NCBI GenBank assembly: GCA_035288145.1 | Contig: DATEAX010000041.1 | Span: 1-32,500 of the forward strand | Source: Patescibacteria group bacterium | GTDB lineage: Bacteria; Patescibacteriota; UBA1384; UBA12157; JAENIV01 | Length of the DNA stretch: 32,500 nt | Direction: 5' to 3' | Part shown: positions 1 to 32,500 of the stretch, in pieces | How positions within the stretch are numbered: the stretch's first letter is position 1 | Layout: every line of letters starts with the position of its first letter | Translations under genes and position numbers: made by a program | Notes under the pieces: model-generated | The model's input: the letters and a program-made list of their open reading frames with translations, nothing else | What the model was told of the DNA's origin: nothing | The model's database searches: none

Positions 1-30
1 CAAGGTCTTGATGGAAAAGATGTGACCCAA

Positions 31-72
31 AAAGACCTCTGTAGGAACAAAAATCTTTCAGAGGTCTTTTGT
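31..72. terminator. Bidirectional intrinsic terminator-like hairpin
   Basis: An 11 bp stem, aaagacctctg (31-41) with cagaggtcttt (59-69). A T-run follows on the plus strand and an A-run precedes it, which gives a T-run on the minus strand. Confidence 0.6.
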
Positions 73-178
73 TATAGTTTTAAGTGAGATTTTTATTCTA
101 TAGCATTATTTTCACACCATTTCCGGACTATCACCTTTTATACCACTTCGTAAGTGATATTAGAACGGTTAAAAGCAA

Positions 179-346
179 TTAATAATATTGACCGAGTTTA
201 TAGCCGAAATAGATTCCGAGAAAACCACCGAGAGCACTGGTAATTATAGAACTGACTGAAAAAAGACCTGCCCCAAAAAGCATTGGCGCGTAGCCGCCTA
301 AAGTTGAGCCAATAATCATGCCGATGACGGTAAAAGTCTTTTGCAT
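179..346 (-). CDS. Small Gly-rich membrane protein (55 aa), hypothetical
   Basis: Hand translation of the minus strand gives MQKTFTVIGMIIGSTLGGYAPMLFGAGLFSVSSIITSALGGFLGIYFGYKLGQYY followed by a stop. It has two hydrophobic Gly-zipper-like segments. It is below the 60 aa cutoff of the ORF track. The listed ORF 198..425(-) is in another frame and overlaps the tRNA. Confidence 0.45.
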   Translation of the reverse strand: MQKTFTVIGMIIGSTLGGYAPMLFGAGLFSVSSIITSALGGFLGIYFGYKLGQYY

Positions 347-368
347 AAATATCTTCCCATTTTGGATT

Positions 369-439
369 CTCCCGGGCAGGGACTCGAACCCCGATTAGCG
401 GAGCCAAATTCCGCCGGCCTACCATTAGCCGACCCGGGA
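369..439 (-). tRNA. tRNA-Gln (anticodon UUG)
   Basis: - The reverse complement is TCCCGGGTCGGCTAATGGTAGGCCGGCGGAATTTGGCTCCGCTAATCGGGGTTCGAGTCCCTGCCCGGGA, which folds as a cloverleaf.
- The acceptor stem is 7 bp.
- The anticodon stem is GCGGA/TCCGC with loop ATTTGGC (anticodon TTG).
- The T arm is CGGGG-TTCGAGT-CCCTG.
- No CCA is encoded.
- An upstream minus-strand promoter-like element reads TTGCCC-17-TAAAAT. Confidence 0.88.
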
Positions 440-555
440 ATCTATCTTTATTTTACTCCGAAAGTAATTCTGGGGCAAATCTCTTGTTTTTTAAAAGGAT
501 TTATGGTAGAATGCTATCAGCACGAACTCAAGAAAGGATCTTAAAGGTGAGTCGG

Positions 556-1548
556 ATGAGCAAGATGTGGTTAGTTTTTCTGCTGTGTTGGGTTGCTCCA
601 AGCGTTGCCCAGACCTATGAGGTGATTGACTTGGGGACTCTCGGCGGCGCCGCGAGCTTTGCCGAGGCGATTAACAATTTGTCAACGGTCGTCGGCGGCT
701 CCTACACTGACGAAGGTCTCACGCGCGCCTTCATTTGGGAGTCGGGCGTGATGAAGGACCTCGGTTCGAGGAAGCCGACCCAGTGCTATGCCCGGGGAAT
801 CAGCGACCGCGGCACGGTTTGCGGCACCATCTATCCCAACCCAAGATCCGGAGGCCGCGGATTTGTCAAAAAAGACGGCCGGTGGATTGTCTTGGGGACA
901 TTCGGCGGCGATTACGGCTATGCCAATGCGGTCAACAACCGCGATGAAGTCGTGGGCGGCGCCGCTTTTCGCCTTCGGCATTCGGCCTGGTCCTTTACTC
1001 ACGCTTTTCTCTGGAAGGAGCGCGAGTTAATCGACCTGGGCACCTTGGGCTGGGATTGGAGCTACGCCACCGACATCAACGACTTGACTCAAGTCGTCGG
1101 CGAAGCCGGATTCCTTGGGGGAAGCCACGCGTTTTGCTGGGAAGGTGGCAGGATGACTGACTTGGGGACTCTCGGCGGGGAAGTTTCCGGCGCCACCAGC
1201 ATCAATAACTTGGGGCAGGTGGCGGGATTTGCCGCGGATGCGTCTGGCAAAATCCATGCCTGCCTCTGGCAGGACAGAGTGATAACTGATTTGGGAACAC
1301 TGGGTGGGGCCCAAAGCTGGGCGATGTCCATCAACGACCATGGCCAAACCGTCGGTTTCTCGGATGCCGCAAATGCCTGCTGGCATGCCTTTATCCATGA
1401 CGAGCAGGGCATGCATGATCTGAACATGGAAGTTGCTCCAACGGAGTGGGTGGTTTGGGCCGCGGTTGAAATCAACAATTGCGGAGAGATTGTTGGCTTT
1501 GCCGTAAAGGATGGCGCAACCCATGCCGTTCTGCTTTCACCCAAGTGA
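556..1548 (+). CDS. Secreted HAF-family extracellular repeat protein
   Basis: - About 7 repeats of roughly 45 aa carry DLGTLGG...(S/A)xAxxIN(N/D)xGQVVG...(H/R)AF(L/I/C)W.
- The start is placed at ATG 556, after the SD-like aaaggtgag. This gives the signal peptide MSKMWLVFLLCWVAPSVAQ.
- GC is much higher than in the neighbouring genes. Confidence 0.85.
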   Translation: MSKMWLVFLLCWVAPSVAQTYEVIDLGTLGGAASFAEAINNLSTVVGGSYTDEGLTRAFIWESGVMKDLGSRKPTQCYARGISDRGTVCGTIYPNPRSGGRGFVKKDGRWIVLGTFGGDYGYANAVNNRDEVVGGAAFRLRHSAWSFTHAFLWKERELIDLGTLGWDWSYATDINDLTQVVGEAGFLGGSHAFCWEGGRMTDLGTLGGEVSGATSINNLGQVAGFAADASGKIHACLWQDRVITDLGTLGGAQSWAMSINDHGQTVGFSDAANACWHAFIHDEQGMHDLNMEVAPTEWVVWAAVEINNCGEIVGFAVKDGATHAVLLSPK

Positions 1549-1569
1549 CATCGTATTAGAGGAATTTTG

Positions 1570-1604
1570 AGGAGCGGGCACAAATCGTTCTCGCTCCTTT
1601 TTTA
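1570..1604 (+). terminator. Intrinsic terminator after the HAF-repeat gene
   Basis: Stem aggagcg (1570-1576) pairs with cgctcct (1592-1598) and is followed by tttttt. Confidence 0.65.
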
Positions 1605-1649
1605 AATCCAGAATTGTCGAAGGAGCTAAAAAATGTTAAGTTTGAGAAG

Positions 1650-2378
1650 ATGAATCAGTTTTTGATTGTTTTAATTTACGGCACGCTGGCCGGCTTGGCA
1701 ACGATTGCCGGGATTTATCTGGTTTTGCTTCGGGAATCTTGGGCTCGCCGGAATTCGATTTATTTAATCAGTTTTTCCGCCGGCATTCTTCTTTCCGCCG
1801 CCATCGGGCAAATTCTCCCCGAAGCCCAAGTCCTAAATTCTCAAGCGCTAACTTGGTTCTTGTTAAGTTTTCTCTTTTTCTACATTTTAGAACACGGGAT
1901 AATTTTGCATTCTTGCCGCGAGGGCGAGAATTGCCAAGTTCATCCGATTGATAAAATTGCTCTCTTGGGGATTGGTTTCCATTCTTTGCTTGACGGTATC
2001 GTTATCGGTGTCGGGTTTGAAATCTCTTTTATTTTGGGCGTGGTGGCTACCTTATCAGTTCTTCTTCACGAAATTCCCGAGGGAATTTCGACGGTTTCGA
2101 TTCTTTTGCACCACGGTTATGAAAGAAAACGGGCGGTTTTTTATTCTTGGTTAGTGGCAATAGCTACTCCTTTCGGGGCAATTTTAAGTTTCTTTGTTGT
2201 TAAAAATATTTCCTTAAGTTTCTTGGGTGCTCTTTTGGCCGTTGCCGCCGGCTCATTTCTCTATGTTGCCGCCGCCGACTTAATTCCCGAAATCCACAAA
2301 AAATCGCGGGTTTTAAATATCGTCTTGGTGATTTTGGGAATTTTCTTTCCCTATTTGGTGAGATGGTTTTCGGACTAA
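1650..2378 (+). CDS. ZIP family metal (Zn/Fe) transporter, ZupT-like
   Basis: The protein is multi-TM and carries the ZIP signatures HSLLDGIVIGVGF and LLHEIPEGISTVSILL. ATG 1650 is preferred as the start. The ORF track start at 1614 is a TTG with no visible SD. Confidence 0.85.
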   Translation: MNQFLIVLIYGTLAGLATIAGIYLVLLRESWARRNSIYLISFSAGILLSAAIGQILPEAQVLNSQALTWFLLSFLFFYILEHGIILHSCREGENCQVHPIDKIALLGIGFHSLLDGIVIGVGFEISFILGVVATLSVLLHEIPEGISTVSILLHHGYERKRAVFYSWLVAIATPFGAILSFFVVKNISLSFLGALLAVAAGSFLYVAAADLIPEIHKKSRVLNIVLVILGIFFPYLVRWFSD

Positions 2379-2464
2379 AATCTGTCTTGATGGAATTTGA
2401 TGGAATGACAAGTTAAACACCCAATTAAACATCCAAATGATAAATGGAATAAATAATTTTAGAA

Positions 2465-2496
2465 AATACTTCCATACTACGTAGTATCGAAGTTTT
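2465..2496. repeat. Imperfect 32 bp palindrome with core ATACTACGTAGTAT (terminator-like or operator-like)
   Basis: The sequence aaaatacttccATACTACGTAGTATcgaagtttt has 14 of 16 arm positions pairing. It has an A-run on one side and a T-run on the other. It lies 30 bp upstream of the TrpR-like gene. Confidence 0.6.
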
Positions 2497-2526
2497 AGCA
2501 TAATTTGTAGATAATTAGAGGTAGTG

Positions 2527-3048
2527 ATGGCTAAATTTACCAGGCGACAAAAATTGAGTCCTAAAGAAGAAACGGATTTAATTATCAAATTTTGTCAAGC
2601 GATTGCTTCTATCTCTAAAACAGAGGAAGCGGCATTATTTGTTCGCGATCTCTTGTCGAAACCCGAAGTTAGAATGCTTGCTAAAAGATTAAAGATTGCG
2701 GAAATGTTAATTAAGGGTGAGAAGTATGAGGACATAATCGAGCAATTAAAAGTTAGTGCCTCGACTATCGCACGTGTGAACGTTTGGCTAAACCAATCCG
2801 GCGAGGGCTATCGATTAGTTTTAAACCGAACAAGCAGGATTAAAGAACCCAGGAAACCAGTTTGGACAGGTCTTAAAAGGAAATATCCGATGTACTATTG
2901 GCCTGAAATCCTCCTGAAGGAAATTATTTATTCTGCCAACAAAAAGCAAAAAGACAAACTCAAGCTTTTACTTGATAAGTTAGATGAAAAGAATGAACTA
3001 ATTAAGGAACTCGATGAGATGTTGAGGAAAAACTATCATACTACGTAG
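2527..3048 (+). CDS. TrpR-like (YerC/YecD family) DNA-binding protein with a C-terminal extension
   Basis: The N-terminal roughly 100 aa (LFVRDLLSKPEVRMLAKRLKIAEMLIKGEKYEDIIEQLKVSASTIARVNVWL) matches the Trp-repressor-like YerC/YecD pattern. ATG 2527 lies 5 nt after agagg. The track start at 2524 is a GTG one codon upstream. Confidence 0.75.
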   Translation: MAKFTRRQKLSPKEETDLIIKFCQAIASISKTEEAALFVRDLLSKPEVRMLAKRLKIAEMLIKGEKYEDIIEQLKVSASTIARVNVWLNQSGEGYRLVLNRTSRIKEPRKPVWTGLKRKYPMYYWPEILLKEIIYSANKKQKDKLKLLLDKLDEKNELIKELDEMLRKNYHTT

Positions 3049-3060
3049 TATGATAGTTTT
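3029..3060. terminator. Perfect 32 bp palindrome (bidirectional terminator-like) containing the same ATACTACGTAGTAT core
   Basis: The sequence aaaactatcATACTACGTAGTATgatagtttt is perfectly self-complementary. It overlaps the TAG stop (3046-3048) of the TrpR-like gene. Confidence 0.65.
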
Positions 3061-3125
3061 GTATATACTAGAGCTATTTAGTATAGCATAAATTTCTTCA
3101 AAAGTCAAGAGTCGAGCCCCTTTTC

Positions 3126-3150
3126 TTGTTCGCTTTTTGTATGGTATAAT
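3126..3150 (+). promoter_or_regulatory. Extended -10 promoter upstream of dinB
   Basis: TGGTATAAT lies at 3142-3150. The 13-mer tggtataatatag is repeated exactly at 4525-4537. The -35 element is poor. Confidence 0.5.
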
Positions 3151-3165
3151 ATAGATGGCTATTTC

Positions 3166-3193
3166 GCTAACGGCTAACCGCTAACAGCTAACA
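3166..3193 (+). repeat. Tandem heptanucleotide array (GCTAACN) x4 in the dinB leader
   Basis: Read directly as gctaacg gctaacc gctaaca gctaaca. Confidence 0.9.
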
Positions 3194-3236
3194 GTAATCT
3201 GCTTGAAGGAAAGATAATTATAGATAATACCAACCA

Positions 3237-3257
3237 GCGGTAAGCGGTCTGCGGTAA
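3237..3257 (+). repeat. Tandem heptanucleotide array (GCGGTNN) x3, roughly inverted relative to the first array
   Basis: Read directly as gcggtaa gcggtct gcggtaa. The reverse-complement unit ttaccgc differs by 1 nt from taaccgc in the first array. Confidence 0.85.
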
Positions 3258-3275
3258 GCTGATTTACCAAACATT

Positions 3276-4532
3276 ATGCAACCGCCGAAAGATTACGCCA
3301 ATTTATTTCTGGATATGAATGCTTTTTTTGCTTCGGTTGAACAACAAGTCCAGCCGTCTTTACGAAACAAGCCAATTTGCGTTGCTCCCTACCCGGGCAA
3401 TACCGGCTGCTGTATTGCCAAGTCGTATAAAGCCAAAGCTTTCGGGGTGAAAACCGGCACCCTCGTAGGGGAGGCCAAAAAGCTTTGCCCGCAGATTATC
3501 GTTCTGGAATCCCGTCCCGAACTTTATCTGTTTTATCATCGGGAAATCGTCAAGGTCTTGAAAAATTTCAGTCCTTTTTTGAGAGTTCTTTCGATTGATG
3601 AGTTTAACATCAAATTAACTGGCCTGGACCAAAATCGAGAAAAGGCTCTCGAGATGGCCAGAAAGATCAAAGAAACCATTTTGAAAAAAGTCGGCGATTA
3701 TCTAACTTGTTCGATTGGCATCGGGCCGAATATGTGGCTGGCAAAAGTCGCCGGGGAGCTTGGAAAAGCCTGCCTGCCGGCAGGCAGGCCCGACGGTTTG
3801 GTGGTCGTCGCTCTTGAGGAATTGGGAGTGTGGTATCGGAGCCTGGATTTGATGGATCTTCCTGGGATAAATGTTGCCATGGCGCGCCAGCTTCATCATC
3901 GCAAAATTAAAACTCCCTTTGATTTTTATCTCCAACCCTTGTTCAATCTTTCCCGCTGGTTTGGTCATCCCGGCCGGGTCTGGTTTTATCGTTTGCGCGG
4001 CTTTGAAACCGATGAGATTGAGCCGGCAACCAAATCCATCGGTCATCAGCATGTTTTGGCGCCGGAGTATCGGACAATCGCCGCGGCCCGGCGGGTGTTG
4101 GTAAAACTTGCGGAAAAGTGCGCCCAGCGTCTTCGGGCGAAAAATTTGTGGACGGGAGGAGTATCTCTTGGGATAAAATTTTTGAATGGACCGTTTTGGG
4201 AAAAAAATGCCGCCACCGACCTTGTTGCCGATAGCCAAAATATCCAAAGAATTGCTCTTTCGCTTTATGATGCTTGTCCGATTCAAAAACCGCCTTTGAG
4301 GATTGCCGTGACCCTTTTCAATCTCACCCAAGTTCGCGGCGAGCAGATTTCCTTGTTTTCTAAAATCGAGAAATCGCGCCGCCTGTCGCAAATGATGGAT
4401 GAGATTAACGATAAATACGGTCCGGAGACAATCTATCCGGCCTCGATGTTCGGAGCCTCGGAGGCCGCCCCGACGAGGATTCCCTTTGGCAATCCTGCCA
4501 GAATTGGCAATTTTGACCAAAATGTGGTATAA
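3276..4532 (+). CDS. dinB: Y-family DNA polymerase IV
   Basis: The N-terminal motif is LDMNAFFASVEQ. It also has SIDEFN and the GIGPNMWLAKVAG...KP.G helix-hairpin-helix region, which are typical of DinB/UmuC. Confidence 0.9.
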   Translation: MQPPKDYANLFLDMNAFFASVEQQVQPSLRNKPICVAPYPGNTGCCIAKSYKAKAFGVKTGTLVGEAKKLCPQIIVLESRPELYLFYHREIVKVLKNFSPFLRVLSIDEFNIKLTGLDQNREKALEMARKIKETILKKVGDYLTCSIGIGPNMWLAKVAGELGKACLPAGRPDGLVVVALEELGVWYRSLDLMDLPGINVAMARQLHHRKIKTPFDFYLQPLFNLSRWFGHPGRVWFYRLRGFETDEIEPATKSIGHQHVLAPEYRTIAAARRVLVKLAEKCAQRLRAKNLWTGGVSLGIKFLNGPFWEKNAATDLVADSQNIQRIALSLYDACPIQKPPLRIAVTLFNLTQVRGEQISLFSKIEKSRRLSQMMDEINDKYGPETIYPASMFGASEAAPTRIPFGNPARIGNFDQNVV

Positions 4533-4533
4533 T
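4504..4533 (+). promoter_or_regulatory. Strong sigma70-like promoter embedded in the dinB 3' end
   Basis: TTGGCA (4504-4509), an 18 nt spacer, then TGG-TATAAT (4525-4533). The -10 overlaps the dinB stop codon. It points into a 0.47 kb region with no credible ORF. Confidence 0.6.
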
Positions 4534-4539
4534 ATAGCC

Positions 4540-5007
4540 AGAAAGGAAGGAAATGCTTGTTCCCTTGGAAGGGTCAGGCGTTTCGGTTTCCGAAAAGAGA
4601 ATCCCCCAGAAATCTTAGTACTCATACCGAGGCGTCTGGAATGGTTCTTTTTCGAGGAGTGTTTCGTTTTTATCCTTTATCCAAAGCCCGGTGTAACTTA
4701 CTCGGGTCAGAGTTTCTTTCCAAGATTTCGTCCGTCCCAACTATAAATAAGGGCAATAGACGGAGATTTGGAAAAACTCTTGGCTTCCTGGCAAGACGCT
4801 GGGCTTCGGGAGAAAAATGAATCTTCCAGGGCGGGCTTTAAAGGAATGCTTGGAGCAACAACTATTTGCCTAAGGAGTCCGGAGTTCTCTTGCCACGAGT
4901 GGCAGGGGACAGGACACCACTTTAGAAAAAACGCCGAGCAACTTCCCCCGCCTTTGGAAGAAAGCGAAGAATGGCCTAACAGGGTCAATGCTGTTTTTGG
5001 CATTGAC
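4540..5007 (+). ncRNA. Candidate structured non-coding transcript(s), class unknown
   Basis: - ORFs appear in several frames, but none looks protein-like.
- GC is above that of typical intergenic DNA here.
- A long irregular hairpin spans about 4710-4781 (GAGUUUCUUUCCAAG...CUUGG-like arms).
- A hairpin CUUGCCA-CGAG-UGGCAGG lies at about 4889-4906.
- An 8 bp stem (4984-4991 with 5000-5007) lies at the 3' edge. Confidence 0.35.
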
Positions 5008-5057
5008 AAAAAAATATCCCATGGTACTCTAATATTAGACCCCCGTAGGGAGGGTCT
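5003..5057 (+). promoter_or_regulatory. csoR-copA promoter with a CsoR-type operator
   Basis: TTGACA (5003-5008), a 16 nt spacer, then TGG-TACTCT (5022-5030). This is followed by the GC-tract pseudo-palindrome agacccccgtagggagggtct (5037-5057). The pseudo-palindrome resembles known CsoR operators of the form TACCC...GGGGTA. Confidence 0.6.
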
Positions 5058-5079
5058 TGATAAGTTAAAAGTAAAAACA

Positions 5080-5349
5080 ATGAAGAGAAATTCTAAAAAA
5101 CAAACTCTTGACCGAATGAATTACCTGATTGGCCATCTTCAAGCAAACCGGAAAATGATTGAAGGAGACAAGTATTGTATTGATGTCATTCGTCAAAATG
5201 ATGCGGTGATTTCCGCCTTAAAAAAAGTCAACGACCTGATATTAAATTCCCATCTTGAAACCTGCGCCACAACGGCGATTAAAGATGGTAATATAAAGAA
5301 GAGACAAAAAATTTTAAAGGAGCTTTTGGATATTTACCAGGCAAAGTGA
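5080..5349 (+). CDS. csoR: CsoR/RcnR family metal-sensing repressor
   Basis: The 89 aa protein [39 protein letters not shown]...SHLETC carries the Cys...His...Cys signature of the family. The upstream part of the track ORF 4768..5349 is not protein-like. Confidence 0.85.
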
Positions 5350-5353
5350 ACCT

Positions 5354-8278
5354 ATGGCCAAGACAATTTTAAATATTAAGGGGATGCATTGCGCCTCGTG
5401 TATGGCAAAGATTGAAAAATCGCTTAAGAGAGTCCCGGGGGTGGAAAAAGCGGCGGTGAATCTTTTGACTAATCAGGCAACGGTAGTTGGTAATTCTCAA
5501 GCCAAGGACCTGGTTTTGGCGGTTGAAAAGGCCGGTTACGAGGCGGAAATTGTTAAGCCGGCTGATGAGCATCCGGGTTCAGAACATTTAATGACCCATC
5601 GGATGCCCACCGGCGAAGAGATGACCGGCGCAAGTCACGATGTCCATGCCGAACATGCCAAGCTTGAATCGGAGGGGGAAATAAAACTTCTTAAAAATAA
5701 ATTTCTCTTCGGAGCGGTTTTCTCAACGGTGATTCTCGTTTTAAGTTATGCCATCTATCTTCCGGTGCTTAAGATATTTCCGAGCCAAACTTTGAATTAT
5801 CTGATGTTTATTTTAGCCACTCCCATCCAAATTTGGCTTGGCAGTCAATTTTACCGCGGAACTTGGCGGGGAATAAAACACTTCAGCGCCAATATGGACA
5901 CTTTGATTGCCGTGGGGACAACGGCGGCTTATCTATATTCGGCGGCGATTACATTTTTTGCGGGGTATTTCGAAAATGCCGGCATAAAAGGCGAGGTTTA
6001 TTTTGACACGGCGGCGGTAATTTTAACCCTGATTATTTTAGGGAAATTTTTTGAAGCTCGAGCCAAAGGTCAGGCCTCGTCAGCCATCCAAAAATTGCTC
6101 AAACTTCAGGCCAAAACCGCCACTGTTTTACGGGACGGCAAAGAGGTCAAAGTCCCAATCGAAACAGTCCAAAAGGGCGAGATTATTATTGTCCGTCCCG
6201 GCGAAAAAATCCCTGTTGACGGGACAATTACCGAAGGGTATTCGTCAATTGACGAATCAATGATTACCGGCGAATCCATGCCGGTGGAGAAAAAGATTGG
6301 CGACGAGGTTATTGGCGCGACGCTCAATAAGACCGGCAGTTTCCAAATGCGCGCCACCAAAGTCGGGGCGGAAACCGCTCTGGCGCAGATTGTCAAATTG
6401 GTTCAGGAAGCCCAGGGTTCCAAGGCGCCCATCCAGAAATTAGCCGACATTATTTCGGGATATTTTGTGCCGGTGGTGATTTTTATTGCCATTTTAAGTT
6501 TCATTCTCTGGCTTATCTTTGGTCCGGCGCCTGCTTTTACTTTTGCCTTGGTGATTTTTGTGACAGTTCTGATTATCGCCTGTCCCTGCGCTTTGGGTCT
6601 GGCAACGCCGACAGCGATTATGGTTGGCACCGGGCTGGGGGCGGAAAACGGCATCTTGATTCGCGATGCCGAATCTTTGGAAATTTTTGGCAAAACAAAA
6701 ATGGTGGTTTTTGATAAGACCGGTACCTTAACGCGCGGCGAACCGATAGTTACAGACGTCGTTATAATGCCTCGGGTCACCCCTTCGCTTTCAGCCGCCC
6801 TAGCCAACCTAGTCTCGAATTCGCCTTCGGCGATTCGGGACACCGGCATTTCGCTCAGGGGCTCCCCTCGGCTGGAAAATGCGATTGTTAATATTGCTGC
6901 TTCGCTTGAAAAAAATTCCGAGCATCCGCTCGCCGAGGCGATTGTTAAATACGCGCAGGCGCAGAAAATTGAAATTGTTAAGCCAACGCGGTTTAATGCC
7001 ATCCCTGGTCACGGCGTCGAGGGGGAAATTGATGGCAGGACTATTTTTTTGGGAAATCGCAAATTGATGGAGCGCGGAAAAATCAAAATCGATGAAGAAA
7101 TCGAGAAGAAGATCCAGAAACTGGAGAATGATGGCAAAACCGTCATGATACTTGCTATCGCTCAAGAAATTGTCGGACTTATTGCTGTCGCCGATACTCT
7201 GAAAGAGCATTCTAAAGAAGCAATCCAAATGCTTCATCAAAAGGGCATAAAGACGATTATGATTACCGGCGATAACGAGCGGACAGCCAAAGCGATTGCC
7301 CGCCAAGTGGGGATTGATGAGGTTTTGGCCGGTGTTTTGCCCGAAGATAAAGCCAAAAAGATTAAAGAATTACAGCGGCAAACGGCAAACGGTAAACGGT
7401 TAACAGTTTCGATGATCGGCGACGGCATTAATGATGCTCCAGCTTTAGCTCAAGCGGATATTGGCGTGGCCATCGGTTCGGGAACGGATGTGGCGATGGA
7501 AGCCGCCGATGTGACTTTAATTGCCGATGATTTAAGAAAAGTCCCCCAAGCCATTCAGCTTTCCCGGGCGACAATGCGGACGATTAAGGGAAATCTTTTT
7601 TGGGCATTTGTCTATAATATTTTGGGTATTCCAGTGGCAGCCGGCGTTTTGTATCCGTATTTCGGGATTTTGCTTAGTCCGATTATTGCCTCGGCGGCAA
7701 TGGCCTTTTCATCGATTTTTGTTGTTTTGAATTCCCTGCGATTAAAAAAGTCCCGAAAATATTTGGGGACCCAATTGACAATGGTGATATTGTTAATTAT
7801 CGTCGGGGCATCAGTGGCGGGGTATAATTTAAGTCAGCCAAAAGCCAATTTCGAAAAGCTTATCGCCGGCGCTCAAGCCAAAGTTATTCCCGAGAATAAT
7901 TCTTCCTCGGTTCTGGGACTGACTTTTTCCAACGAAAGTTACGAGCAGTTGGTAAGAGACGCCAAGATTGTTTTGCCTGCCAACCAGATGGTTCTTTTTT
8001 CCGGTTTTGATGTTCGAATGCCCTGTTGCGGTTTTAAAAAAACCGTCGCCAATTTCCCAACCAACTGCCAGTGCGGTCATCATCTAGCAGTTTACGGCCT
8101 GATAAAAAGAATGATGATTGCCGGCTCCACGCGGGAGGAAATTCAGGCCGAAATTTACCGTTGGACAAATTATTTTTTCCCCAAAGAGGCAATTGCCCAA
8201 GAGCTTAAAAAAGAAAATATCGGCAAGAAGGATTTGGAAAAAGCGATCAATTTATTAAATACCAAGGGGGGCTGTTAG
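5354..8278 (+). CDS. copA: Copper-translocating P1B-type ATPase with an extra C-terminal TM and Cys-rich domain
   Basis: It has an N-terminal HMA domain ([15 protein letters not shown]), a CPC motif ([14 protein letters not shown]), DKTGTLT and [10 protein letters not shown]. About 175 aa lie beyond the usual end (LNSLRLKK). Confidence 0.93.
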
Positions 8279-8290
8279 AAAGGAGAAAAA

Positions 8291-8437
8291 ATGATGTGGA
8301 ACATGATGAATTATGGTTCGGGAATAGGCACTGGCTGGGGCTGGACGATGATGATTTTCGGCGGACTATTCTGGATTTTGATTTTAGTTATCCTGGTCCT
8401 TCTGATTGTTTGGCTTTTAAAACAAATCCAAAAGTAA
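8291..8437 (+). CDS. Small membrane protein (48 aa), hypothetical
   Basis: A strong SD (aaaggag) lies upstream of ATG 8291. Hand translation gives MMWNMMNYGSGIGTGWGWTMMIFGGLFWILILVILVLLIVWLLKQIQK. It is below the ORF track cutoff. Confidence 0.6.
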   Translation: MMWNMMNYGSGIGTGWGWTMMIFGGLFWILILVILVLLIVWLLKQIQK

Positions 8438-8453
8438 AAGAATCCTAAAAAAT

Positions 8454-8912
8454 ATGAGACAAATTGATTTCCCGGCTATCCTGAAAGGATTGATTGGTGC
8501 GATTGGCTTACTAACGATATTTTTTGCCATTAGCACTTGGGTTTCCGGTTTCGCATTTGCGAAAACTCAATTTTTTCAATACTGGTATTATCTTTCGGGT
8601 TTAGCATTGGGTTTTGGTATTCAGATTGGCTTATATAGTTTTTTGAAAAATCTAGGGAAGAGAAAAGATTATTCAGGCAAGGTTTTATATGTTTCCGGCA
8701 CCACTTCGACTTTATCAATGATTTCCTGTTGTACCCATTATTTGGCTAACTTTTTACCGGTTATTGCGACGAGCGGCGTTTTAAGTTTAGTTGGTCAGTA
8801 TCAGGTAAAACTATTTTGGATTGGCATTATTTTTAATATAGCGGCTATCATATTCATTTTTTCACGACTTCGTAAATTTTTAAGAAGAACCAAATTAAAA
8901 GAGGTAATATGA
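8454..8912 (+). CDS. Integral membrane protein, hypothetical (SCC motif)
   Basis: It has about 4 predicted TM segments and an SMISCCTHY motif. It overlaps the next gene through ATGA, consistent with translational coupling. Confidence 0.6.
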   Translation: MRQIDFPAILKGLIGAIGLLTIFFAISTWVSGFAFAKTQFFQYWYYLSGLALGFGIQIGLYSFLKNLGKRKDYSGKVLYVSGTTSTLSMISCCTHYLANFLPVIATSGVLSLVGQYQVKLFWIGIIFNIAAIIFIFSRLRKFLRRTKLKEVI

Positions 8913-9316
8913 AAGTTATTCTGGGCATTATTTTTCTGGTATTAATAATAGCGGTGGTTATTTTTTTGAAAAAGCCCAAAGCTCTTTTTCAAGAAGAGGG
9001 AAAATTTGTCGGCACAAGGACTGATAATCAGGGAGGAATTGAAATTGCTGTTACTCCCCAAAAAATTTCAAAAGGAGAAAGGGCAGTTTTTACAGTTGTC
9101 TTTACCACTCATACCGGCGATTTGAATTTCGATTTGATCAAAATTGCGACTCTAAATTTAGATGGAGAGATTTTGAAGCCAATTGCTTGGGACGGCGGTT
9201 CCGGCGGTCATCATCTGGAGGGAGCTTTGACATTTGATCAGTTGAAAAAAATATCTGATAAAATAGTTTTAGAGATGGAAGATATTGGTGGGTTTAGGCG
9301 TAGTTTTGTTTGGTAA
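8909..9316 (+). CDS. Membrane-anchored extracytoplasmic protein, hypothetical (GGHH motif)
   Basis: An N-terminal TM anchor is followed by a beta-rich domain containing THTGDLNFD and WDGGSGGHHLEG. Confidence 0.6.
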   Translation: MKVILGIIFLVLIIAVVIFLKKPKALFQEEGKFVGTRTDNQGGIEIAVTPQKISKGERAVFTVVFTTHTGDLNFDLIKIATLNLDGEILKPIAWDGGSGGHHLEGALTFDQLKKISDKIVLEMEDIGGFRRSFVW

Positions 9317-9427
9317 AAGATTTAACTTGCGGAATGGAAGTTGAAGAGTCGGGGACATTTGAGTTGAAGTGTTGTGGGCAAATCTACTACTTAAACGTTA
9401 AATTAGTAAAACTAGAAAGGAGACAAA

Positions 9428-9679
9428 ATGCTTAATGGTACAAAAATTGCCAAAGTGGCGGTTGTTTGGATGACGATTCTTTATCTCATCTGCGTCTTGG
9501 TCGCCGGTTTATTGCCAGCCGTATACACTAACATTGCCGGTTACCTCGTTCATTTTGGGGCTGTTTCATCGAAGCCGGAAATTTCCTTTGTCCCGGCGAT
9601 TATCGGTCTGATCCTCATCGATATTGTGACCGGCGCTACGGTCTGGCTTTTTGTTTGGCTTTATAATAAGATGAATTAA
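9428..9679 (+). CDS. Small integral membrane protein, hypothetical
   Basis: SD aaaggag lies upstream. The 83 aa protein has 2-3 hydrophobic helices. Confidence 0.55.
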   Translation: MLNGTKIAKVAVVWMTILYLICVLVAGLLPAVYTNIAGYLVHFGAVSSKPEISFVPAIIGLILIDIVTGATVWLFVWLYNKMN

Positions 9680-9694
9680 TCCTGGAGAGGTTTT

Positions 9695-10570
9695 ATGAGT
9701 CCAACTTTACTGGGGGCATCGGTTGTCGCCTCATTTTTAGGGGGGATTTTAGCGCTGTTGGCGCCTTGTTGCGTTACTTTTATTTTTCCGGCCTATTTTG
9801 CCTCGGCTTTCAAAGAGAAATCAAGAATACTTTTAATGACTTTTATCTTCTTTCTGGGGTTGGCTTCGGTATTGGTGCCGGTGGCTTTGGGTCTTTCGGC
9901 GCTTTCGCAACTGATTGCTCGATACCACTACGAAGTTTTCTTAGGCGGCGGCCTATTTTTGATTTTTTTGGCAATTTTAGCGATTTTTGGTAAAACTATT
10001 CCCATGCCATTTTACCGCACCAGCCCCAATCTCAAAAAGAGCGATCCCTTATCCATCTTTTTTTTGGGAGTAATTTCCGGAGCCGCCAGTTCCTGCTGTA
10101 CGCCGGTTCTAATCGGGGTTTTGACGGTCTCGGCTCTTTCGGGGACATTTATCTACGCTTTTATTTTAAGCTTGACTTATGTCTTGGGAATGGTCTCGCC
10201 TTTGATTATTATGTCTTACTTTTGGGATAAATATGACTTTTCGAAATCTAAATTACTGCAGGGAAGGATTTATTCTTGGAAACTCTTGGGTAAGGAGTTT
10301 TACACTCACTCGACAAGTCTTATCTCGACTATCCTTTTCGGCGGGATGGGTCTTTTAATAGTCATATTGACTTTGACGGGCAAAACTGCAACCGCGTCGT
10401 CGTATCAACTCAAAATGTCGACTTTTTTCAATAATTTGACGAATATTTTAGTTCCCAAGGCAAAAATTATCCCCGAATATATTTGGCTGATATTAGCGGT
10501 TTTAGTATTAATATTCTTTGTTTGGCAAGCGATTAAGTTTGCGAGGAGAGGTGATGATAAAAGGAAGTAG
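9695..10570 (+). CDS. CcdA/DsbD-like thiol-disulfide membrane transporter
   Basis: The protein is polytopic, with two Cys pairs inside TM helices (LAPCCVTF and ASSCCTPVL). This arrangement resembles the CcdA/DsbD superfamily. The next gene encodes a thioredoxin-fold protein. Confidence 0.6.
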   Translation: MSPTLLGASVVASFLGGILALLAPCCVTFIFPAYFASAFKEKSRILLMTFIFFLGLASVLVPVALGLSALSQLIARYHYEVFLGGGLFLIFLAILAIFGKTIPMPFYRTSPNLKKSDPLSIFFLGVISGAASSCCTPVLIGVLTVSALSGTFIYAFILSLTYVLGMVSPLIIMSYFWDKYDFSKSKLLQGRIYSWKLLGKEFYTHSTSLISTILFGGMGLLIVILTLTGKTATASSYQLKMSTFFNNLTNILVPKAKIIPEYIWLILAVLVLIFFVWQAIKFARRGDDKRK

Positions 10571-11135
10571 TCAAACATTGGCAATTATTGGTGTTATCAG
10601 CGTGATAATATTAATTTTTGGCGGAATTTTATTGCTCGATAAATCAAGAGATAGCGGGGATAGTATTGGTTTAAATGTTGGAGACGAAGCGCCTGATTTT
10701 AGTGTCGAGGATTATTCTGGCAAAACGATTTCTTTGGCTGATTATGCGGACAAGAACATTCTTTTATATTTTAATGAAGGGGTTATTTGTGCTCCTTGCT
10801 GGCAACAAATCATCCAGTTGCAGAAAGATCGGGAGAAATTTATGGCTTTAAATACGGAAATTGTCACTATCGGTGTTGATTCGGCCGATTCTTGGAAAGC
10901 AATTGTTGAGGGCAACAAGATTGAATTGCCAGTTTTAATTGATGCGAATAAGAAAATGTCGATGGCGTATAAAATTTTGAATCTTTCTTCCTCAATGCAT
11001 TCGGGCGAAAAACCCGGACATACCTTCGTCTTGGTGGGGACCGATAGAAAGATTAGGTGGCTGGGCGATTATCCGGATATGAGGGTGACAAATGAACAAA
11101 TTCTTGATAAAATTAAAAGCAGTCAAACAAGTTAG
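10554..11135 (+). CDS. Membrane-anchored thioredoxin-fold (TlpA/ResA/redoxin-like) protein
   Basis: It has a TM anchor followed by AhpC/TSA-redoxin-like sequence with a CxxC motif (VICAPCWQQ). ATG 10554 follows SD aggagag. The track start at 10518 is upstream and overlaps the previous gene further. Confidence 0.75.
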   Translation: MIKGSSQTLAIIGVISVIILIFGGILLLDKSRDSGDSIGLNVGDEAPDFSVEDYSGKTISLADYADKNILLYFNEGVICAPCWQQIIQLQKDREKFMALNTEIVTIGVDSADSWKAIVEGNKIELPVLIDANKKMSMAYKILNLSSSMHSGEKPGHTFVLVGTDRKIRWLGDYPDMRVTNEQILDKIKSSQTS

Positions 11136-11146
11136 AGGATTTTAAA

Positions 11147-11659
11147 ATGAGTAAAACGATAATTTTTATTATTTGCGCCATTGTAGTTTTAAGCTTGGCG
11201 ATTTTTTTAGGCAGTAAGTACTTGGGTCAGGGTAAAGGCCAGGGAAATGTAAGAGGGGTAAGTTCTTATGTCAAAGACGATCCGGCGGCGCCGAAATTAG
11301 ATTTGACGGAGAAAACTTTCGAATTCGGCAAAATTCAAATTTCCGATGTCGCCAAGCACGATTTTAAGATTAAAAATATCGGCAAGAACCCTCTGGTAAT
11401 TTCATCACTTACCACTTCCTGCCATTGCACAAGCGCTATTTTGAAAGTTCCCGGGCAAGATGATACGCCGGCGACCGGCATGCACAAGATGCAACCTTGG
11501 ACACGGGAAATCGTCACTGGCGGAGAGGCGGTTGTCGAGGTAATCTATGAACCGGCGAAGATGCCGGTCCGGGGAGCAGTCAATCGGATAATTTATCTTC
11601 AAACCAACGATCCCAATAATTCCGATCCCAAATTGGAAATAAATGCCGAAGTCTTGTAA
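11147..11659 (+). CDS. DUF1573 domain protein
   Basis: It has a signal anchor followed by FEFGKIQISDVAKHDFKIKNIGKNPLVISSLTTSCHCTSA, the DUF1573 signature. Confidence 0.8.
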   Translation: MSKTIIFIICAIVVLSLAIFLGSKYLGQGKGQGNVRGVSSYVKDDPAAPKLDLTEKTFEFGKIQISDVAKHDFKIKNIGKNPLVISSLTTSCHCTSAILKVPGQDDTPATGMHKMQPWTREIVTGGEAVVEVIYEPAKMPVRGAVNRIIYLQTNDPNNSDPKLEINAEVL

Positions 11660-11696
11660 CCTGTGGATATCTTTTGATTTTTAGTCAATATCTAGA

Positions 11697-11741
11697 GCTA
11701 ATTTTAAGGTTAAAATACCAATTTTAACCTGTTAAATTAGC
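11697..11741. terminator. AT-rich imperfect inverted repeat (terminator-like) after the redox operon
   Basis: The arms are gctaattttaaggttaaaat and attttaacctgttaaattagc, separated by a short loop. Confidence 0.45.
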
Positions 11742-11748
11742 TTTCCTC

Positions 11749-11777
11749 TTGACAAAAGAAATACCCCTCCTGATAAT
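11749..11777 (+). promoter_or_regulatory. Sigma70-like promoter
   Basis: TTGACA (11749-11754), a 17 nt spacer, then GATAAT (11772-11777). It is followed by a structured leader of about 160 nt. Confidence 0.6.
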
Positions 11778-11943
11778 AGGTATGTAACCTTAACATAAGG
11801 TTAGAAGACAGAGTCCGCCGTCGTTCAATCTCTTCCAGTATCCTGAATTTCAGGAATCTGCAAATAGATTTCACTTTGGCGGACTTCCGGGTTTTGCTTC
11901 CGGTTGAGGAACGCAAAACTCGGAGTGAAAGGAGGTGATTTAC

Positions 11944-12156
11944 ATGGCTTATTCAGTTCAATCGAAAAAAACCGGCGAAACTTACTATCTTCACTCAAAA
12001 GATGTCACTCTGCGCGGCGGCCGGCAGCAAACGATTTATTACTTTGCCCGAACTCAGAAAGAAGGCGTTTTGGATGATTTGCCCGAAGGTTATGCGGTGA
12101 TGGAAAACAGCCGAACCGGGCTACCGATGCTTAAGAAGAGCGATAAGGAAAAATAA
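11944..12156 (+). CDS. Small conserved-looking hypothetical protein (70 aa)
   Basis: A strong SD (aaaggaggtga) lies 6 nt upstream of ATG 11944. The protein begins MAYSVQSKKTGETYYLHSKDVTLRGGRQQTIYYFAR. Confidence 0.65.
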   Translation: MAYSVQSKKTGETYYLHSKDVTLRGGRQQTIYYFARTQKEGVLDDLPEGYAVMENSRTGLPMLKKSDKEK

Positions 12157-12176
12157 AATATAAAATAAAAAAATCA

Positions 12177-12217
12177 AGAAAACTCGCTGAAGGAATTTTA
12201 CTGCGGCGAGTTTTCTT
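12177..12217 (+). terminator. Intrinsic terminator
   Basis: A 12 bp stem, aagaaaactcgc with gcgagttttctt, is followed by a T-rich tract. Confidence 0.65.
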
Positions 12218-12297
12218 GTAATTTCTTTTCTTGCTTTTAGCAATCAGTTATGATAAACTTTTAAGTTGAGTTTCAGTTATCAAATTGAGGAAATCTT

Positions 12298-13698
12298 GTG
12301 AAAAGATCCGAGCTTTTTTTTACATTTTTTCAAATCCCGGTTGATTTGGCCATGGTGGTGCTTTCTTTTGTCGTGGCTTATTGGCTTCGGACATTTTTCG
12401 AATTTGTGCCCGTGATATACGTTGAGCCATTAATGGGATACTTGAAGTTTGTTGTCATTACCTTGCCGATTTGGTTTTCAGTTTTTACTTTTGCCGGTCT
12501 TTATACCCTCAAAACCCGGTACGGACGGCTGGAGGAATTTGGAAAAATTTTTGTCGCAGTTTCGGCGGCAGTCGCCATTTTGCTAGCTTGGTTGTTTTTA
12601 TCAAGAACCTTTTTCTTTTCCCGGCTGATTATTATATACGTTTGGTTTATTGCAATCGCGATGGTGACTTTGGGTCGGACCCTGATTCATTTTTTGCAAA
12701 GATTTCTCTATCGTTTTGGCATTGGCGTCCATCGGGTAATTATTTTGGGGGGCAACTCTTCCTCGCGGTTTATTATTGCGGAGATCAAGAAAAACCGGGG
12801 ATATTGTCTTAAAAAAATTATCGATGAAAACGCCATCGGCAAATTAGAAACGATAATTCAAAGAGCGCCAGCGGATGAGATTATTGTTGCTGACCCGCAT
12901 ATCGGTCCGGCGAAAATTTCTCAAGTATTGGAATTTTGTCGTTTTCATCAAATTGGTTTTAAAATGACCCCGGATTTATTTTTGGTTAGTTCATCCCATA
13001 TTGATATCAAAACTTTGGCCGGGGTGCCGATTATCGAATTTAAAAGAACTCCTCTTGACGGCTGGGGAAGAATTATCAAAAGATTAGTGGATTTTTTGGG
13101 CGCCTCCATCCTCTTGATTATTCTTTCGCCCGTCATGCTTTTAGTTGCTTTGGGCGTCAAATTAACTTCTCGGGGACCGATTCTTTTTCGGCAGGAGAGG
13201 GTGGGGTTTGAAAATAAGCCCTTTTGGTTTTTAAAATTTCGCTCAATGAAAGCCGAATATTGTGTCGGCGAAAATTATGGGGGTAAAAAGGCGGCGGAAA
13301 TTCTTAGGAAACTCAAAACCCGGGCCAATGAGGTTGATGGACCAGTTTTTAAAATTAAAAATGATCCGCGACTGACGCCATTTGGCCGGTTTATCCGAAA
13401 AACAAGCTTGGACGAATTCCCCCAATTTTTCAATGTTTTAAGAGGTCAGATGAGTTTAGTCGGCCCCCGGCCGCCTTTGCCAGAGGAAGTCGTCCGTTAC
13501 AATAAATTTCAGCGCCGCCGGCTGGGGGTCAAACCCGGCATTACCGGTTTGTGGCAAGTCTCCGGTCGCTCGGATATTTCTTTTGACGAATGGGTGAAGC
13601 TCGATGCGTTCTATATCGAACACTGGTCTTTGTGGTTGGATTTCCAGATAATCTTAAAGACGATTTGGGTGGTTATGAAGGGAAGAGGAGCGTATTAA
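12298..13698 (+). CDS. Polyprenyl-phosphate glycosyl-1-phosphate transferase (bacterial sugar transferase, WbaP/EpsB-like)
   Basis: The N-terminal region has multiple TM segments. The C-terminal domain carries RPILFRQERVG, KFRSM, DEFPQFFNVLRGQMSLVGPRPPLPEE and PGITGLWQVSGRS. The start codon is GTG. Confidence 0.88.
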   Translation: MKRSELFFTFFQIPVDLAMVVLSFVVAYWLRTFFEFVPVIYVEPLMGYLKFVVITLPIWFSVFTFAGLYTLKTRYGRLEEFGKIFVAVSAAVAILLAWLFLSRTFFFSRLIIIYVWFIAIAMVTLGRTLIHFLQRFLYRFGIGVHRVIILGGNSSSRFIIAEIKKNRGYCLKKIIDENAIGKLETIIQRAPADEIIVADPHIGPAKISQVLEFCRFHQIGFKMTPDLFLVSSSHIDIKTLAGVPIIEFKRTPLDGWGRIIKRLVDFLGASILLIILSPVMLLVALGVKLTSRGPILFRQERVGFENKPFWFLKFRSMKAEYCVGENYGGKKAAEILRKLKTRANEVDGPVFKIKNDPRLTPFGRFIRKTSLDEFPQFFNVLRGQMSLVGPRPPLPEEVVRYNKFQRRRLGVKPGITGLWQVSGRSDISFDEWVKLDAFYIEHWSLWLDFQIILKTIWVVMKGRGAY

Positions 13699-13716
13699 AG
13701 GAACTTAAAACGAAAA

Positions 13717-14859
13717 ATGAAAAATTCAAAAGGAATATTAAAAGACAGAAAGATCGCCATCATCGTTGAGGAGCTTACTCAATTAGGAGGCGCCGAAAGG
13801 CTCCTCGATTGTTTTTTGGAGCTTTTTCCCAAAGCGCCGGTTTTTACGATTGTTTGGGATAAAGTTAAAACCCTTCATCGCTACGATAAATTTGATGTTC
13901 GACCATCATTCATCCAAGAATTGCCGTTTGGGGTAAATCGCTACAAATGGTATCTAACCCTGATGCCGAAAGCGGTTGAGTCTCTCGATTTAAAAGATTT
14001 CGATATCGTATTATCGATCACCTCGGCTTTGGTCAAGGGCGTTAAAACCAATTCAAACCAGCTCCATATTTGTTACTGCAACACACCGACGCGCTGGCTT
14101 TGGACGGATAGCCAAAATTATTTAAAAACCGCCCCCATTCCGTTTTTTGCCCGGCCTTTAATGCCTACTATTATTAATGCGCTTAAAAAATGGGATATCA
14201 AAGCTTCAAAGCGACCGAATTATTTTATTGCCAATTCGGAAAATGTCAGAAAAAGAATTAAAAAATATTACCATCGCGATTCTTTTCCGATTTTTGTGCC
14301 GGTTGAGGCAAAAAAATTTAAACCGACAATCAAAAAAGGCGAGTATTATCTTATGGTTTCTCGTCTTGAGCCATACAAAAAGGTAGAAATGGTCATTGAA
14401 GCATTTAAGCGTCTGGATTTGCCGTTAAAAATTGTCGGTTTCGGGACCAAATTCGAAGAATTAAAAAAATCTGTACCCAAAAATATTAAACTGATTGGTC
14501 GTGTTTCCGATGAAAAATTAGCTAAGATATATCAAAGGTCAATTGCCACCATCTTTCCGCAAGAAGAAGACGCCGGGATTGTCCCTCTCGAGTCAATGGC
14601 CGCCGGTCGTCCGGTCATCGCCTTTGCCAAGGGCGGGGCGCTTGAAACGGTCGTTGAGGGGAAAACGGGCGTATTGTTCAAAGTGCAAACAGTCGGAGGG
14701 CTAATTAAGGCGATTAAAAAATTTCAAAATAGGAAATTTAATGCCAAAATTATTCGTCTTCATGCGCAAAAATTTGACAAAGAGCTTTTCAAAAAGAAAA
14801 TATTAATGTATATTGAAGATAAGTTAAAAATCCAAACCTCAAAAATATTTAATCTTTAA
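13717..14859 (+). CDS. Glycosyltransferase family 4 (GT-B)
   Basis: It carries the C-terminal GT1/GT4 signature EEDAGIVPLESMAAGRPVIAFAKGGALETV. Confidence 0.85.
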   Translation: MKNSKGILKDRKIAIIVEELTQLGGAERLLDCFLELFPKAPVFTIVWDKVKTLHRYDKFDVRPSFIQELPFGVNRYKWYLTLMPKAVESLDLKDFDIVLSITSALVKGVKTNSNQLHICYCNTPTRWLWTDSQNYLKTAPIPFFARPLMPTIINALKKWDIKASKRPNYFIANSENVRKRIKKYYHRDSFPIFVPVEAKKFKPTIKKGEYYLMVSRLEPYKKVEMVIEAFKRLDLPLKIVGFGTKFEELKKSVPKNIKLIGRVSDEKLAKIYQRSIATIFPQEEDAGIVPLESMAAGRPVIAFAKGGALETVVEGKTGVLFKVQTVGGLIKAIKKFQNRKFNAKIIRLHAQKFDKELFKKKILMYIEDKLKIQTSKIFNL

Positions 14860-14882
14860 TTTTAGTCTATCATGGAGGTTTT

Positions 14883-15500
14883 ATGGAACTTCGGGAATAT
14901 TTCAAAATTATTGGCAAATATCGAACATTATTTTGGGCAGTGGTGATTTTAGCAACGCTACTGGCGTTTATTTTTACCAAACTTCAGTCTCAATCGTATC
15001 TTGCTTCATCAACGCTGACGGTCAACAAATCGTCGGTTTTGAAACAAACAGAGGTAGATTACTATGTTTTTGATAACTATTACAATGTTCAGTCCTCGGG
15101 GCTTTTTTCTCAAATTGTGACCTCGTGGTTTGAATCGCCGGCCGTCGTCAAGGAGATATACTCCAAGGCAGACATCGCTTTACCCGATGTCTCCCAAAGA
15201 AAATTATCCCGGACTTTTAAAGCCATTCGGATTGAACCGGCGACGATCCATGTCTCTTTGACGGGAAGCAATCGCGATGAAGCGGAAAAATTAATTAATG
15301 CCGCCGCTCTTGTGATGCAAGATAAAACTAATGAGCTTGGCAAGTCCGATAAAGAAAGCGTCTATGATATTGTTAAATTCACGCCTATCGTTTCCGAGAC
15401 AACGGCTGATTTGTGGCTTAATACTTTAATTGGTCTCATTGCCGGGTTAATCGGGGGGGTAATTCTGGCACTGGCCGTGGATTACTTTCGGAAAGGATAG
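14883..15500 (+). CDS. Wzz/chain-length-determinant-like protein
   Basis: The N-terminus reads ELREYFKIIGKYRTLFWAVVILATLLAF, followed by a periplasmic-type segment and a C-terminal TM (LIGLIAGLIGGVILALAV). Confidence 0.7.
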   Translation: MELREYFKIIGKYRTLFWAVVILATLLAFIFTKLQSQSYLASSTLTVNKSSVLKQTEVDYYVFDNYYNVQSSGLFSQIVTSWFESPAVVKEIYSKADIALPDVSQRKLSRTFKAIRIEPATIHVSLTGSNRDEAEKLINAAALVMQDKTNELGKSDKESVYDIVKFTPIVSETTADLWLNTLIGLIAGLIGGVILALAVDYFRKG

Positions 15501-15517
15501 TCGTCAAAGGCGGGACA

Positions 15518-16885
15518 ATGTCCTTTTGGCAGGGTCTCTTTCGAAAAAAGGCAGTCGATATTAAACGACCGAAGAAATTTTTTGACGGCATTTTTTTTCA
15601 ACAAAAGGTTCGGCGGAAATCCGGAAAAAGCACAAGAAAATGGATTGGGCAATCTTTTGTTCTGACAATATTTTTGATAATTTTTATCGCTCTGGGTTTA
15701 CGCTATCTTTTGCCTGCGATTGAGGCGGCCGGTCTTTTCCGAGACGGCCGATATCTGATTTTATTTCAGAATAATTCAGAAATTAGATCCTCGGGCGGCT
15801 TTATCGGCTCTTATGCCGTCATCGAAATCAAAAATTTTGAGGCCCAAAATTTAGAGTTTAACACCAATATCTATGCTTTGGACCGGGCTTTTGCCAAAGA
15901 AAATTTTGTCGAACCGCCCGCGCCCCTTGAAAAAGTCCTTAAGGGGCAATCATGGGCTTTGCGCGACGCCAATTACGCCGCCTCATTTCCGGAAGCGGCC
16001 AGGGACATTACCCGATTCTATGGTGAGGAAACCGGCCAATCCATTGATGGAATTGTTGCCTTGAATGCTCAAGTGATGATTGAGCTCTTAAAGCTCACTG
16101 GTCCGATAAAAATGGCCAAGTATGATTTGACGATTAGCGCTGATAACTTCTATCGCGAGACCCAGTATCAGGTCGAAAAGGCATATTTCGAAAGTCCGGA
16201 GAATTGGGTTATAAACGAGCCAAAAACAATTCTTAAAGATCTTTACCCGGAAATTTTAAATCGGGCCCTGGAACATAAACTGTCTTTAGCCCGGCTTTTA
16301 AAAAAAGAGATTGATACCCGAGAAATTATTTTTTATTTTCAGGAACCTGAAAAACAGCAGGTTGTCCGTGAGCGTCAATGGGCGGGAGAGATTCCGGTAA
16401 ATATTTTAGGTGATTATCTATATATAAATAGTAACAGTTACTCTGGCAACAAATCATCGCTTTCAATCCGGGAGAATGTTGACTACCAACTGACTGATGA
16501 CTCTTCGGGCAATTATCGGCAGGCCGATCTTACGGTCAGCCGAGTCCATCTTGGCTCTTACGACTGGCCTGACGGCAAAAATACCGAGTGGGTGAGGATT
16601 TTTACGCCGGGGAACACAAAGTTTCAGGAAGCCAAACTTAACGAGAAAGATGTCAGTTCGGAAATTGAGGTGGGCACTGATTCGGGGAAAAATTATTTCG
16701 GCGTTGAGATCACTACCGAACCGGGGCAGGTAAATATTTTAAAGATTTCTTATCTTTTACCATTTGAGGAAGATTATCATCTTTTAGTTCAAAAACAGCC
16801 CGGGAGAACTCAAGACTCTTTATCTGTAGTCCTCAAAGGCAAAATGCTTTTTGATGGCGTCTTGGATCGTGATATAGAAATCTGA
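15518..16885 (+). CDS. DUF4012 domain protein
   Basis: It has an N-terminal TM and the motif LILFQNNSEIRSSGGFIGSYAVIE, characteristic of DUF4012. Confidence 0.75.
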   Translation: MSFWQGLFRKKAVDIKRPKKFFDGIFFQQKVRRKSGKSTRKWIGQSFVLTIFLIIFIALGLRYLLPAIEAAGLFRDGRYLILFQNNSEIRSSGGFIGSYAVIEIKNFEAQNLEFNTNIYALDRAFAKENFVEPPAPLEKVLKGQSWALRDANYAASFPEAARDITRFYGEETGQSIDGIVALNAQVMIELLKLTGPIKMAKYDLTISADNFYRETQYQVEKAYFESPENWVINEPKTILKDLYPEILNRALEHKLSLARLLKKEIDTREIIFYFQEPEKQQVVRERQWAGEIPVNILGDYLYINSNSYSGNKSSLSIRENVDYQLTDDSSGNYRQADLTVSRVHLGSYDWPDGKNTEWVRIFTPGNTKFQEAKLNEKDVSSEIEVGTDSGKNYFGVEITTEPGQVNILKISYLLPFEEDYHLLVQKQPGRTQDSLSVVLKGKMLFDGVLDRDIEI

Positions 16886-16910
16886 AGGATTAATGTCAAG
16901 AAAAGATTTT

Positions 16911-16932
16911 TATCCTCTATTTCCGCTCCAGC
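16911..16932 (-). repeat. Left copy of a 22 nt inverted repeat flanking the PaaX-like gene
   Basis: The reverse complement reads gctggagcggaaatagaggata. It matches 17651-17672 at 20 of 22 positions. Confidence 0.85.
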
Positions 16933-16970
16933 ATGAATGAGGGATAATCTTATTCTTATCATATAGCAGC

Positions 16971-17561
16971 ATGGATAAAATTAAGATACAAAAAACAGAA
17001 ATTGTTGCTCGGGAAATACTCTTGTATTTTGTGGATTTTTTTCGTTTTACTATTCCAATTTTTGATAAAGCAGGAGTGTATCGAATTCCCTTTAAGGAGT
17101 ATGACAAATTTCGGTTGAATGATAAAATTAAATTTAGTCACGAGATGCACCGGCTTAAAAGGGCCGGTGTAATTAAGAAATATATTGATGAAAAAGGGGA
17201 ATTTATTGAGCTCACTCCCAAGGGCCAGAAATGGGTAAAGAAATATTTTACAGAGCAGTTAGAAATCAAAATACCTCAAAAATGGGACAAAAAATGGCGT
17301 TTGGTTATTTTTGATATTCCGGATACGAAGAAGAAAGAGAGGGACATTTTAAGAGAAAAGTTAGAAAGGTTGGGATTTTTGAAACTTCAGGAAAGCGTTT
17401 ATGTTTTTCCTTTTGAGTGCAGTTTCGAGATCGAAGCGTTCAAGAAAATGTATATTATTGAACCTTATGTTCAATATATTTTAGCTGATAGAATTGAAAC
17501 GGAAATTAATTTGTTGGAGGAATTTTACGATTTGGGAGTATTAGATAAACATAATATCTGA
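16971..17561 (+). CDS. PaaX-like / Cas2-fold transcriptional regulator family protein
   Basis: An N-terminal wHTH-like region is followed by WDKKWRLVIFDIPDTKKKERDILREKLERLGFLKLQESVYVFP. This matches the PaaX C-terminal pattern W.G.W.LV.F.IPE..R..RD.LR..L...GF..L..G.W..P. Confidence 0.6.
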   Translation: MDKIKIQKTEIVAREILLYFVDFFRFTIPIFDKAGVYRIPFKEYDKFRLNDKIKFSHEMHRLKRAGVIKKYIDEKGEFIELTPKGQKWVKKYFTEQLEIKIPQKWDKKWRLVIFDIPDTKKKERDILREKLERLGFLKLQESVYVFPFECSFEIEAFKKMYIIEPYVQYILADRIETEINLLEEFYDLGVLDKHNI

Positions 17562-17650
17562 AATAACGATTGAAATAAAAATATAACATCACGATTTAAC
17601 ACCAATTAACACCAAATGCCAAAATATCTCCGAAAATATCCCCTAAAACC

Positions 17651-17672
17651 GCTGGAGCGGAAATAAGGGATA
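17651..17672 (+). repeat. Right copy of the 22 nt inverted repeat
   Basis: The sequence is gctggagcggaaataagggata. Confidence 0.85.
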
Positions 17673-17820
17673 ATTGAAGAGATCAAAACAAATAGAAGGT
17701 AAAGGTGAGGGTGGGGAGTATTTTTCAAGTTTTACATCGCAAGAAATTTTGATATACTATAAATAAACAAGATAAAGGATTCATCCCTATTTTTAGTTAA
17801 TGGGCTAGAAGGTATTATTA

Positions 17821-19749
17821 GTGTCCGAAGCATCCGATTACACTGCCAAACACATCACCGTTTTAGAGGGTCTCGAGCCGGTCCGGCGCCGCCCGGCAAT
17901 GTATATTGGCGGCACCGGTATCGAAGGTCTCCACCATTTAATTTGGGAGGTGGTTGACAATGCCATTGACGAAGCCATGGCCGGTTTTTGTAATCGGATT
18001 ACGGTTGAACTTTTGCCGGAAGATAAAGTAAAAGTCACCGACAACGGTCGTGGCATCCCGGTGGATATCCACAAACAAACCAAGAAGAGCGCTCTCGAAA
18101 CAGTGATGACAACTTTGCATGCCGGCGGGAAATTTGGTCAAGGTCAGGCCTACAAAGTTTCCGGCGGTCTTCACGGCGTGGGCGTTTCCGTTGTTAACGC
18201 CTTGTCTGGCTGGCTTAAGGCCGAAGTTTATCGGGACGGGAAAACTTATGTACAAGAATACTCCCGCGGCAAGGCAACCGGTCCGGTGAAAAGCGTAGGG
18301 GAGACAGAAGAAAATGGCACGACAATTATTTTCCAGCCGGACAAAGAAATTTTTAAAACATCCGAATTTTCCTGGGAAACAGTTTTGGGTCATCTTCGTC
18401 AACAGGCCTATTTAACCAAAGCGGTGACGATTACAGTTTGTGATTATCGTAAATGCGAAACCGAAGCTCAAAGAGGGGTTGAAAATTGCTATACCTTCTA
18501 TTTTGAAGGTGGGATTTCTTCCTACGTTCGCCACATTAACAAATACAAAACTGCCTTAAACGAACCGCCCGCCTATTTCGAAAAAGAAATCGGCGGCATC
18601 AAAGTCGAAATCGGCTTGGCCTATACCGAAGATTTTAATGAGCATGTTTTTACTTTTGCCAACAATATCCACACCACCGAAGGCGGGACTCATTTGACAG
18701 GTTTTCGAGCGGCCATCACCCGGGCGATTAATGATTATGCCAAAAAAACCGAACTGATAAAGGGTGCCGAAGAAGTTCTTTCAGGGGAAGACACCCGCGA
18801 AGGTTTAACCGCAGTAATTTCCGTCAAACTTCCCGACCCTCAATTCGAAGGTCAGACCAAGGCCCGTTTGGGCAATCCGGAAGTCAAAAATATTGTCGAA
18901 CAAGCCACTTTGGAGGGTTTAGGTTTTTATCTTGAGGAAAATCCGGCTCAAGCCCGGAAAATTATTGAAAAGTGTTCTTTATCGCTTCGTGCTCGTCTGG
19001 CCGCCCGAGCCGCTCGGGAAACCGTCATCCGCAAAGGCGCTCTTGAAGGTATGACTTTGCCCGGAAAACTGGCGGATTGTTCTTCGCGCGATGCCCAAAA
19101 AACCGAACTTTACATTGTTGAGGGCGATTCCGCCAGCGGTTCAGCCAAGCAGGGCCGCGACCGCAATTTTCAGGCAATTTTACCCTTGCGCGGGAAAATT
19201 TTAAATGTGGAAAGGGCTCGACTTGATAAAATGTTAACCTCTGAAGAAATTAAAAATCTGATCATCGCTTTGGGAACGGGAATTGGCGAGACGCTGAATC
19301 TTGCAAAACTTCGATATCATCGAATTATTATTATGACTGACGCCGATGTTGACGGCAGCCATATCAGAACCCTTCTATTAACCCTCTTCTATCGTCATTT
19401 TCCAGACCTTATTAAAGCGGGCAATCTTTATATTGCCCAACCGCCGTTATATGCCGTTATGCGTGGCAAAGAAAAACTTTATGCCTATAACGATAAACAG
19501 AAGGAAGAGATTTTAAAGAAAGTTGGAGATAAATCATCGCTGCAGCGTTACAAGGGGTTGGGCGAAATGAATCCGGAACAACTTTGGGAAACGACGATGA
19601 ATCCGGAAAAGCGAACCTTGCTGGGGGTGACAATTCAGGATGGTCAGCGGGCCGATGAAATTTTTTCCATGCTTATGGGTGACGAGGTCGGTCCCCGTAA
19701 AAGATTTATCCAAACTCATGCCAAGAATGTTAAGAATTTGGATGTCTAA
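17821..19749 (+). CDS. gyrB: DNA gyrase subunit B
   Basis: It carries the GHKL ATPase motifs (LEGLEPVRRRPAMYIGG, HHLIWEVVDNAIDEA), the Toprim motif (ELYIVEGDSAGGS-like) and PLRGKILNVE. The start codon is GTG. Confidence 0.95.
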   Translation: MSEASDYTAKHITVLEGLEPVRRRPAMYIGGTGIEGLHHLIWEVVDNAIDEAMAGFCNRITVELLPEDKVKVTDNGRGIPVDIHKQTKKSALETVMTTLHAGGKFGQGQAYKVSGGLHGVGVSVVNALSGWLKAEVYRDGKTYVQEYSRGKATGPVKSVGETEENGTTIIFQPDKEIFKTSEFSWETVLGHLRQQAYLTKAVTITVCDYRKCETEAQRGVENCYTFYFEGGISSYVRHINKYKTALNEPPAYFEKEIGGIKVEIGLAYTEDFNEHVFTFANNIHTTEGGTHLTGFRAAITRAINDYAKKTELIKGAEEVLSGEDTREGLTAVISVKLPDPQFEGQTKARLGNPEVKNIVEQATLEGLGFYLEENPAQARKIIEKCSLSLRARLAARAARETVIRKGALEGMTLPGKLADCSSRDAQKTELYIVEGDSASGSAKQGRDRNFQAILPLRGKILNVERARLDKMLTSEEIKNLIIALGTGIGETLNLAKLRYHRIIIMTDADVDGSHIRTLLLTLFYRHFPDLIKAGNLYIAQPPLYAVMRGKEKLYAYNDKQKEEILKKVGDKSSLQRYKGLGEMNPEQLWETTMNPEKRTLLGVTIQDGQRADEIFSMLMGDEVGPRKRFIQTHAKNVKNLDV

Positions 19750-19768
19750 AAAAATTAAAGAGAGGACG

Positions 19769-19981
19769 ATGTCTAAAAGGAAAACAATTGATAGCAAACG
19801 TGCCAGAGATCACGATCAGAAATTACAAAAACCCAACAGTTATTTAGAGACCCAAAAGTCCCATAAGGAATGGTACAATATTTCTGAAATGGGAAAACAA
19901 CGAGGGAAACCGCGGGCCGTGCCCAGAAATTTAAAGAAACCCGGCGGTGTCAAGAAGCATAGTTTGAGAAAGGAAAAATGA
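19769..19981 (+). CDS. Small highly basic protein (70 aa), hypothetical
   Basis: The protein begins MSKRKTIDSKRARDHDQKLQKPNSY. Its stop overlaps the gyrA ATG through an ATGA overlap at 19978-19981. An alternative in-frame ATG at 19742 overlaps the gyrB stop. Confidence 0.4.
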   Translation: MSKRKTIDSKRARDHDQKLQKPNSYLETQKSHKEWYNISEMGKQRGKPRAVPRNLKKPGGVKKHSLRKEK

Positions 19982-22854
19982 ATCCCGAAGAGCAAGATAA
20001 TCAGGAAAATCCCGAAGAGAGCGACAGCATGAATCCGGAGGAGGAGGCTCACGAGACGGCGGTTTTTAATATTAATTCCACCAAAGCTAAAGAAGACAAA
20101 ACCGACTATGGTTTGGTTCGCCAGCGAATTCTGGAAGAGGAAATGCAGGAATCGTATCTTGATTACGCCATGTCGGTGATTATCGCCCGCGCTCTTCCAG
20201 ATGTTCGCGACGGCTTAAAGCCCGTTCACCGGCGGGTCCTTTATGCCATGTGGGAAACGGGTCTTAAATCCGCGGTAAAATATCGCAAATGTGCCGCCGT
20301 AGTCGGCGAGGTTTTGAAATCTTATCATCCCCACGGAGATATTGCCGTTTACGATACCCTTGTCAGGATGGCTCAAGATTTTAATATGCGGGCTCCTTTG
20401 ATTGATGGTCAGGGAAATTTTGGTTCTCTCGACGGCGATTCGCCGGCGGCGATGCGTTATACCGAAGCGCGAATGAGTCAGATTGCCGAAGAGCTTTTAA
20501 TAGACATTGACAAGAACACAGTTAATTTTTCCCCCAATTATGATGCTACGAAGTTTGAGCCCAAGGTGCTTCCCGCCAAACTTCCCAATCTTTTACTCAA
20601 TGGCTCAATGGGCATTGCCGTGGGCATGGCGACCAACATTCCCCCCCACAATTTAGGCGAAGTCTCGCAAGCCATTCGCCATTTGATTGACTGTCCGGAC
20701 TGCACGATTGATGACTTAATGCAGTATATTAAAGGACCGGATTTTCCTACCGGAGCGGAAATCTATGGTCTTGAACAGATTAAAGCCGCTTATACCAGCG
20801 GTAAAGGGGCAATTGTCATGCGGGCGGTTGCCCGCATCGAAGAATCAAAGCGCGGCCATCGAATTATCATTTCGGAAATTCCCTATCAAGTGAATAAAGG
20901 AGAACTAGTCGCAAAAATTGCCGAGCTGGTTAAGCTCAAAAAAATTGAAGGCATCAATGACTTGCGCGATGAGTCCGACCGCAAGGAAAAGGTCAGAATT
21001 GTGATCGAGCTTCGCGCTAATGCTTATCCCAAAAAAGTTTTAAATCGTTTATATGAATTAACCTCGCTTCAGGCCTCGTTTTACACCAACATGCTCGCTT
21101 TGGTTGACGGCATCCAGCCACGGGTTTTGACCTTAAAAAACATTTTGGAGGAATATCTTAAACACCGCAAAGAGGTTATCCGGCGGCGGAGCCAATATGA
21201 GCTCGACCGCGCCAAAGAGAGGGCCCATATCCTGGAGGGCTTAAAAATCGCTCTCAAATCGATTGATGATGTTGTCTCACTAATTCGGAAATCAAAAGAT
21301 CGGGAGGAAGCGGGAAAGCTTCTTAAGACAAAGTTTAAGCTGACAGATCAGCAAACCGCTGCCATTTTAGAAATGAGGTTAGCAAGCCTAGCCGCTTTAG
21401 AGAGGGAAAAAGTTGAAACGGAGCACCAAGAAAAATTAAAAGCAATTGCAAGACTGACTGCCATCTTGGCCTCGGAGCAAAAGATTCTGGAGATTATCAA
21501 AAAAGAACTAAAGGAAATTGAAGAAAAATATCCCAGCCCACGGCGGACCAAAATCTACCCCGAATCTTTGGGCAAATTCTCCGCCGAAGATCTTATTCCT
21601 TCGGAACAGGTGATAATCTTGTTAACTCGCGGTAATTACATTAAACGGATGCCTGATAGCGCTTATCGAAGCCAGGTGAGAGGCGGCAAGGGCGTCATCG
21701 GGATGGAAACCAAAGAAGAAGATATGATAGAACATTTAGTGATTGCTAACACTCATGATGATATCTTTTTCTTTACCGACCGCGGCCGCATTTTTCACAC
21801 CAAGGTTTATGAAATCGCCAGCGTCTCGCGCCTTTCCAAAGGTCAGGCGATTGTCAATATCCTCCAAATTTCTCCCGAAGAAAAAGTCACGGCGATGATC
21901 ACCATCTCCCAAAAAGATAAAGAGAAATACCAATATTTTGTCTTGGCAACTGCCAGGGGTTTGGTCAAAAAAACCGATCTGAAATTGTATGCTAAGGTTC
22001 GACAGACAGGAATTTTGGCGATCAAATTAAAAAGCGACGACCGTCTCCGATGGGTCAAAGCAACCACTGGTCAAGATTCGGTTTTTCAGGTCTCGGCCAA
22101 AGGTCAATCAATTCTTTACCACGAAGGCGACATTCGACCGATGGGCCGGACTGCCGCCGGCGTCCGGGGGATTTTACTTAAAGGCGAGGACTATGTTGTT
22201 GCCACCGATGTTCTCCAACCGGAGCAGGTTTCAGAGGCCGATGCTTTGATTGTCTTAGAAAAAGGTTTTGGTAAACGAACGCCATTAAAATTTTTCAAAA
22301 CCCAGCTTCGGGGCGGGATGGGTATGCGGGCGGCGAGCGTTACCCCGCGAACGGGCGAGATTGTCGGTATGCGCTTAACTTTTGGTAAAGATTATGATTT
22401 AATCCTTGCTTCCCAAAAAGGCCAAATGATTCGGATGGCCCTTTCATCGGTTAAAAAACTTCAGCGTGATACCCAGGGAGTGATTGTGGTCCGGTTAAAT
22501 AAAGGCGACAAAGTCACTTCGGTGACGGTGATATCCAAGGGCGAAGATGACCAATCAGACAATCTTCTAACGCCGACATCGGCGTCAACGACAACGCCCG
22601 CCCCAAAAATTGATACAGATGTCGAAGTTAAACCGCAAGCCGCAGGCAAAAGTGAAAAGCCGAAAACAGAAGGTCAACTGCCCGACTGGGCGAAGGCTCA
22701 TCGCGACGCGCTTCTTAAACCAAAGAAACTCACAAAGCCAAAGATGGAAATAATGCCAACCGGGAAAGACAAGGAGAGCACCCAAGAAGAAAAGTCCTCA
22801 AAGCCGAAAAAAGATTCCGATGAACCTAACTATTGGGGCGGCAGACTCCTTTAA
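19978..22854 (+). CDS. gyrA: DNA gyrase subunit A with an acidic N-terminal and a long low-complexity C-terminal extension
   Basis: It carries SYLDYAMSVIIARALPDVRDGLKPVHRR, the active-site AAMRYTE and the beta-pinwheel C-terminal domain repeats. An alternative start lies at 20029. Confidence 0.95.
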   Translation: MNPEEQDNQENPEESDSMNPEEEAHETAVFNINSTKAKEDKTDYGLVRQRILEEEMQESYLDYAMSVIIARALPDVRDGLKPVHRRVLYAMWETGLKSAVKYRKCAAVVGEVLKSYHPHGDIAVYDTLVRMAQDFNMRAPLIDGQGNFGSLDGDSPAAMRYTEARMSQIAEELLIDIDKNTVNFSPNYDATKFEPKVLPAKLPNLLLNGSMGIAVGMATNIPPHNLGEVSQAIRHLIDCPDCTIDDLMQYIKGPDFPTGAEIYGLEQIKAAYTSGKGAIVMRAVARIEESKRGHRIIISEIPYQVNKGELVAKIAELVKLKKIEGINDLRDESDRKEKVRIVIELRANAYPKKVLNRLYELTSLQASFYTNMLALVDGIQPRVLTLKNILEEYLKHRKEVIRRRSQYELDRAKERAHILEGLKIALKSIDDVVSLIRKSKDREEAGKLLKTKFKLTDQQTAAILEMRLASLAALEREKVETEHQEKLKAIARLTAILASEQKILEIIKKELKEIEEKYPSPRRTKIYPESLGKFSAEDLIPSEQVIILLTRGNYIKRMPDSAYRSQVRGGKGVIGMETKEEDMIEHLVIANTHDDIFFFTDRGRIFHTKVYEIASVSRLSKGQAIVNILQISPEEKVTAMITISQKDKEKYQYFVLATARGLVKKTDLKLYAKVRQTGILAIKLKSDDRLRWVKATTGQDSVFQVSAKGQSILYHEGDIRPMGRTAAGVRGILLKGEDYVVATDVLQPEQVSEADALIVLEKGFGKRTPLKFFKTQLRGGMGMRAASVTPRTGEIVGMRLTFGKDYDLILASQKGQMIRMALSSVKKLQRDTQGVIVVRLNKGDKVTSVTVISKGEDDQSDNLLTPTSASTTTPAPKIDTDVEVKPQAAGKSEKPKTEGQLPDWAKAHRDALLKPKKLTKPKMEIMPTGKDKESTQEEKSSKPKKDSDEPNYWGGRLL

Positions 22855-22903
22855 ACACAATTTCCTTGCTTTTTACTCCTTAAAGTGCTAAGCTTAAGCT
22901 GCC

Positions 22904-24829
22904 ATGGCAAGGAAAAGACAACGAAAATTAAGTAAAAAAGAGGCCAAAGCGGAAAAAAAGTCAACCGTCAACCGTTCACAGTTTAGCGAAGAAAAAAAAA
23001 TTATGAACGGTGAACCGTCGGCGGTGCGCAATATCGTCGAGGTTCCGGCGGTTTTGTCAGTACGCGAATTTGCCGAAAGTTTGAAGCTCCCGGTCACCCA
23101 AGTTATTTCCAAGCTTGTTCAAAATGGCGTTATGGCGACGATTAACGAACTGATTGATTTCGACACGATGTCGATTATTGCCGATGAGCTCGGTCTTAGA
23201 GTCACGCCCAAGGAGGAGAAATCAGCGGTTATAGAAATTATCAAAACGAAAAAAAACCTCAAACCTCGCTCGCCGGTCGTAACGATAATGGGGCATGTTG
23301 ATCACGGCAAAACTAAACTTTTAGACGCCATTCGACATACTGATGTTGTTGCCACTGAATCAGGCGGGATTACTCAACACATTGGTGCCTATCAAGTTGA
23401 GGTTCGTCCAAATGACGAACCGAAATCCCGAGGCGGCAAAGCCGATCGAGGGAGCTCTCGACAAGCTCTGGATGATTTTGCGTTGACGCGCAAAATCACT
23501 TTTTTGGATACTCCCGGCCATGAGGCTTTTTCGGCAATGCGCGCCCATGGGGCCAATATTACCGATGTGGTTGTTTTAGTCGTGGCGGCAAATGATGGGG
23601 TTAAACCACAAACGGCAGAGGCCTTTGCCCATGCCAAAGATGCCAAAGTGGCGGTGGTGGTGGCAATCAATAAAATTGATTTGCCCGATGCTGACGTAGA
23701 AAAGACGAAAAGGCAGCTGGCGGACATCGGCCTTCTGGCCGAAGAATGGGGAGGAAAAACGCCGATCGTTGAAGTTTCGGCGAAACTTCAGAAAAATATT
23801 GAAAATTTGTTAGAAGTCGTTTTACTTGTTGCCGATTTGGCCGAGCTCAAGGCCGACCCGGATCTTTTGGCCGCCGGCGTCGTCATCGAGTCGCATATGC
23901 AGGCCGGTCGTGGACCGATTGCTACCGTTTTGGTTCAGGAAGGGACTTTAAGGCTCGGCGACCCCATCGTTATCGGACAGACCTACGGCAAAGTCAGAAT
24001 TATGGAAAATTATTTGGGCAAAAAGATTACCTCGGCCGGTCCTTCGTCACCGGTGAGAATTGCTGGCCTTCAGGACCTGCCGGATTTTGGCGACCGCTTT
24101 TTGGTGGTGGAAAATGAAAAAACCGCTAAAGAACTGGTAAAAACCAAGACTATCAAGCGCCGCGTTCTTTCGATCGGCGAACTTTCCAAAGATATTAAAG
24201 AGGGCAAAACCAAAGAATTAAAAATTATTTTAAAGGCCGATGTCGGCGGGTCGCTGGAGGCGATTAAAGATTCTTTAAAAAATATTTCCTCGCCTGAAGT
24301 AAAAATGAATCTTATTCACGAGGGGGTCGGAGACATTTCCGAATCCGATATTAATATGGCGATTGCCTCAAGCGCATTAGTTATCGGTTTCCGCGTCAAA
24401 GCCGATGCCGATGTCATGAATCTGGCCCGTCGGGAAAATGTCAAAATTTCCATTTATGAAATTATTTATCAATTGCTCGATGATCTTTCCGCCGCCCTTT
24501 CTGGTCTTTTGGAACCGGAAATTGTTGAAACGGAACTCGGTCGGCTGGAGGTTTTGGCAGTTTTTAGAACGAGTAAAAACGAAAAAATTGTCGGCGGCAA
24601 AGTCACCACTGGTAAAATCCCAAACGGTGCTGAAGTCCGTCTTGTCCGCGACAAAGAAACCATCGGGGCGGGAAAAATTACTTCTCTCCAACAAAATAAA
24701 AAAGATGTTCCCGAGGTAAAAGAAAATTTTGAAGCCGGACTTAAAATCGAAACCTCGACGAAAATTTTAGTCGGCGATATTTTGGAGTGTTTTCAAAAAG
24801 AGGAACGGGCAAGGAAACTGGGGGTATAA
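22904..24829 (+). CDS. infB: Translation initiation factor IF-2
   Basis: It has the G domain motifs ([17 protein letters not shown]) and the C-terminal IF-2 domains. The G domain carries an insertion of about 25 aa. Confidence 0.95.
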
Positions 24830-24832
24830 TGA

Positions 24833-24859
24833 AAACCGTCCGAGAATGGACGGTTTTTG
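24833..24859. terminator. Bidirectional intrinsic terminator (serves infB and the convergent RNA gene)
   Basis: The sequence aaaaccgtcc-gagaat-ggacggtttt forms a 10 bp stem. The A-run and T-run give a U-tract in both directions. Confidence 0.8.
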
Positions 24860-25201
24860 TAAGATGGCGGCCGCCGGTTACACGAAACCTTTGGCTTAGG
24901 TTCGTTTGAGGGTAACCTCATCGGTTGCCCTCTCGCGATAGCTTATCTGCTAACCCTTACGGGGGATTTGCTCTCTAGGAGCCAGGAGCCCAGAACCTGG
25001 GTCTCCATCCTCTTCTTGGTCTACACCCGCGAAAGCGAGTGCACTTTCCTTTCGGACAGACCCTGCCATCGTCGAACCCACCGGGTCATTTTTTCTGATC
25101 GTCGATTTTGTCATCGCTTCCCATCCTGTACGAAGACAGGAAACGACCATGTCTTGCCTCCATAGATTGGCTTCGTGCCGCCTCACCATATCTTCAAGAC
25201 A
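24860..25201 (-). ncRNA. Structured RNA gene of about 340 nt, class unresolved (short RNase P RNA-like motif matches, not confirmed)
   Basis: - A consensus promoter lies upstream and a terminator lies downstream.
- There is no credible ORF.
- The 5' and 3' ends pair: GGCGGC/GCCGCC and CACGAAGCC/GGUUUCGUG.
- GNRA-capped hairpins are UCC-GAAA-GGA (25048-25057) and CCC-GUAA-GGG (24955-24964).
- There are several further GC-rich stems. Confidence 0.6.
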
Positions 25202-25207
25202 ACCCAA

Positions 25208-25236
25208 TTATAGCATAAAACTTATAATTTGTCAAG
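25208..25236 (-). promoter_or_regulatory. Consensus sigma70 promoter for the minus-strand RNA gene
   Basis: On the minus strand: TTGACA (25236-25231), a 17 nt spacer, then TATAAT (25213-25208). Confidence 0.75.
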
Positions 25237-25286
25237 GGTTGGGTCATCTTGGCAGTAATTTTTGTATTTGACAGAACTTAACTTTT

Positions 25287-26291
25287 TTGTTTAAACTGAA
25301 GAGGCACCCAAGGAGGTTTGAAATTTTTAACCTTACTTCTCGTCTAATCGTCATTCGCAAAAAAATCCGTAATCGGATTCCCGAGGGCCTGATTGATTTT
25401 GGGCAGCGCAAGGTCCTGCCTTATGTGGCAATCATCATCATTGCCCTTTTTACGATGATTGCCGATTTAGCCAAAGCCCAAGAGCATAATGTTATCTATA
25501 CTCCTTCGGAAGATGTTATGGACTTATCGCCGGCCGAGGTGGCCAAAGTCACTTCAATTATCGGGCCTTATACCGCGGAAATCGATGAGGATCCGGTCTC
25601 GGTGGCCTTGGCAATCGAAAACAAAGACTATCTTGGAAAGCCGGTGATTTCGGCCACGGAAATTACCGAGCGGCCCAAATCAGATGAAAAAAGAACCAAG
25701 ACAATCATTTATACCGTTGAAGGGGGCGACACTTTGTCTAAAATCGCTTGGGATTACAGCTTGAAAATTGCCACCATTAAAGTTGCCAACGGTCTTTCTT
25801 CGGATATGATTAAACCCGGTCAAACGCTCAAATTGCCGCCTCAAGATTTGGATCCGGGGACGATAGCCAGCTTAAAAACCAAAACCGTCGCTGGGGTGGC
25901 CATCAAGCCGTTTAAGGGCACATTTCGCTCTCCCACCAGCGGCTGGCGGCTGACTCAAGGGTTTGGCCGGACTGGTTTTGAAAGATTTCATGACGGGATT
26001 GATTTGGATTGGGGGTCAGGAACAACCTTATATGCCGCGGCATCGGGAAGAGTTGTCAGAGCAACTCGAGGTTGGGGCGGGGGATACGGGACCCATATCG
26101 TTATTGATCACGGCGACGGCTTCCAGACTCTTTACGGACATATGTCGAGTTATTCGGTTGGTGTCGGTCAGTGGGTCAATCAAGGTCAAGTGATCGGCGT
26201 TATGGGCAACACCGGCTGGTCAACCGGCGTCCATGTTCATTTTAAAATTACTAAAAACGGTACCCCGGTTAACCCGCTGGATTATTTATGA
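25287..26291 (+). CDS. LysM domain-containing M23 family metallopeptidase
   Basis: It has a TM anchor, a LysM domain (YTVEGGDTLSKIAWDYSLKIATIKVANGL...PGQTLKLP) and M23 motifs (HDGIDLD, GHMS, GNTGWSTGVHVHF). The start codon is uncertain; see the findings. Confidence 0.85.
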   Translation: MFKLKRHPRRFEIFNLTSRLIVIRKKIRNRIPEGLIDFGQRKVLPYVAIIIIALFTMIADLAKAQEHNVIYTPSEDVMDLSPAEVAKVTSIIGPYTAEIDEDPVSVALAIENKDYLGKPVISATEITERPKSDEKRTKTIIYTVEGGDTLSKIAWDYSLKIATIKVANGLSSDMIKPGQTLKLPPQDLDPGTIASLKTKTVAGVAIKPFKGTFRSPTSGWRLTQGFGRTGFERFHDGIDLDWGSGTTLYAAASGRVVRATRGWGGGYGTHIVIDHGDGFQTLYGHMSSYSVGVGQWVNQGQVIGVMGNTGWSTGVHVHFKITKNGTPVNPLDYL

Positions 26292-26342
26292 TTTTGGATT
26301 TGACATTTTGATTTTTGATTTTTGAGATTTTATTTTTTTATT

Positions 26343-27308
26343 ATGACTGACGAAGCAATCATCAAAATTAGAGCCGGTGATGGGGGAAACGGTTTAGTGT
26401 CTTTTCGGCGGGAAAGATTTGTCCCTAAGGGCGGTCCAGACGGCGGCGATGGCGGCAAGGGCGGCGATGTTTATTTTATTTGCGACAATAATGTTCATAC
26501 TTTAAGCGATTTTGCCCGGAAAAAAGAATGGCAAGCCGAAAGCGGAGAGCATGGTAAGACTAAGAGACAGCGCGGGAAAAATGGTCAGGATCTGATACTT
26601 CCTCTTCCGCCGGGAACAATCGTTACCGAAAGAGACCAAAAATCGGTTCTTTGCGATTTTAAAAAAATCGGCGAAAAAGTTGTTATCGTCCGCGGCGGCC
26701 TGGGCGGCTGGGGGAATGTTCATTTTAAGAGCGCCACTTCCCAATCCCCCGCTTTTGCCAAAAAAGGGGAACCGGGCGAAGAAAAGACTTTGCACATAGA
26801 ATTAAAGTTAATTGCCGACGCGGGTTTAATTGGGCTTCCGAATTCAGGCAAATCCACCTTGTTGGCGCGGATTTCCAATGCTCATCCTAAGATCGCCGAC
26901 TATCCTTTTACCACTTTAGAGCCGAATTTGGGCGTTGCCAAAATCAGTGGTAAAGAGTTTGTTATTGCTGATATCCCCGGACTCATCGAAGGCGCGTCAT
27001 CTGGCAAAGGTTTGGGCGATAAATTCCTCCGCCATATTGAACGGACCGATGTTTTAATCCATTTGATTGATATCAATAGCCAAAATCTTATCGGTGATTA
27101 CCAGACGATTCGCGCCGAACTTCAAATTTGGAATCCCCTGCTTTGCAAGAAAAAAGAAATTGTTATTTTAAGCAAAGCCGATACTCTGCCAGAAAAAGAA
27201 GCCCAAAAAATTGCCAAAGATTTGTCGGGCAAAATAAAAAAAGAGGTCTTCATTATTTCGGCTGTTTCCGGCAAGGGGTTAGAAGAATTTTTAGAGAAAC
27301 TATTTTAG
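26343..27308 (+). CDS. obg: GTPase Obg/CgtA
   Basis: It has the Obg fold (IKIRAGDGGNGLVSFRRERFVPKGGPDGGDGGKGGDV) and G motifs (GLPNSGKST, DIPGLIEGA, SKAD). ATG 26343 is preferred over the track start at 26322. Confidence 0.93.
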   Translation: MTDEAIIKIRAGDGGNGLVSFRRERFVPKGGPDGGDGGKGGDVYFICDNNVHTLSDFARKKEWQAESGEHGKTKRQRGKNGQDLILPLPPGTIVTERDQKSVLCDFKKIGEKVVIVRGGLGGWGNVHFKSATSQSPAFAKKGEPGEEKTLHIELKLIADAGLIGLPNSGKSTLLARISNAHPKIADYPFTTLEPNLGVAKISGKEFVIADIPGLIEGASSGKGLGDKFLRHIERTDVLIHLIDINSQNLIGDYQTIRAELQIWNPLLCKKKEIVILSKADTLPEKEAQKIAKDLSGKIKKEVFIISAVSGKGLEEFLEKLF

Positions 27309-27311
27309 ACC

Positions 27312-27337
27312 ACTCCCACCTACGAGGTGAGATTTTT
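27312..27337 (+). terminator. obg terminator hairpin, also the left copy of the island-bracketing repeat
   Basis: The stem-loop cccacct-acg-aggtgag is followed by attttt. The 21-mer at 27315-27335 recurs inverted at 32361-32381. Confidence 0.65.
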
Positions 27338-27512
27338 GCAGGTTAAGGGTTTGGATTTAGATGCTTGTTTAACGGCTCAGGGTGTGTGAGCCGTTGGGTT
27401 CTCAATTTTCTTGGCGTTGGATAACGTTCTCTTGTTAAATATAGGTAAGAAATTCCCCTTCTTTTATATTTTACTCTAGCAATTTTTGACATTTTTGAGA
27501 TTTTGCATTCTC

Positions 27513-27551
27513 ATAACCTATTTTGGGTTATACCACAATAGGATATACAAT
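27513..27551 (+). promoter_or_regulatory. Promoter with an overlapping inverted repeat (C-box-like) for a leaderless HTH gene
   Basis: TTGGGT (27523-27528), a 17 nt spacer, then TACAAT (27546-27551). The predicted TSS lies only about 4-5 nt before ATG 27562, and there is no SD. The inverted repeat ATAACC-n7-GGTTAT (27513-27531) overlaps the -35. Confidence 0.5.
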
Positions 27552-27561
27552 ATAAACAAGT

Positions 27562-27783
27562 ATGTCAAAGTCAATTTATTCAAAAGAATATAAAAGTGTT
27601 TTAGAAAAGCTTAAAAAAGCCCGTTTTGAAGTTGGGTTGAAGCAAGAGGACGTGGCCCAAAAATTAAAAAAGCCCCAATCTTATATTTCAAAAATAGAAA
27701 GGGGCGAGAGAAGAGTTGATATTACCGAATTAAAAGAGTTGGCAAAAATTTATAAAAAGAATATAAACTTTTTTGTTGAGTAA
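27562..27783 (+). CDS. XRE-family HTH protein, controller (C) protein-like
   Basis: The 73 aa protein has the HTH_3 pattern [48 protein letters not shown]. It lies 2 nt upstream of the next ORF. Confidence 0.8.
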
Positions 27784-27785
27784 TT

Positions 27786-28790
27786 ATGTCTAAAATTCAA
27801 GAATTATTATCAGGCAAAACGGATCAAGTTAACTATGAAAAAATAGTCAAAGATTATCCGTGGATTATAAAAAGGGGACAAAATTGTATTTTGAGTCCAG
27901 ATAGTGACGGTTTATTATGTGGTCTATTTATGTCCACTTATTTAGATTGGCGAATAAAAGGTTTTTATGATGGGAAGGTAATGTTGTTAGATAAAGATAT
28001 TTCGGCTAAAGATTGCGTATTTTTGGATATGGAAGTTTTTAGAAAGGATATAAAAAGCGTTGGTCACCATATGGTCCAATTTAATAAAAAGAAAAGGCCG
28101 TCAAACTGGAATAATTATAAAAATTGCATCCAGCCAAACAATTTACGAAATTATGACGGATACAAGGACTTCCGCTTAAAATATCCGTTAGCGACTATAC
28201 ATTTTTTAATTGGGATAGTTGGCTCAAAAATAAAATTAACAATTCCTCAATCGGCTATTTGTCCATTGTTTTATGTTGATGGCGTGTTCAAAAACTTATT
28301 TGGCTATCCGGAAAATTGTATTGATTGGTTAAGATATTTAGATGCTAAATCAAATAAAAATAACTTGCATGAAATATTTTTTAACGAGCACTATTCTGTT
28401 TATAATTTAATGGTGGCCTTAAAGGACTTTTTTACGCAAATCAGTGAAATTAGCGAAAATAGAAATGGTAATGATAAAATAAAGATTTCTAACACAAAAG
28501 GAGAACCAGTAAACCCGAAAATGAGTGGCAAAACTTGCGAATTAAATGAAGAAGAAAAGCAAAAATCAGAAAAGTTTTTAAAAATTTTATCGGGATTGAC
28601 GAATTGGAATTATAAAAAAGAAAATTGGCAGTGGGATAACTTAAAAATTTATCAGTTTAGTAAATTTGCCATTAAACCGAATAATAGAAATTTTGAAGTA
28701 ATGATTGCCAAAAACCCAATTTCTTGGGCAATGACTAGCGGCTTAGCCATAGAATATACTATAGATGACAAAAATATTTTGTTAAAATAG
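27786..28790 (+). CDS. Uncharacterised 334 aa protein. By position it is the nuclease/effector candidate. It has DHH-like motifs.
   Basis: I recognise no family with confidence. The candidate motifs are ILSPDSDGLLCG (DxD), CVFLDME (D) and SVGHHM (a variant of DHH). It is co-directional with the C-like gene and converges on the methyltransferase gene with a 9 nt overlap. Confidence 0.55.
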   Translation: MSKIQELLSGKTDQVNYEKIVKDYPWIIKRGQNCILSPDSDGLLCGLFMSTYLDWRIKGFYDGKVMLLDKDISAKDCVFLDMEVFRKDIKSVGHHMVQFNKKKRPSNWNNYKNCIQPNNLRNYDGYKDFRLKYPLATIHFLIGIVGSKIKLTIPQSAICPLFYVDGVFKNLFGYPENCIDWLRYLDAKSNKNNLHEIFFNEHYSVYNLMVALKDFFTQISEISENRNGNDKIKISNTKGEPVNPKMSGKTCELNEEEKQKSEKFLKILSGLTNWNYKKENWQWDNLKIYQFSKFAIKPNNRNFEVMIAKNPISWAMTSGLAIEYTIDDKNILLK

Positions 28791-30233
28791 TTTTCGACTA
28801 GTCGTTCCTTCCTCTTTAAGACGTTTTTTGGCTAATTCGCAATAGTCATTAGATATATCTATTCCAATATAATTTCTCTCTAATTGAATAGCCGCCAATA
28901 CTGTTGTTCCGCTACCCACAAATGGGTCAAGTACAATACCTGTAGGTGGACAAAAACATTGAATAAAATCATACGGCAAACGATCGGGAAATGTTGCTGG
29001 ATGTTGATGTTTAAGACGAGTACCATCTCCGGCTGTCATATACTCCCAAATTGTGCCACGACATTTCCTTAGGTTTATGGTAATTGGACGAGTAGCGATT
29101 CTAACACCATTAGTGAGACGAGTACCGCCACCAGTCATTGTTTTACCACCATGTTTTGACGGGATTTTTAATGGTTCTTTATTAAAGTATTGCGGCCGTT
29201 CTCCTTTCAGAAAAATTGGCATATATTCATGGTCAACACGGAAACGTTTATTCCACCAAGCGCCCTCTGCACCATATTTTCTGTAAATTACTGTTTCAAA
29301 TAATTTAAAGCCGATGTTGTCAACCCAATCTATGATAGTTCTAAAAGAAGTTAGCGATTTGCCAAAATCTTTTGTTTGATCTTGGATAACCATAACTGCT
29401 ATGCCGCCTTCTTTCAGAACGCGATATATTTCTTTACCGGTAGCGTGTAAATCGAAGCTAAAACCATTATATTTTCTGATTCCGTCGTAAGGTGGAGATG
29501 TGACAACTAAATCAATGGAATTGCTAGGAAATTTTTTAAGCTCGCTCACTGCATCGCCACAAATAATTTTATTTAGTGGCACTGTGCTAAATTTTTTTAT
29601 TCCTTTTTGAGGTAATAATTCCGTTGCCTGTAATGCTTCTTCATTTTTAATTACATCAATAACAATACCTTGAATAACAATTCCTCTGTCTTTTTTAATA
29701 ATTATTGGCTCAATAGTCTTATTGGCTGGCTGTAACCTTATGTACCCCTTTTCTTTGTAAAATTTTTTAAGCGTTGCTTCATAGTTATCTAATAAAGCAA
29801 CTACCTTTTGTCCATTTTCGGCAACGCTTTGTTGTTTAACTAAAATTATATCGCCATCTTTGATGTTTTCATCTATCATACTATTACCCAAAACTCGTAA
29901 GGCATAAAATTCGCCAGAATGAGGAAGTTTATTTTGTGGCACAGCGATTGTTTCTTTGTCTTGTATTGCCTCAATTGGTTGACCGGCGGCAATAATACCG
30001 AGTAAAGGAATTTTTATCATTGTATTTATGTCATATATACCAAGAGCACGAGGTCTATTTTTGTCTCTTTTTAAATATCCTAAATCTTGGAGTCTTGAGA
30101 TATGAAAATGAGCCGTTGAAACAGAAGAAAGTTTAAGATATCTTTTAACCTCTTCTAAAGAAGGAGCATAATTATGTCTGGTTATAAAGTTCCTGACAAA
30201 ATCAAGAACTTGTTTTTGGCGTTTTGTAAGCAC
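28782..30233 (-). CDS. LexA (wHTH plus S24 peptidase) fused to a beta-class N4-C/N6-A DNA methyltransferase
   Basis: - Residues 1 to about 200 align end to end with LexA. They include LTKRQKQVLDF, the cleavage site IPLLGIIAAGQPIEA, the Ser motif LRVLGNSM, the Lys motif EATLKKF, and the C-terminal GIVIDVIKN.
- The remainder carries methyltransferase motif IV (DLVVTSPPY), followed much later by motif I (VLDPFVGSGTT).
- There is no stop or Met at the junction.
- The start is probably GTG 30233, 8 nt after aaggag. The track start GTG 30242 overlaps the SD. Confidence 0.85.
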   Translation of the reverse strand: MLTKRQKQVLDFVRNFITRHNYAPSLEEVKRYLKLSSVSTAHFHISRLQDLGYLKRDKNRPRALGIYDINTMIKIPLLGIIAAGQPIEAIQDKETIAVPQNKLPHSGEFYALRVLGNSMIDENIKDGDIILVKQQSVAENGQKVVALLDNYEATLKKFYKEKGYIRLQPANKTIEPIIIKKDRGIVIQGIVIDVIKNEEALQATELLPQKGIKKFSTVPLNKIICGDAVSELKKFPSNSIDLVVTSPPYDGIRKYNGFSFDLHATGKEIYRVLKEGGIAVMVIQDQTKDFGKSLTSFRTIIDWVDNIGFKLFETVIYRKYGAEGAWWNKRFRVDHEYMPIFLKGERPQYFNKEPLKIPSKHGGKTMTGGGTRLTNGVRIATRPITINLRKCRGTIWEYMTAGDGTRLKHQHPATFPDRLPYDFIQCFCPPTGIVLDPFVGSGTTVLAAIQLERNYIGIDISNDYCELAKKRLKEEGTTSRKLF

Positions 30234-30258
30234 TTGACACACTCCTTTTTACTGATTA

Positions 30259-30294
30259 CGATTATATTGTAATCGAAAATAAATCGAAAGTCAA
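30259..30294 (-). promoter_or_regulatory. Promoter of the LexA-methyltransferase gene with a palindromic operator over the -10
   Basis: On the minus strand: TTGACT (30294-30289), a 17 nt spacer, then TACAAT (30271-30266). The 17 bp palindrome CGATTATATTGTAATCG (30259-30275, 7 of 8 arm pairs) covers the -10. Two direct AATCGAAA copies lie 11 bp apart (30271-30278 and 30282-30289). Confidence 0.6.
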
Positions 30295-30329
30295 TTGTGG
30301 ATAACTTTGAACTAAGAAAGGGAGTTAAA

Positions 30330-30476
30330 ATGGCAAGAGAGAAAACAAGCCGAAGGGTAGCAAAAATTGCCTCCAAACAATTAAAAAGCAAAAGATCTTC
30401 AAAGCCAGCGAAAGCAACTGCCGGTAGTTCTTTGACGCAGTACGAGCCAAGACGCAAAATGAGGAAAAAGAAATAA
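30330..30476 (+). CDS. Small highly basic protein (48 aa), hypothetical
   Basis: SD aaagggag lies upstream of ATG 30330. Hand translation gives MAREKTSRRVAKIASKQLKSKRSSKPAKATAGSSLTQYEPRRKMRKKK. It is transcribed divergently from the LexA-methyltransferase gene. Confidence 0.45.
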   Translation: MAREKTSRRVAKIASKQLKSKRSSKPAKATAGSSLTQYEPRRKMRKKK

Positions 30477-30494
30477 AAATCATCAGAGAGGAAA

Positions 30495-30857
30495 ATGAAA
30501 AATTATCATTCAATTATTTTAGATACTGAATTTAAAGATCCAGAATTTGTCAAAAAATGGAAAATTTTGGGCAAGAAAAAATCTCGTCTCAATCCTTGGT
30601 GGCAATTAAAAGTTGAAGTACCAGAAGATAAATTTGACGATTTTATTAAAGAAGGCCAAAAATTATTACTAAACGATAAATTTTATTTTCATATCTATTG
30701 TGAAGGCGAACTCTATTTCGTTTGGCCAAAAAGAATTTTTAAAGTCGACTCAGATAAATCAGATTGGCAAGAGATGCTTGATTATGCCAAACAGCGCCAC
30801 ATTCCAGATGATCAAATGGATATACCTGTCGTCAGCTTTGACACTGAAGCATATTAA
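30495..30857 (+). CDS. Hypothetical protein (120 aa)
   Basis: SD agagagg lies upstream of ATG 30495. The composition is protein-like, but I recognise no family. Confidence 0.6.
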   Translation: MKNYHSIILDTEFKDPEFVKKWKILGKKKSRLNPWWQLKVEVPEDKFDDFIKEGQKLLLNDKFYFHIYCEGELYFVWPKRIFKVDSDKSDWQEMLDYAKQRHIPDDQMDIPVVSFDTEAY

Positions 30858-30876
30858 ATAAATGTAAAAAGAAAAA

Positions 30877-30898
30877 GCTCTCGGATTTCTCCGAGGGC
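30877..30898. terminator. Bidirectional intrinsic terminator
   Basis: The sequence gctctcgga-tttc-tccgagggc forms a 9 bp stem. It is flanked by an A-run upstream and a T-rich tract downstream. Confidence 0.7.
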
Positions 30899-31009
30899 TT
30901 TGAGATTTGAGAAAGTTTGTGTAAGCAAGCTGGACGGTTCGGAGTCTTTACGTGTAGCCACATTTTTCGCAAATGCCCTGGTGGTTATTTTCCCCTCCGC
31001 AATGACATG

Positions 31010-31369
31010 TCAGGGCATTTTCTTTGTTTTCCATTCTTCTCTCGCTCTGACAATTGCTTCATTCTCCCTTTTCCATCTTATCTCATCACATATCAGGAAG
31101 GCGATAAAGTAGATAACGAGCGAAGCACCGAAACACCCGAGATAGATCCATCCAAGAAGGTGGCTAGCCATGAAGTATGTCTTACCCTTGATCCAGTAGA
31201 CCACCAACGTGGCGGCAAAGATACCAATCCAAGAAAAGAAAAGGATCTTTGTGCCGATCCAGGCATCTTGCCAAGAAGTGTCGGGCGGCCCAGGACTCCT
31301 TCCCGGCTCGTAATCTGGATCCTGCGGTTGATTGTCAGGTCCGTAAAACTGTCCATAACCAGTGTACAT
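31010..31369 (-). CDS. Membrane protein (119 aa), hypothetical
   Basis: A strong SD (aaggaggt) lies upstream of ATG 31369. The protein has a Pro/Asp-rich N-terminus followed by 2-3 TM helices. The overlapping plus-strand ORFs lack an SD and do not look protein-like. Confidence 0.65.
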   Translation of the reverse strand: MYTGYGQFYGPDNQPQDPDYEPGRSPGPPDTSWQDAWIGTKILFFSWIGIFAATLVVYWIKGKTYFMASHLLGWIYLGCFGASLVIYFIAFLICDEIRWKRENEAIVRAREEWKTKKMP

Positions 31370-31506
31370 TGAGTTACCTCCTTATCGGAATGGCTTAATG
31401 ATAGCGTAAAAAAGCAGGAAAATCAAGCGGCCGAACAGCAAGACATCGGAAAGCTGGTTATAATCGTGTATAATAAAGTCGAACTAAAAATCATCGAGGG
31501 GAAAAA

Positions 31507-31680
31507 ATGAGCGAAGGTATTCGGATGAAAATATATGGTTATAACAAGACCGAGAGTACCTTGAGACCCCATGCGATCATCACTGATGAAAACAACAAAA
31601 AGGAAAAAGTAGTATTGACCGCGCTATCCGACGAAGAAGTTGACGCAAGAGCCAAGGAGTGGCTCAAAATAAGAAATTAA
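31507..31680 (+). CDS. Small hypothetical protein (57 aa)
   Basis: The -10 like boxes tggttataat and gtgtataat lie upstream at about 31454-31473. SD gagggg precedes ATG 31507. Hand translation gives MSEGIRMKIYGYNKTESTLRPHAIITDENNKKEKVVLTALSDEEVDARAKEWLKIRN. Confidence 0.4.
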   Translation: MSEGIRMKIYGYNKTESTLRPHAIITDENNKKEKVVLTALSDEEVDARAKEWLKIRN

Positions 31681-31796
31681 TGTCCAATTTAACAAAAGTC
31701 CTCGTAATAACTGACTAATACAATCCGCCCTACGAACATATGAATTAAAGTTCCCTGGATGATATTCCTATCTTCTTAAGAATGTAGGAATATTGT

Positions 31797-31840
31797 CAAG
31801 AAAAGTTATAATGAAATTCAAGAAAAGTTATAATGAAATT
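31797..31840 (+). repeat. Perfect 22 bp tandem duplication at the start of the ArsR-like gene
   Basis: The unit caagaaaagttataatgaaatt occurs twice back to back. Each copy carries a TATAAT-like box and an ATG. Confidence 0.9.
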
Positions 31841-32116
31841 ATGGAACGAAAGATTGCCAAAAGGATGGAAAGGGTGTTTAAGGGCGTAGCTCATCATAAA
31901 CGCGCCAGAATATTGGAATTCATTGCTAAACAAAATAACACAACGCTTTGGCAAATCAGCCAGGGTTTGGACATTGAATTTAGGAATGCCTCTCATCACA
32001 CCGAGATGATGGAAAAAGCCGGCTTAATTGAAAAACAATATGTCGGCCGTTCAGTAATGCATTTCCTTACCCCATACGGCCAAAAAGTTTATGATTTTAT
32101 GAAAAGCTTAGAATGA
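31841..32116 (+). CDS. ArsR/SmtB-like winged-helix transcriptional regulator
   Basis: It carries VAHHKRARILEFIAKQNNTTLWQISQGLDIEFRNASHHTEMMEKAGLIEKQYVGR. Alternative in-frame starts are TTG 31793 and ATG 31811, both inside the duplication. Confidence 0.7.
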   Translation: MERKIAKRMERVFKGVAHHKRARILEFIAKQNNTTLWQISQGLDIEFRNASHHTEMMEKAGLIEKQYVGRSVMHFLTPYGQKVYDFMKSLE

Positions 32117-32182
32117 AATTCATAGAATCATACGAATATGCGAATATCATAAAGAGATATTTTTAATCAGCAGATTGTTTTA

Positions 32183-32269
32183 TCCTCCTTCGCCCCGCTC
32201 TGGCGGGGCTTCGGCGGATTTCCACTCCGCCGAAATGGAGGAAAAGATACCGCCGACTCCTGTCGGCGG
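32183..32269. repeat. Cluster of three GC-rich CGGCGG-containing hairpins, possibly a three-way junction
   Basis: - Hairpin 1: GCCCCGC-tctg-GCGGGGC (32192-32209).
- Hairpin 2: TTCGGCGG-n9-CCGCCGAA (32210-32234).
- Both are enclosed by TCCTCC/GGAGGA (32183-32188 with 32237-32242).
- Hairpin 3: CCGCCGAC-tcct-GTCGGCGG (32250-32269). Confidence 0.7.
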
Positions 32270-32360
32270 AGTGTCATATGGTGCTATAATTAAAATAATT
32301 AAAGCAAGAAAATAAAAAAATCACCTTCGGTTTTATGGGGAAAAGTTGTCAATGACTTTA

Positions 32361-32381
32361 AAATCCCACCTCGTAGGTGGG
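32361..32381 (-). terminator. Minus-oriented terminator-like hairpin; inverted near-copy of the obg terminator
   Basis: The reverse complement cccacctacgaggtgggattt matches 27315-27335 at 20 of 21 positions. Confidence 0.6.
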
Positions 32382-32390
32382 CGCTGGGAT

Positions 32391-32408
32391 TGGGTCTGGG
32401 TCTGGGTC
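32391..32408 (+). repeat. Hexanucleotide microsatellite (TGGGTC) x3
   Basis: Read directly as tgggtc tgggtc tgggtc. It is preceded by the degenerate unit tgggat. Confidence 0.9.
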
Positions 32409-32419
32409 TGGCGCGGCTC

Positions 32420-32448
32420 TTGACAAACATTTGACATTTTAATATAGT
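32420..32448 (+). promoter_or_regulatory. Sigma70-like promoter for a gene beyond the window
   Basis: TTGACA (32420-32425), a 17 nt spacer, then TATAGT (32443-32448). An SD-like aaggaaagggtgg lies downstream. Confidence 0.55.
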
Positions 32449-32500
32449 TGTGATAGAGTTAAATCAAAGAATAAGGAAAGGGTGGAAAGAATTCATTCTT

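Follow-up and report, generated by a model that had tools for sequence, protein, structure and literature searches.

An insertion between infB and an M23 peptidase gene

In the window analyzed here (a 32,500-nt stretch of one Berkelbacteria (CPR) contig), infB and a LysM/M23 peptidase gene with a conserved promoter flank an insertion of 433 nt, which consists exactly of an intrinsic terminator, an RNA body and a promoter (Table 1). Its limits were measured by comparison with two relatives, L130 and L132, in which the infB stop codon and the peptidase promoter (ATTTGAC...TAAACT) are separated by a gap of only 5-8 nt that carries no hairpin, and whose IF-2 proteins are 79% (L130, part-length gene) and 77% (L132) identical to that of the window. 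This comparison supports the original prediction of a discrete promoter-to-terminator RNA gene that resists classification. Because the hairpin is absent after infB in both relatives, the terminator belongs to the insertion. Different relatives carry different cargo at the infB-M23 site, which marks this junction as a variable site for cargo in Berkelbacteria. Since promoter, RNA and terminator form a single insertion at such a site, the RNA is an accessory gene rather than a displaced housekeeping gene, and the earlier suggestion of a divergent housekeeping RNA was not borne out.

Neither target-site duplications nor flanking repeats were found around the insertion, and a search of eight sequencing runs and of the window gave no further copy at or above 80% identity. 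Read depth over the cassette equals that of the flanks, as for a single-copy sequence. A MITE was rejected, given that the cassette is single-copy and flanking repeats are absent. No trace of cdaA or ybbR turned up when the window was searched with tblastn, and a CRISPR association was set aside, as no array is present.

The promoter, which had been predicted as a perfect minus-strand TTGACA-17-TATAAT element, is exactly that and has in addition the TG of an extended -10 motif. It is the only site in the window to match the consensus at 12 of 12 positions (block shuffles lead one to expect 0.04 per window) and lies approximately 370 nt upstream of the intrinsic terminator. From its position we infer a transcription start near 25200, and thus a transcript of approximately 345 nt, or approximately 370 nt including the terminator hairpin. 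All three other sites in the window that score at least 11 of 12 fall in gaps between called ORFs, and two of them (4504 and 11749) lie ahead of a leader or a small gene; this placement suggests that the promoter consensus is in use by the organism. No antisense promoter scoring at least 9 of 12 lies within 24860-25240. At the other end of the cassette, the terminator hairpin abuts the infB stop codon (24827-24829) and, as read from its sequence, is shared by the RNA and the convergent infB, in agreement with the bidirectional terminator foreseen at this position. A consensus terminator scanner did not report this hairpin, probably because its A/U pairs use up the T-run.

Table 1. Features of the insertion and of the RNA that it would encode. 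RNA positions count from the transcript's 5′ end.
Feature	Position	Strand	Basis
Whole insertion, 433 nt	24830-25262		Measured against relatives with adjoining infB stop and M23-peptidase promoter
Sigma-70 promoter, extended -10 (-35 TTGACA 25235-25230; 17-bp spacer; TG 25215-25214; -10 TATAAT 25212-25207)	25207-25235	-	12/12 score with TG
Transcript body, ~343 nt, G+C ~0.53; closed multi-branched predicted fold	24858-25200	-	MFE, centroid, z
Closing helices, 5′ strand: AAGA, UGGUG, CGG, CACGAAGCC	25169-25194	-	RNA positions 7-32; predicted duplex
Closing helices, 3′ strand: GGUUUCGUG, CCG, CGCCA, UCUU	24861-24889	-	RNA positions 312-340; predicted duplex
66-codon ORF, AUG 25150, UAG 24952-24950; GGAGG 25161-25157	24950-25150	-	Gene calls; probably untranslated
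14-bp hairpin with four G.U pairs, starting 5 nt after the ORF AUG	25114-25146	-	RNA positions 55-87; predicted
Central domain, 190 nt, five hairpins, two GNRA-capped	24893-25082	-	RNA positions 119-308; predicted helices
Central-domain closing helices: GGU-GGGUUCG / CGAACCU-GCC and CGAUGGC / GCUAUCG	within 24893-25082	-	Predicted
GAAA hairpin	25055-25048	-	Predicted, central domain
9-bp hairpin UGCACUCGC / GCGGGUGUA	25043-25022	-	Predicted, central domain
Hairpin GGAG(A)CCCAG-GUU-CUGGGCUCC	25006-24985	-	Predicted, central domain
GUAA hairpin	24963-24954	-	Predicted, central domain
Hairpin GAGGG(C)AACC-GAUGA-GGUU(A)CCCUC	24932-24908	-	Predicted, central domain
Bidirectional intrinsic terminator hairpin AAAACCGUCC / AUUCUC / GGACGGUUUU	24832-24857		10-bp hairpin in MFE and sequence read

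Predicted fold and internal reading frame

The stretch had been described as GC-enriched, and its G+C content is indeed 0.52-0.545 over 24800-25199 compared with 0.427 for the whole window. The tRNA encoded in the window is likewise rich in G+C (0.66). Folding of the RNA yields a minimum free energy (MFE) of -129.1 kcal/mol and a centroid structure nearly identical to the MFE structure. Relative to dinucleotide shuffles, the fold has a z score of -5.5 with the terminator and of -3.5 to -3.9 without it, whereas 30 segments of 343 nt from elsewhere on the contig average -0.65 +/- 1.19, which places the cassette approximately 2.5 standard deviations below this background. One of the 30 background segments nevertheless reached -4.4, and folding statistics from a single sequence are weak evidence. 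The transcribed strand scores better than its complement (-3.9 versus -3.15) and is favored by helices rich in G.U pairs.

The original prediction that the ends pair over about 20 bp with internal loops agrees with a predicted duplex of approximately 22 bp in five segments (-27.8 kcal/mol), which was equalled by 8 of 1,000 shuffles; on the strength of these shuffle statistics, the end pairing is predicted to close a multi-branched core. All of the internal hairpins named at the outset recur in both the MFE and the centroid structures, although the stems capped by GAAA and GUAA are only 2-3 bp long. With a GAAA loop and the two receptor halves (UAUGG, CCUAAG) all present in the RNA, the modeled fold may include a contact between a GAAA tetraloop and an 11-nt receptor.

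The stretch was initially thought to have no ORF, which proved incorrect. A 66-codon AUG ORF resides within an 85-codon open frame, is preceded at a spacing of 6 nt by a Shine-Dalgarno-like GGAGG motif, and is predicted by gene callers in every assembly. Because the premise was wrong, a small-protein mRNA has to be weighed as a rival. The combination of a Shine-Dalgarno motif, an AUG and an ORF of at least 60 codons appears in 0.34% of shuffles under strict rules and in 4.9% under relaxed rules, and the motif is placed by the predicted fold in a 9-nt hairpin loop, where it would not be sequestered. The first 40 nt of the ORF fold at -19.1 kcal/mol compared with -2.5 +/- 2.2 in 20 window genes, and the region from -20 to +40 folds at -20.4 kcal/mol compared with -6.3 +/- 3.4 (minimum -13.6) for the same number of window genes. 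The codon score of the ORF is 0.12, as opposed to 0.33 +/- 0.14 for real genes and 0.35 for two genuine window genes of 70-73 aa, and is the best of the three frames. Uninterrupted open stretches extend for 100, 87 and 85 codons, each in a different frame. The conceptual product contains few I, K, L, F, Y and N residues and many G, R, S and P residues, and AlphaFold assigns it no secondary structure (pLDDT 58, pTM 0.13). Among 5.8 billion clusters and 1.84 billion representatives (the latter searched with HMMER), the ORF and the 85-aa frame matched only themselves; no Pfam family was recognized for the product, and the other five frames, joined as one query, gave no protein match. Given the absence of homologs, the AlphaFold result, the codon score and a start region held in structure, the ORF is probably untranslated.

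Comparison with known RNA families and searches for homologs

Rfam searches at the gathering score returned nothing for the RNA. At E<=10, a threshold that spans all 4,227 families and at which we estimate that matches below ~20 bits would go unlisted, queries of 651 nt and 348 nt gave no match to RNase P, tmRNA, SRP or 6S RNA and a single chance snoRNA-like match; the only other Rfam match in the window is a tRNA-Gln. As a control, E. coli rnpB scores 318.6 bits in the same search. The RNase P RNAs of CPR bacteria have diverged and may score below Rfam thresholds (PMC8172020).

A resemblance to RNase P RNA had been proposed from short strings in the order of its conserved blocks. Such strings are present: AGAGAGCAAA (10 nt), GGCAGGGU, AGGAAAGU and GUAAGGGU also occur in E. 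coli rnpB and follow the same order there. Their colinear match, whether scored against E. coli rnpB or the RF00010 consensus, nevertheless has a p value of 0.12-0.54 in dinucleotide shuffles, and 59 to 269 of 500 shuffles reached an equal chain of 5- and 6-mers in common with these two references. An 11-mer resembling CR-I (AAGGAAAGUGC, two mismatches, 25041-25051) is one of eight such matches in the window, where 9.9 are expected, and sits in local hairpins with no partner for P4. The RNA has no CR-V block (ACAGAAnCCGGCUUA) at three or fewer mismatches, and inspection of the sequence reveals no CR-I (GAGGAAAGUCC)/CR-V pair that would form P4 and no complement available for one; hence there is no P4 catalytic helix. 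The GGGUUCG/CGAACCU helix that had been called P4-like does pair in the predicted fold, at 25073-25079 and 24898-24904 (the coordinates first given were off by one), but its identification with P4 fails. Because this helix is enclosed by CACGAAGCC/GGUUUCGUG, the arrangement is fully nested and not a P2/P4 pseudoknot, with a helix order of P4b-P2b-P1b as opposed to P2b-P4b-P1b in RNase P RNA. In addition, only 8 nt separate the would-be P5 from CR-II, which is where P7-P11 would be expected, and a covariance model of the central domain (R1) does not recognize E. coli rnpB. RNase P RNA of class A or B (RF00010/RF00011) was rejected for lack of a covariance-model match and of CR-I/CR-V, for the nested helix and for the chance-level blocks.

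The original prediction had also held that the RNA is neither tmRNA nor SRP RNA, with which ARAGORN and Rfam agree. ARAGORN found no tmRNA, permuted forms included, and only the tRNA-Gln in the window; on inspection, the RNA ends pair as GGCGGC/GCCGCC with no G:U, and no UUCRANY T-loop lies beside the 3′ strand. Lacking a T-arm, a G3:U70 pair, a CCA context and a match from either program, tmRNA (RF00023) was set aside. A segment of the form GUCC-GAAA-GGAAAGUGC resembles SRP helix 8, but its 3′ side lies in a second hairpin, so that no long helix 5/8 can form; SRP RNA (RF00169/RF01854) was rejected on the absence of the long domain IV hairpin and of an Rfam match. Also rejected were 6S RNA (RF00013), a rod of ~185 nt with a large central bubble that gave no Rfam match and differs from the predicted multi-branched fold of 343 nt, and a CsrB-like sponge, given that the RNA carries six GGA motifs where approximately eight are expected.

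Searches for homologs of the RNA, which are much less sensitive than protein searches, found none in the contigs of ten relatives (nhmmer and blastn), and Rfam likewise reported nothing in those contigs. The R1 model recovered only its own sequence in the window and the relatives' loci; its best partial match, at 13 bits, is a non-homologous non-coding stretch (L089, 3659-3727). When metagenome contigs were scanned with six back-translated patterns, 270 pattern matches were obtained and only those from the same population passed. Three scans of viral contigs yielded only chance matches in coding DNA, and a distant blastn search of phages and plasmids gave no match. At 80% likeness, the contigs of eight runs contained only copies that are at least 99% alike, in single copy. 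No RNA sequencing run was found to contain the stretch. The known range of the RNA so far is one Berkelbacteria population, represented in aquifer/groundwater, sediment and soil metagenomes.

Variants within this population are at least 99.5% identical. Three SNPs fall in the RNA, one of which converts a G.U pair to G-C, while the two others, from the same assembly, break predicted pairs; the density of SNPs in the RNA equals that in the flanks. Only one SNP falls within the ORF; it is non-synonymous and changes V to A. When the RNA was compared with 27 start regions by using RNAduplex, the best target energy equalled the shuffle mean.

Interpretation of the cassette

On balance, we lean toward the view that the cassette is an orphan gene for a stand-alone structured non-coding RNA of ~345 nt, a self-contained accessory gene of a single Berkelbacteria population. 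Such an RNA would be made constitutively and at a high level from its consensus promoter, and the closing helix together with the terminator hairpin would protect it from exonucleases. It would act as a folded molecule, most plausibly one that binds protein or serves as a scaffold, rather than as a message, with the internal 66-codon ORF occluded by the predicted hairpin that begins at +5.

A rather unlikely alternative is that the cassette is transcribed but has no function and is what remains of foreign or mobile DNA, such as a decayed element whose terminal inverted repeats are imperfect, which landed at a variable intergenic site and carries a strong promoter by coincidence. An insertion site with different cargo across relatives, a G+C content foreign to the genome and the failure of every search to find relatives are all compatible with this origin, as are a SNP density that is not below that of the flanks and the two SNPs that break helices. 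One could regard the paired ends as inverted repeats, imperfect and ~29 nt long, but they lie inside the promoter-terminator bracket and not at the insertion boundaries, and the predicted fold runs through the whole molecule, beyond these ends. Moreover, a perfect extended -10 promoter and a matched terminator that bracket the unit exactly would be unexpected for junk, and the single-copy state, depth equal to the flanks and lack of target-site duplications or flanking repeats also argue against a decayed element. We also judge it quite unlikely that the transcript is the message of an orphan 66-aa protein, whether translated normally or locked against translation. The layout is canonical for a message, comprising a promoter, a 50-nt leader, GGAGG-6-AUG, 66 codons, a 95-nt trailer and a terminator, and its Shine-Dalgarno/ORF combination is uncommon in shuffles. 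Protein genes are also the usual content of accessory insertions, and elsewhere in the window a near-consensus promoter drives a real gene of 70 aa (11944-12156). The Shine-Dalgarno motif is unsequestered in the predicted fold, but the predicted 14-bp hairpin from +5 is 4 standard deviations more stable than any start region of the window. The ORF is called in all assemblies and has the best codon score of three frames, but that score is far below those of real genes, the composition is as expected from translated G+C-rich non-coding DNA, two further frames stay open over 87-100 codons, and the product has no predicted fold and no homolog in the databases searched.

The locked form of this mRNA model would be like type I toxin mRNAs such as hok, which stay silent until they are processed because their 5′ end pairs with the 3′ end and their start region is closed. 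By analogy, the long end pairing and locked start region of the cassette RNA could resemble this fold-back inhibition, and hok/sok mRNAs are comparable in being highly structured RNAs of ~350-400 nt with a small ORF. In contrast, the cassette product is hydrophilic and predicted to be disordered, lacks the hydrophobic segment of most type I toxins and is no membrane peptide, the antisense promoter is missing, and there is no family match. The cassette likewise shares a variable site, a strong promoter, an SD-AUG, a 66-codon ORF and a lack of homologs with ORFan small-protein genes on accessory insertions, from which it differs by a start region locked in a predicted 14-bp hairpin, atypical codons and composition, no predicted protein fold and several equally open frames. 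We regard a housekeeping RNA (RNase P RNA, tmRNA, SRP RNA or 6S RNA) that has diverged radically and moved beside infB as highly improbable, and a rewired RNase P RNA in particular as barely credible. The size would suit RNase P RNA or tmRNA, the ends pair, the promoter is strong, and four strings are common to this RNA and E. coli rnpB; class A RNase P RNA (RF00010) has a similar length (~340-380 nt), a helix joining the 5′ and 3′ ends, GNRA-capped hairpins and the strings AGAGAGCAAA and GGCAGGGU. A CPR RNase P RNA could also fall below the Rfam thresholds, as noted above. Nevertheless, the strings are at chance level, the covariance-model match, the P4 helix and the pseudoknot are all lacking, and so are the T-arm, the G3:U70 pair and the CCA context of a tmRNA. 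RNase P RNA is also encoded by a universal gene, whereas the cassette is an insertion that relatives with closely similar IF-2 lack at this site.

Returning to the stand-alone structured RNA, the closest parallels are raiA, OLE, ROOL, HEARO and orphan sRNA genes, functionally uncharacterized bacterial RNAs that stand out as G+C-rich intergenic regions in A+T-rich genomes and likewise have their own promoter and intrinsic terminator, a G+C content above the genome average, an extensive fold (here predicted) and no downstream gene to regulate. The Rfam models of raiA, OLE, ROOL and HEARO do not match the cassette RNA, and these classes have many homologs with covariation, unlike the cassette, which is a singleton from one population. 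More tentatively, we propose that the cassette RNA founds a new class of compact structured RNAs of ~345 nt in Candidatus Berkelbacteria. It would have been acquired as a mobile promoter-RNA-terminator unit, may use a tetraloop-receptor contact and may carry a small ORF locked against translation, in which case it would be a dual-function RNA.

Because the cassette RNA is not a divergent RNase P RNA, it provides no argument for unusual tRNA processing in this lineage. As a singleton, its present value is that of a flagged candidate for metatranscriptomics, and not yet that of a discovery. The genomes of CPR bacteria are very small and leave little room for spare DNA. If our interpretation is true, the RNA would be among very few lineage-specific non-coding RNA candidates for these bacteria, and an accessory RNA of this kind could point to RNA-based functions in the CPR episymbiotic lifestyle.

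Architecture of the candidate RNA gene

What was originally noted at this locus, from the sequence alone, is largely real. The perfect TTGACA-17-TATAAT promoter on the minus strand, the GC enrichment and the bidirectional terminator at the end of infB were all recovered. This promoter is the sole perfect match in the 32.5-kb window (block shuffles give 0.04). Another three sites score 11/12 or better; each lies inside a gap between called ORFs, and two of them (4504 and 11749) sit before a leader or a small gene, which suggests that this consensus is used by the organism's polymerase. The terminator hairpin adjoins the stop codon (24827-24829) of the convergent infB and, being bordered by A- and U-tracts, could act in both directions. 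G+C content at the cassette, meaning promoter, RNA body and terminator, is 0.52-0.545 versus 0.427 window-wide.

The 343-nt body (25200-24858) has a predicted minimum free energy of -129.1 kcal/mol, with a centroid almost the same as this fold. Relative to dinucleotide shuffles, its z-score is -3.9 and -3.5 in two runs (-5.5 including the terminator), versus -0.65 ± 1.19 for 30 other 343-nt windows of the contig. One of these 30, the structured leader at 4481-4823, scores -4.4, and the fold of the candidate RNA is therefore unusual yet not unique. Pairing of the ends over about 20 bp, as originally proposed, is reproduced by the closing helices, and the named internal hairpins are all found in the predicted fold, in which the GAAA- and GUAA-capped stems have merely 2-3 bp each.

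The RNA also carries a GAAA tetraloop together with the two sequence halves that make up the canonical 11-nt receptor for such a loop. These halves are opposed just within the closing helix, without flanking base pairs, and compete with the GGGUUCG/CGAACCU helix; for this post hoc observation, the probability that the two halves co-occur by chance is roughly estimated at ~2%.

Features of the cassette and of the surrounding window
Feature	Position	Strand	Description
Sigma-70 promoter	25235-25207	minus	TTGACA-17 bp-TGcTATAAT; 12/12 consensus, extended -10
Closing helices	RNA positions 7-32 with 312-340		~22 bp predicted; duplex -27.8 kcal/mol; 8/1000 shuffles as good
Small hairpin	RNA positions 36-54		predicted
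14-bp hairpin	RNA positions 55-87		four G.U pairs; predicted
A-rich linker	between 55-87 hairpin and 190-nt domain		predicted
190-nt domain	central		five hairpins; closed by GGU-GGGUUCG / CGAACCU-GCC and CGAUGGC / GCUAUCG; predicted
Tetraloop-receptor halves	25164-25160; 24900-24895	minus	UAUGG; CCUAAG
GAAA tetraloop	25052-25049	minus	
66-codon AUG ORF	25150-24950	minus	enclosed in 85-codon open frame
Terminator hairpin	24857-24832	both	AAAACCGUCC-AUUCUC-GGACGGUUUU; ~345 nt downstream of promoter
M23 promoter box	25264-25297		
M23 peptidase promoter	25268-25297	plus	TTGACA-18-TAAACT
M23 peptidase SD	25311-25317	plus	AAGGAGG
Promoter and leader	4504-4770	plus	TTGGCA-18-TGgTATAAT, near-consensus (11/12); ~230-nt untranslated leader
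ORF after leader	4768-5349		
P-type ATPase	5354-8278		HMA domain (heavy-metal)
Promoter and small gene	11749-12156	plus	TTGACA-17-GATAAT; ~160-nt 5' UTR; AGGAGG SD
Unlisted 70-aa ORF	11944-12156	plus	MAYSVQSKKTGETYYL...
PaaX-domain protein	16971-17561	plus	196 aa; PaaX central (Cas2-like) domain
Domain-fusion ORF	28782-30242	minus	486 aa; LexA DNA-binding, Peptidase_S24 autocleavage, N6/N4 DNA methyltransferase

Comparison with known RNA families

The RNA had been likened to RNase P RNA, with an Rfam search proposed as a check. Rfam 15 gave tRNA-Gln as its sole match on the window, and with the threshold relaxed to E ≤ 10, queries of 651 nt and 348 nt gave no RNase P, tmRNA, SRP, 6S or other credible match. 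ARAGORN found no tmRNA, consistent with the earlier judgment that the ends do not resemble one. Because the E-value limit is shared among 4227 families, and because divergence is known for the RNase P RNAs of CPR bacteria (PMC8172020), we tested the RNase P idea directly, using the E. coli rnpB sequence and the consensus and structure of RF00010 (class A RNase P RNA). The supposed order of conserved blocks is no better than chance: the best colinear chain of 5- and 6-mers with rnpB or the RF00010 consensus is equalled or exceeded by 12-54% of dinucleotide shuffles. An 11-mer resembling conserved block CR-I, with two mismatches, occurs at 25041-25051 within local hairpins and without a P4 partner (eight such matches in the window versus 9.9 expected), and the candidate RNA contains nothing that matches CR-V with at most three mismatches. 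The P4-like long-range helix is present, but it is nested in a P2-like helix in the order P4b-P2b-P1b, whereas RNase P RNA has the order P2b-P4b-P1b and forms a pseudoknot. Moreover, a covariance model of the 190-nt domain fails to recognise E. coli rnpB. On these grounds RNase P RNA is rejected, as are tmRNA, SRP and 6S RNAs, the hallmarks of which are lacking.

Lineage, distribution and insertion site

The cassette lies between gyrB, gyrA and infB upstream and genes for a LysM/M23 peptidase and obg downstream. IF-2 homologs place the organism in Candidatus Berkelbacteria (CPR), with nearest relatives just 74-79% identical, and the same population (at least 99.7% identity over fetched contigs) is present in groundwater, sediment and soil metagenomes. 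The candidate RNA is absent from ten relatives' infB contigs (nhmmer or blastn on all ten, covariance model on the first seven). Downstream of infB, relatives carry cdaA-ybbR (L086, L092, L094), a sigma factor plus cdaA-ybbR (L085), a CAP-domain gene (L089, L131), small ORFs (L093) or nothing (L130, L132). Within Berkelbacteria, the infB-LysM/M23 peptidase junction is a site of variable cargo, the RNA cassette included. The infB stop of L130 and L132 is followed after 5-8 nt, with no hairpin in between, by the conserved box of the M23 promoter (ATTTGAC...TAAACT or TAAAGT), which in the window lies at 25264-25297. Promoter, RNA and terminator therefore represent a single 433-nt insertion (24830-25262), which is thus a discrete gene, and the terminator is part of the cassette rather than ancestral to infB. 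The insertion argues for an accessory rather than a housekeeping gene. The M23 peptidase ORF as listed begins at a TTG (25287, plus strand) within its own promoter, and its SD suggests that the true start is a few bases 3′ of that SD.

Wider searches found only the same population. Six-frame translations compared with 5.8 billion protein clusters, for ORFs mis-called on homologous RNAs, gave no homolog; six back-translated 24-nt patterns gave 270 matches in metagenome contigs, of which only the same population passed; viral contig collections gave chance matches only; and distant blastn against phages and plasmids gave none. In contigs of eight runs, compared at 80% identity, the only copies were at least 99% identical, and the RNA was single-copy. 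The stretch turned up in none of the RNA-seq runs. Since the RNA searches were far less sensitive than the protein searches, the absence of RNA homologs is a weak statement. Population SNPs in the RNA are few and uninformative (one changes U.G to C-G; two, in the same assembly, disrupt pairs), at the density of the flanks.

Elsewhere in the window, the leader at 4504 (z = -1.9 by itself) has no Rfam match and could be an undescribed cis-regulatory leader. With a codon score of 0.35, which is normal, the unlisted 70-aa ORF looks like a real small gene. The LexA-Peptidase_S24-methyltransferase architecture looks unusual, and no CRISPR array occurs in the window that encodes the PaaX-domain protein. 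In L089, infB is preceded by a non-coding region of ~1 kb (2986-4000) that includes a called 59-aa ORF and a 27-nt G+C palindrome, GCGCGGGCCCGCCAGGGCGGGCCCGCG (3616-3642); the region has no Rfam match and is not homologous to the candidate RNA.

Coding potential and the nature of the transcript

The original prediction was mistaken in finding no ORF. The 66-codon ORF has GGAGG 6 nt 5′ of its AUG and is predicted by gene callers in all assemblies; SD, AUG and at least 60 codons co-occur in 0.34% of shuffles under strict rules and 4.9% under relaxed ones. These are features that a small-protein or translation-locked mRNA would show. Neither the 5.8 billion clusters nor 1.84 billion representatives, scanned in full with HMMER, gave the ORF any match but itself, and it belongs to no Pfam family. 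Its product, with the composition expected from translated G+C-rich DNA, is modelled by AlphaFold at pLDDT 58 and pTM 0.13 with secondary structure absent. Its codon score is 0.12 versus 0.33 ± 0.14 for real genes and 0.35 for two genuine 70-73-aa genes in the window (the 70-aa ORF serving as comparator), and three separate frames of the region have stop-free runs of 100, 87 and 85 codons. The 14-bp hairpin begins at +5 of the ORF; positions -20 to +40 fold at -20.4 kcal/mol versus -6.3 ± 3.4 (minimum -13.6) for 20 window genes, and +1 to +40 at -19.1 versus -2.5 ± 2.2 kcal/mol. Given no homologs or fold, atypical codons, several open frames and a structured start, an ordinary gene is a less likely explanation of the ORF than an incidental frame or, at most, a translation-locked one, and we consider either kind of mRNA unlikely.

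A functionless transcribed remnant of foreign DNA would fit the raised G+C content and the absence from relatives, and would fit less well the perfect promoter and the predicted fold; we regard it as unlikely. The divergence of CPR RNase P RNAs leaves some room for a radically diverged housekeeping RNA, which is highly improbable given the family comparisons and the insertion. Our preferred reading, held with slightly better than even confidence, is that the cassette is an orphan accessory gene, complete in itself, whose product is a compact, structured noncoding RNA. This RNA would be transcribed from a very strong promoter, and the closing helix, together with the terminator hairpin, would stabilise it.

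Follow-up and report, generated by a model that had tools for sequence, protein, structure and literature searches.

Fusion of an apparently cleavable LexA repressor and a DNA methyltransferase in a putative restriction-modification cassette of Patescibacteria

In the 32.5-kb stretch of patescibacterial DNA analyzed here (hereafter, the window), a single gene encodes, as one protein, a complete and apparently cleavable LexA repressor and a DNA methyltransferase. We consider it somewhat probable that this fusion is the modification methylase of a mobile, type II-like restriction-modification (R-M) cassette, in which a controller (C) protein gene is followed by a putative endonuclease gene that converges on the LexA-methylase gene, and that the LexA part represses its own gene, cleaves itself when triggered by activated RecA and thereby derepresses the methylase upon chromosome damage or self-restriction. 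LexA fusions recur across every major DNA methyltransferase class and are common in Patescibacteria, which suggests that these bacteria link self-protective DNA methylation to a DNA-damage signal.

Results

The initial annotation had assigned the fusion to positions 28782-30242 on the minus strand. This reading frame is indeed uninterrupted (486 aa if counted mechanically from the first GTG), but translation likely starts at the GTG at 30231-30233, so that the gene ends at 30233 and the protein begins MLTKRQ and has 483 aa. The same start is common to nearly all homologues, and a Shine-Dalgarno sequence (AAGGAG, 30242-30247) lies 8 nt 5' of this GTG. As had been described, the frame crosses the junction between the LexA and methylase parts with no stop codon, Met or Shine-Dalgarno sequence.

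Pfam searches returned LexA_DNA_bind (residues 4-66), Peptidase_S24 (79-195) and N6_N4_Mtase (243-473), i.e., PF01726, PF00717 and PF01555 in the predicted order (E-values in Table 1). Residues 4-200 scored 180.9 bits against the NCBIfam lexA equivalog model TIGR00498 (cutoff 110.95), and VIKNEE of the fusion aligned to VIRNGD, the natural LexA end in the E. coli LexA structures; the N-terminal approx. 200 aa thus correspond to LexA from start to natural end, as initially proposed. The winged-helix-turn-helix (wHTH) domain, with the recognition helix region SVSTAHFHISRL, could be aligned from end to end with LexA of T. maritima and E. coli. At the predicted self-cleavage site, IIAA/GQP lies opposite VAA/GEP of the E. 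coli LexA structures, and the Ser and Lys residues likewise occupy the catalytic positions that had been claimed for them. The wHTH domain, the S24 dyad with its Ala-Gly site and the equivalog score all agree with the LexA repressor family (TIGR00498; MEROPS S24). Structure prediction of the fusion by AF2 gave a model with a pLDDT of 66, too poor to use.

The methylase half is a complete beta-class enzyme, consistent with the initial annotation; PF01555 matches at full length, and, as is characteristic of the beta class, motif IV precedes motif I and the target-recognition region lies in between. These motifs are invariant across 54 fusions. The nearest solved structures in the PDB are TTHA0409, N4-cytosine methyltransferases and M.PvuII; the SPPY sequence of motif IV is typical of N4-cytosine enzymes, which are among the best PDB matches.

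Table 1. Positions in the window of the cassette genes, their domains and motifs, and the associated regulatory sites.
Feature	Position	Strand	Basis or remarks
C-box-like symmetric operator ACCTATTTTGGGTTATACCACAATAGGAT	27516-27544	+	Upstream of C gene; conserved and co-varying in 29 loci
-10 TACAAT of C gene	27546-27551	+	Abutted by the C-box; element span 27516..27551
XRE-type HTH protein, 73 aa, predicted controller (C) protein of the R gene	27562..27783	+	Pfam HTH_3 3e-14; PADLOC Control_protein 1e-7
Conserved partner, 334 aa, putative restriction endonuclease	27786..28790	+	Converges on methylase gene; 9-bp overlap with its 3' end
LexA-methyltransferase fusion gene	28782..30233	-	483 aa plus stop; start fits homologues and Shine-Dalgarno spacing
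LexA wHTH domain, residues 1-63	30045..30233	-	PF01726 4e-17; aligned to LexA structures; helix co-varies with operator half-site
Peptidase S24 domain, residues 76-192	29658..30008	-	PF00717 7e-29
Predicted self-cleavage bond Ala83-Gly84, in IPLLGIIAA/GQPIEAI	29982..29987	-	Aligns to E. coli LexA Ala84-Gly85
Ser118	29880-29882	-	GNSM aligned to E. coli LexA GMSM (Ser119)
Lys156	29766-29768	-	TLKKF aligned to E. coli LexA TVKRL (Lys156)
Beta-class N6/N4 DNA methyltransferase domain, residues 240-470	28824..29516	-	PF01555 7e-40, full-length match; PADLOC MTase_II 8e-46
Motif IV TSPPY, residues 245-249	29487-29501	-	SPPY at 29487-29498
Motif I DPFVGSG, residues 436-442	28908-28928	-	Sequence
Methylase promoter	30266..30294	-	-35 TTGACT 30289-30294; 17-nt spacer; -10 TACAAT 30266-30271
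Predicted operator, period-11 direct repeat TTTCGAT-TTAT-TTTCGAT	30272-30289	-	Fills the -35/-10 spacer
Perfect DnaA-box consensus, TGTGGATAA on + / TTATCCACA on -	30296..30304		1 nt upstream of -35

Proteins with the same length and domains form more than 120 clusters (90% identity), and the full fusion was present in 52 of 80 species-level genome loci, with a conserved linker between LexA and methylase; the identical protein occurs on 6 independent contigs from different samples. These contigs, clusters and species led us to reject a sequencing or assembly artefact (i.e., a frameshift or a chimeric join of two genes), which the initial annotation had named as a possible refutation and which, although a general possibility in metagenome assemblies, has a negligible chance of explaining the fusion.

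The Ala-Gly site, Ser and Lys are kept in 53 of 54 species-level fusions, while the LexA part is only approx. 50-75% identical to that of the window. One fusion (locus L057) carries a catalytically dead S24 domain that has lost all three. In other relatives, the methylase is fused to the wHTH domain only (353-373 aa), the genes are split with S24 encoded separately, the methylase is fused to another type of HTH (locus L070), or it stands alone with no regulator domain. These forms show that some relatives can do without the S24 module and that the cassette does not require S24 catalysis. A methylase-specific scan of about 185,000 species genomes found the fusion in only 168 of them.

A further 41 clusters, no more than 50% identical to each other, carry a full LexA on N6/N4, Dam-like, Eco57I/MmeI-type or C5 methylases, and the Ala-Gly, Ser and Lys residues are invariant in all 41. 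Counted by cluster, the partners of full LexA were N6_N4 (30), Eco57I-type (6), N6_Mtase (5), D12/Dam (4), MmeI-type (4) and C5 (1), and the clusters with a source name are all from Patescibacteria. An apparent stand-alone LexA at one locus (L055) was rejected as such, as it is a 621-aa second LexA-methylase, fused to a different methylase and adjoining an EcoRII-C endonuclease gene; at this locus and two others (L066 and L074), two LexA- or wHTH-methylases with different operators share one contig. The presence of the same LexA module, with intact catalytic residues, on every major methylase class argues that the design is general and selectable, not accidental.

The fusion had been called unusual and without a described counterpart. 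Our literature search found no description of a LexA-methylase fusion, which, as the search was largely incomplete, is weak negative evidence; the fusion is not a lone oddity, however, but apparently the M gene of a conserved, horizontally mobile C-R-M cassette, and its architecture is common in Patescibacteria. Databases automatically name these proteins "transcriptional repressor LexA".

The predicted operator occurs once in the window, and an equivalent direct repeat lies upstream of nearly all homologues. A perfect operator was found once per locus (within flanks of 6-10 kb); neither the window nor the flanks of any locus held a further copy. The half-site tracks the recognition helix (STAHFH with TTTC[G/T]AT, STIHQH with TTCGGT, PSTAHEH with GCTCGGG and PTVHQH with TTAGG), and operator specificity diversifies among relatives whose methylases are still 70-88% identical. 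As half-site and recognition helix change together, the LexA part probably represses its own methylase promoter and, with one operator of varying specificity per locus, apparently behaves as the private autoregulator of the cassette. A DnaA box or near-variant was present within 130 nt upstream of 56 of 63 related genes and was absent upstream of stand-alone methylases; in the window, the perfect box is the only exact copy of TGTGGATAA, which led us to reject this sequence as a general promoter element of the organism.

The partner gene adjoins the methylase gene in 75 of 80 genome loci (convergently in 74 of these 75), and 4 of the 5 loci with no adjacent partner stop at a contig end. The C protein gene lies upstream of the partner in 29 of the 80 loci. 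In non-CPR bacteria and archaea, the partner still accompanies the methylase, which there has no LexA; it is absent from 51 of 55 phage copies of the methylase. None of the 55 viral contigs carrying the methylase encodes a LexA fusion and the flanks of the window hold the housekeeping genes gyrB, gyrA, infB and obg; an origin as a prophage repressor was thus rejected. Among carriers, the cassette sits in different genomic neighborhoods, and some copies lie beside other defence genes, e.g., at locus L003, where the fusion adjoins a type VI retron. At this locus, a 332-aa reverse transcriptase and an HTH protein occupy the corresponding position, and the partner was rejected as a retron reverse transcriptase since the two proteins are unrelated. 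Long inverted repeats, considered as mobile-element ends, were also rejected; they occur at two loci only (L027 and L031, with no Rfam match) and are absent from the window and four other loci.

The partner has invariant DHH-like motifs (D39xD41G, D81 and G93-H94-H95), and in an AF2 model (pLDDT 92.6) the DxDG, D and (G)HH motifs lie on successive strands of a parallel sheet. In both libraries, the top Foldseek matches were RecJ, Cdc45, GAN and DHH proteins, although these matches are weak (best E = 5.5e-3 and 8.9e-3; TM up to approx. 0.3), and no match to known nuclease families was found by Pfam (E up to 10), PADLOC, phmmer or a profile search against the PDB. The model thus weakly suggests a RecJ/DHH-like fold, and gene context, AGNCT depletion and the fold matches together make the partner a putative nuclease.

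When the loci carrying the module in any form (fusion, wHTH-only, split or stand-alone; 887,820 bases) were taken together, AGCCT/AGGCT was the most depleted 5-mer (observed/expected ratio 0.31, z = -19.9). The ratio was 0.35 in full-fusion loci and 0.13 in non-CPR hosts of stand-alone methylases. For AGCCT and AGACT combined, the per-locus median ratio was 0.37 among carriers as compared to 0.78 among 60 related control contigs (P = 2.5e-9; Mann-Whitney test), i.e., avoidance of the short symmetric word AGNCT by the host is specific to carriers. Depletion of AGNCT in carriers suggests real restriction, and we infer that AGNCT is the recognition site of the system.

Discussion

Under the mechanism that we favor, the LexA module would bind as a dimer to the period-11 repeat in the spacer of the methylase promoter, and negative autoregulation would fix the methylase level, as it does in M.SsoII and other HTH-methylases. 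Since this regulator comprises an entire S24 autoprotease, it would be expected to cleave itself at Ala83-Gly84 when triggered by activated RecA; RecA would be activated by DNA damage, to which the endonuclease of the cassette itself would contribute breaks when methylation lags. Unbalanced or post-segregational restriction is known to induce the SOS response (PMC3874152). Cleavage would detach the wHTH domain and derepress the promoter, and the S24-methylase fragments would raise the methylase-to-endonuclease ratio until the damage signal ends. That the module binds DNA and depends on RecA is predicted here from sequence, as are the direction in which cleavage would act and the fate and activity of the methylase after it, and cleavage could equally destabilise the methylase. 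Of the two mechanisms put forward in the initial annotation, derepression of the gene leading to more protection appears to us the preferable one.

The LexA module might instead serve simply as a dimeric DNA-binding autoregulator, with S24 retained for dimerisation, no cleavage in vivo and no link to SOS. Cassettes with wHTH-only, other-HTH or stand-alone methylases, which run with no S24 module, and the retention of a dead S24 domain at one locus fit such a role, but the conservation of Ala-Gly, Ser and Lys in nearly all fusions and in all 41 independent clusters is hard to explain without selection for catalysis, and we regard this explanation as unlikely. A suicide switch reminiscent of abortive infection (Abi), in which RecA-triggered cleavage (e.g., during phage replication) destabilises or inactivates the methylase and the longer-lived endonuclease cuts new, unmethylated DNA and kills the infected cell, seems to us slightly less likely still. 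Neher et al. are said to have found in 2003 that both LexA cleavage fragments become protease substrates in E. coli, which would suit such a switch. R-M systems can act as addiction modules (PMC3874152), CPR bacteria depend on R-M and Abi (PMC4742961), and the defence genes near some copies, including the retron adjoining one fusion, would also be in keeping with it. Cleavage, however, would also free the methylase promoter of its repressor, so that synthesis should rise; no degron is evident in the sequence, which in itself fits the suicidal and the protective outcome alike.

Nor do we find it probable, and here our doubt is greater than for the suicide switch, that the fusion is the housekeeping LexA of the cell, controlling an SOS regulon with the methylase simply attached. 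The score above the lexA equivalog cutoff, the NCBI name of the protein, the lack of a second LexA in the window and the fact that the nearest LexA clusters of approx. 200 aa with a source name come from other phyla would all agree with a housekeeping role. The fusion, however, travels with the endonuclease and C protein through varied neighborhoods and was found in very few species genomes; two such methylases with different operators may share a contig; operator specificity diversifies while the methylase is conserved; and the operator is unique in each locus, whereas the Y-family polymerase gene of the window has a different, GTTC-type repeat. Except for this dinB-like gene, no recA or dinB homologues were found in the fetched loci, and neither the window nor the 6-10 kb flanks showed any sign of the LexA part as SOS master regulator.

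CPR bacteria largely have no CRISPR and rely on R-M for defence (PMC4742961), and Patescibacteria have many toxic R-M systems to balance in tiny genomes. If the self-cleavage mechanism is correct, the "antitoxin" of an R-M system would be wired directly to the DNA-damage signal by a self-destructing, RecA-sensitive repressor, giving type II systems a built-in restriction alleviation. It is tempting, though we consider this full form somewhat less likely than not, to hypothesize that Patescibacteria repeatedly built a RecA-responsive LexA into N4C, N6A and C5 R-M methylases as an unrecognised, damage-sensing class of R-M control in which breaks, those of self-restriction among them, lead to cleavage of the repressor and boost modification, and that the partner is the first restriction enzyme with a DHH/RecJ fold, with the new specificity AGNCT. 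A candidate new restriction-enzyme fold and specificity would be a by-product of this work, and the LexA wHTH domains, which form a natural series with their matching operators, should be useful for studying the evolution of LexA specificity. The annotation "LexA" in CPR genomes should be read with caution, as it may not mark an SOS regulon.

Methylases with a simple N-terminal HTH that repress their own promoter (e.g., M.SsoII, M.EcoRII, M.MspI and M.Ecl18kI) were already known, as the initial annotation stated, and a review of R-M regulation mentions only this simple type (PMC3874152). The fusion resembles them in having a DNA-binding domain at the N-terminus of the methylase and a predicted operator that overlaps the methylase promoter, with negative autoregulation proposed here. 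It differs in that the operator is a period-11 direct repeat rather than a palindrome and the regulator is a whole LexA (wHTH and S24 with intact cleavage site and Ser-Lys dyad), so that the repressor should be destroyable on a RecA signal. As in the PvuII, BamHI, Esp1396I and AhdI systems, the (here putative) endonuclease gene is directly preceded by a small HTH controller gene that has a symmetric C-box, and both converge on the methylase gene; unlike in these systems, the methylase bears a second, independent regulator, i.e., LexA, and the candidate endonuclease has a DHH/RecJ-like look and belongs to no known restriction-enzyme family. The partner shares with DHH/RecJ proteins the three motifs and the top Foldseek matches, but has Gly in place of the first Asp of the DHH motif, scores weakly by fold and gave no Pfam or sequence-profile match. 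We know of no restriction enzyme with a DHH fold.

Domain order, the positions of cleavage site, Ser and Lys, and a gene with its own operator are shared with E. coli and T. maritima LexA. The period-11 direct-repeat geometry is that of alphaproteobacterial LexA, which binds GTTC-N7-GTTC (PMC8565304), and some relatives of the fusion have literally this repeat. In contrast to canonical LexA, the fusion runs on into a 280-aa enzyme, shows a single private operator in each cassette and nothing that looks like a regulon, and is carried on a mobile module that is sometimes found twice per contig. Like lambda CI, SetR and CapH/CapP, it would provide a mobile or defence element with its own damage-sensitive repressor and an element-specific operator, but those repressors are separate proteins, whereas here the repressor is covalently part of the enzyme that it regulates. 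Type I R-M systems undergo restriction alleviation when DNA is damaged, with degradation of HsdR by ClpXP in E. coli; as proposed for the fusion, a damage signal shifts the balance from restriction to protection of the cell's own unmodified DNA, but a host protease there acts on the endonuclease, whereas here self-cleavage of the built-in repressor of the methylase would raise modification.

Identification of the LexA-methyltransferase fusion gene

The fusion is encoded by a single unbroken minus-strand ORF (28782..30242; 486 aa counted from the first GTG). As almost all homologues (480-487 aa) start with MxTK(R/K)QKQ and as an AAGGAG is located 8 nt 5' of a GTG at 30233, this GTG was taken as the start of the gene. 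Pfam searches placed LexA_DNA_bind (4e-17), Peptidase_S24 (7e-29) and N6_N4_Mtase (7e-40) in the order predicted by the initial annotation, which had also described a full-length LexA with the Ala-Gly, Ser and Lys residues in place. The latter was confirmed by the NCBIfam lexA equivalog model (180.9 bits; cutoff, 110.95) and by residue-level alignment to LexA structures, where Ala83-Gly84 corresponds to the E. coli LexA cleavage bond Ala84-Gly85, and Ser118 and Lys156 correspond to its Ser119 and Lys156 dyad; the LexA homology ends at VIKNEE, which faces VIRNGD of E. coli LexA. In the methylase half, TSPPY precedes DPFVGSG, i.e., motif IV does precede motif I, as in beta-class enzymes; the nearest solved structures are TTHA0409, N4-cytosine methyltransferases and M.PvuII.

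The fusion had been described as lying in one ORF, and this stands: six independent contigs encode an identical fusion protein, more than 120 90%-identity protein clusters have the LexA-S24-methylase architecture, and the intact fusion was found in 52 species (scan of one genome per species), which excludes a sequencing or assembly artefact. Provisionally, a limited literature search found no published description of a LexA-methylase fusion.

Recurrence of the fusion

A search of the whole fusion against 1.84 billion representative proteins yielded dozens of clusters (430-890 aa) with a full LexA N-terminus. In all 41 clusters scanned, LexA_DNA_bind and Peptidase_S24 were present and the Ala-Gly, Ser and Lys residues were invariant, while the C-terminal domains were N6_N4_Mtase (30), Eco57I-type (6), N6_Mtase (5), D12/Dam-type (4), MmeI-type (4), TaqI_C (2) and C5 DNA_methylase (1). 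Members with a named source were from Patescibacteria. The LexA-methylase fusion is a recurrent design. One cassette-bearing contig (L055) encodes an unrelated second LexA-methylase (564-2429; 621 aa, permuted N6_N4 motifs), followed by an EcoRII-C-family endonuclease (2455-3204) and located 2.5 kb upstream of a window-type fusion; it provides an independent example, in a restriction-modification (R-M) pair of textbook type. The operators of the two L055 LexA-methylases differ (TTTCGGT and TGACACC repeats). L074 (1395-2520) and L066 (3737-4860) carry a LexA wHTH without S24 on another N6_N4 methylase (26-28% identical), in tandem with a window-type wHTH-methylase cassette.

Within the window's own family, all catalytic residues were kept in 53 of 54 species. 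The sole full-length fusion without Ala-Gly, Ser and Lys (L057, 6001-7431) has GD, Y and G instead; its S24 domain and a TTTCTAT repeat operator are still present.

Organization of the cassette

Three genes make up the cassette: the fusion gene, which is its M gene, a partner ORF and a small XRE-type HTH gene.

Features of the cassette and of the polymerase region in the window
Feature	Position	Strand	Remarks
LexA-methyltransferase fusion gene	28782..30233	-	483 aa; start from homologue starts and AAGGAG spacing
Partner ORF	27786..28790	+	334 aa; convergent with fusion gene, 9-bp overlap
XRE-type HTH gene	27562..27783	+	73 aa; immediately before partner ORF
Symmetric (C-box-like) box	27516-27544	+	Upstream of 73-aa HTH gene; abuts a -10
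Predicted operator TTTCGAT-TTAT-TTTCGAT	30272-30289	-	Fills promoter spacer; sole such repeat in window
Perfect DnaA-box consensus (TTATCCACA / TGTGGATAA)	30296-30304	both readings	1 nt upstream of fusion -35
Y-family (DinB/UmuC-like) polymerase gene	3276..4532
Region upstream of polymerase gene	3127-3275		GTTC-type period-11 repeat TGTTCGC-TTTT-TGTATGG abutting TATAAT
Polymerase leader heptads	3166-3193		Four tandem GCTAAC(G/C/A)

Gene neighbourhoods were surveyed by tblastn on 80 species-level loci with a methylase closely related to that of the window. The partner adjoins the methylase in 75 loci, and four of the remaining five reach a contig edge. It is convergent in 74 of the 75, from a 12-nt overlap to a distance of 108 nt from the methylase end, and the pairing is kept irrespective of the type of methylase N-terminus. 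A full LexA N-terminus was found in 52 loci. Seven loci (L062, L065-L067, L069, L074 and L087) encode methylases with only the LexA wHTH (353-373 aa), five of which were scored as such by the automated count. Five others (L060, L061, L063, L064 and L083) show a split form, in which S24 is encoded by its own gene ahead of a 285-aa methylase, and have the usual partner and C gene; in L060 (1170-1787) the 205-aa S24 repressor is located 24 nt upstream of the methylase and has Cys-Gly at the cleavage position, with Ser and Lys present. Another HTH type was found in L070, and some loci lack any N-terminal addition. Hosts of stand-alone methylases include Bacteroidota, Gammaproteobacteria, Altarchaeum and Pacearchaeota (70-79% methylase identity).

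In PADLOC, the small HTH protein was recognized by control-protein models, and its gene is preceded in 29 loci by a conserved and co-varying symmetric box abutting a -10. In L003 (11707-13021), a type VI retron (RT_VI, 4e-26, with an HTH protein), followed by a Dcm/Vsr pair, occupies the convergent position in a defence island, and the partner is absent. In two related genomes, inverted repeats of approx. 300 nt surround the whole cassette (L031, 4762-5057 / 8760-9055, 100% complementary; L027, 2317-2633 / 7268-7598, 88-98% complementary); these repeats match no Rfam family and are absent from the window and the other loci tested.

Predicted restriction specificity and the putative endonuclease

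Word depletion was assessed in 887,820 pooled bases of system-bearing loci against a maximal-order Markov expectation. No 5-mer was more depleted than AGCCT/AGGCT (265 observed vs. 842 expected; O/E 0.31, z -19.9), which was followed by AGACT/AGTCT (O/E 0.53). Depletion was even greater in unrelated non-CPR hosts (O/E 0.13 and 0.22, respectively), and strong AGNCT depletion extends across carriers, including unrelated bacteria and archaea. Controls were 80 related Patescibacteria contigs, fetched via GyrB and without the cassette within their flanks (pooled O/E 0.74 and 0.81, respectively). Among loci 8 kb or longer (60 per set), the median per-locus O/E for AGCCT and AGACT combined was 0.37 in carriers vs. 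0.78 in controls (P = 2.5e-9; Mann-Whitney test). The control distribution appears bimodal (mostly near 1.0, few near 0.1), the pattern to be expected if a minority of these genomes had such a system outside the fetched sequence; five control contigs depleted like the carriers (L109, L110, L135, L151 and L161) probably have an isospecific system elsewhere. Such depletion supports restriction by the cassette, and we infer from these word counts that it recognizes AGNCT. We know of no enzyme with this specificity.

The partner is likely the endonuclease of the cassette. Searches of Pfam, PADLOC and PDB sequences found no match to it, also when a 50-sequence profile was used. A confident AF2 model (pLDDT 92.6, pTM 0.92) gave only weak Foldseek matches (best E 8.9e-3 in PDB, 5.5e-3 in the viral library), with RecJ, RecJ-Cdc45, GAN, Cdc45, PggH and other DHH phosphohydrolases at the top in both libraries. 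Invariant residues on successive strands (SPD39-S-D41-G, D81 and G93-H94-H95) form a DHH-like pattern, and a DHH fold is plausible for the modelled protein. The partner is outside every known restriction-enzyme family; the model and the DxDG / D / GHH residues point weakly to a RecJ/DHH-like fold, which, if true, would be new for a restriction enzyme.

The 55 methylase homologues on viral contigs (L168-L222; phage or giant-virus-bin contigs) are mostly 50-68% identical and all stand-alone; the partner was kept in four and absent in 51. Phage orphan methylases that derive from an R-M system commonly look like this, and the viral copies presumably provide anti-restriction with the same or similar specificity as the cassette methylase.

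Regulation of the methylase gene

The fusion promoter (TTGACT, 17-nt spacer, TACAAT on the coding strand) contains the predicted operator, and nearly all homologues have a period-11 direct repeat at the equivalent place; in a few, the repeat is inverted and located between the -10 and the start codon. The half-site varies with the recognition helix: S-T-A-H-F-H occurs with TTTC(G/T)AT, S-T-(I/V)-H-Q-H with TTCGGT, P-S-T-A-H-E-H with GCTCGGG (the operator type of L001) and P-T-V-H-Q-H with TTAGG. Across relatives, the methylase half is 70-88% identical and the LexA half down to 50-60%. Each locus has one perfect operator, and in L055, L066 and L074 a single contig encodes two LexA- or wHTH-methylases whose operators differ. 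This pattern agrees with element-specific "immunity" and not with global SOS repression; the LexA module appears to be an autoregulator private to the cassette.

A DnaA box or one-base variant is located within 130 nt upstream of 56 of 63 LexA- or wHTH-methylase genes. Its distance and orientation differ between loci, and it is constant while the LexA operator varies. No such box was found upstream of stand-alone methylases outside Patescibacteria; L068 (a 366-aa variant) has one. Methylase expression may thereby be tied to the initiation of replication.

In the main clade (L003, L016-L034 and L056-L059), a -10 TATAAT only 6 nt from the ATG, with no SD, suggests that the methylase is translated from leaderless mRNAs; the copy in the window differs in having a 32-nt leader, AAGGAG and a GTG start. 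The region upstream of the window's Y-family polymerase gene, where two GCGGTAAGC copies are partly complementary to the heptads, could be a host SOS box with a structured leader, and its differing repeat may reflect a further LexA specificity in this genome.

Proposed mechanism and comparison with known systems

Activated RecA, arising from damage or self-restriction, would trigger self-cleavage at Ala83-Gly84; the wHTH, left without its dimerising partner, would leave the operator, and more methylase would be made until the signal stops. Cleavage would leave ...IIAA at the end of the N-terminal fragment, similar to the VAA terminus of cleaved E. coli LexA, a ClpXP recognition signal. The opposite outcome, in which cleavage leads to loss of the methylase and then suicide, is compatible with the sequence as well and seems less likely to us. 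Cleavage is not required for the cassette to function, as seen from relatives with only the wHTH or with a dead S24 domain.

It is established that methylases bearing an N-terminal HTH act as repressors at their own promoters, that endonuclease expression is timed by C proteins, and that unbalanced restriction induces SOS (PMC3874152). To such methylase autoregulation, the LexA fusion would add a damage input. Some relatives have a GTTC-N7-GTTC repeat, which is the known direct-repeat box of alphaproteobacterial LexA (PMC8565304).

Follow-up and report, generated by a model that had tools for sequence, protein, structure and literature searches.

The window analyzed here (the whole stretch of 32,500 nucleotides) contains three tightly packed genes with the layout of a putative restriction–modification (R–M) system. 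The first, on the forward strand at 27562–27783, encodes a control (C) protein of 73 aa and of the Xre/HTH_3 type, which was recognized both by Pfam (HTH_3, E = 3e-14) and by PADLOC (Control_protein, E = 1e-7). Two nucleotides after its end, an ATG opens the 334 aa ORF of a candidate restriction endonuclease (R; 27786–28790, forward strand), an assignment drawn from the ORF list, its homologs, and their linkage to methyltransferases (MTases). The modification (M) gene, of 486 aa as listed, runs on the reverse strand (28782–30242) and converges on the R gene, the 3' ends of the two sharing exactly 9 nt (28782–28790). This geometry, including the 2-nt spacing and the 9-nt overlap with a convergent MTase gene, agrees to the nucleotide with what an earlier note on this DNA had reported.

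The three genes sit in a low-GC island (27400–30900), in which the composition profile falls to 29–39% GC against 43–52% in the flanks, that is, an island of ~30% GC inside a chromosome of 45–50% GC. Contigs of other samples matched positions 27507–30300 at 90–95% identity and left the flanks unmatched, so that the portion common to other genomes extends over about 27500–30310; two small island ORFs (30297–30476 and 30495–30857) were not conserved together with the module. Both observations, the GC island and the near-identical copies lacking these flanks, give good support to the horizontal mobility of the R–M module. Around the island, neither direct repeats at the flanks nor integration sites in tRNA genes could be made out convincingly, a tRNA was the sole match in the Rfam scan, and tblastn of the R protein against annotated plasmids and phages returned no match.

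Regulatory elements of the C–R operon and the M gene

Upstream of the C gene, two C-box-like operators were predicted from inverted repeats on the forward strand (27513–27546). Box 1 (27513–27531) is the palindrome ATAACC-N7-GGTTAT, and box 2 (27532–27546) reads ACCACAATAGGATAT, which contains AATAGG, the complement of the CCTATT in box 1. A candidate −10 element of the operon, TACAAT (27546–27551, forward strand), was read from the sequence, and its position is conserved in related loci; in at least 15 of them the HTH gene is preceded by the same arrangement of two boxes against the −10, and an HTH gene stands directly 5' of the R-family gene in at least 32. Since this candidate −10 lies just 10 nt before the ATG, the C–R transcript would be nearly leaderless; C and R are probably translationally coupled. 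The organization resembles that of C-controlled type II systems such as PvuII, BamHI, AhdI, and Esp1396I in several respects: R is immediately preceded by a small HTH gene of the Xre type; the promoter has paired palindromic C-boxes, and the start is near-leaderless; the MTase is convergent, of the beta class and the SPPY type (as M.PvuII and M.BamHI), with overlapping 3' ends; and the distribution is patchy, with atypical GC.

The M protein departs from that scheme. The earlier note had referred to it simply as a methyltransferase, but the gene is not a plain MTase gene, and the fusion of a LexA winged HTH, an S24 autopeptidase, and a beta-class N6/N4 methyltransferase had been missed. Pfam detected LexA_DNA_bind (4e-17), Peptidase_S24 (7e-29), and N6_N4_Mtase (7e-40) in the protein; this complete LexA repressor/autopeptidase at the MTase N-terminus distinguishes the module from the C-controlled type II systems named above. 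The N-terminal part also scored above the cutoff of TIGR00498 lexA (E = 2e-53) and aligned end to end with the LexA of T. maritima (3k2z, E = 4e-34). In its translation, this complete LexA module (29643–30233, reverse strand) retains the A86-G87 cleavage site, Ser121 (in GNSM), and Lys159/160 (in LKK). The true start of M is more likely the GTG at 30233 than position 30242, giving 483 aa, because a ribosome-binding site (AAGGAG) occupies 30242–30247 and the homologs begin with M-[LI]-T. The methyltransferase domain (28785–29606, reverse strand) carries the catalytic motif TSPPY at residues 238–242, and its nearest solved relatives are 2zie, 8s9n (cytosine-N4 MTase), and 1boo (M.PvuII). Among beta-class MTases, SPPY rather than DPPY points to N4-methylcytosine, and both this motif and the nearest structures suggest that M is probably an N4-cytosine enzyme.

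The promoter scan placed the −35 element of M at 30289–30294 (TTGACT) and its −10 at 30266–30271 (TACAAT), with a 10/12 match. Between the two lies a tandem direct repeat, TTTCGATTTATTTTCGATT (TTTC-N7-TTTC; 30271–30289, reverse strand), which is kept as (T/G)TTC-N7-(T/G)TTC in LexA-fused loci and was found in 17 of 27 LexA-fused upstream regions versus 0/59 of those with a plain MTase. This repeat is a candidate SOS-box-like operator for the fused LexA, of the type represented by the direct repeat GTTC-N7-GTTC of Caulobacter (PMC9578287). Its conservation between the −35 and −10 of M's own promoter suggests autorepression. Directly upstream of the −35, a DnaA-box-like motif, GTTATCCACA (30296–30305, reverse strand), was detected in 24/27 LexA-fused upstream regions versus 1/59 plain-MTase ones. 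MTases of the M.SsoII, M.EcoRII, and M.MspI types autoregulate through an N-terminal HTH, and M likewise bears a DNA-binding domain N-terminal to the MTase; unlike theirs, its fused module is an entire LexA that retains both the Ala-Gly cleavage site and the Ser/Lys dyad, by virtue of which repression could be relieved by DNA damage. No description of a LexA–methyltransferase fusion was found in the literature search.

Linkage of the R family with methyltransferases

With a homology cut-off of E ≤ 1e-3, the R family comprised 947 clusters at 90% identity and 414 representatives at 50% identity, scattered patchily over bacteria and archaea; the cluster look-up gave no named member. A survey of 85 loci related to the R gene revealed a beta-class N6/N4 MTase directly adjacent in 80, the other five holding a truncated R. 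The MTase-linked loci span Patescibacteria, Planctomycetota, Bacteroidota, Ignavibacteriota, Clostridia, Elusimicrobiota, Chlorobi, and DPANN archaea. Three gene orders were observed, namely R-><-M (67 loci), M->R (11), and R->M (2), and the overlap between the R and M genes mostly measures 4–9 nt. Both genes were intact in 77 loci and a broken R accompanied an intact M in five, while an intact R with a broken or absent M was encountered in none. In one homolog (P0218), a TSPPY MTase is fused to an R-family domain, with no other MTase nearby.

The linkage of homologs to methyltransferases, which the earlier note had named as a check on its proposal, was present in 80/85 loci; together with the asymmetric decay, the C-boxes, and the M–R fusion, it gives strong though indirect support to the claim that the ORF stands where C-controlled type II R–M systems have their endonuclease. 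From this gene context, the 334 aa protein very probably supplies the DNA cleavage of the system. The comparative decay of the loci lends indirect support to the view that R behaves as a toxic partner that is not retained without the MTase. Palindrome avoidance was most pronounced for GATC and GGCC, a common pattern that is not attributable to the R–M system here.

The R protein, too, sets this module apart from other C-controlled type II systems, as it matches none of the restriction-enzyme models of Pfam, NCBIfam, or PADLOC. Pfam, NCBIfam, and PADLOC scans of the R family contained no PD-(D/E)XK, HNH, GIY-YIG, PLD, or half-pipe signature, and the top 50 Foldseek matches of R included no structure of these five kinds, in line with the earlier remark that the first three were not to be seen. 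Neither the query nor diverse members gave a credible match to any entry of Pfam, NCBIfam, PADLOC, or PHROGs, and comparison with PDB sequences, whether by the single query or by a 63-member profile, produced only noise (a capsid protein, ATP synthase b).

Conserved residues and predicted fold of the R protein

Residue conservation was counted over 63 diverse R-family members, among them proteins sharing no more than ~20% identity with the query. The three motifs quoted in the earlier note are all present, the DxD motif within ILSPDSDGLLCG (residues 35–46), CVFLDME (residues 77–83), and SVGHHM (residues 91–96). Five residues are invariant in 63/63 members (D41, D81, H95, K132, and N177), and close to these come D39 (62/63), an E or D at position 83 (62/63), G93 (61/63, with Asp there in a single member), and D165 (60/63). 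Position 94 varies among His (39), Asn (14), and Gln (10), so that, of the H94/H95 pair that had been put forward as key residues, H95 holds and H94 does not. The conserved residues of the C-terminal part are W274, S313, A315, Y324, and T325.

The AlphaFold2 model of full-length R (pLDDT 87, pTM 0.89) exhibits two domains joined by a linker of lower model confidence. The N-terminal domain (residues 1–225; 27786–28460, forward strand) reached a pLDDT of 95.8 when modelled alone, and the model, the Foldseek matches, and the conservation outline a DHH-like alpha/beta core; all the invariant polar residues lie in it (D39, D41, D81, E/D83, S91, H95, N118, K132, D165, and N177). The C-terminal alpha/beta domain (residues 231–334; 28476–28787, forward strand) was delimited by secondary structure and pLDDT. 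It differs between subfamilies, two of which, one including the window's protein, have N-domains that are ~90% identical, and distant homologs align over residues ~15–190 only. The divergence of the MTase correlated more closely with that of the C-terminal part of R (rho 0.58) than with that of the N-domain (rho 0.39), the values being 0.67 and 0.32 when only pairs with similar N-domains were compared, the C-terminal correlation being confounded by the physical adjacency of the genes. We propose that the N-terminal domain would be the catalytic one and that the C-terminal lobe may serve in DNA recognition and/or dimerisation.

Restriction glycosylases, which are said to have been found via R–M gene context and to have a novel fold, set a precedent for a restriction enzyme that is not a phosphodiesterase, such as a glycosylase/AP-lyase like R.PabI, and R produced weak Foldseek matches to nucleoside hydrolases (E 0.3–2). 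Those matches, however, have a probability ≤ 0.04 and a TM of about 0.12, the top 50 are free of half-pipes, and an invariant set of D/D/D/H/D residues is usual in metal-dependent phosphoesterases. As to a modification-dependent enzyme, obligate pairing with an MTase that makes its own substrate is not expected. We therefore hold a non-phosphodiesterase or modification-dependent R to be very improbable.

When the N-domain model was searched against the PDB with Foldseek, the best match was RecJ–Cdc45 (7bhi_B; E = 6.4e-3, probability 0.96, TMq 0.35), followed by the DhhP phosphodiesterase (9r99_A; E = 6.8e-3, probability 0.96, TMq 0.41), after which the next match falls to E = 0.22 and probability 0.38. 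Cdc45 (8ouw_E) and the DHH domain of PF0399 (5yh1) were also within the top 8, so that DHH proteins stand at ranks 1, 2, 5, and 8 in the N-domain search and at ranks 1–2 in that of the full model. In the viral structure library, RecJ, NrnB, and DHH phosphohydrolases head the list for the R model. The DHH/DHHA1 enzymes (RecJ, archaeal RecJ-Cdc45/GAN, NrnA, DhhP/GdpP, and family II pyrophosphatase) thus come closest to the N-domain in structure, at a TMq of 0.35–0.41, below the usual same-fold threshold of 0.5, and an rmsd of 6.4–7.1 Å.

Motif by motif, the correspondence is partial. The model places D39 and D41 directly after the strand 33–36, followed by G42 and the helix 40–53 (motif I), and D81 at the end of the strand 77–80 (motif II). 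The Asp-His-His of motif III is not kept in the R family, which has Gly for the Asp (GHH or G[NQ]H) and retains only H95 of the two His as invariant; D165, which the full model puts where a helix breaks, is a candidate for motif IV. The order of these elements, a DxD after strand 1, a later D, a His motif, and a further Asp, is that of DHH enzymes, and the NPN-LR element that follows the His motif of R is similar to the INPNLRD of RecJ. In NrnA, the Mn2+ ligands are D51, D110, H135, and D185, the Asp of DHH is essential, its mutation killing activity, and the first His is a metal ligand (PMC4081065); the conserved R residues follow the same order as these ligands. R is two-lobed with a linker, like DHH/DHHA1 enzymes. 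In the DHH domain, helices surround a parallel sheet of five strands. The core of R is more compact than theirs, the helices flanking strands 2–4 of DHH domains being seemingly swapped for a hairpin and a loop in the R models, and no GGGH/DHHA1 lobe was found, a GG(x)H-like string occurring in only 2/63 members.

At the sequence level, no homology with DHH enzymes was detectable. Comparison with Pfam DHH (PF01368), which the earlier note had advised, gave a match neither for the query (E ≤ 1) nor for any of the 63 members (E ≤ 10), the R-family profile recovered no DHH protein among the PDB sequences, and no DHH protein was seen among the ~2,500 ORFs of related loci. By hhalign against E. coli RecJ and a RecJ/GAN alignment (a shallow one, of five RecJ/GAN sequences taken from PDB alignments), the probability was about 1%, and GHH was not paired with DHH. 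The suggestion that the R motifs recall motifs I–III of DHH enzymes is hence supported only as a resemblance of fold: motifs I and II and the structural neighbours RecJ–Cdc45 and DhhP speak for it, motif III and the profile tests against it.

These negative profile tests, the low TM values and E-values of about 6e-3, the missing DHH Asp and DHHA1 domain, and the SIS domains, dehydrogenases, and receiver-like domain that fill the rest of the match lists are what one would expect if R were an endonuclease with an independent Rossmann-like nuclease fold, its DxD / D / xHH pattern and Foldseek matches reflecting convergence on a generic, carboxylate-rich metal site of parallel-sheet proteins instead of descent from DHH enzymes. 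Against this reading, DHH proteins are rare in the PDB (by estimate about 0.1% of chains) and yet top both the PDB and the viral-library lists, the gap between the two DHH matches and the next (probability 0.96 vs 0.38) is wide, the conserved residues follow successive strands in the order of DHH motifs I–IV, and the two lobes and linker parallel DHH–DHHA1. We accordingly consider such an independent fold rather unlikely, and describe R as DHH-like by fold resemblance, a partly supported, model-based assignment, and not as a demonstrated member of the DHH family. Other folds were tried in the same comparison. An HAD phosphatase was considered for its DxDG after strand 1 with conserved S/T, K, and D, and no HAD structure appeared in the top 50 neighbours; nor did any PIN structure, nor any Toprim, whose motif order is moreover reversed.

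Cdc45 is non-catalytic, and the canonical DHH triad is degenerate in R, so that R could be a non-catalytic, Cdc45-like DNA-binding partner of the MTase or a DHH-type phosphoesterase of small molecules or oligonucleotides. Possible roles for such a protein are a nucleotide- or signal-molecule-degrading effector and a specificity/targeting subunit. The characterised DHH enzymes considered here are exonucleases or have small substrates, acting reportedly on ssDNA or RNA ends, pApA, c-di-AMP, pAp, or pyrophosphate (PMC4081065, among others). The locus itself speaks otherwise: C-protein control with C-boxes is a hallmark of a product toxic before methylation is established, an intact R never occurs without an intact M while a broken R with an intact M does, and the gene-order variants and the M–R fusion fit classical type II and IIC organization; the strict retention of five acidic/His residues makes it unlikely that R is non-catalytic. 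A function other than that of a DNA endonuclease consequently appears improbable to us. One preprint reportedly describes endonuclease activity for a RecJ.

Proposed mechanism and its meaning

The reading that we favor, as probable though by no means secure, is that R is the endonuclease of a mobile C-controlled type II R–M module, a C–R operon converging on M, with a DHH-like phosphodiesterase in its N-domain. This domain would be a divalent-metal (Mg2+/Mn2+) phosphodiesterase, its metal ion or ions held by D39/D41, by D81 with E83, and by H95, which follow strands 1, 3, and 4, respectively, and by D165, residues that would act as motifs I–IV do in DHH enzymes. The scissile phosphate would be placed by K132, N177, N118, and R121. 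The C-terminal lobe, which is variable and lies where DHH enzymes have the DHHA1 lobe for substrate binding, would recognize the DNA sequence and probably also mediate dimerisation. R would cut unmethylated double-stranded DNA at the site guarded by M, probably through N4-methylcytosine (TSPPY). After entry of the module into a new cell, binding of the C protein to the C-boxes would delay R expression, and M would repress its own promoter through the fused LexA domain on the TTTC-N7-TTTC repeat. DNA damage, which may include that caused by R cutting under-methylated host DNA, would trigger RecA-stimulated self-cleavage of M, lifting repression and increasing methylation.

Surveys of restriction enzymes recognize five catalytic folds (PD-(D/E)XK, HNH, GIY-YIG, PLD, and half-pipe; PMC2441816), DHH/RecJ being mentioned neither there nor in a second survey (PMC4081073), and our literature search found no paper on DHH-type restriction enzymes. 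The large unnamed R family, with its predicted DHH-like core, would thus have a fold so far unreported for restriction enzymes. A bolder form of the proposal, which we advance tentatively and with more doubt than confidence, is that R represents a sixth type II architecture, a stripped-down DHH/RecJ-like two-metal phosphoesterase domain turned sequence-specific double-strand endonuclease, coupled in CPR bacteria to damage feedback by a LexA-fused M. The enzyme so described would be common in uncultured bacteria and archaea, in hundreds of sequence clusters.

If true, one more catalytic architecture would join the handful known for restriction enzymes, and the DHH superfamily, made up mostly of exonucleases and small-substrate phosphodiesterases, would prove adaptable to site-specific duplex cleavage; a partner of a DNA methyltransferase with toxin-like behavior would differ from housekeeping DHH genes. 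The R family could bring new cleavage specificities from uncultured organisms and would provide an annotation handle for roughly a thousand "hypothetical proteins". The LexA–MTase fusion suggests that the SOS response and the restriction–modification balance are linked, which can be put to the test; this balance, and the way in which such selfish modules keep from killing their hosts, is a question of long standing.

Genomic context of the R gene

The candidate restriction endonuclease gene R (27786-28790, forward strand; ATG start, 334 aa) begins exactly 2 nt after the C gene (27562-27783, forward), which encodes a 73-aa helix–turn–helix protein (HTH_3, E 3e-14; PADLOC "Control_protein", E 1e-7). 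Its 3' end overlaps by exactly 9 nt that of M (28782-30242, reverse), whose product has a DNA methyltransferase domain (N6_N4, E 7e-40), and the arrangement described in the earlier note is therefore exact in the window. The composition profile revealed a GC content of 29-39% across the C-R-M stretch versus 43-52% in the surrounding chromosome segment, which carries ordinary housekeeping genes (gyrB, gyrA, infB, obg, M23 peptidase, and glycosyltransferases). Two further ORFs lie in this low-GC island, one lysine-rich with 59 aa (30297-30476, forward) and one with 120 aa (30495-30857, forward). Neither matched a known family, and neither recurs next to C-R-M in other genomes' loci, so both are probably either cargo unrelated to the module or spurious ORFs.

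Across 5.8 billion proteins searched, 947 clusters of R homologs were recovered (E <= 1e-3), all labelled "hypothetical" or unnamed, and an exhaustive search found 414 homologs among 50%-identity representatives. No credible match for R or for 63 diverse members was obtained in Pfam, NCBIfam, PADLOC, PHROGs, or PDB sequences; the R family is real, large, and unnamed. One distant member, P0181 (459 aa), has an extra C-terminal region of ~125 residues (~335-459) without a Pfam or PHROGs match. In contigs representing one genome per species, the hosts comprised Patescibacteria, Planctomycetota, Bacteroidota, Ignavibacteriota, Clostridia, Elusimicrobiota, Chlorobi, and DPANN-type archaea, and a sequence search found no R copies on annotated plasmids and phages. 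A scattered distribution of this kind is what horizontally transferred modules typically show. Groundwater and aquifer-soil metagenomes contained the window's own module, and a variant 90-95% identical (window 27000-31000, runs X15/X16) occurred in another, groundwater sample in a different genomic context and without the window's flanks; the C-R-M module thus occurs in more than one genome. The assembly of a metatranscriptome run from that groundwater sample also contained contigs of this variant, a weak indication that the module may be transcribed, as these contigs are possibly DNA carry-over.

To analyze gene neighborhoods, ORFs were called in 85 related loci and searched with profiles from the window's R, C, LexA, S24, and methyltransferase segments. 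A beta-class methyltransferase of the same family was immediately adjacent to R in 80/85 loci, usually overlapping by 4-9 nt, and in all five loci without it the R-family gene was truncated. The orientation was convergent in 67 loci, M upstream of R in 11, and R upstream of M in two; with three gene orders in use, the R–M association is more than the chance legacy of a single ancestral arrangement. Both genes were intact in 77 loci, R was broken beside an intact M in five, and an intact R beside a broken or missing M was never observed, the pattern expected if R is lethal without M. In locus L087 (5001-6872), a distant homolog that is a single chain of 623 aa (P0218) joins a TSPPY-bearing N6_N4 methyltransferase to an R-family domain, with no second methyltransferase nearby; as this M-R fusion is a single example, a frameshift artefact is possible.

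Upstream of the C gene, we found a two-box palindromic operator formed by the inverted repeat ATAACC-N7-GGTTAT (27513-27531) and a second element (27532-27546), leading directly into a TACAAT -10 box merely 10 nt before the C-gene ATG. At least 15 loci share this architecture, the boxes of other lineages being of the TATTCCAATTTGGAATA type. In classical C-protein systems, expression of the restriction enzyme is delayed by just such a combination of a nearly leaderless transcript, C-boxes, and a small HTH protein that regulates its own gene. Together, methyltransferase adjacency, decay asymmetry, C-boxes, and the M-R fusion bear out the earlier note's proposal that R occupies the endonuclease slot, as well as the linkage of its homologs to methyltransferases, and the assignment of R as the restriction enzyme of a type II R–M module is well supported, if indirectly. 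Among 4-base palindromes in host DNA (window 1-27300 and 30900-32500), the most depleted were GATC (59 observed/136 expected) and GGCC (106 observed vs 186 expected), which could reflect the window's R–M or other restriction systems.

Structure model and DHH resemblance of R

The AlphaFold2 model of full-length R, built on a 30-sequence alignment (pLDDT 87, pTM 0.89), has two domains, namely an alpha/beta N-domain (residues ~25-222) and a second alpha/beta C-lobe (231-334), joined by a lower-confidence linker (223-231); the N-domain modelled alone with 83 sequences reached pLDDT 95.8. Across 63 members, including some just ~20% identical to the query, all invariant polar residues fall in the N-domain, and alignment of distant homologs is limited to residues ~15-190. 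D41, D81, H95, K132, P134, and N177 were conserved in 63/63 members, D39, S91, N118, and W181 in 62/63, and D165 in 60/63, with position 83 acidic in all but one. These invariant residues, in combination with the C-protein control and the R/M decay asymmetry, disfavor the reading of R as something other than an endonuclease, such as a small-substrate enzyme of the DHH type or a partner without catalytic function.

The R gene is also a mosaic. Some homologs (R genes of L012-L017) are up to 90% identical to the window's R over the N-terminal ~150 residues (25-150) and just ~40% identical over residues 186-334, and their partner methyltransferase differs correspondingly, which suggests that recombination within R swaps the C-lobe together with M. 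Methyltransferase divergence correlated with that of the C-terminal part of R (Spearman 0.58; 0.67 for pairs with similar N-domains) versus 0.39 (0.32 for such pairs) for the N-domain. This pattern fits an N-domain that is catalytic and conserved, alongside a C-lobe sharing DNA specificity with the methyltransferase; the R 3' end abuts M, however, so the two are also co-inherited.

When the full model was compared with the PDB using Foldseek, the best matches were RecJ-Cdc45 (7bhi, E 7e-3) and the DHH/DHHA1 enzyme PggH, and a viral structure library was headed by RecJ, NrnB, and "DHH family phosphohydrolase" entries. For the N-domain alone, 7bhi_B and 9r99_A (Borrelia DhhP) ranked first (each probability 0.96, E ~6.5e-3) and the third match fell to E 0.22; 8ouw_E, which from its chain length we take to be Cdc45, and the PF0399 DHH domain were also within the top 8. 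DHH proteins account, by our estimate, for very little of the PDB, and their concentration among the matches is therefore not random. A glycosylase-type or modification-dependent restriction enzyme is a rival interpretation, but nucleoside-hydrolase structural matches were negligible, against the former, and the pairing with a methyltransferase is obligatory, against the latter.

The motifs that the earlier note quoted are present in R (ILSPDSDGLLCG, residues 35-46; CVFLDME, 77-83; SVGHHM, 91-96), and the conserved residues come after successive strands of the model in an order that matches DHH motifs I-IV: D39xD41G after strand 33-36 (motif I-like), D81 after strand 77-80 (motif II-like), G93-H94-H95 after strand 90-92 (motif III-like), and, farther along, the conserved D165 as a motif IV-like candidate. 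In Mycobacterium smegmatis NrnA, Mn2+ is bound by D51, D110, H135, and D185 (PMC4081065). After the His motif, the R-family C-x-N-P-N-x-L-R resembles by eye the RecJ I-I-N-P-N-L-R-D, a pairing that hhalign also makes, without significance. The canonical DHH aspartate, whose replacement inactivates NrnA (D134A; PMC4081065), is Gly in 61/63 R members, and the first His, a metal ligand in NrnA (PMC4081065), is H/N/Q in the R family. NrnA H316A, in the GGGH motif of DHHA1, is likewise inactive (PMC4081065), and a DHHA1-type GGGH motif was absent from all 63 R members examined.

The DHH proposal of the earlier note consequently stands in part. DHH folds rank first structurally and the motifs are ordered, but TM-scores were only 0.35-0.41 (rmsd 6-7 A), the Pfam DHH model (PF01368) matched 0/63 members, and profile-profile comparison with RecJ/GAN gave a probability of ~1% without placing GHH on DHH. 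The weak superposition and the failed profile comparisons favor a restriction enzyme whose DHH resemblance is convergent, against which stand the concentration of DHH matches in two structure libraries and the conserved motifs in DHH order. We read the N-domain as a compact, highly diverged DHH-like domain, and present evidence does not justify filing R as a DHH family member.

The LexA-methyltransferase partner and its promoter

The first ~200 residues of M (29643-30233, reverse) constitute a complete LexA, with a winged HTH and an S24 autopeptidase (TIGR00498, E 2e-53), aligning end to end with Thermotoga maritima LexA (E 4e-34) and retaining the Ala-Gly cleavage site (A86-G87), the catalytic Ser (S121, in GNSM), and Lys (K159/160). 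GTG 30233, located 8 nt after AAGGAG, gives M-L-T-K-R as in homolog starts and a protein of 483 aa, and is likely the start rather than the listed first in-frame GTG 30242. The closest structures to the methyltransferase domain were TTHA0409, M.PvuII, and a cytosine-N4 methyltransferase (8s9n). The domain carries TSPPY, a motif suggestive of N4-methylcytosine in enzymes of the beta class. Among related loci, the methyltransferase N-terminus bore LexA plus S24 in 22, the LexA HTH alone in four, and neither in the remainder; the fused forms were almost exclusively from Patescibacteria, and a literature search found no published description of such a fusion.

Two elements upstream of fused M genes are conserved and essentially absent at plain-methyltransferase loci. 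A tandem direct repeat, (T/G)TTC-N7-(T/G)TTC (30271-30289, reverse), lies between -35 and -10 of the M promoter and occurred in 17/27 LexA-fused vs 0/59 plain loci (L002, L005, L007, L009, L010, L012, L019, L038, L041, and others beyond the window). The DnaA-box-like TTATCCACA (GTTATCCACA / TGTGGATAAC; 30296-30305, reverse) adjoins the promoter and was found, in either orientation, in 24/27 vs 1/59. The repeat is built like the SOS box of Caulobacter, GTTC-N7-GTTC (PMC9578287), and is therefore a plausible operator for the LexA domain of M, likely an autoregulatory one. Within the window, no copy was found except at this promoter. The window also encodes a translesion polymerase (IMS + IMS_C; 3276-4532, forward) of the DinB/ImpB type, typically an SOS gene.

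Proposed mechanism and place among restriction enzymes

When the module enters a new cell, M would be expressed first, from its own promoter, and R would follow only once enough C protein has built up to activate the C-R promoter. Acting probably as a dimer, R would use its C-lobe to bind a specific site and would hydrolyse phosphodiester bonds by means of Mg2+/Mn2+ coordinated by D39, D41, D81 (with E83), H95, and D165, while K132, N177, N118, and R121 would contact phosphate. Methylation by M would protect host DNA, and the LexA domain would let M repress the promoter from which it is expressed. Upon DNA damage, RecA-stimulated self-cleavage at A86-G87 would free the DNA-binding domain, so that M is derepressed and protection returns. 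The context-based parts of this scheme are well supported, and metal-dependent cleavage by these residues is put forward as a proposal.

As a recognisable type II R–M module, the system does not represent a new kind. Five folds have been catalogued for type II restriction enzymes in two surveys that mention neither DHH nor RecJ (PMC2441816, PMC4081073), and the candidate nuclease R belongs to none of the five. As 56 characterised restriction enzymes were still unassigned in 2008 (PMC2441816), a characterised relative may exist in REBASE. R would be of considerable interest to specialists in restriction enzymes and nucleases.
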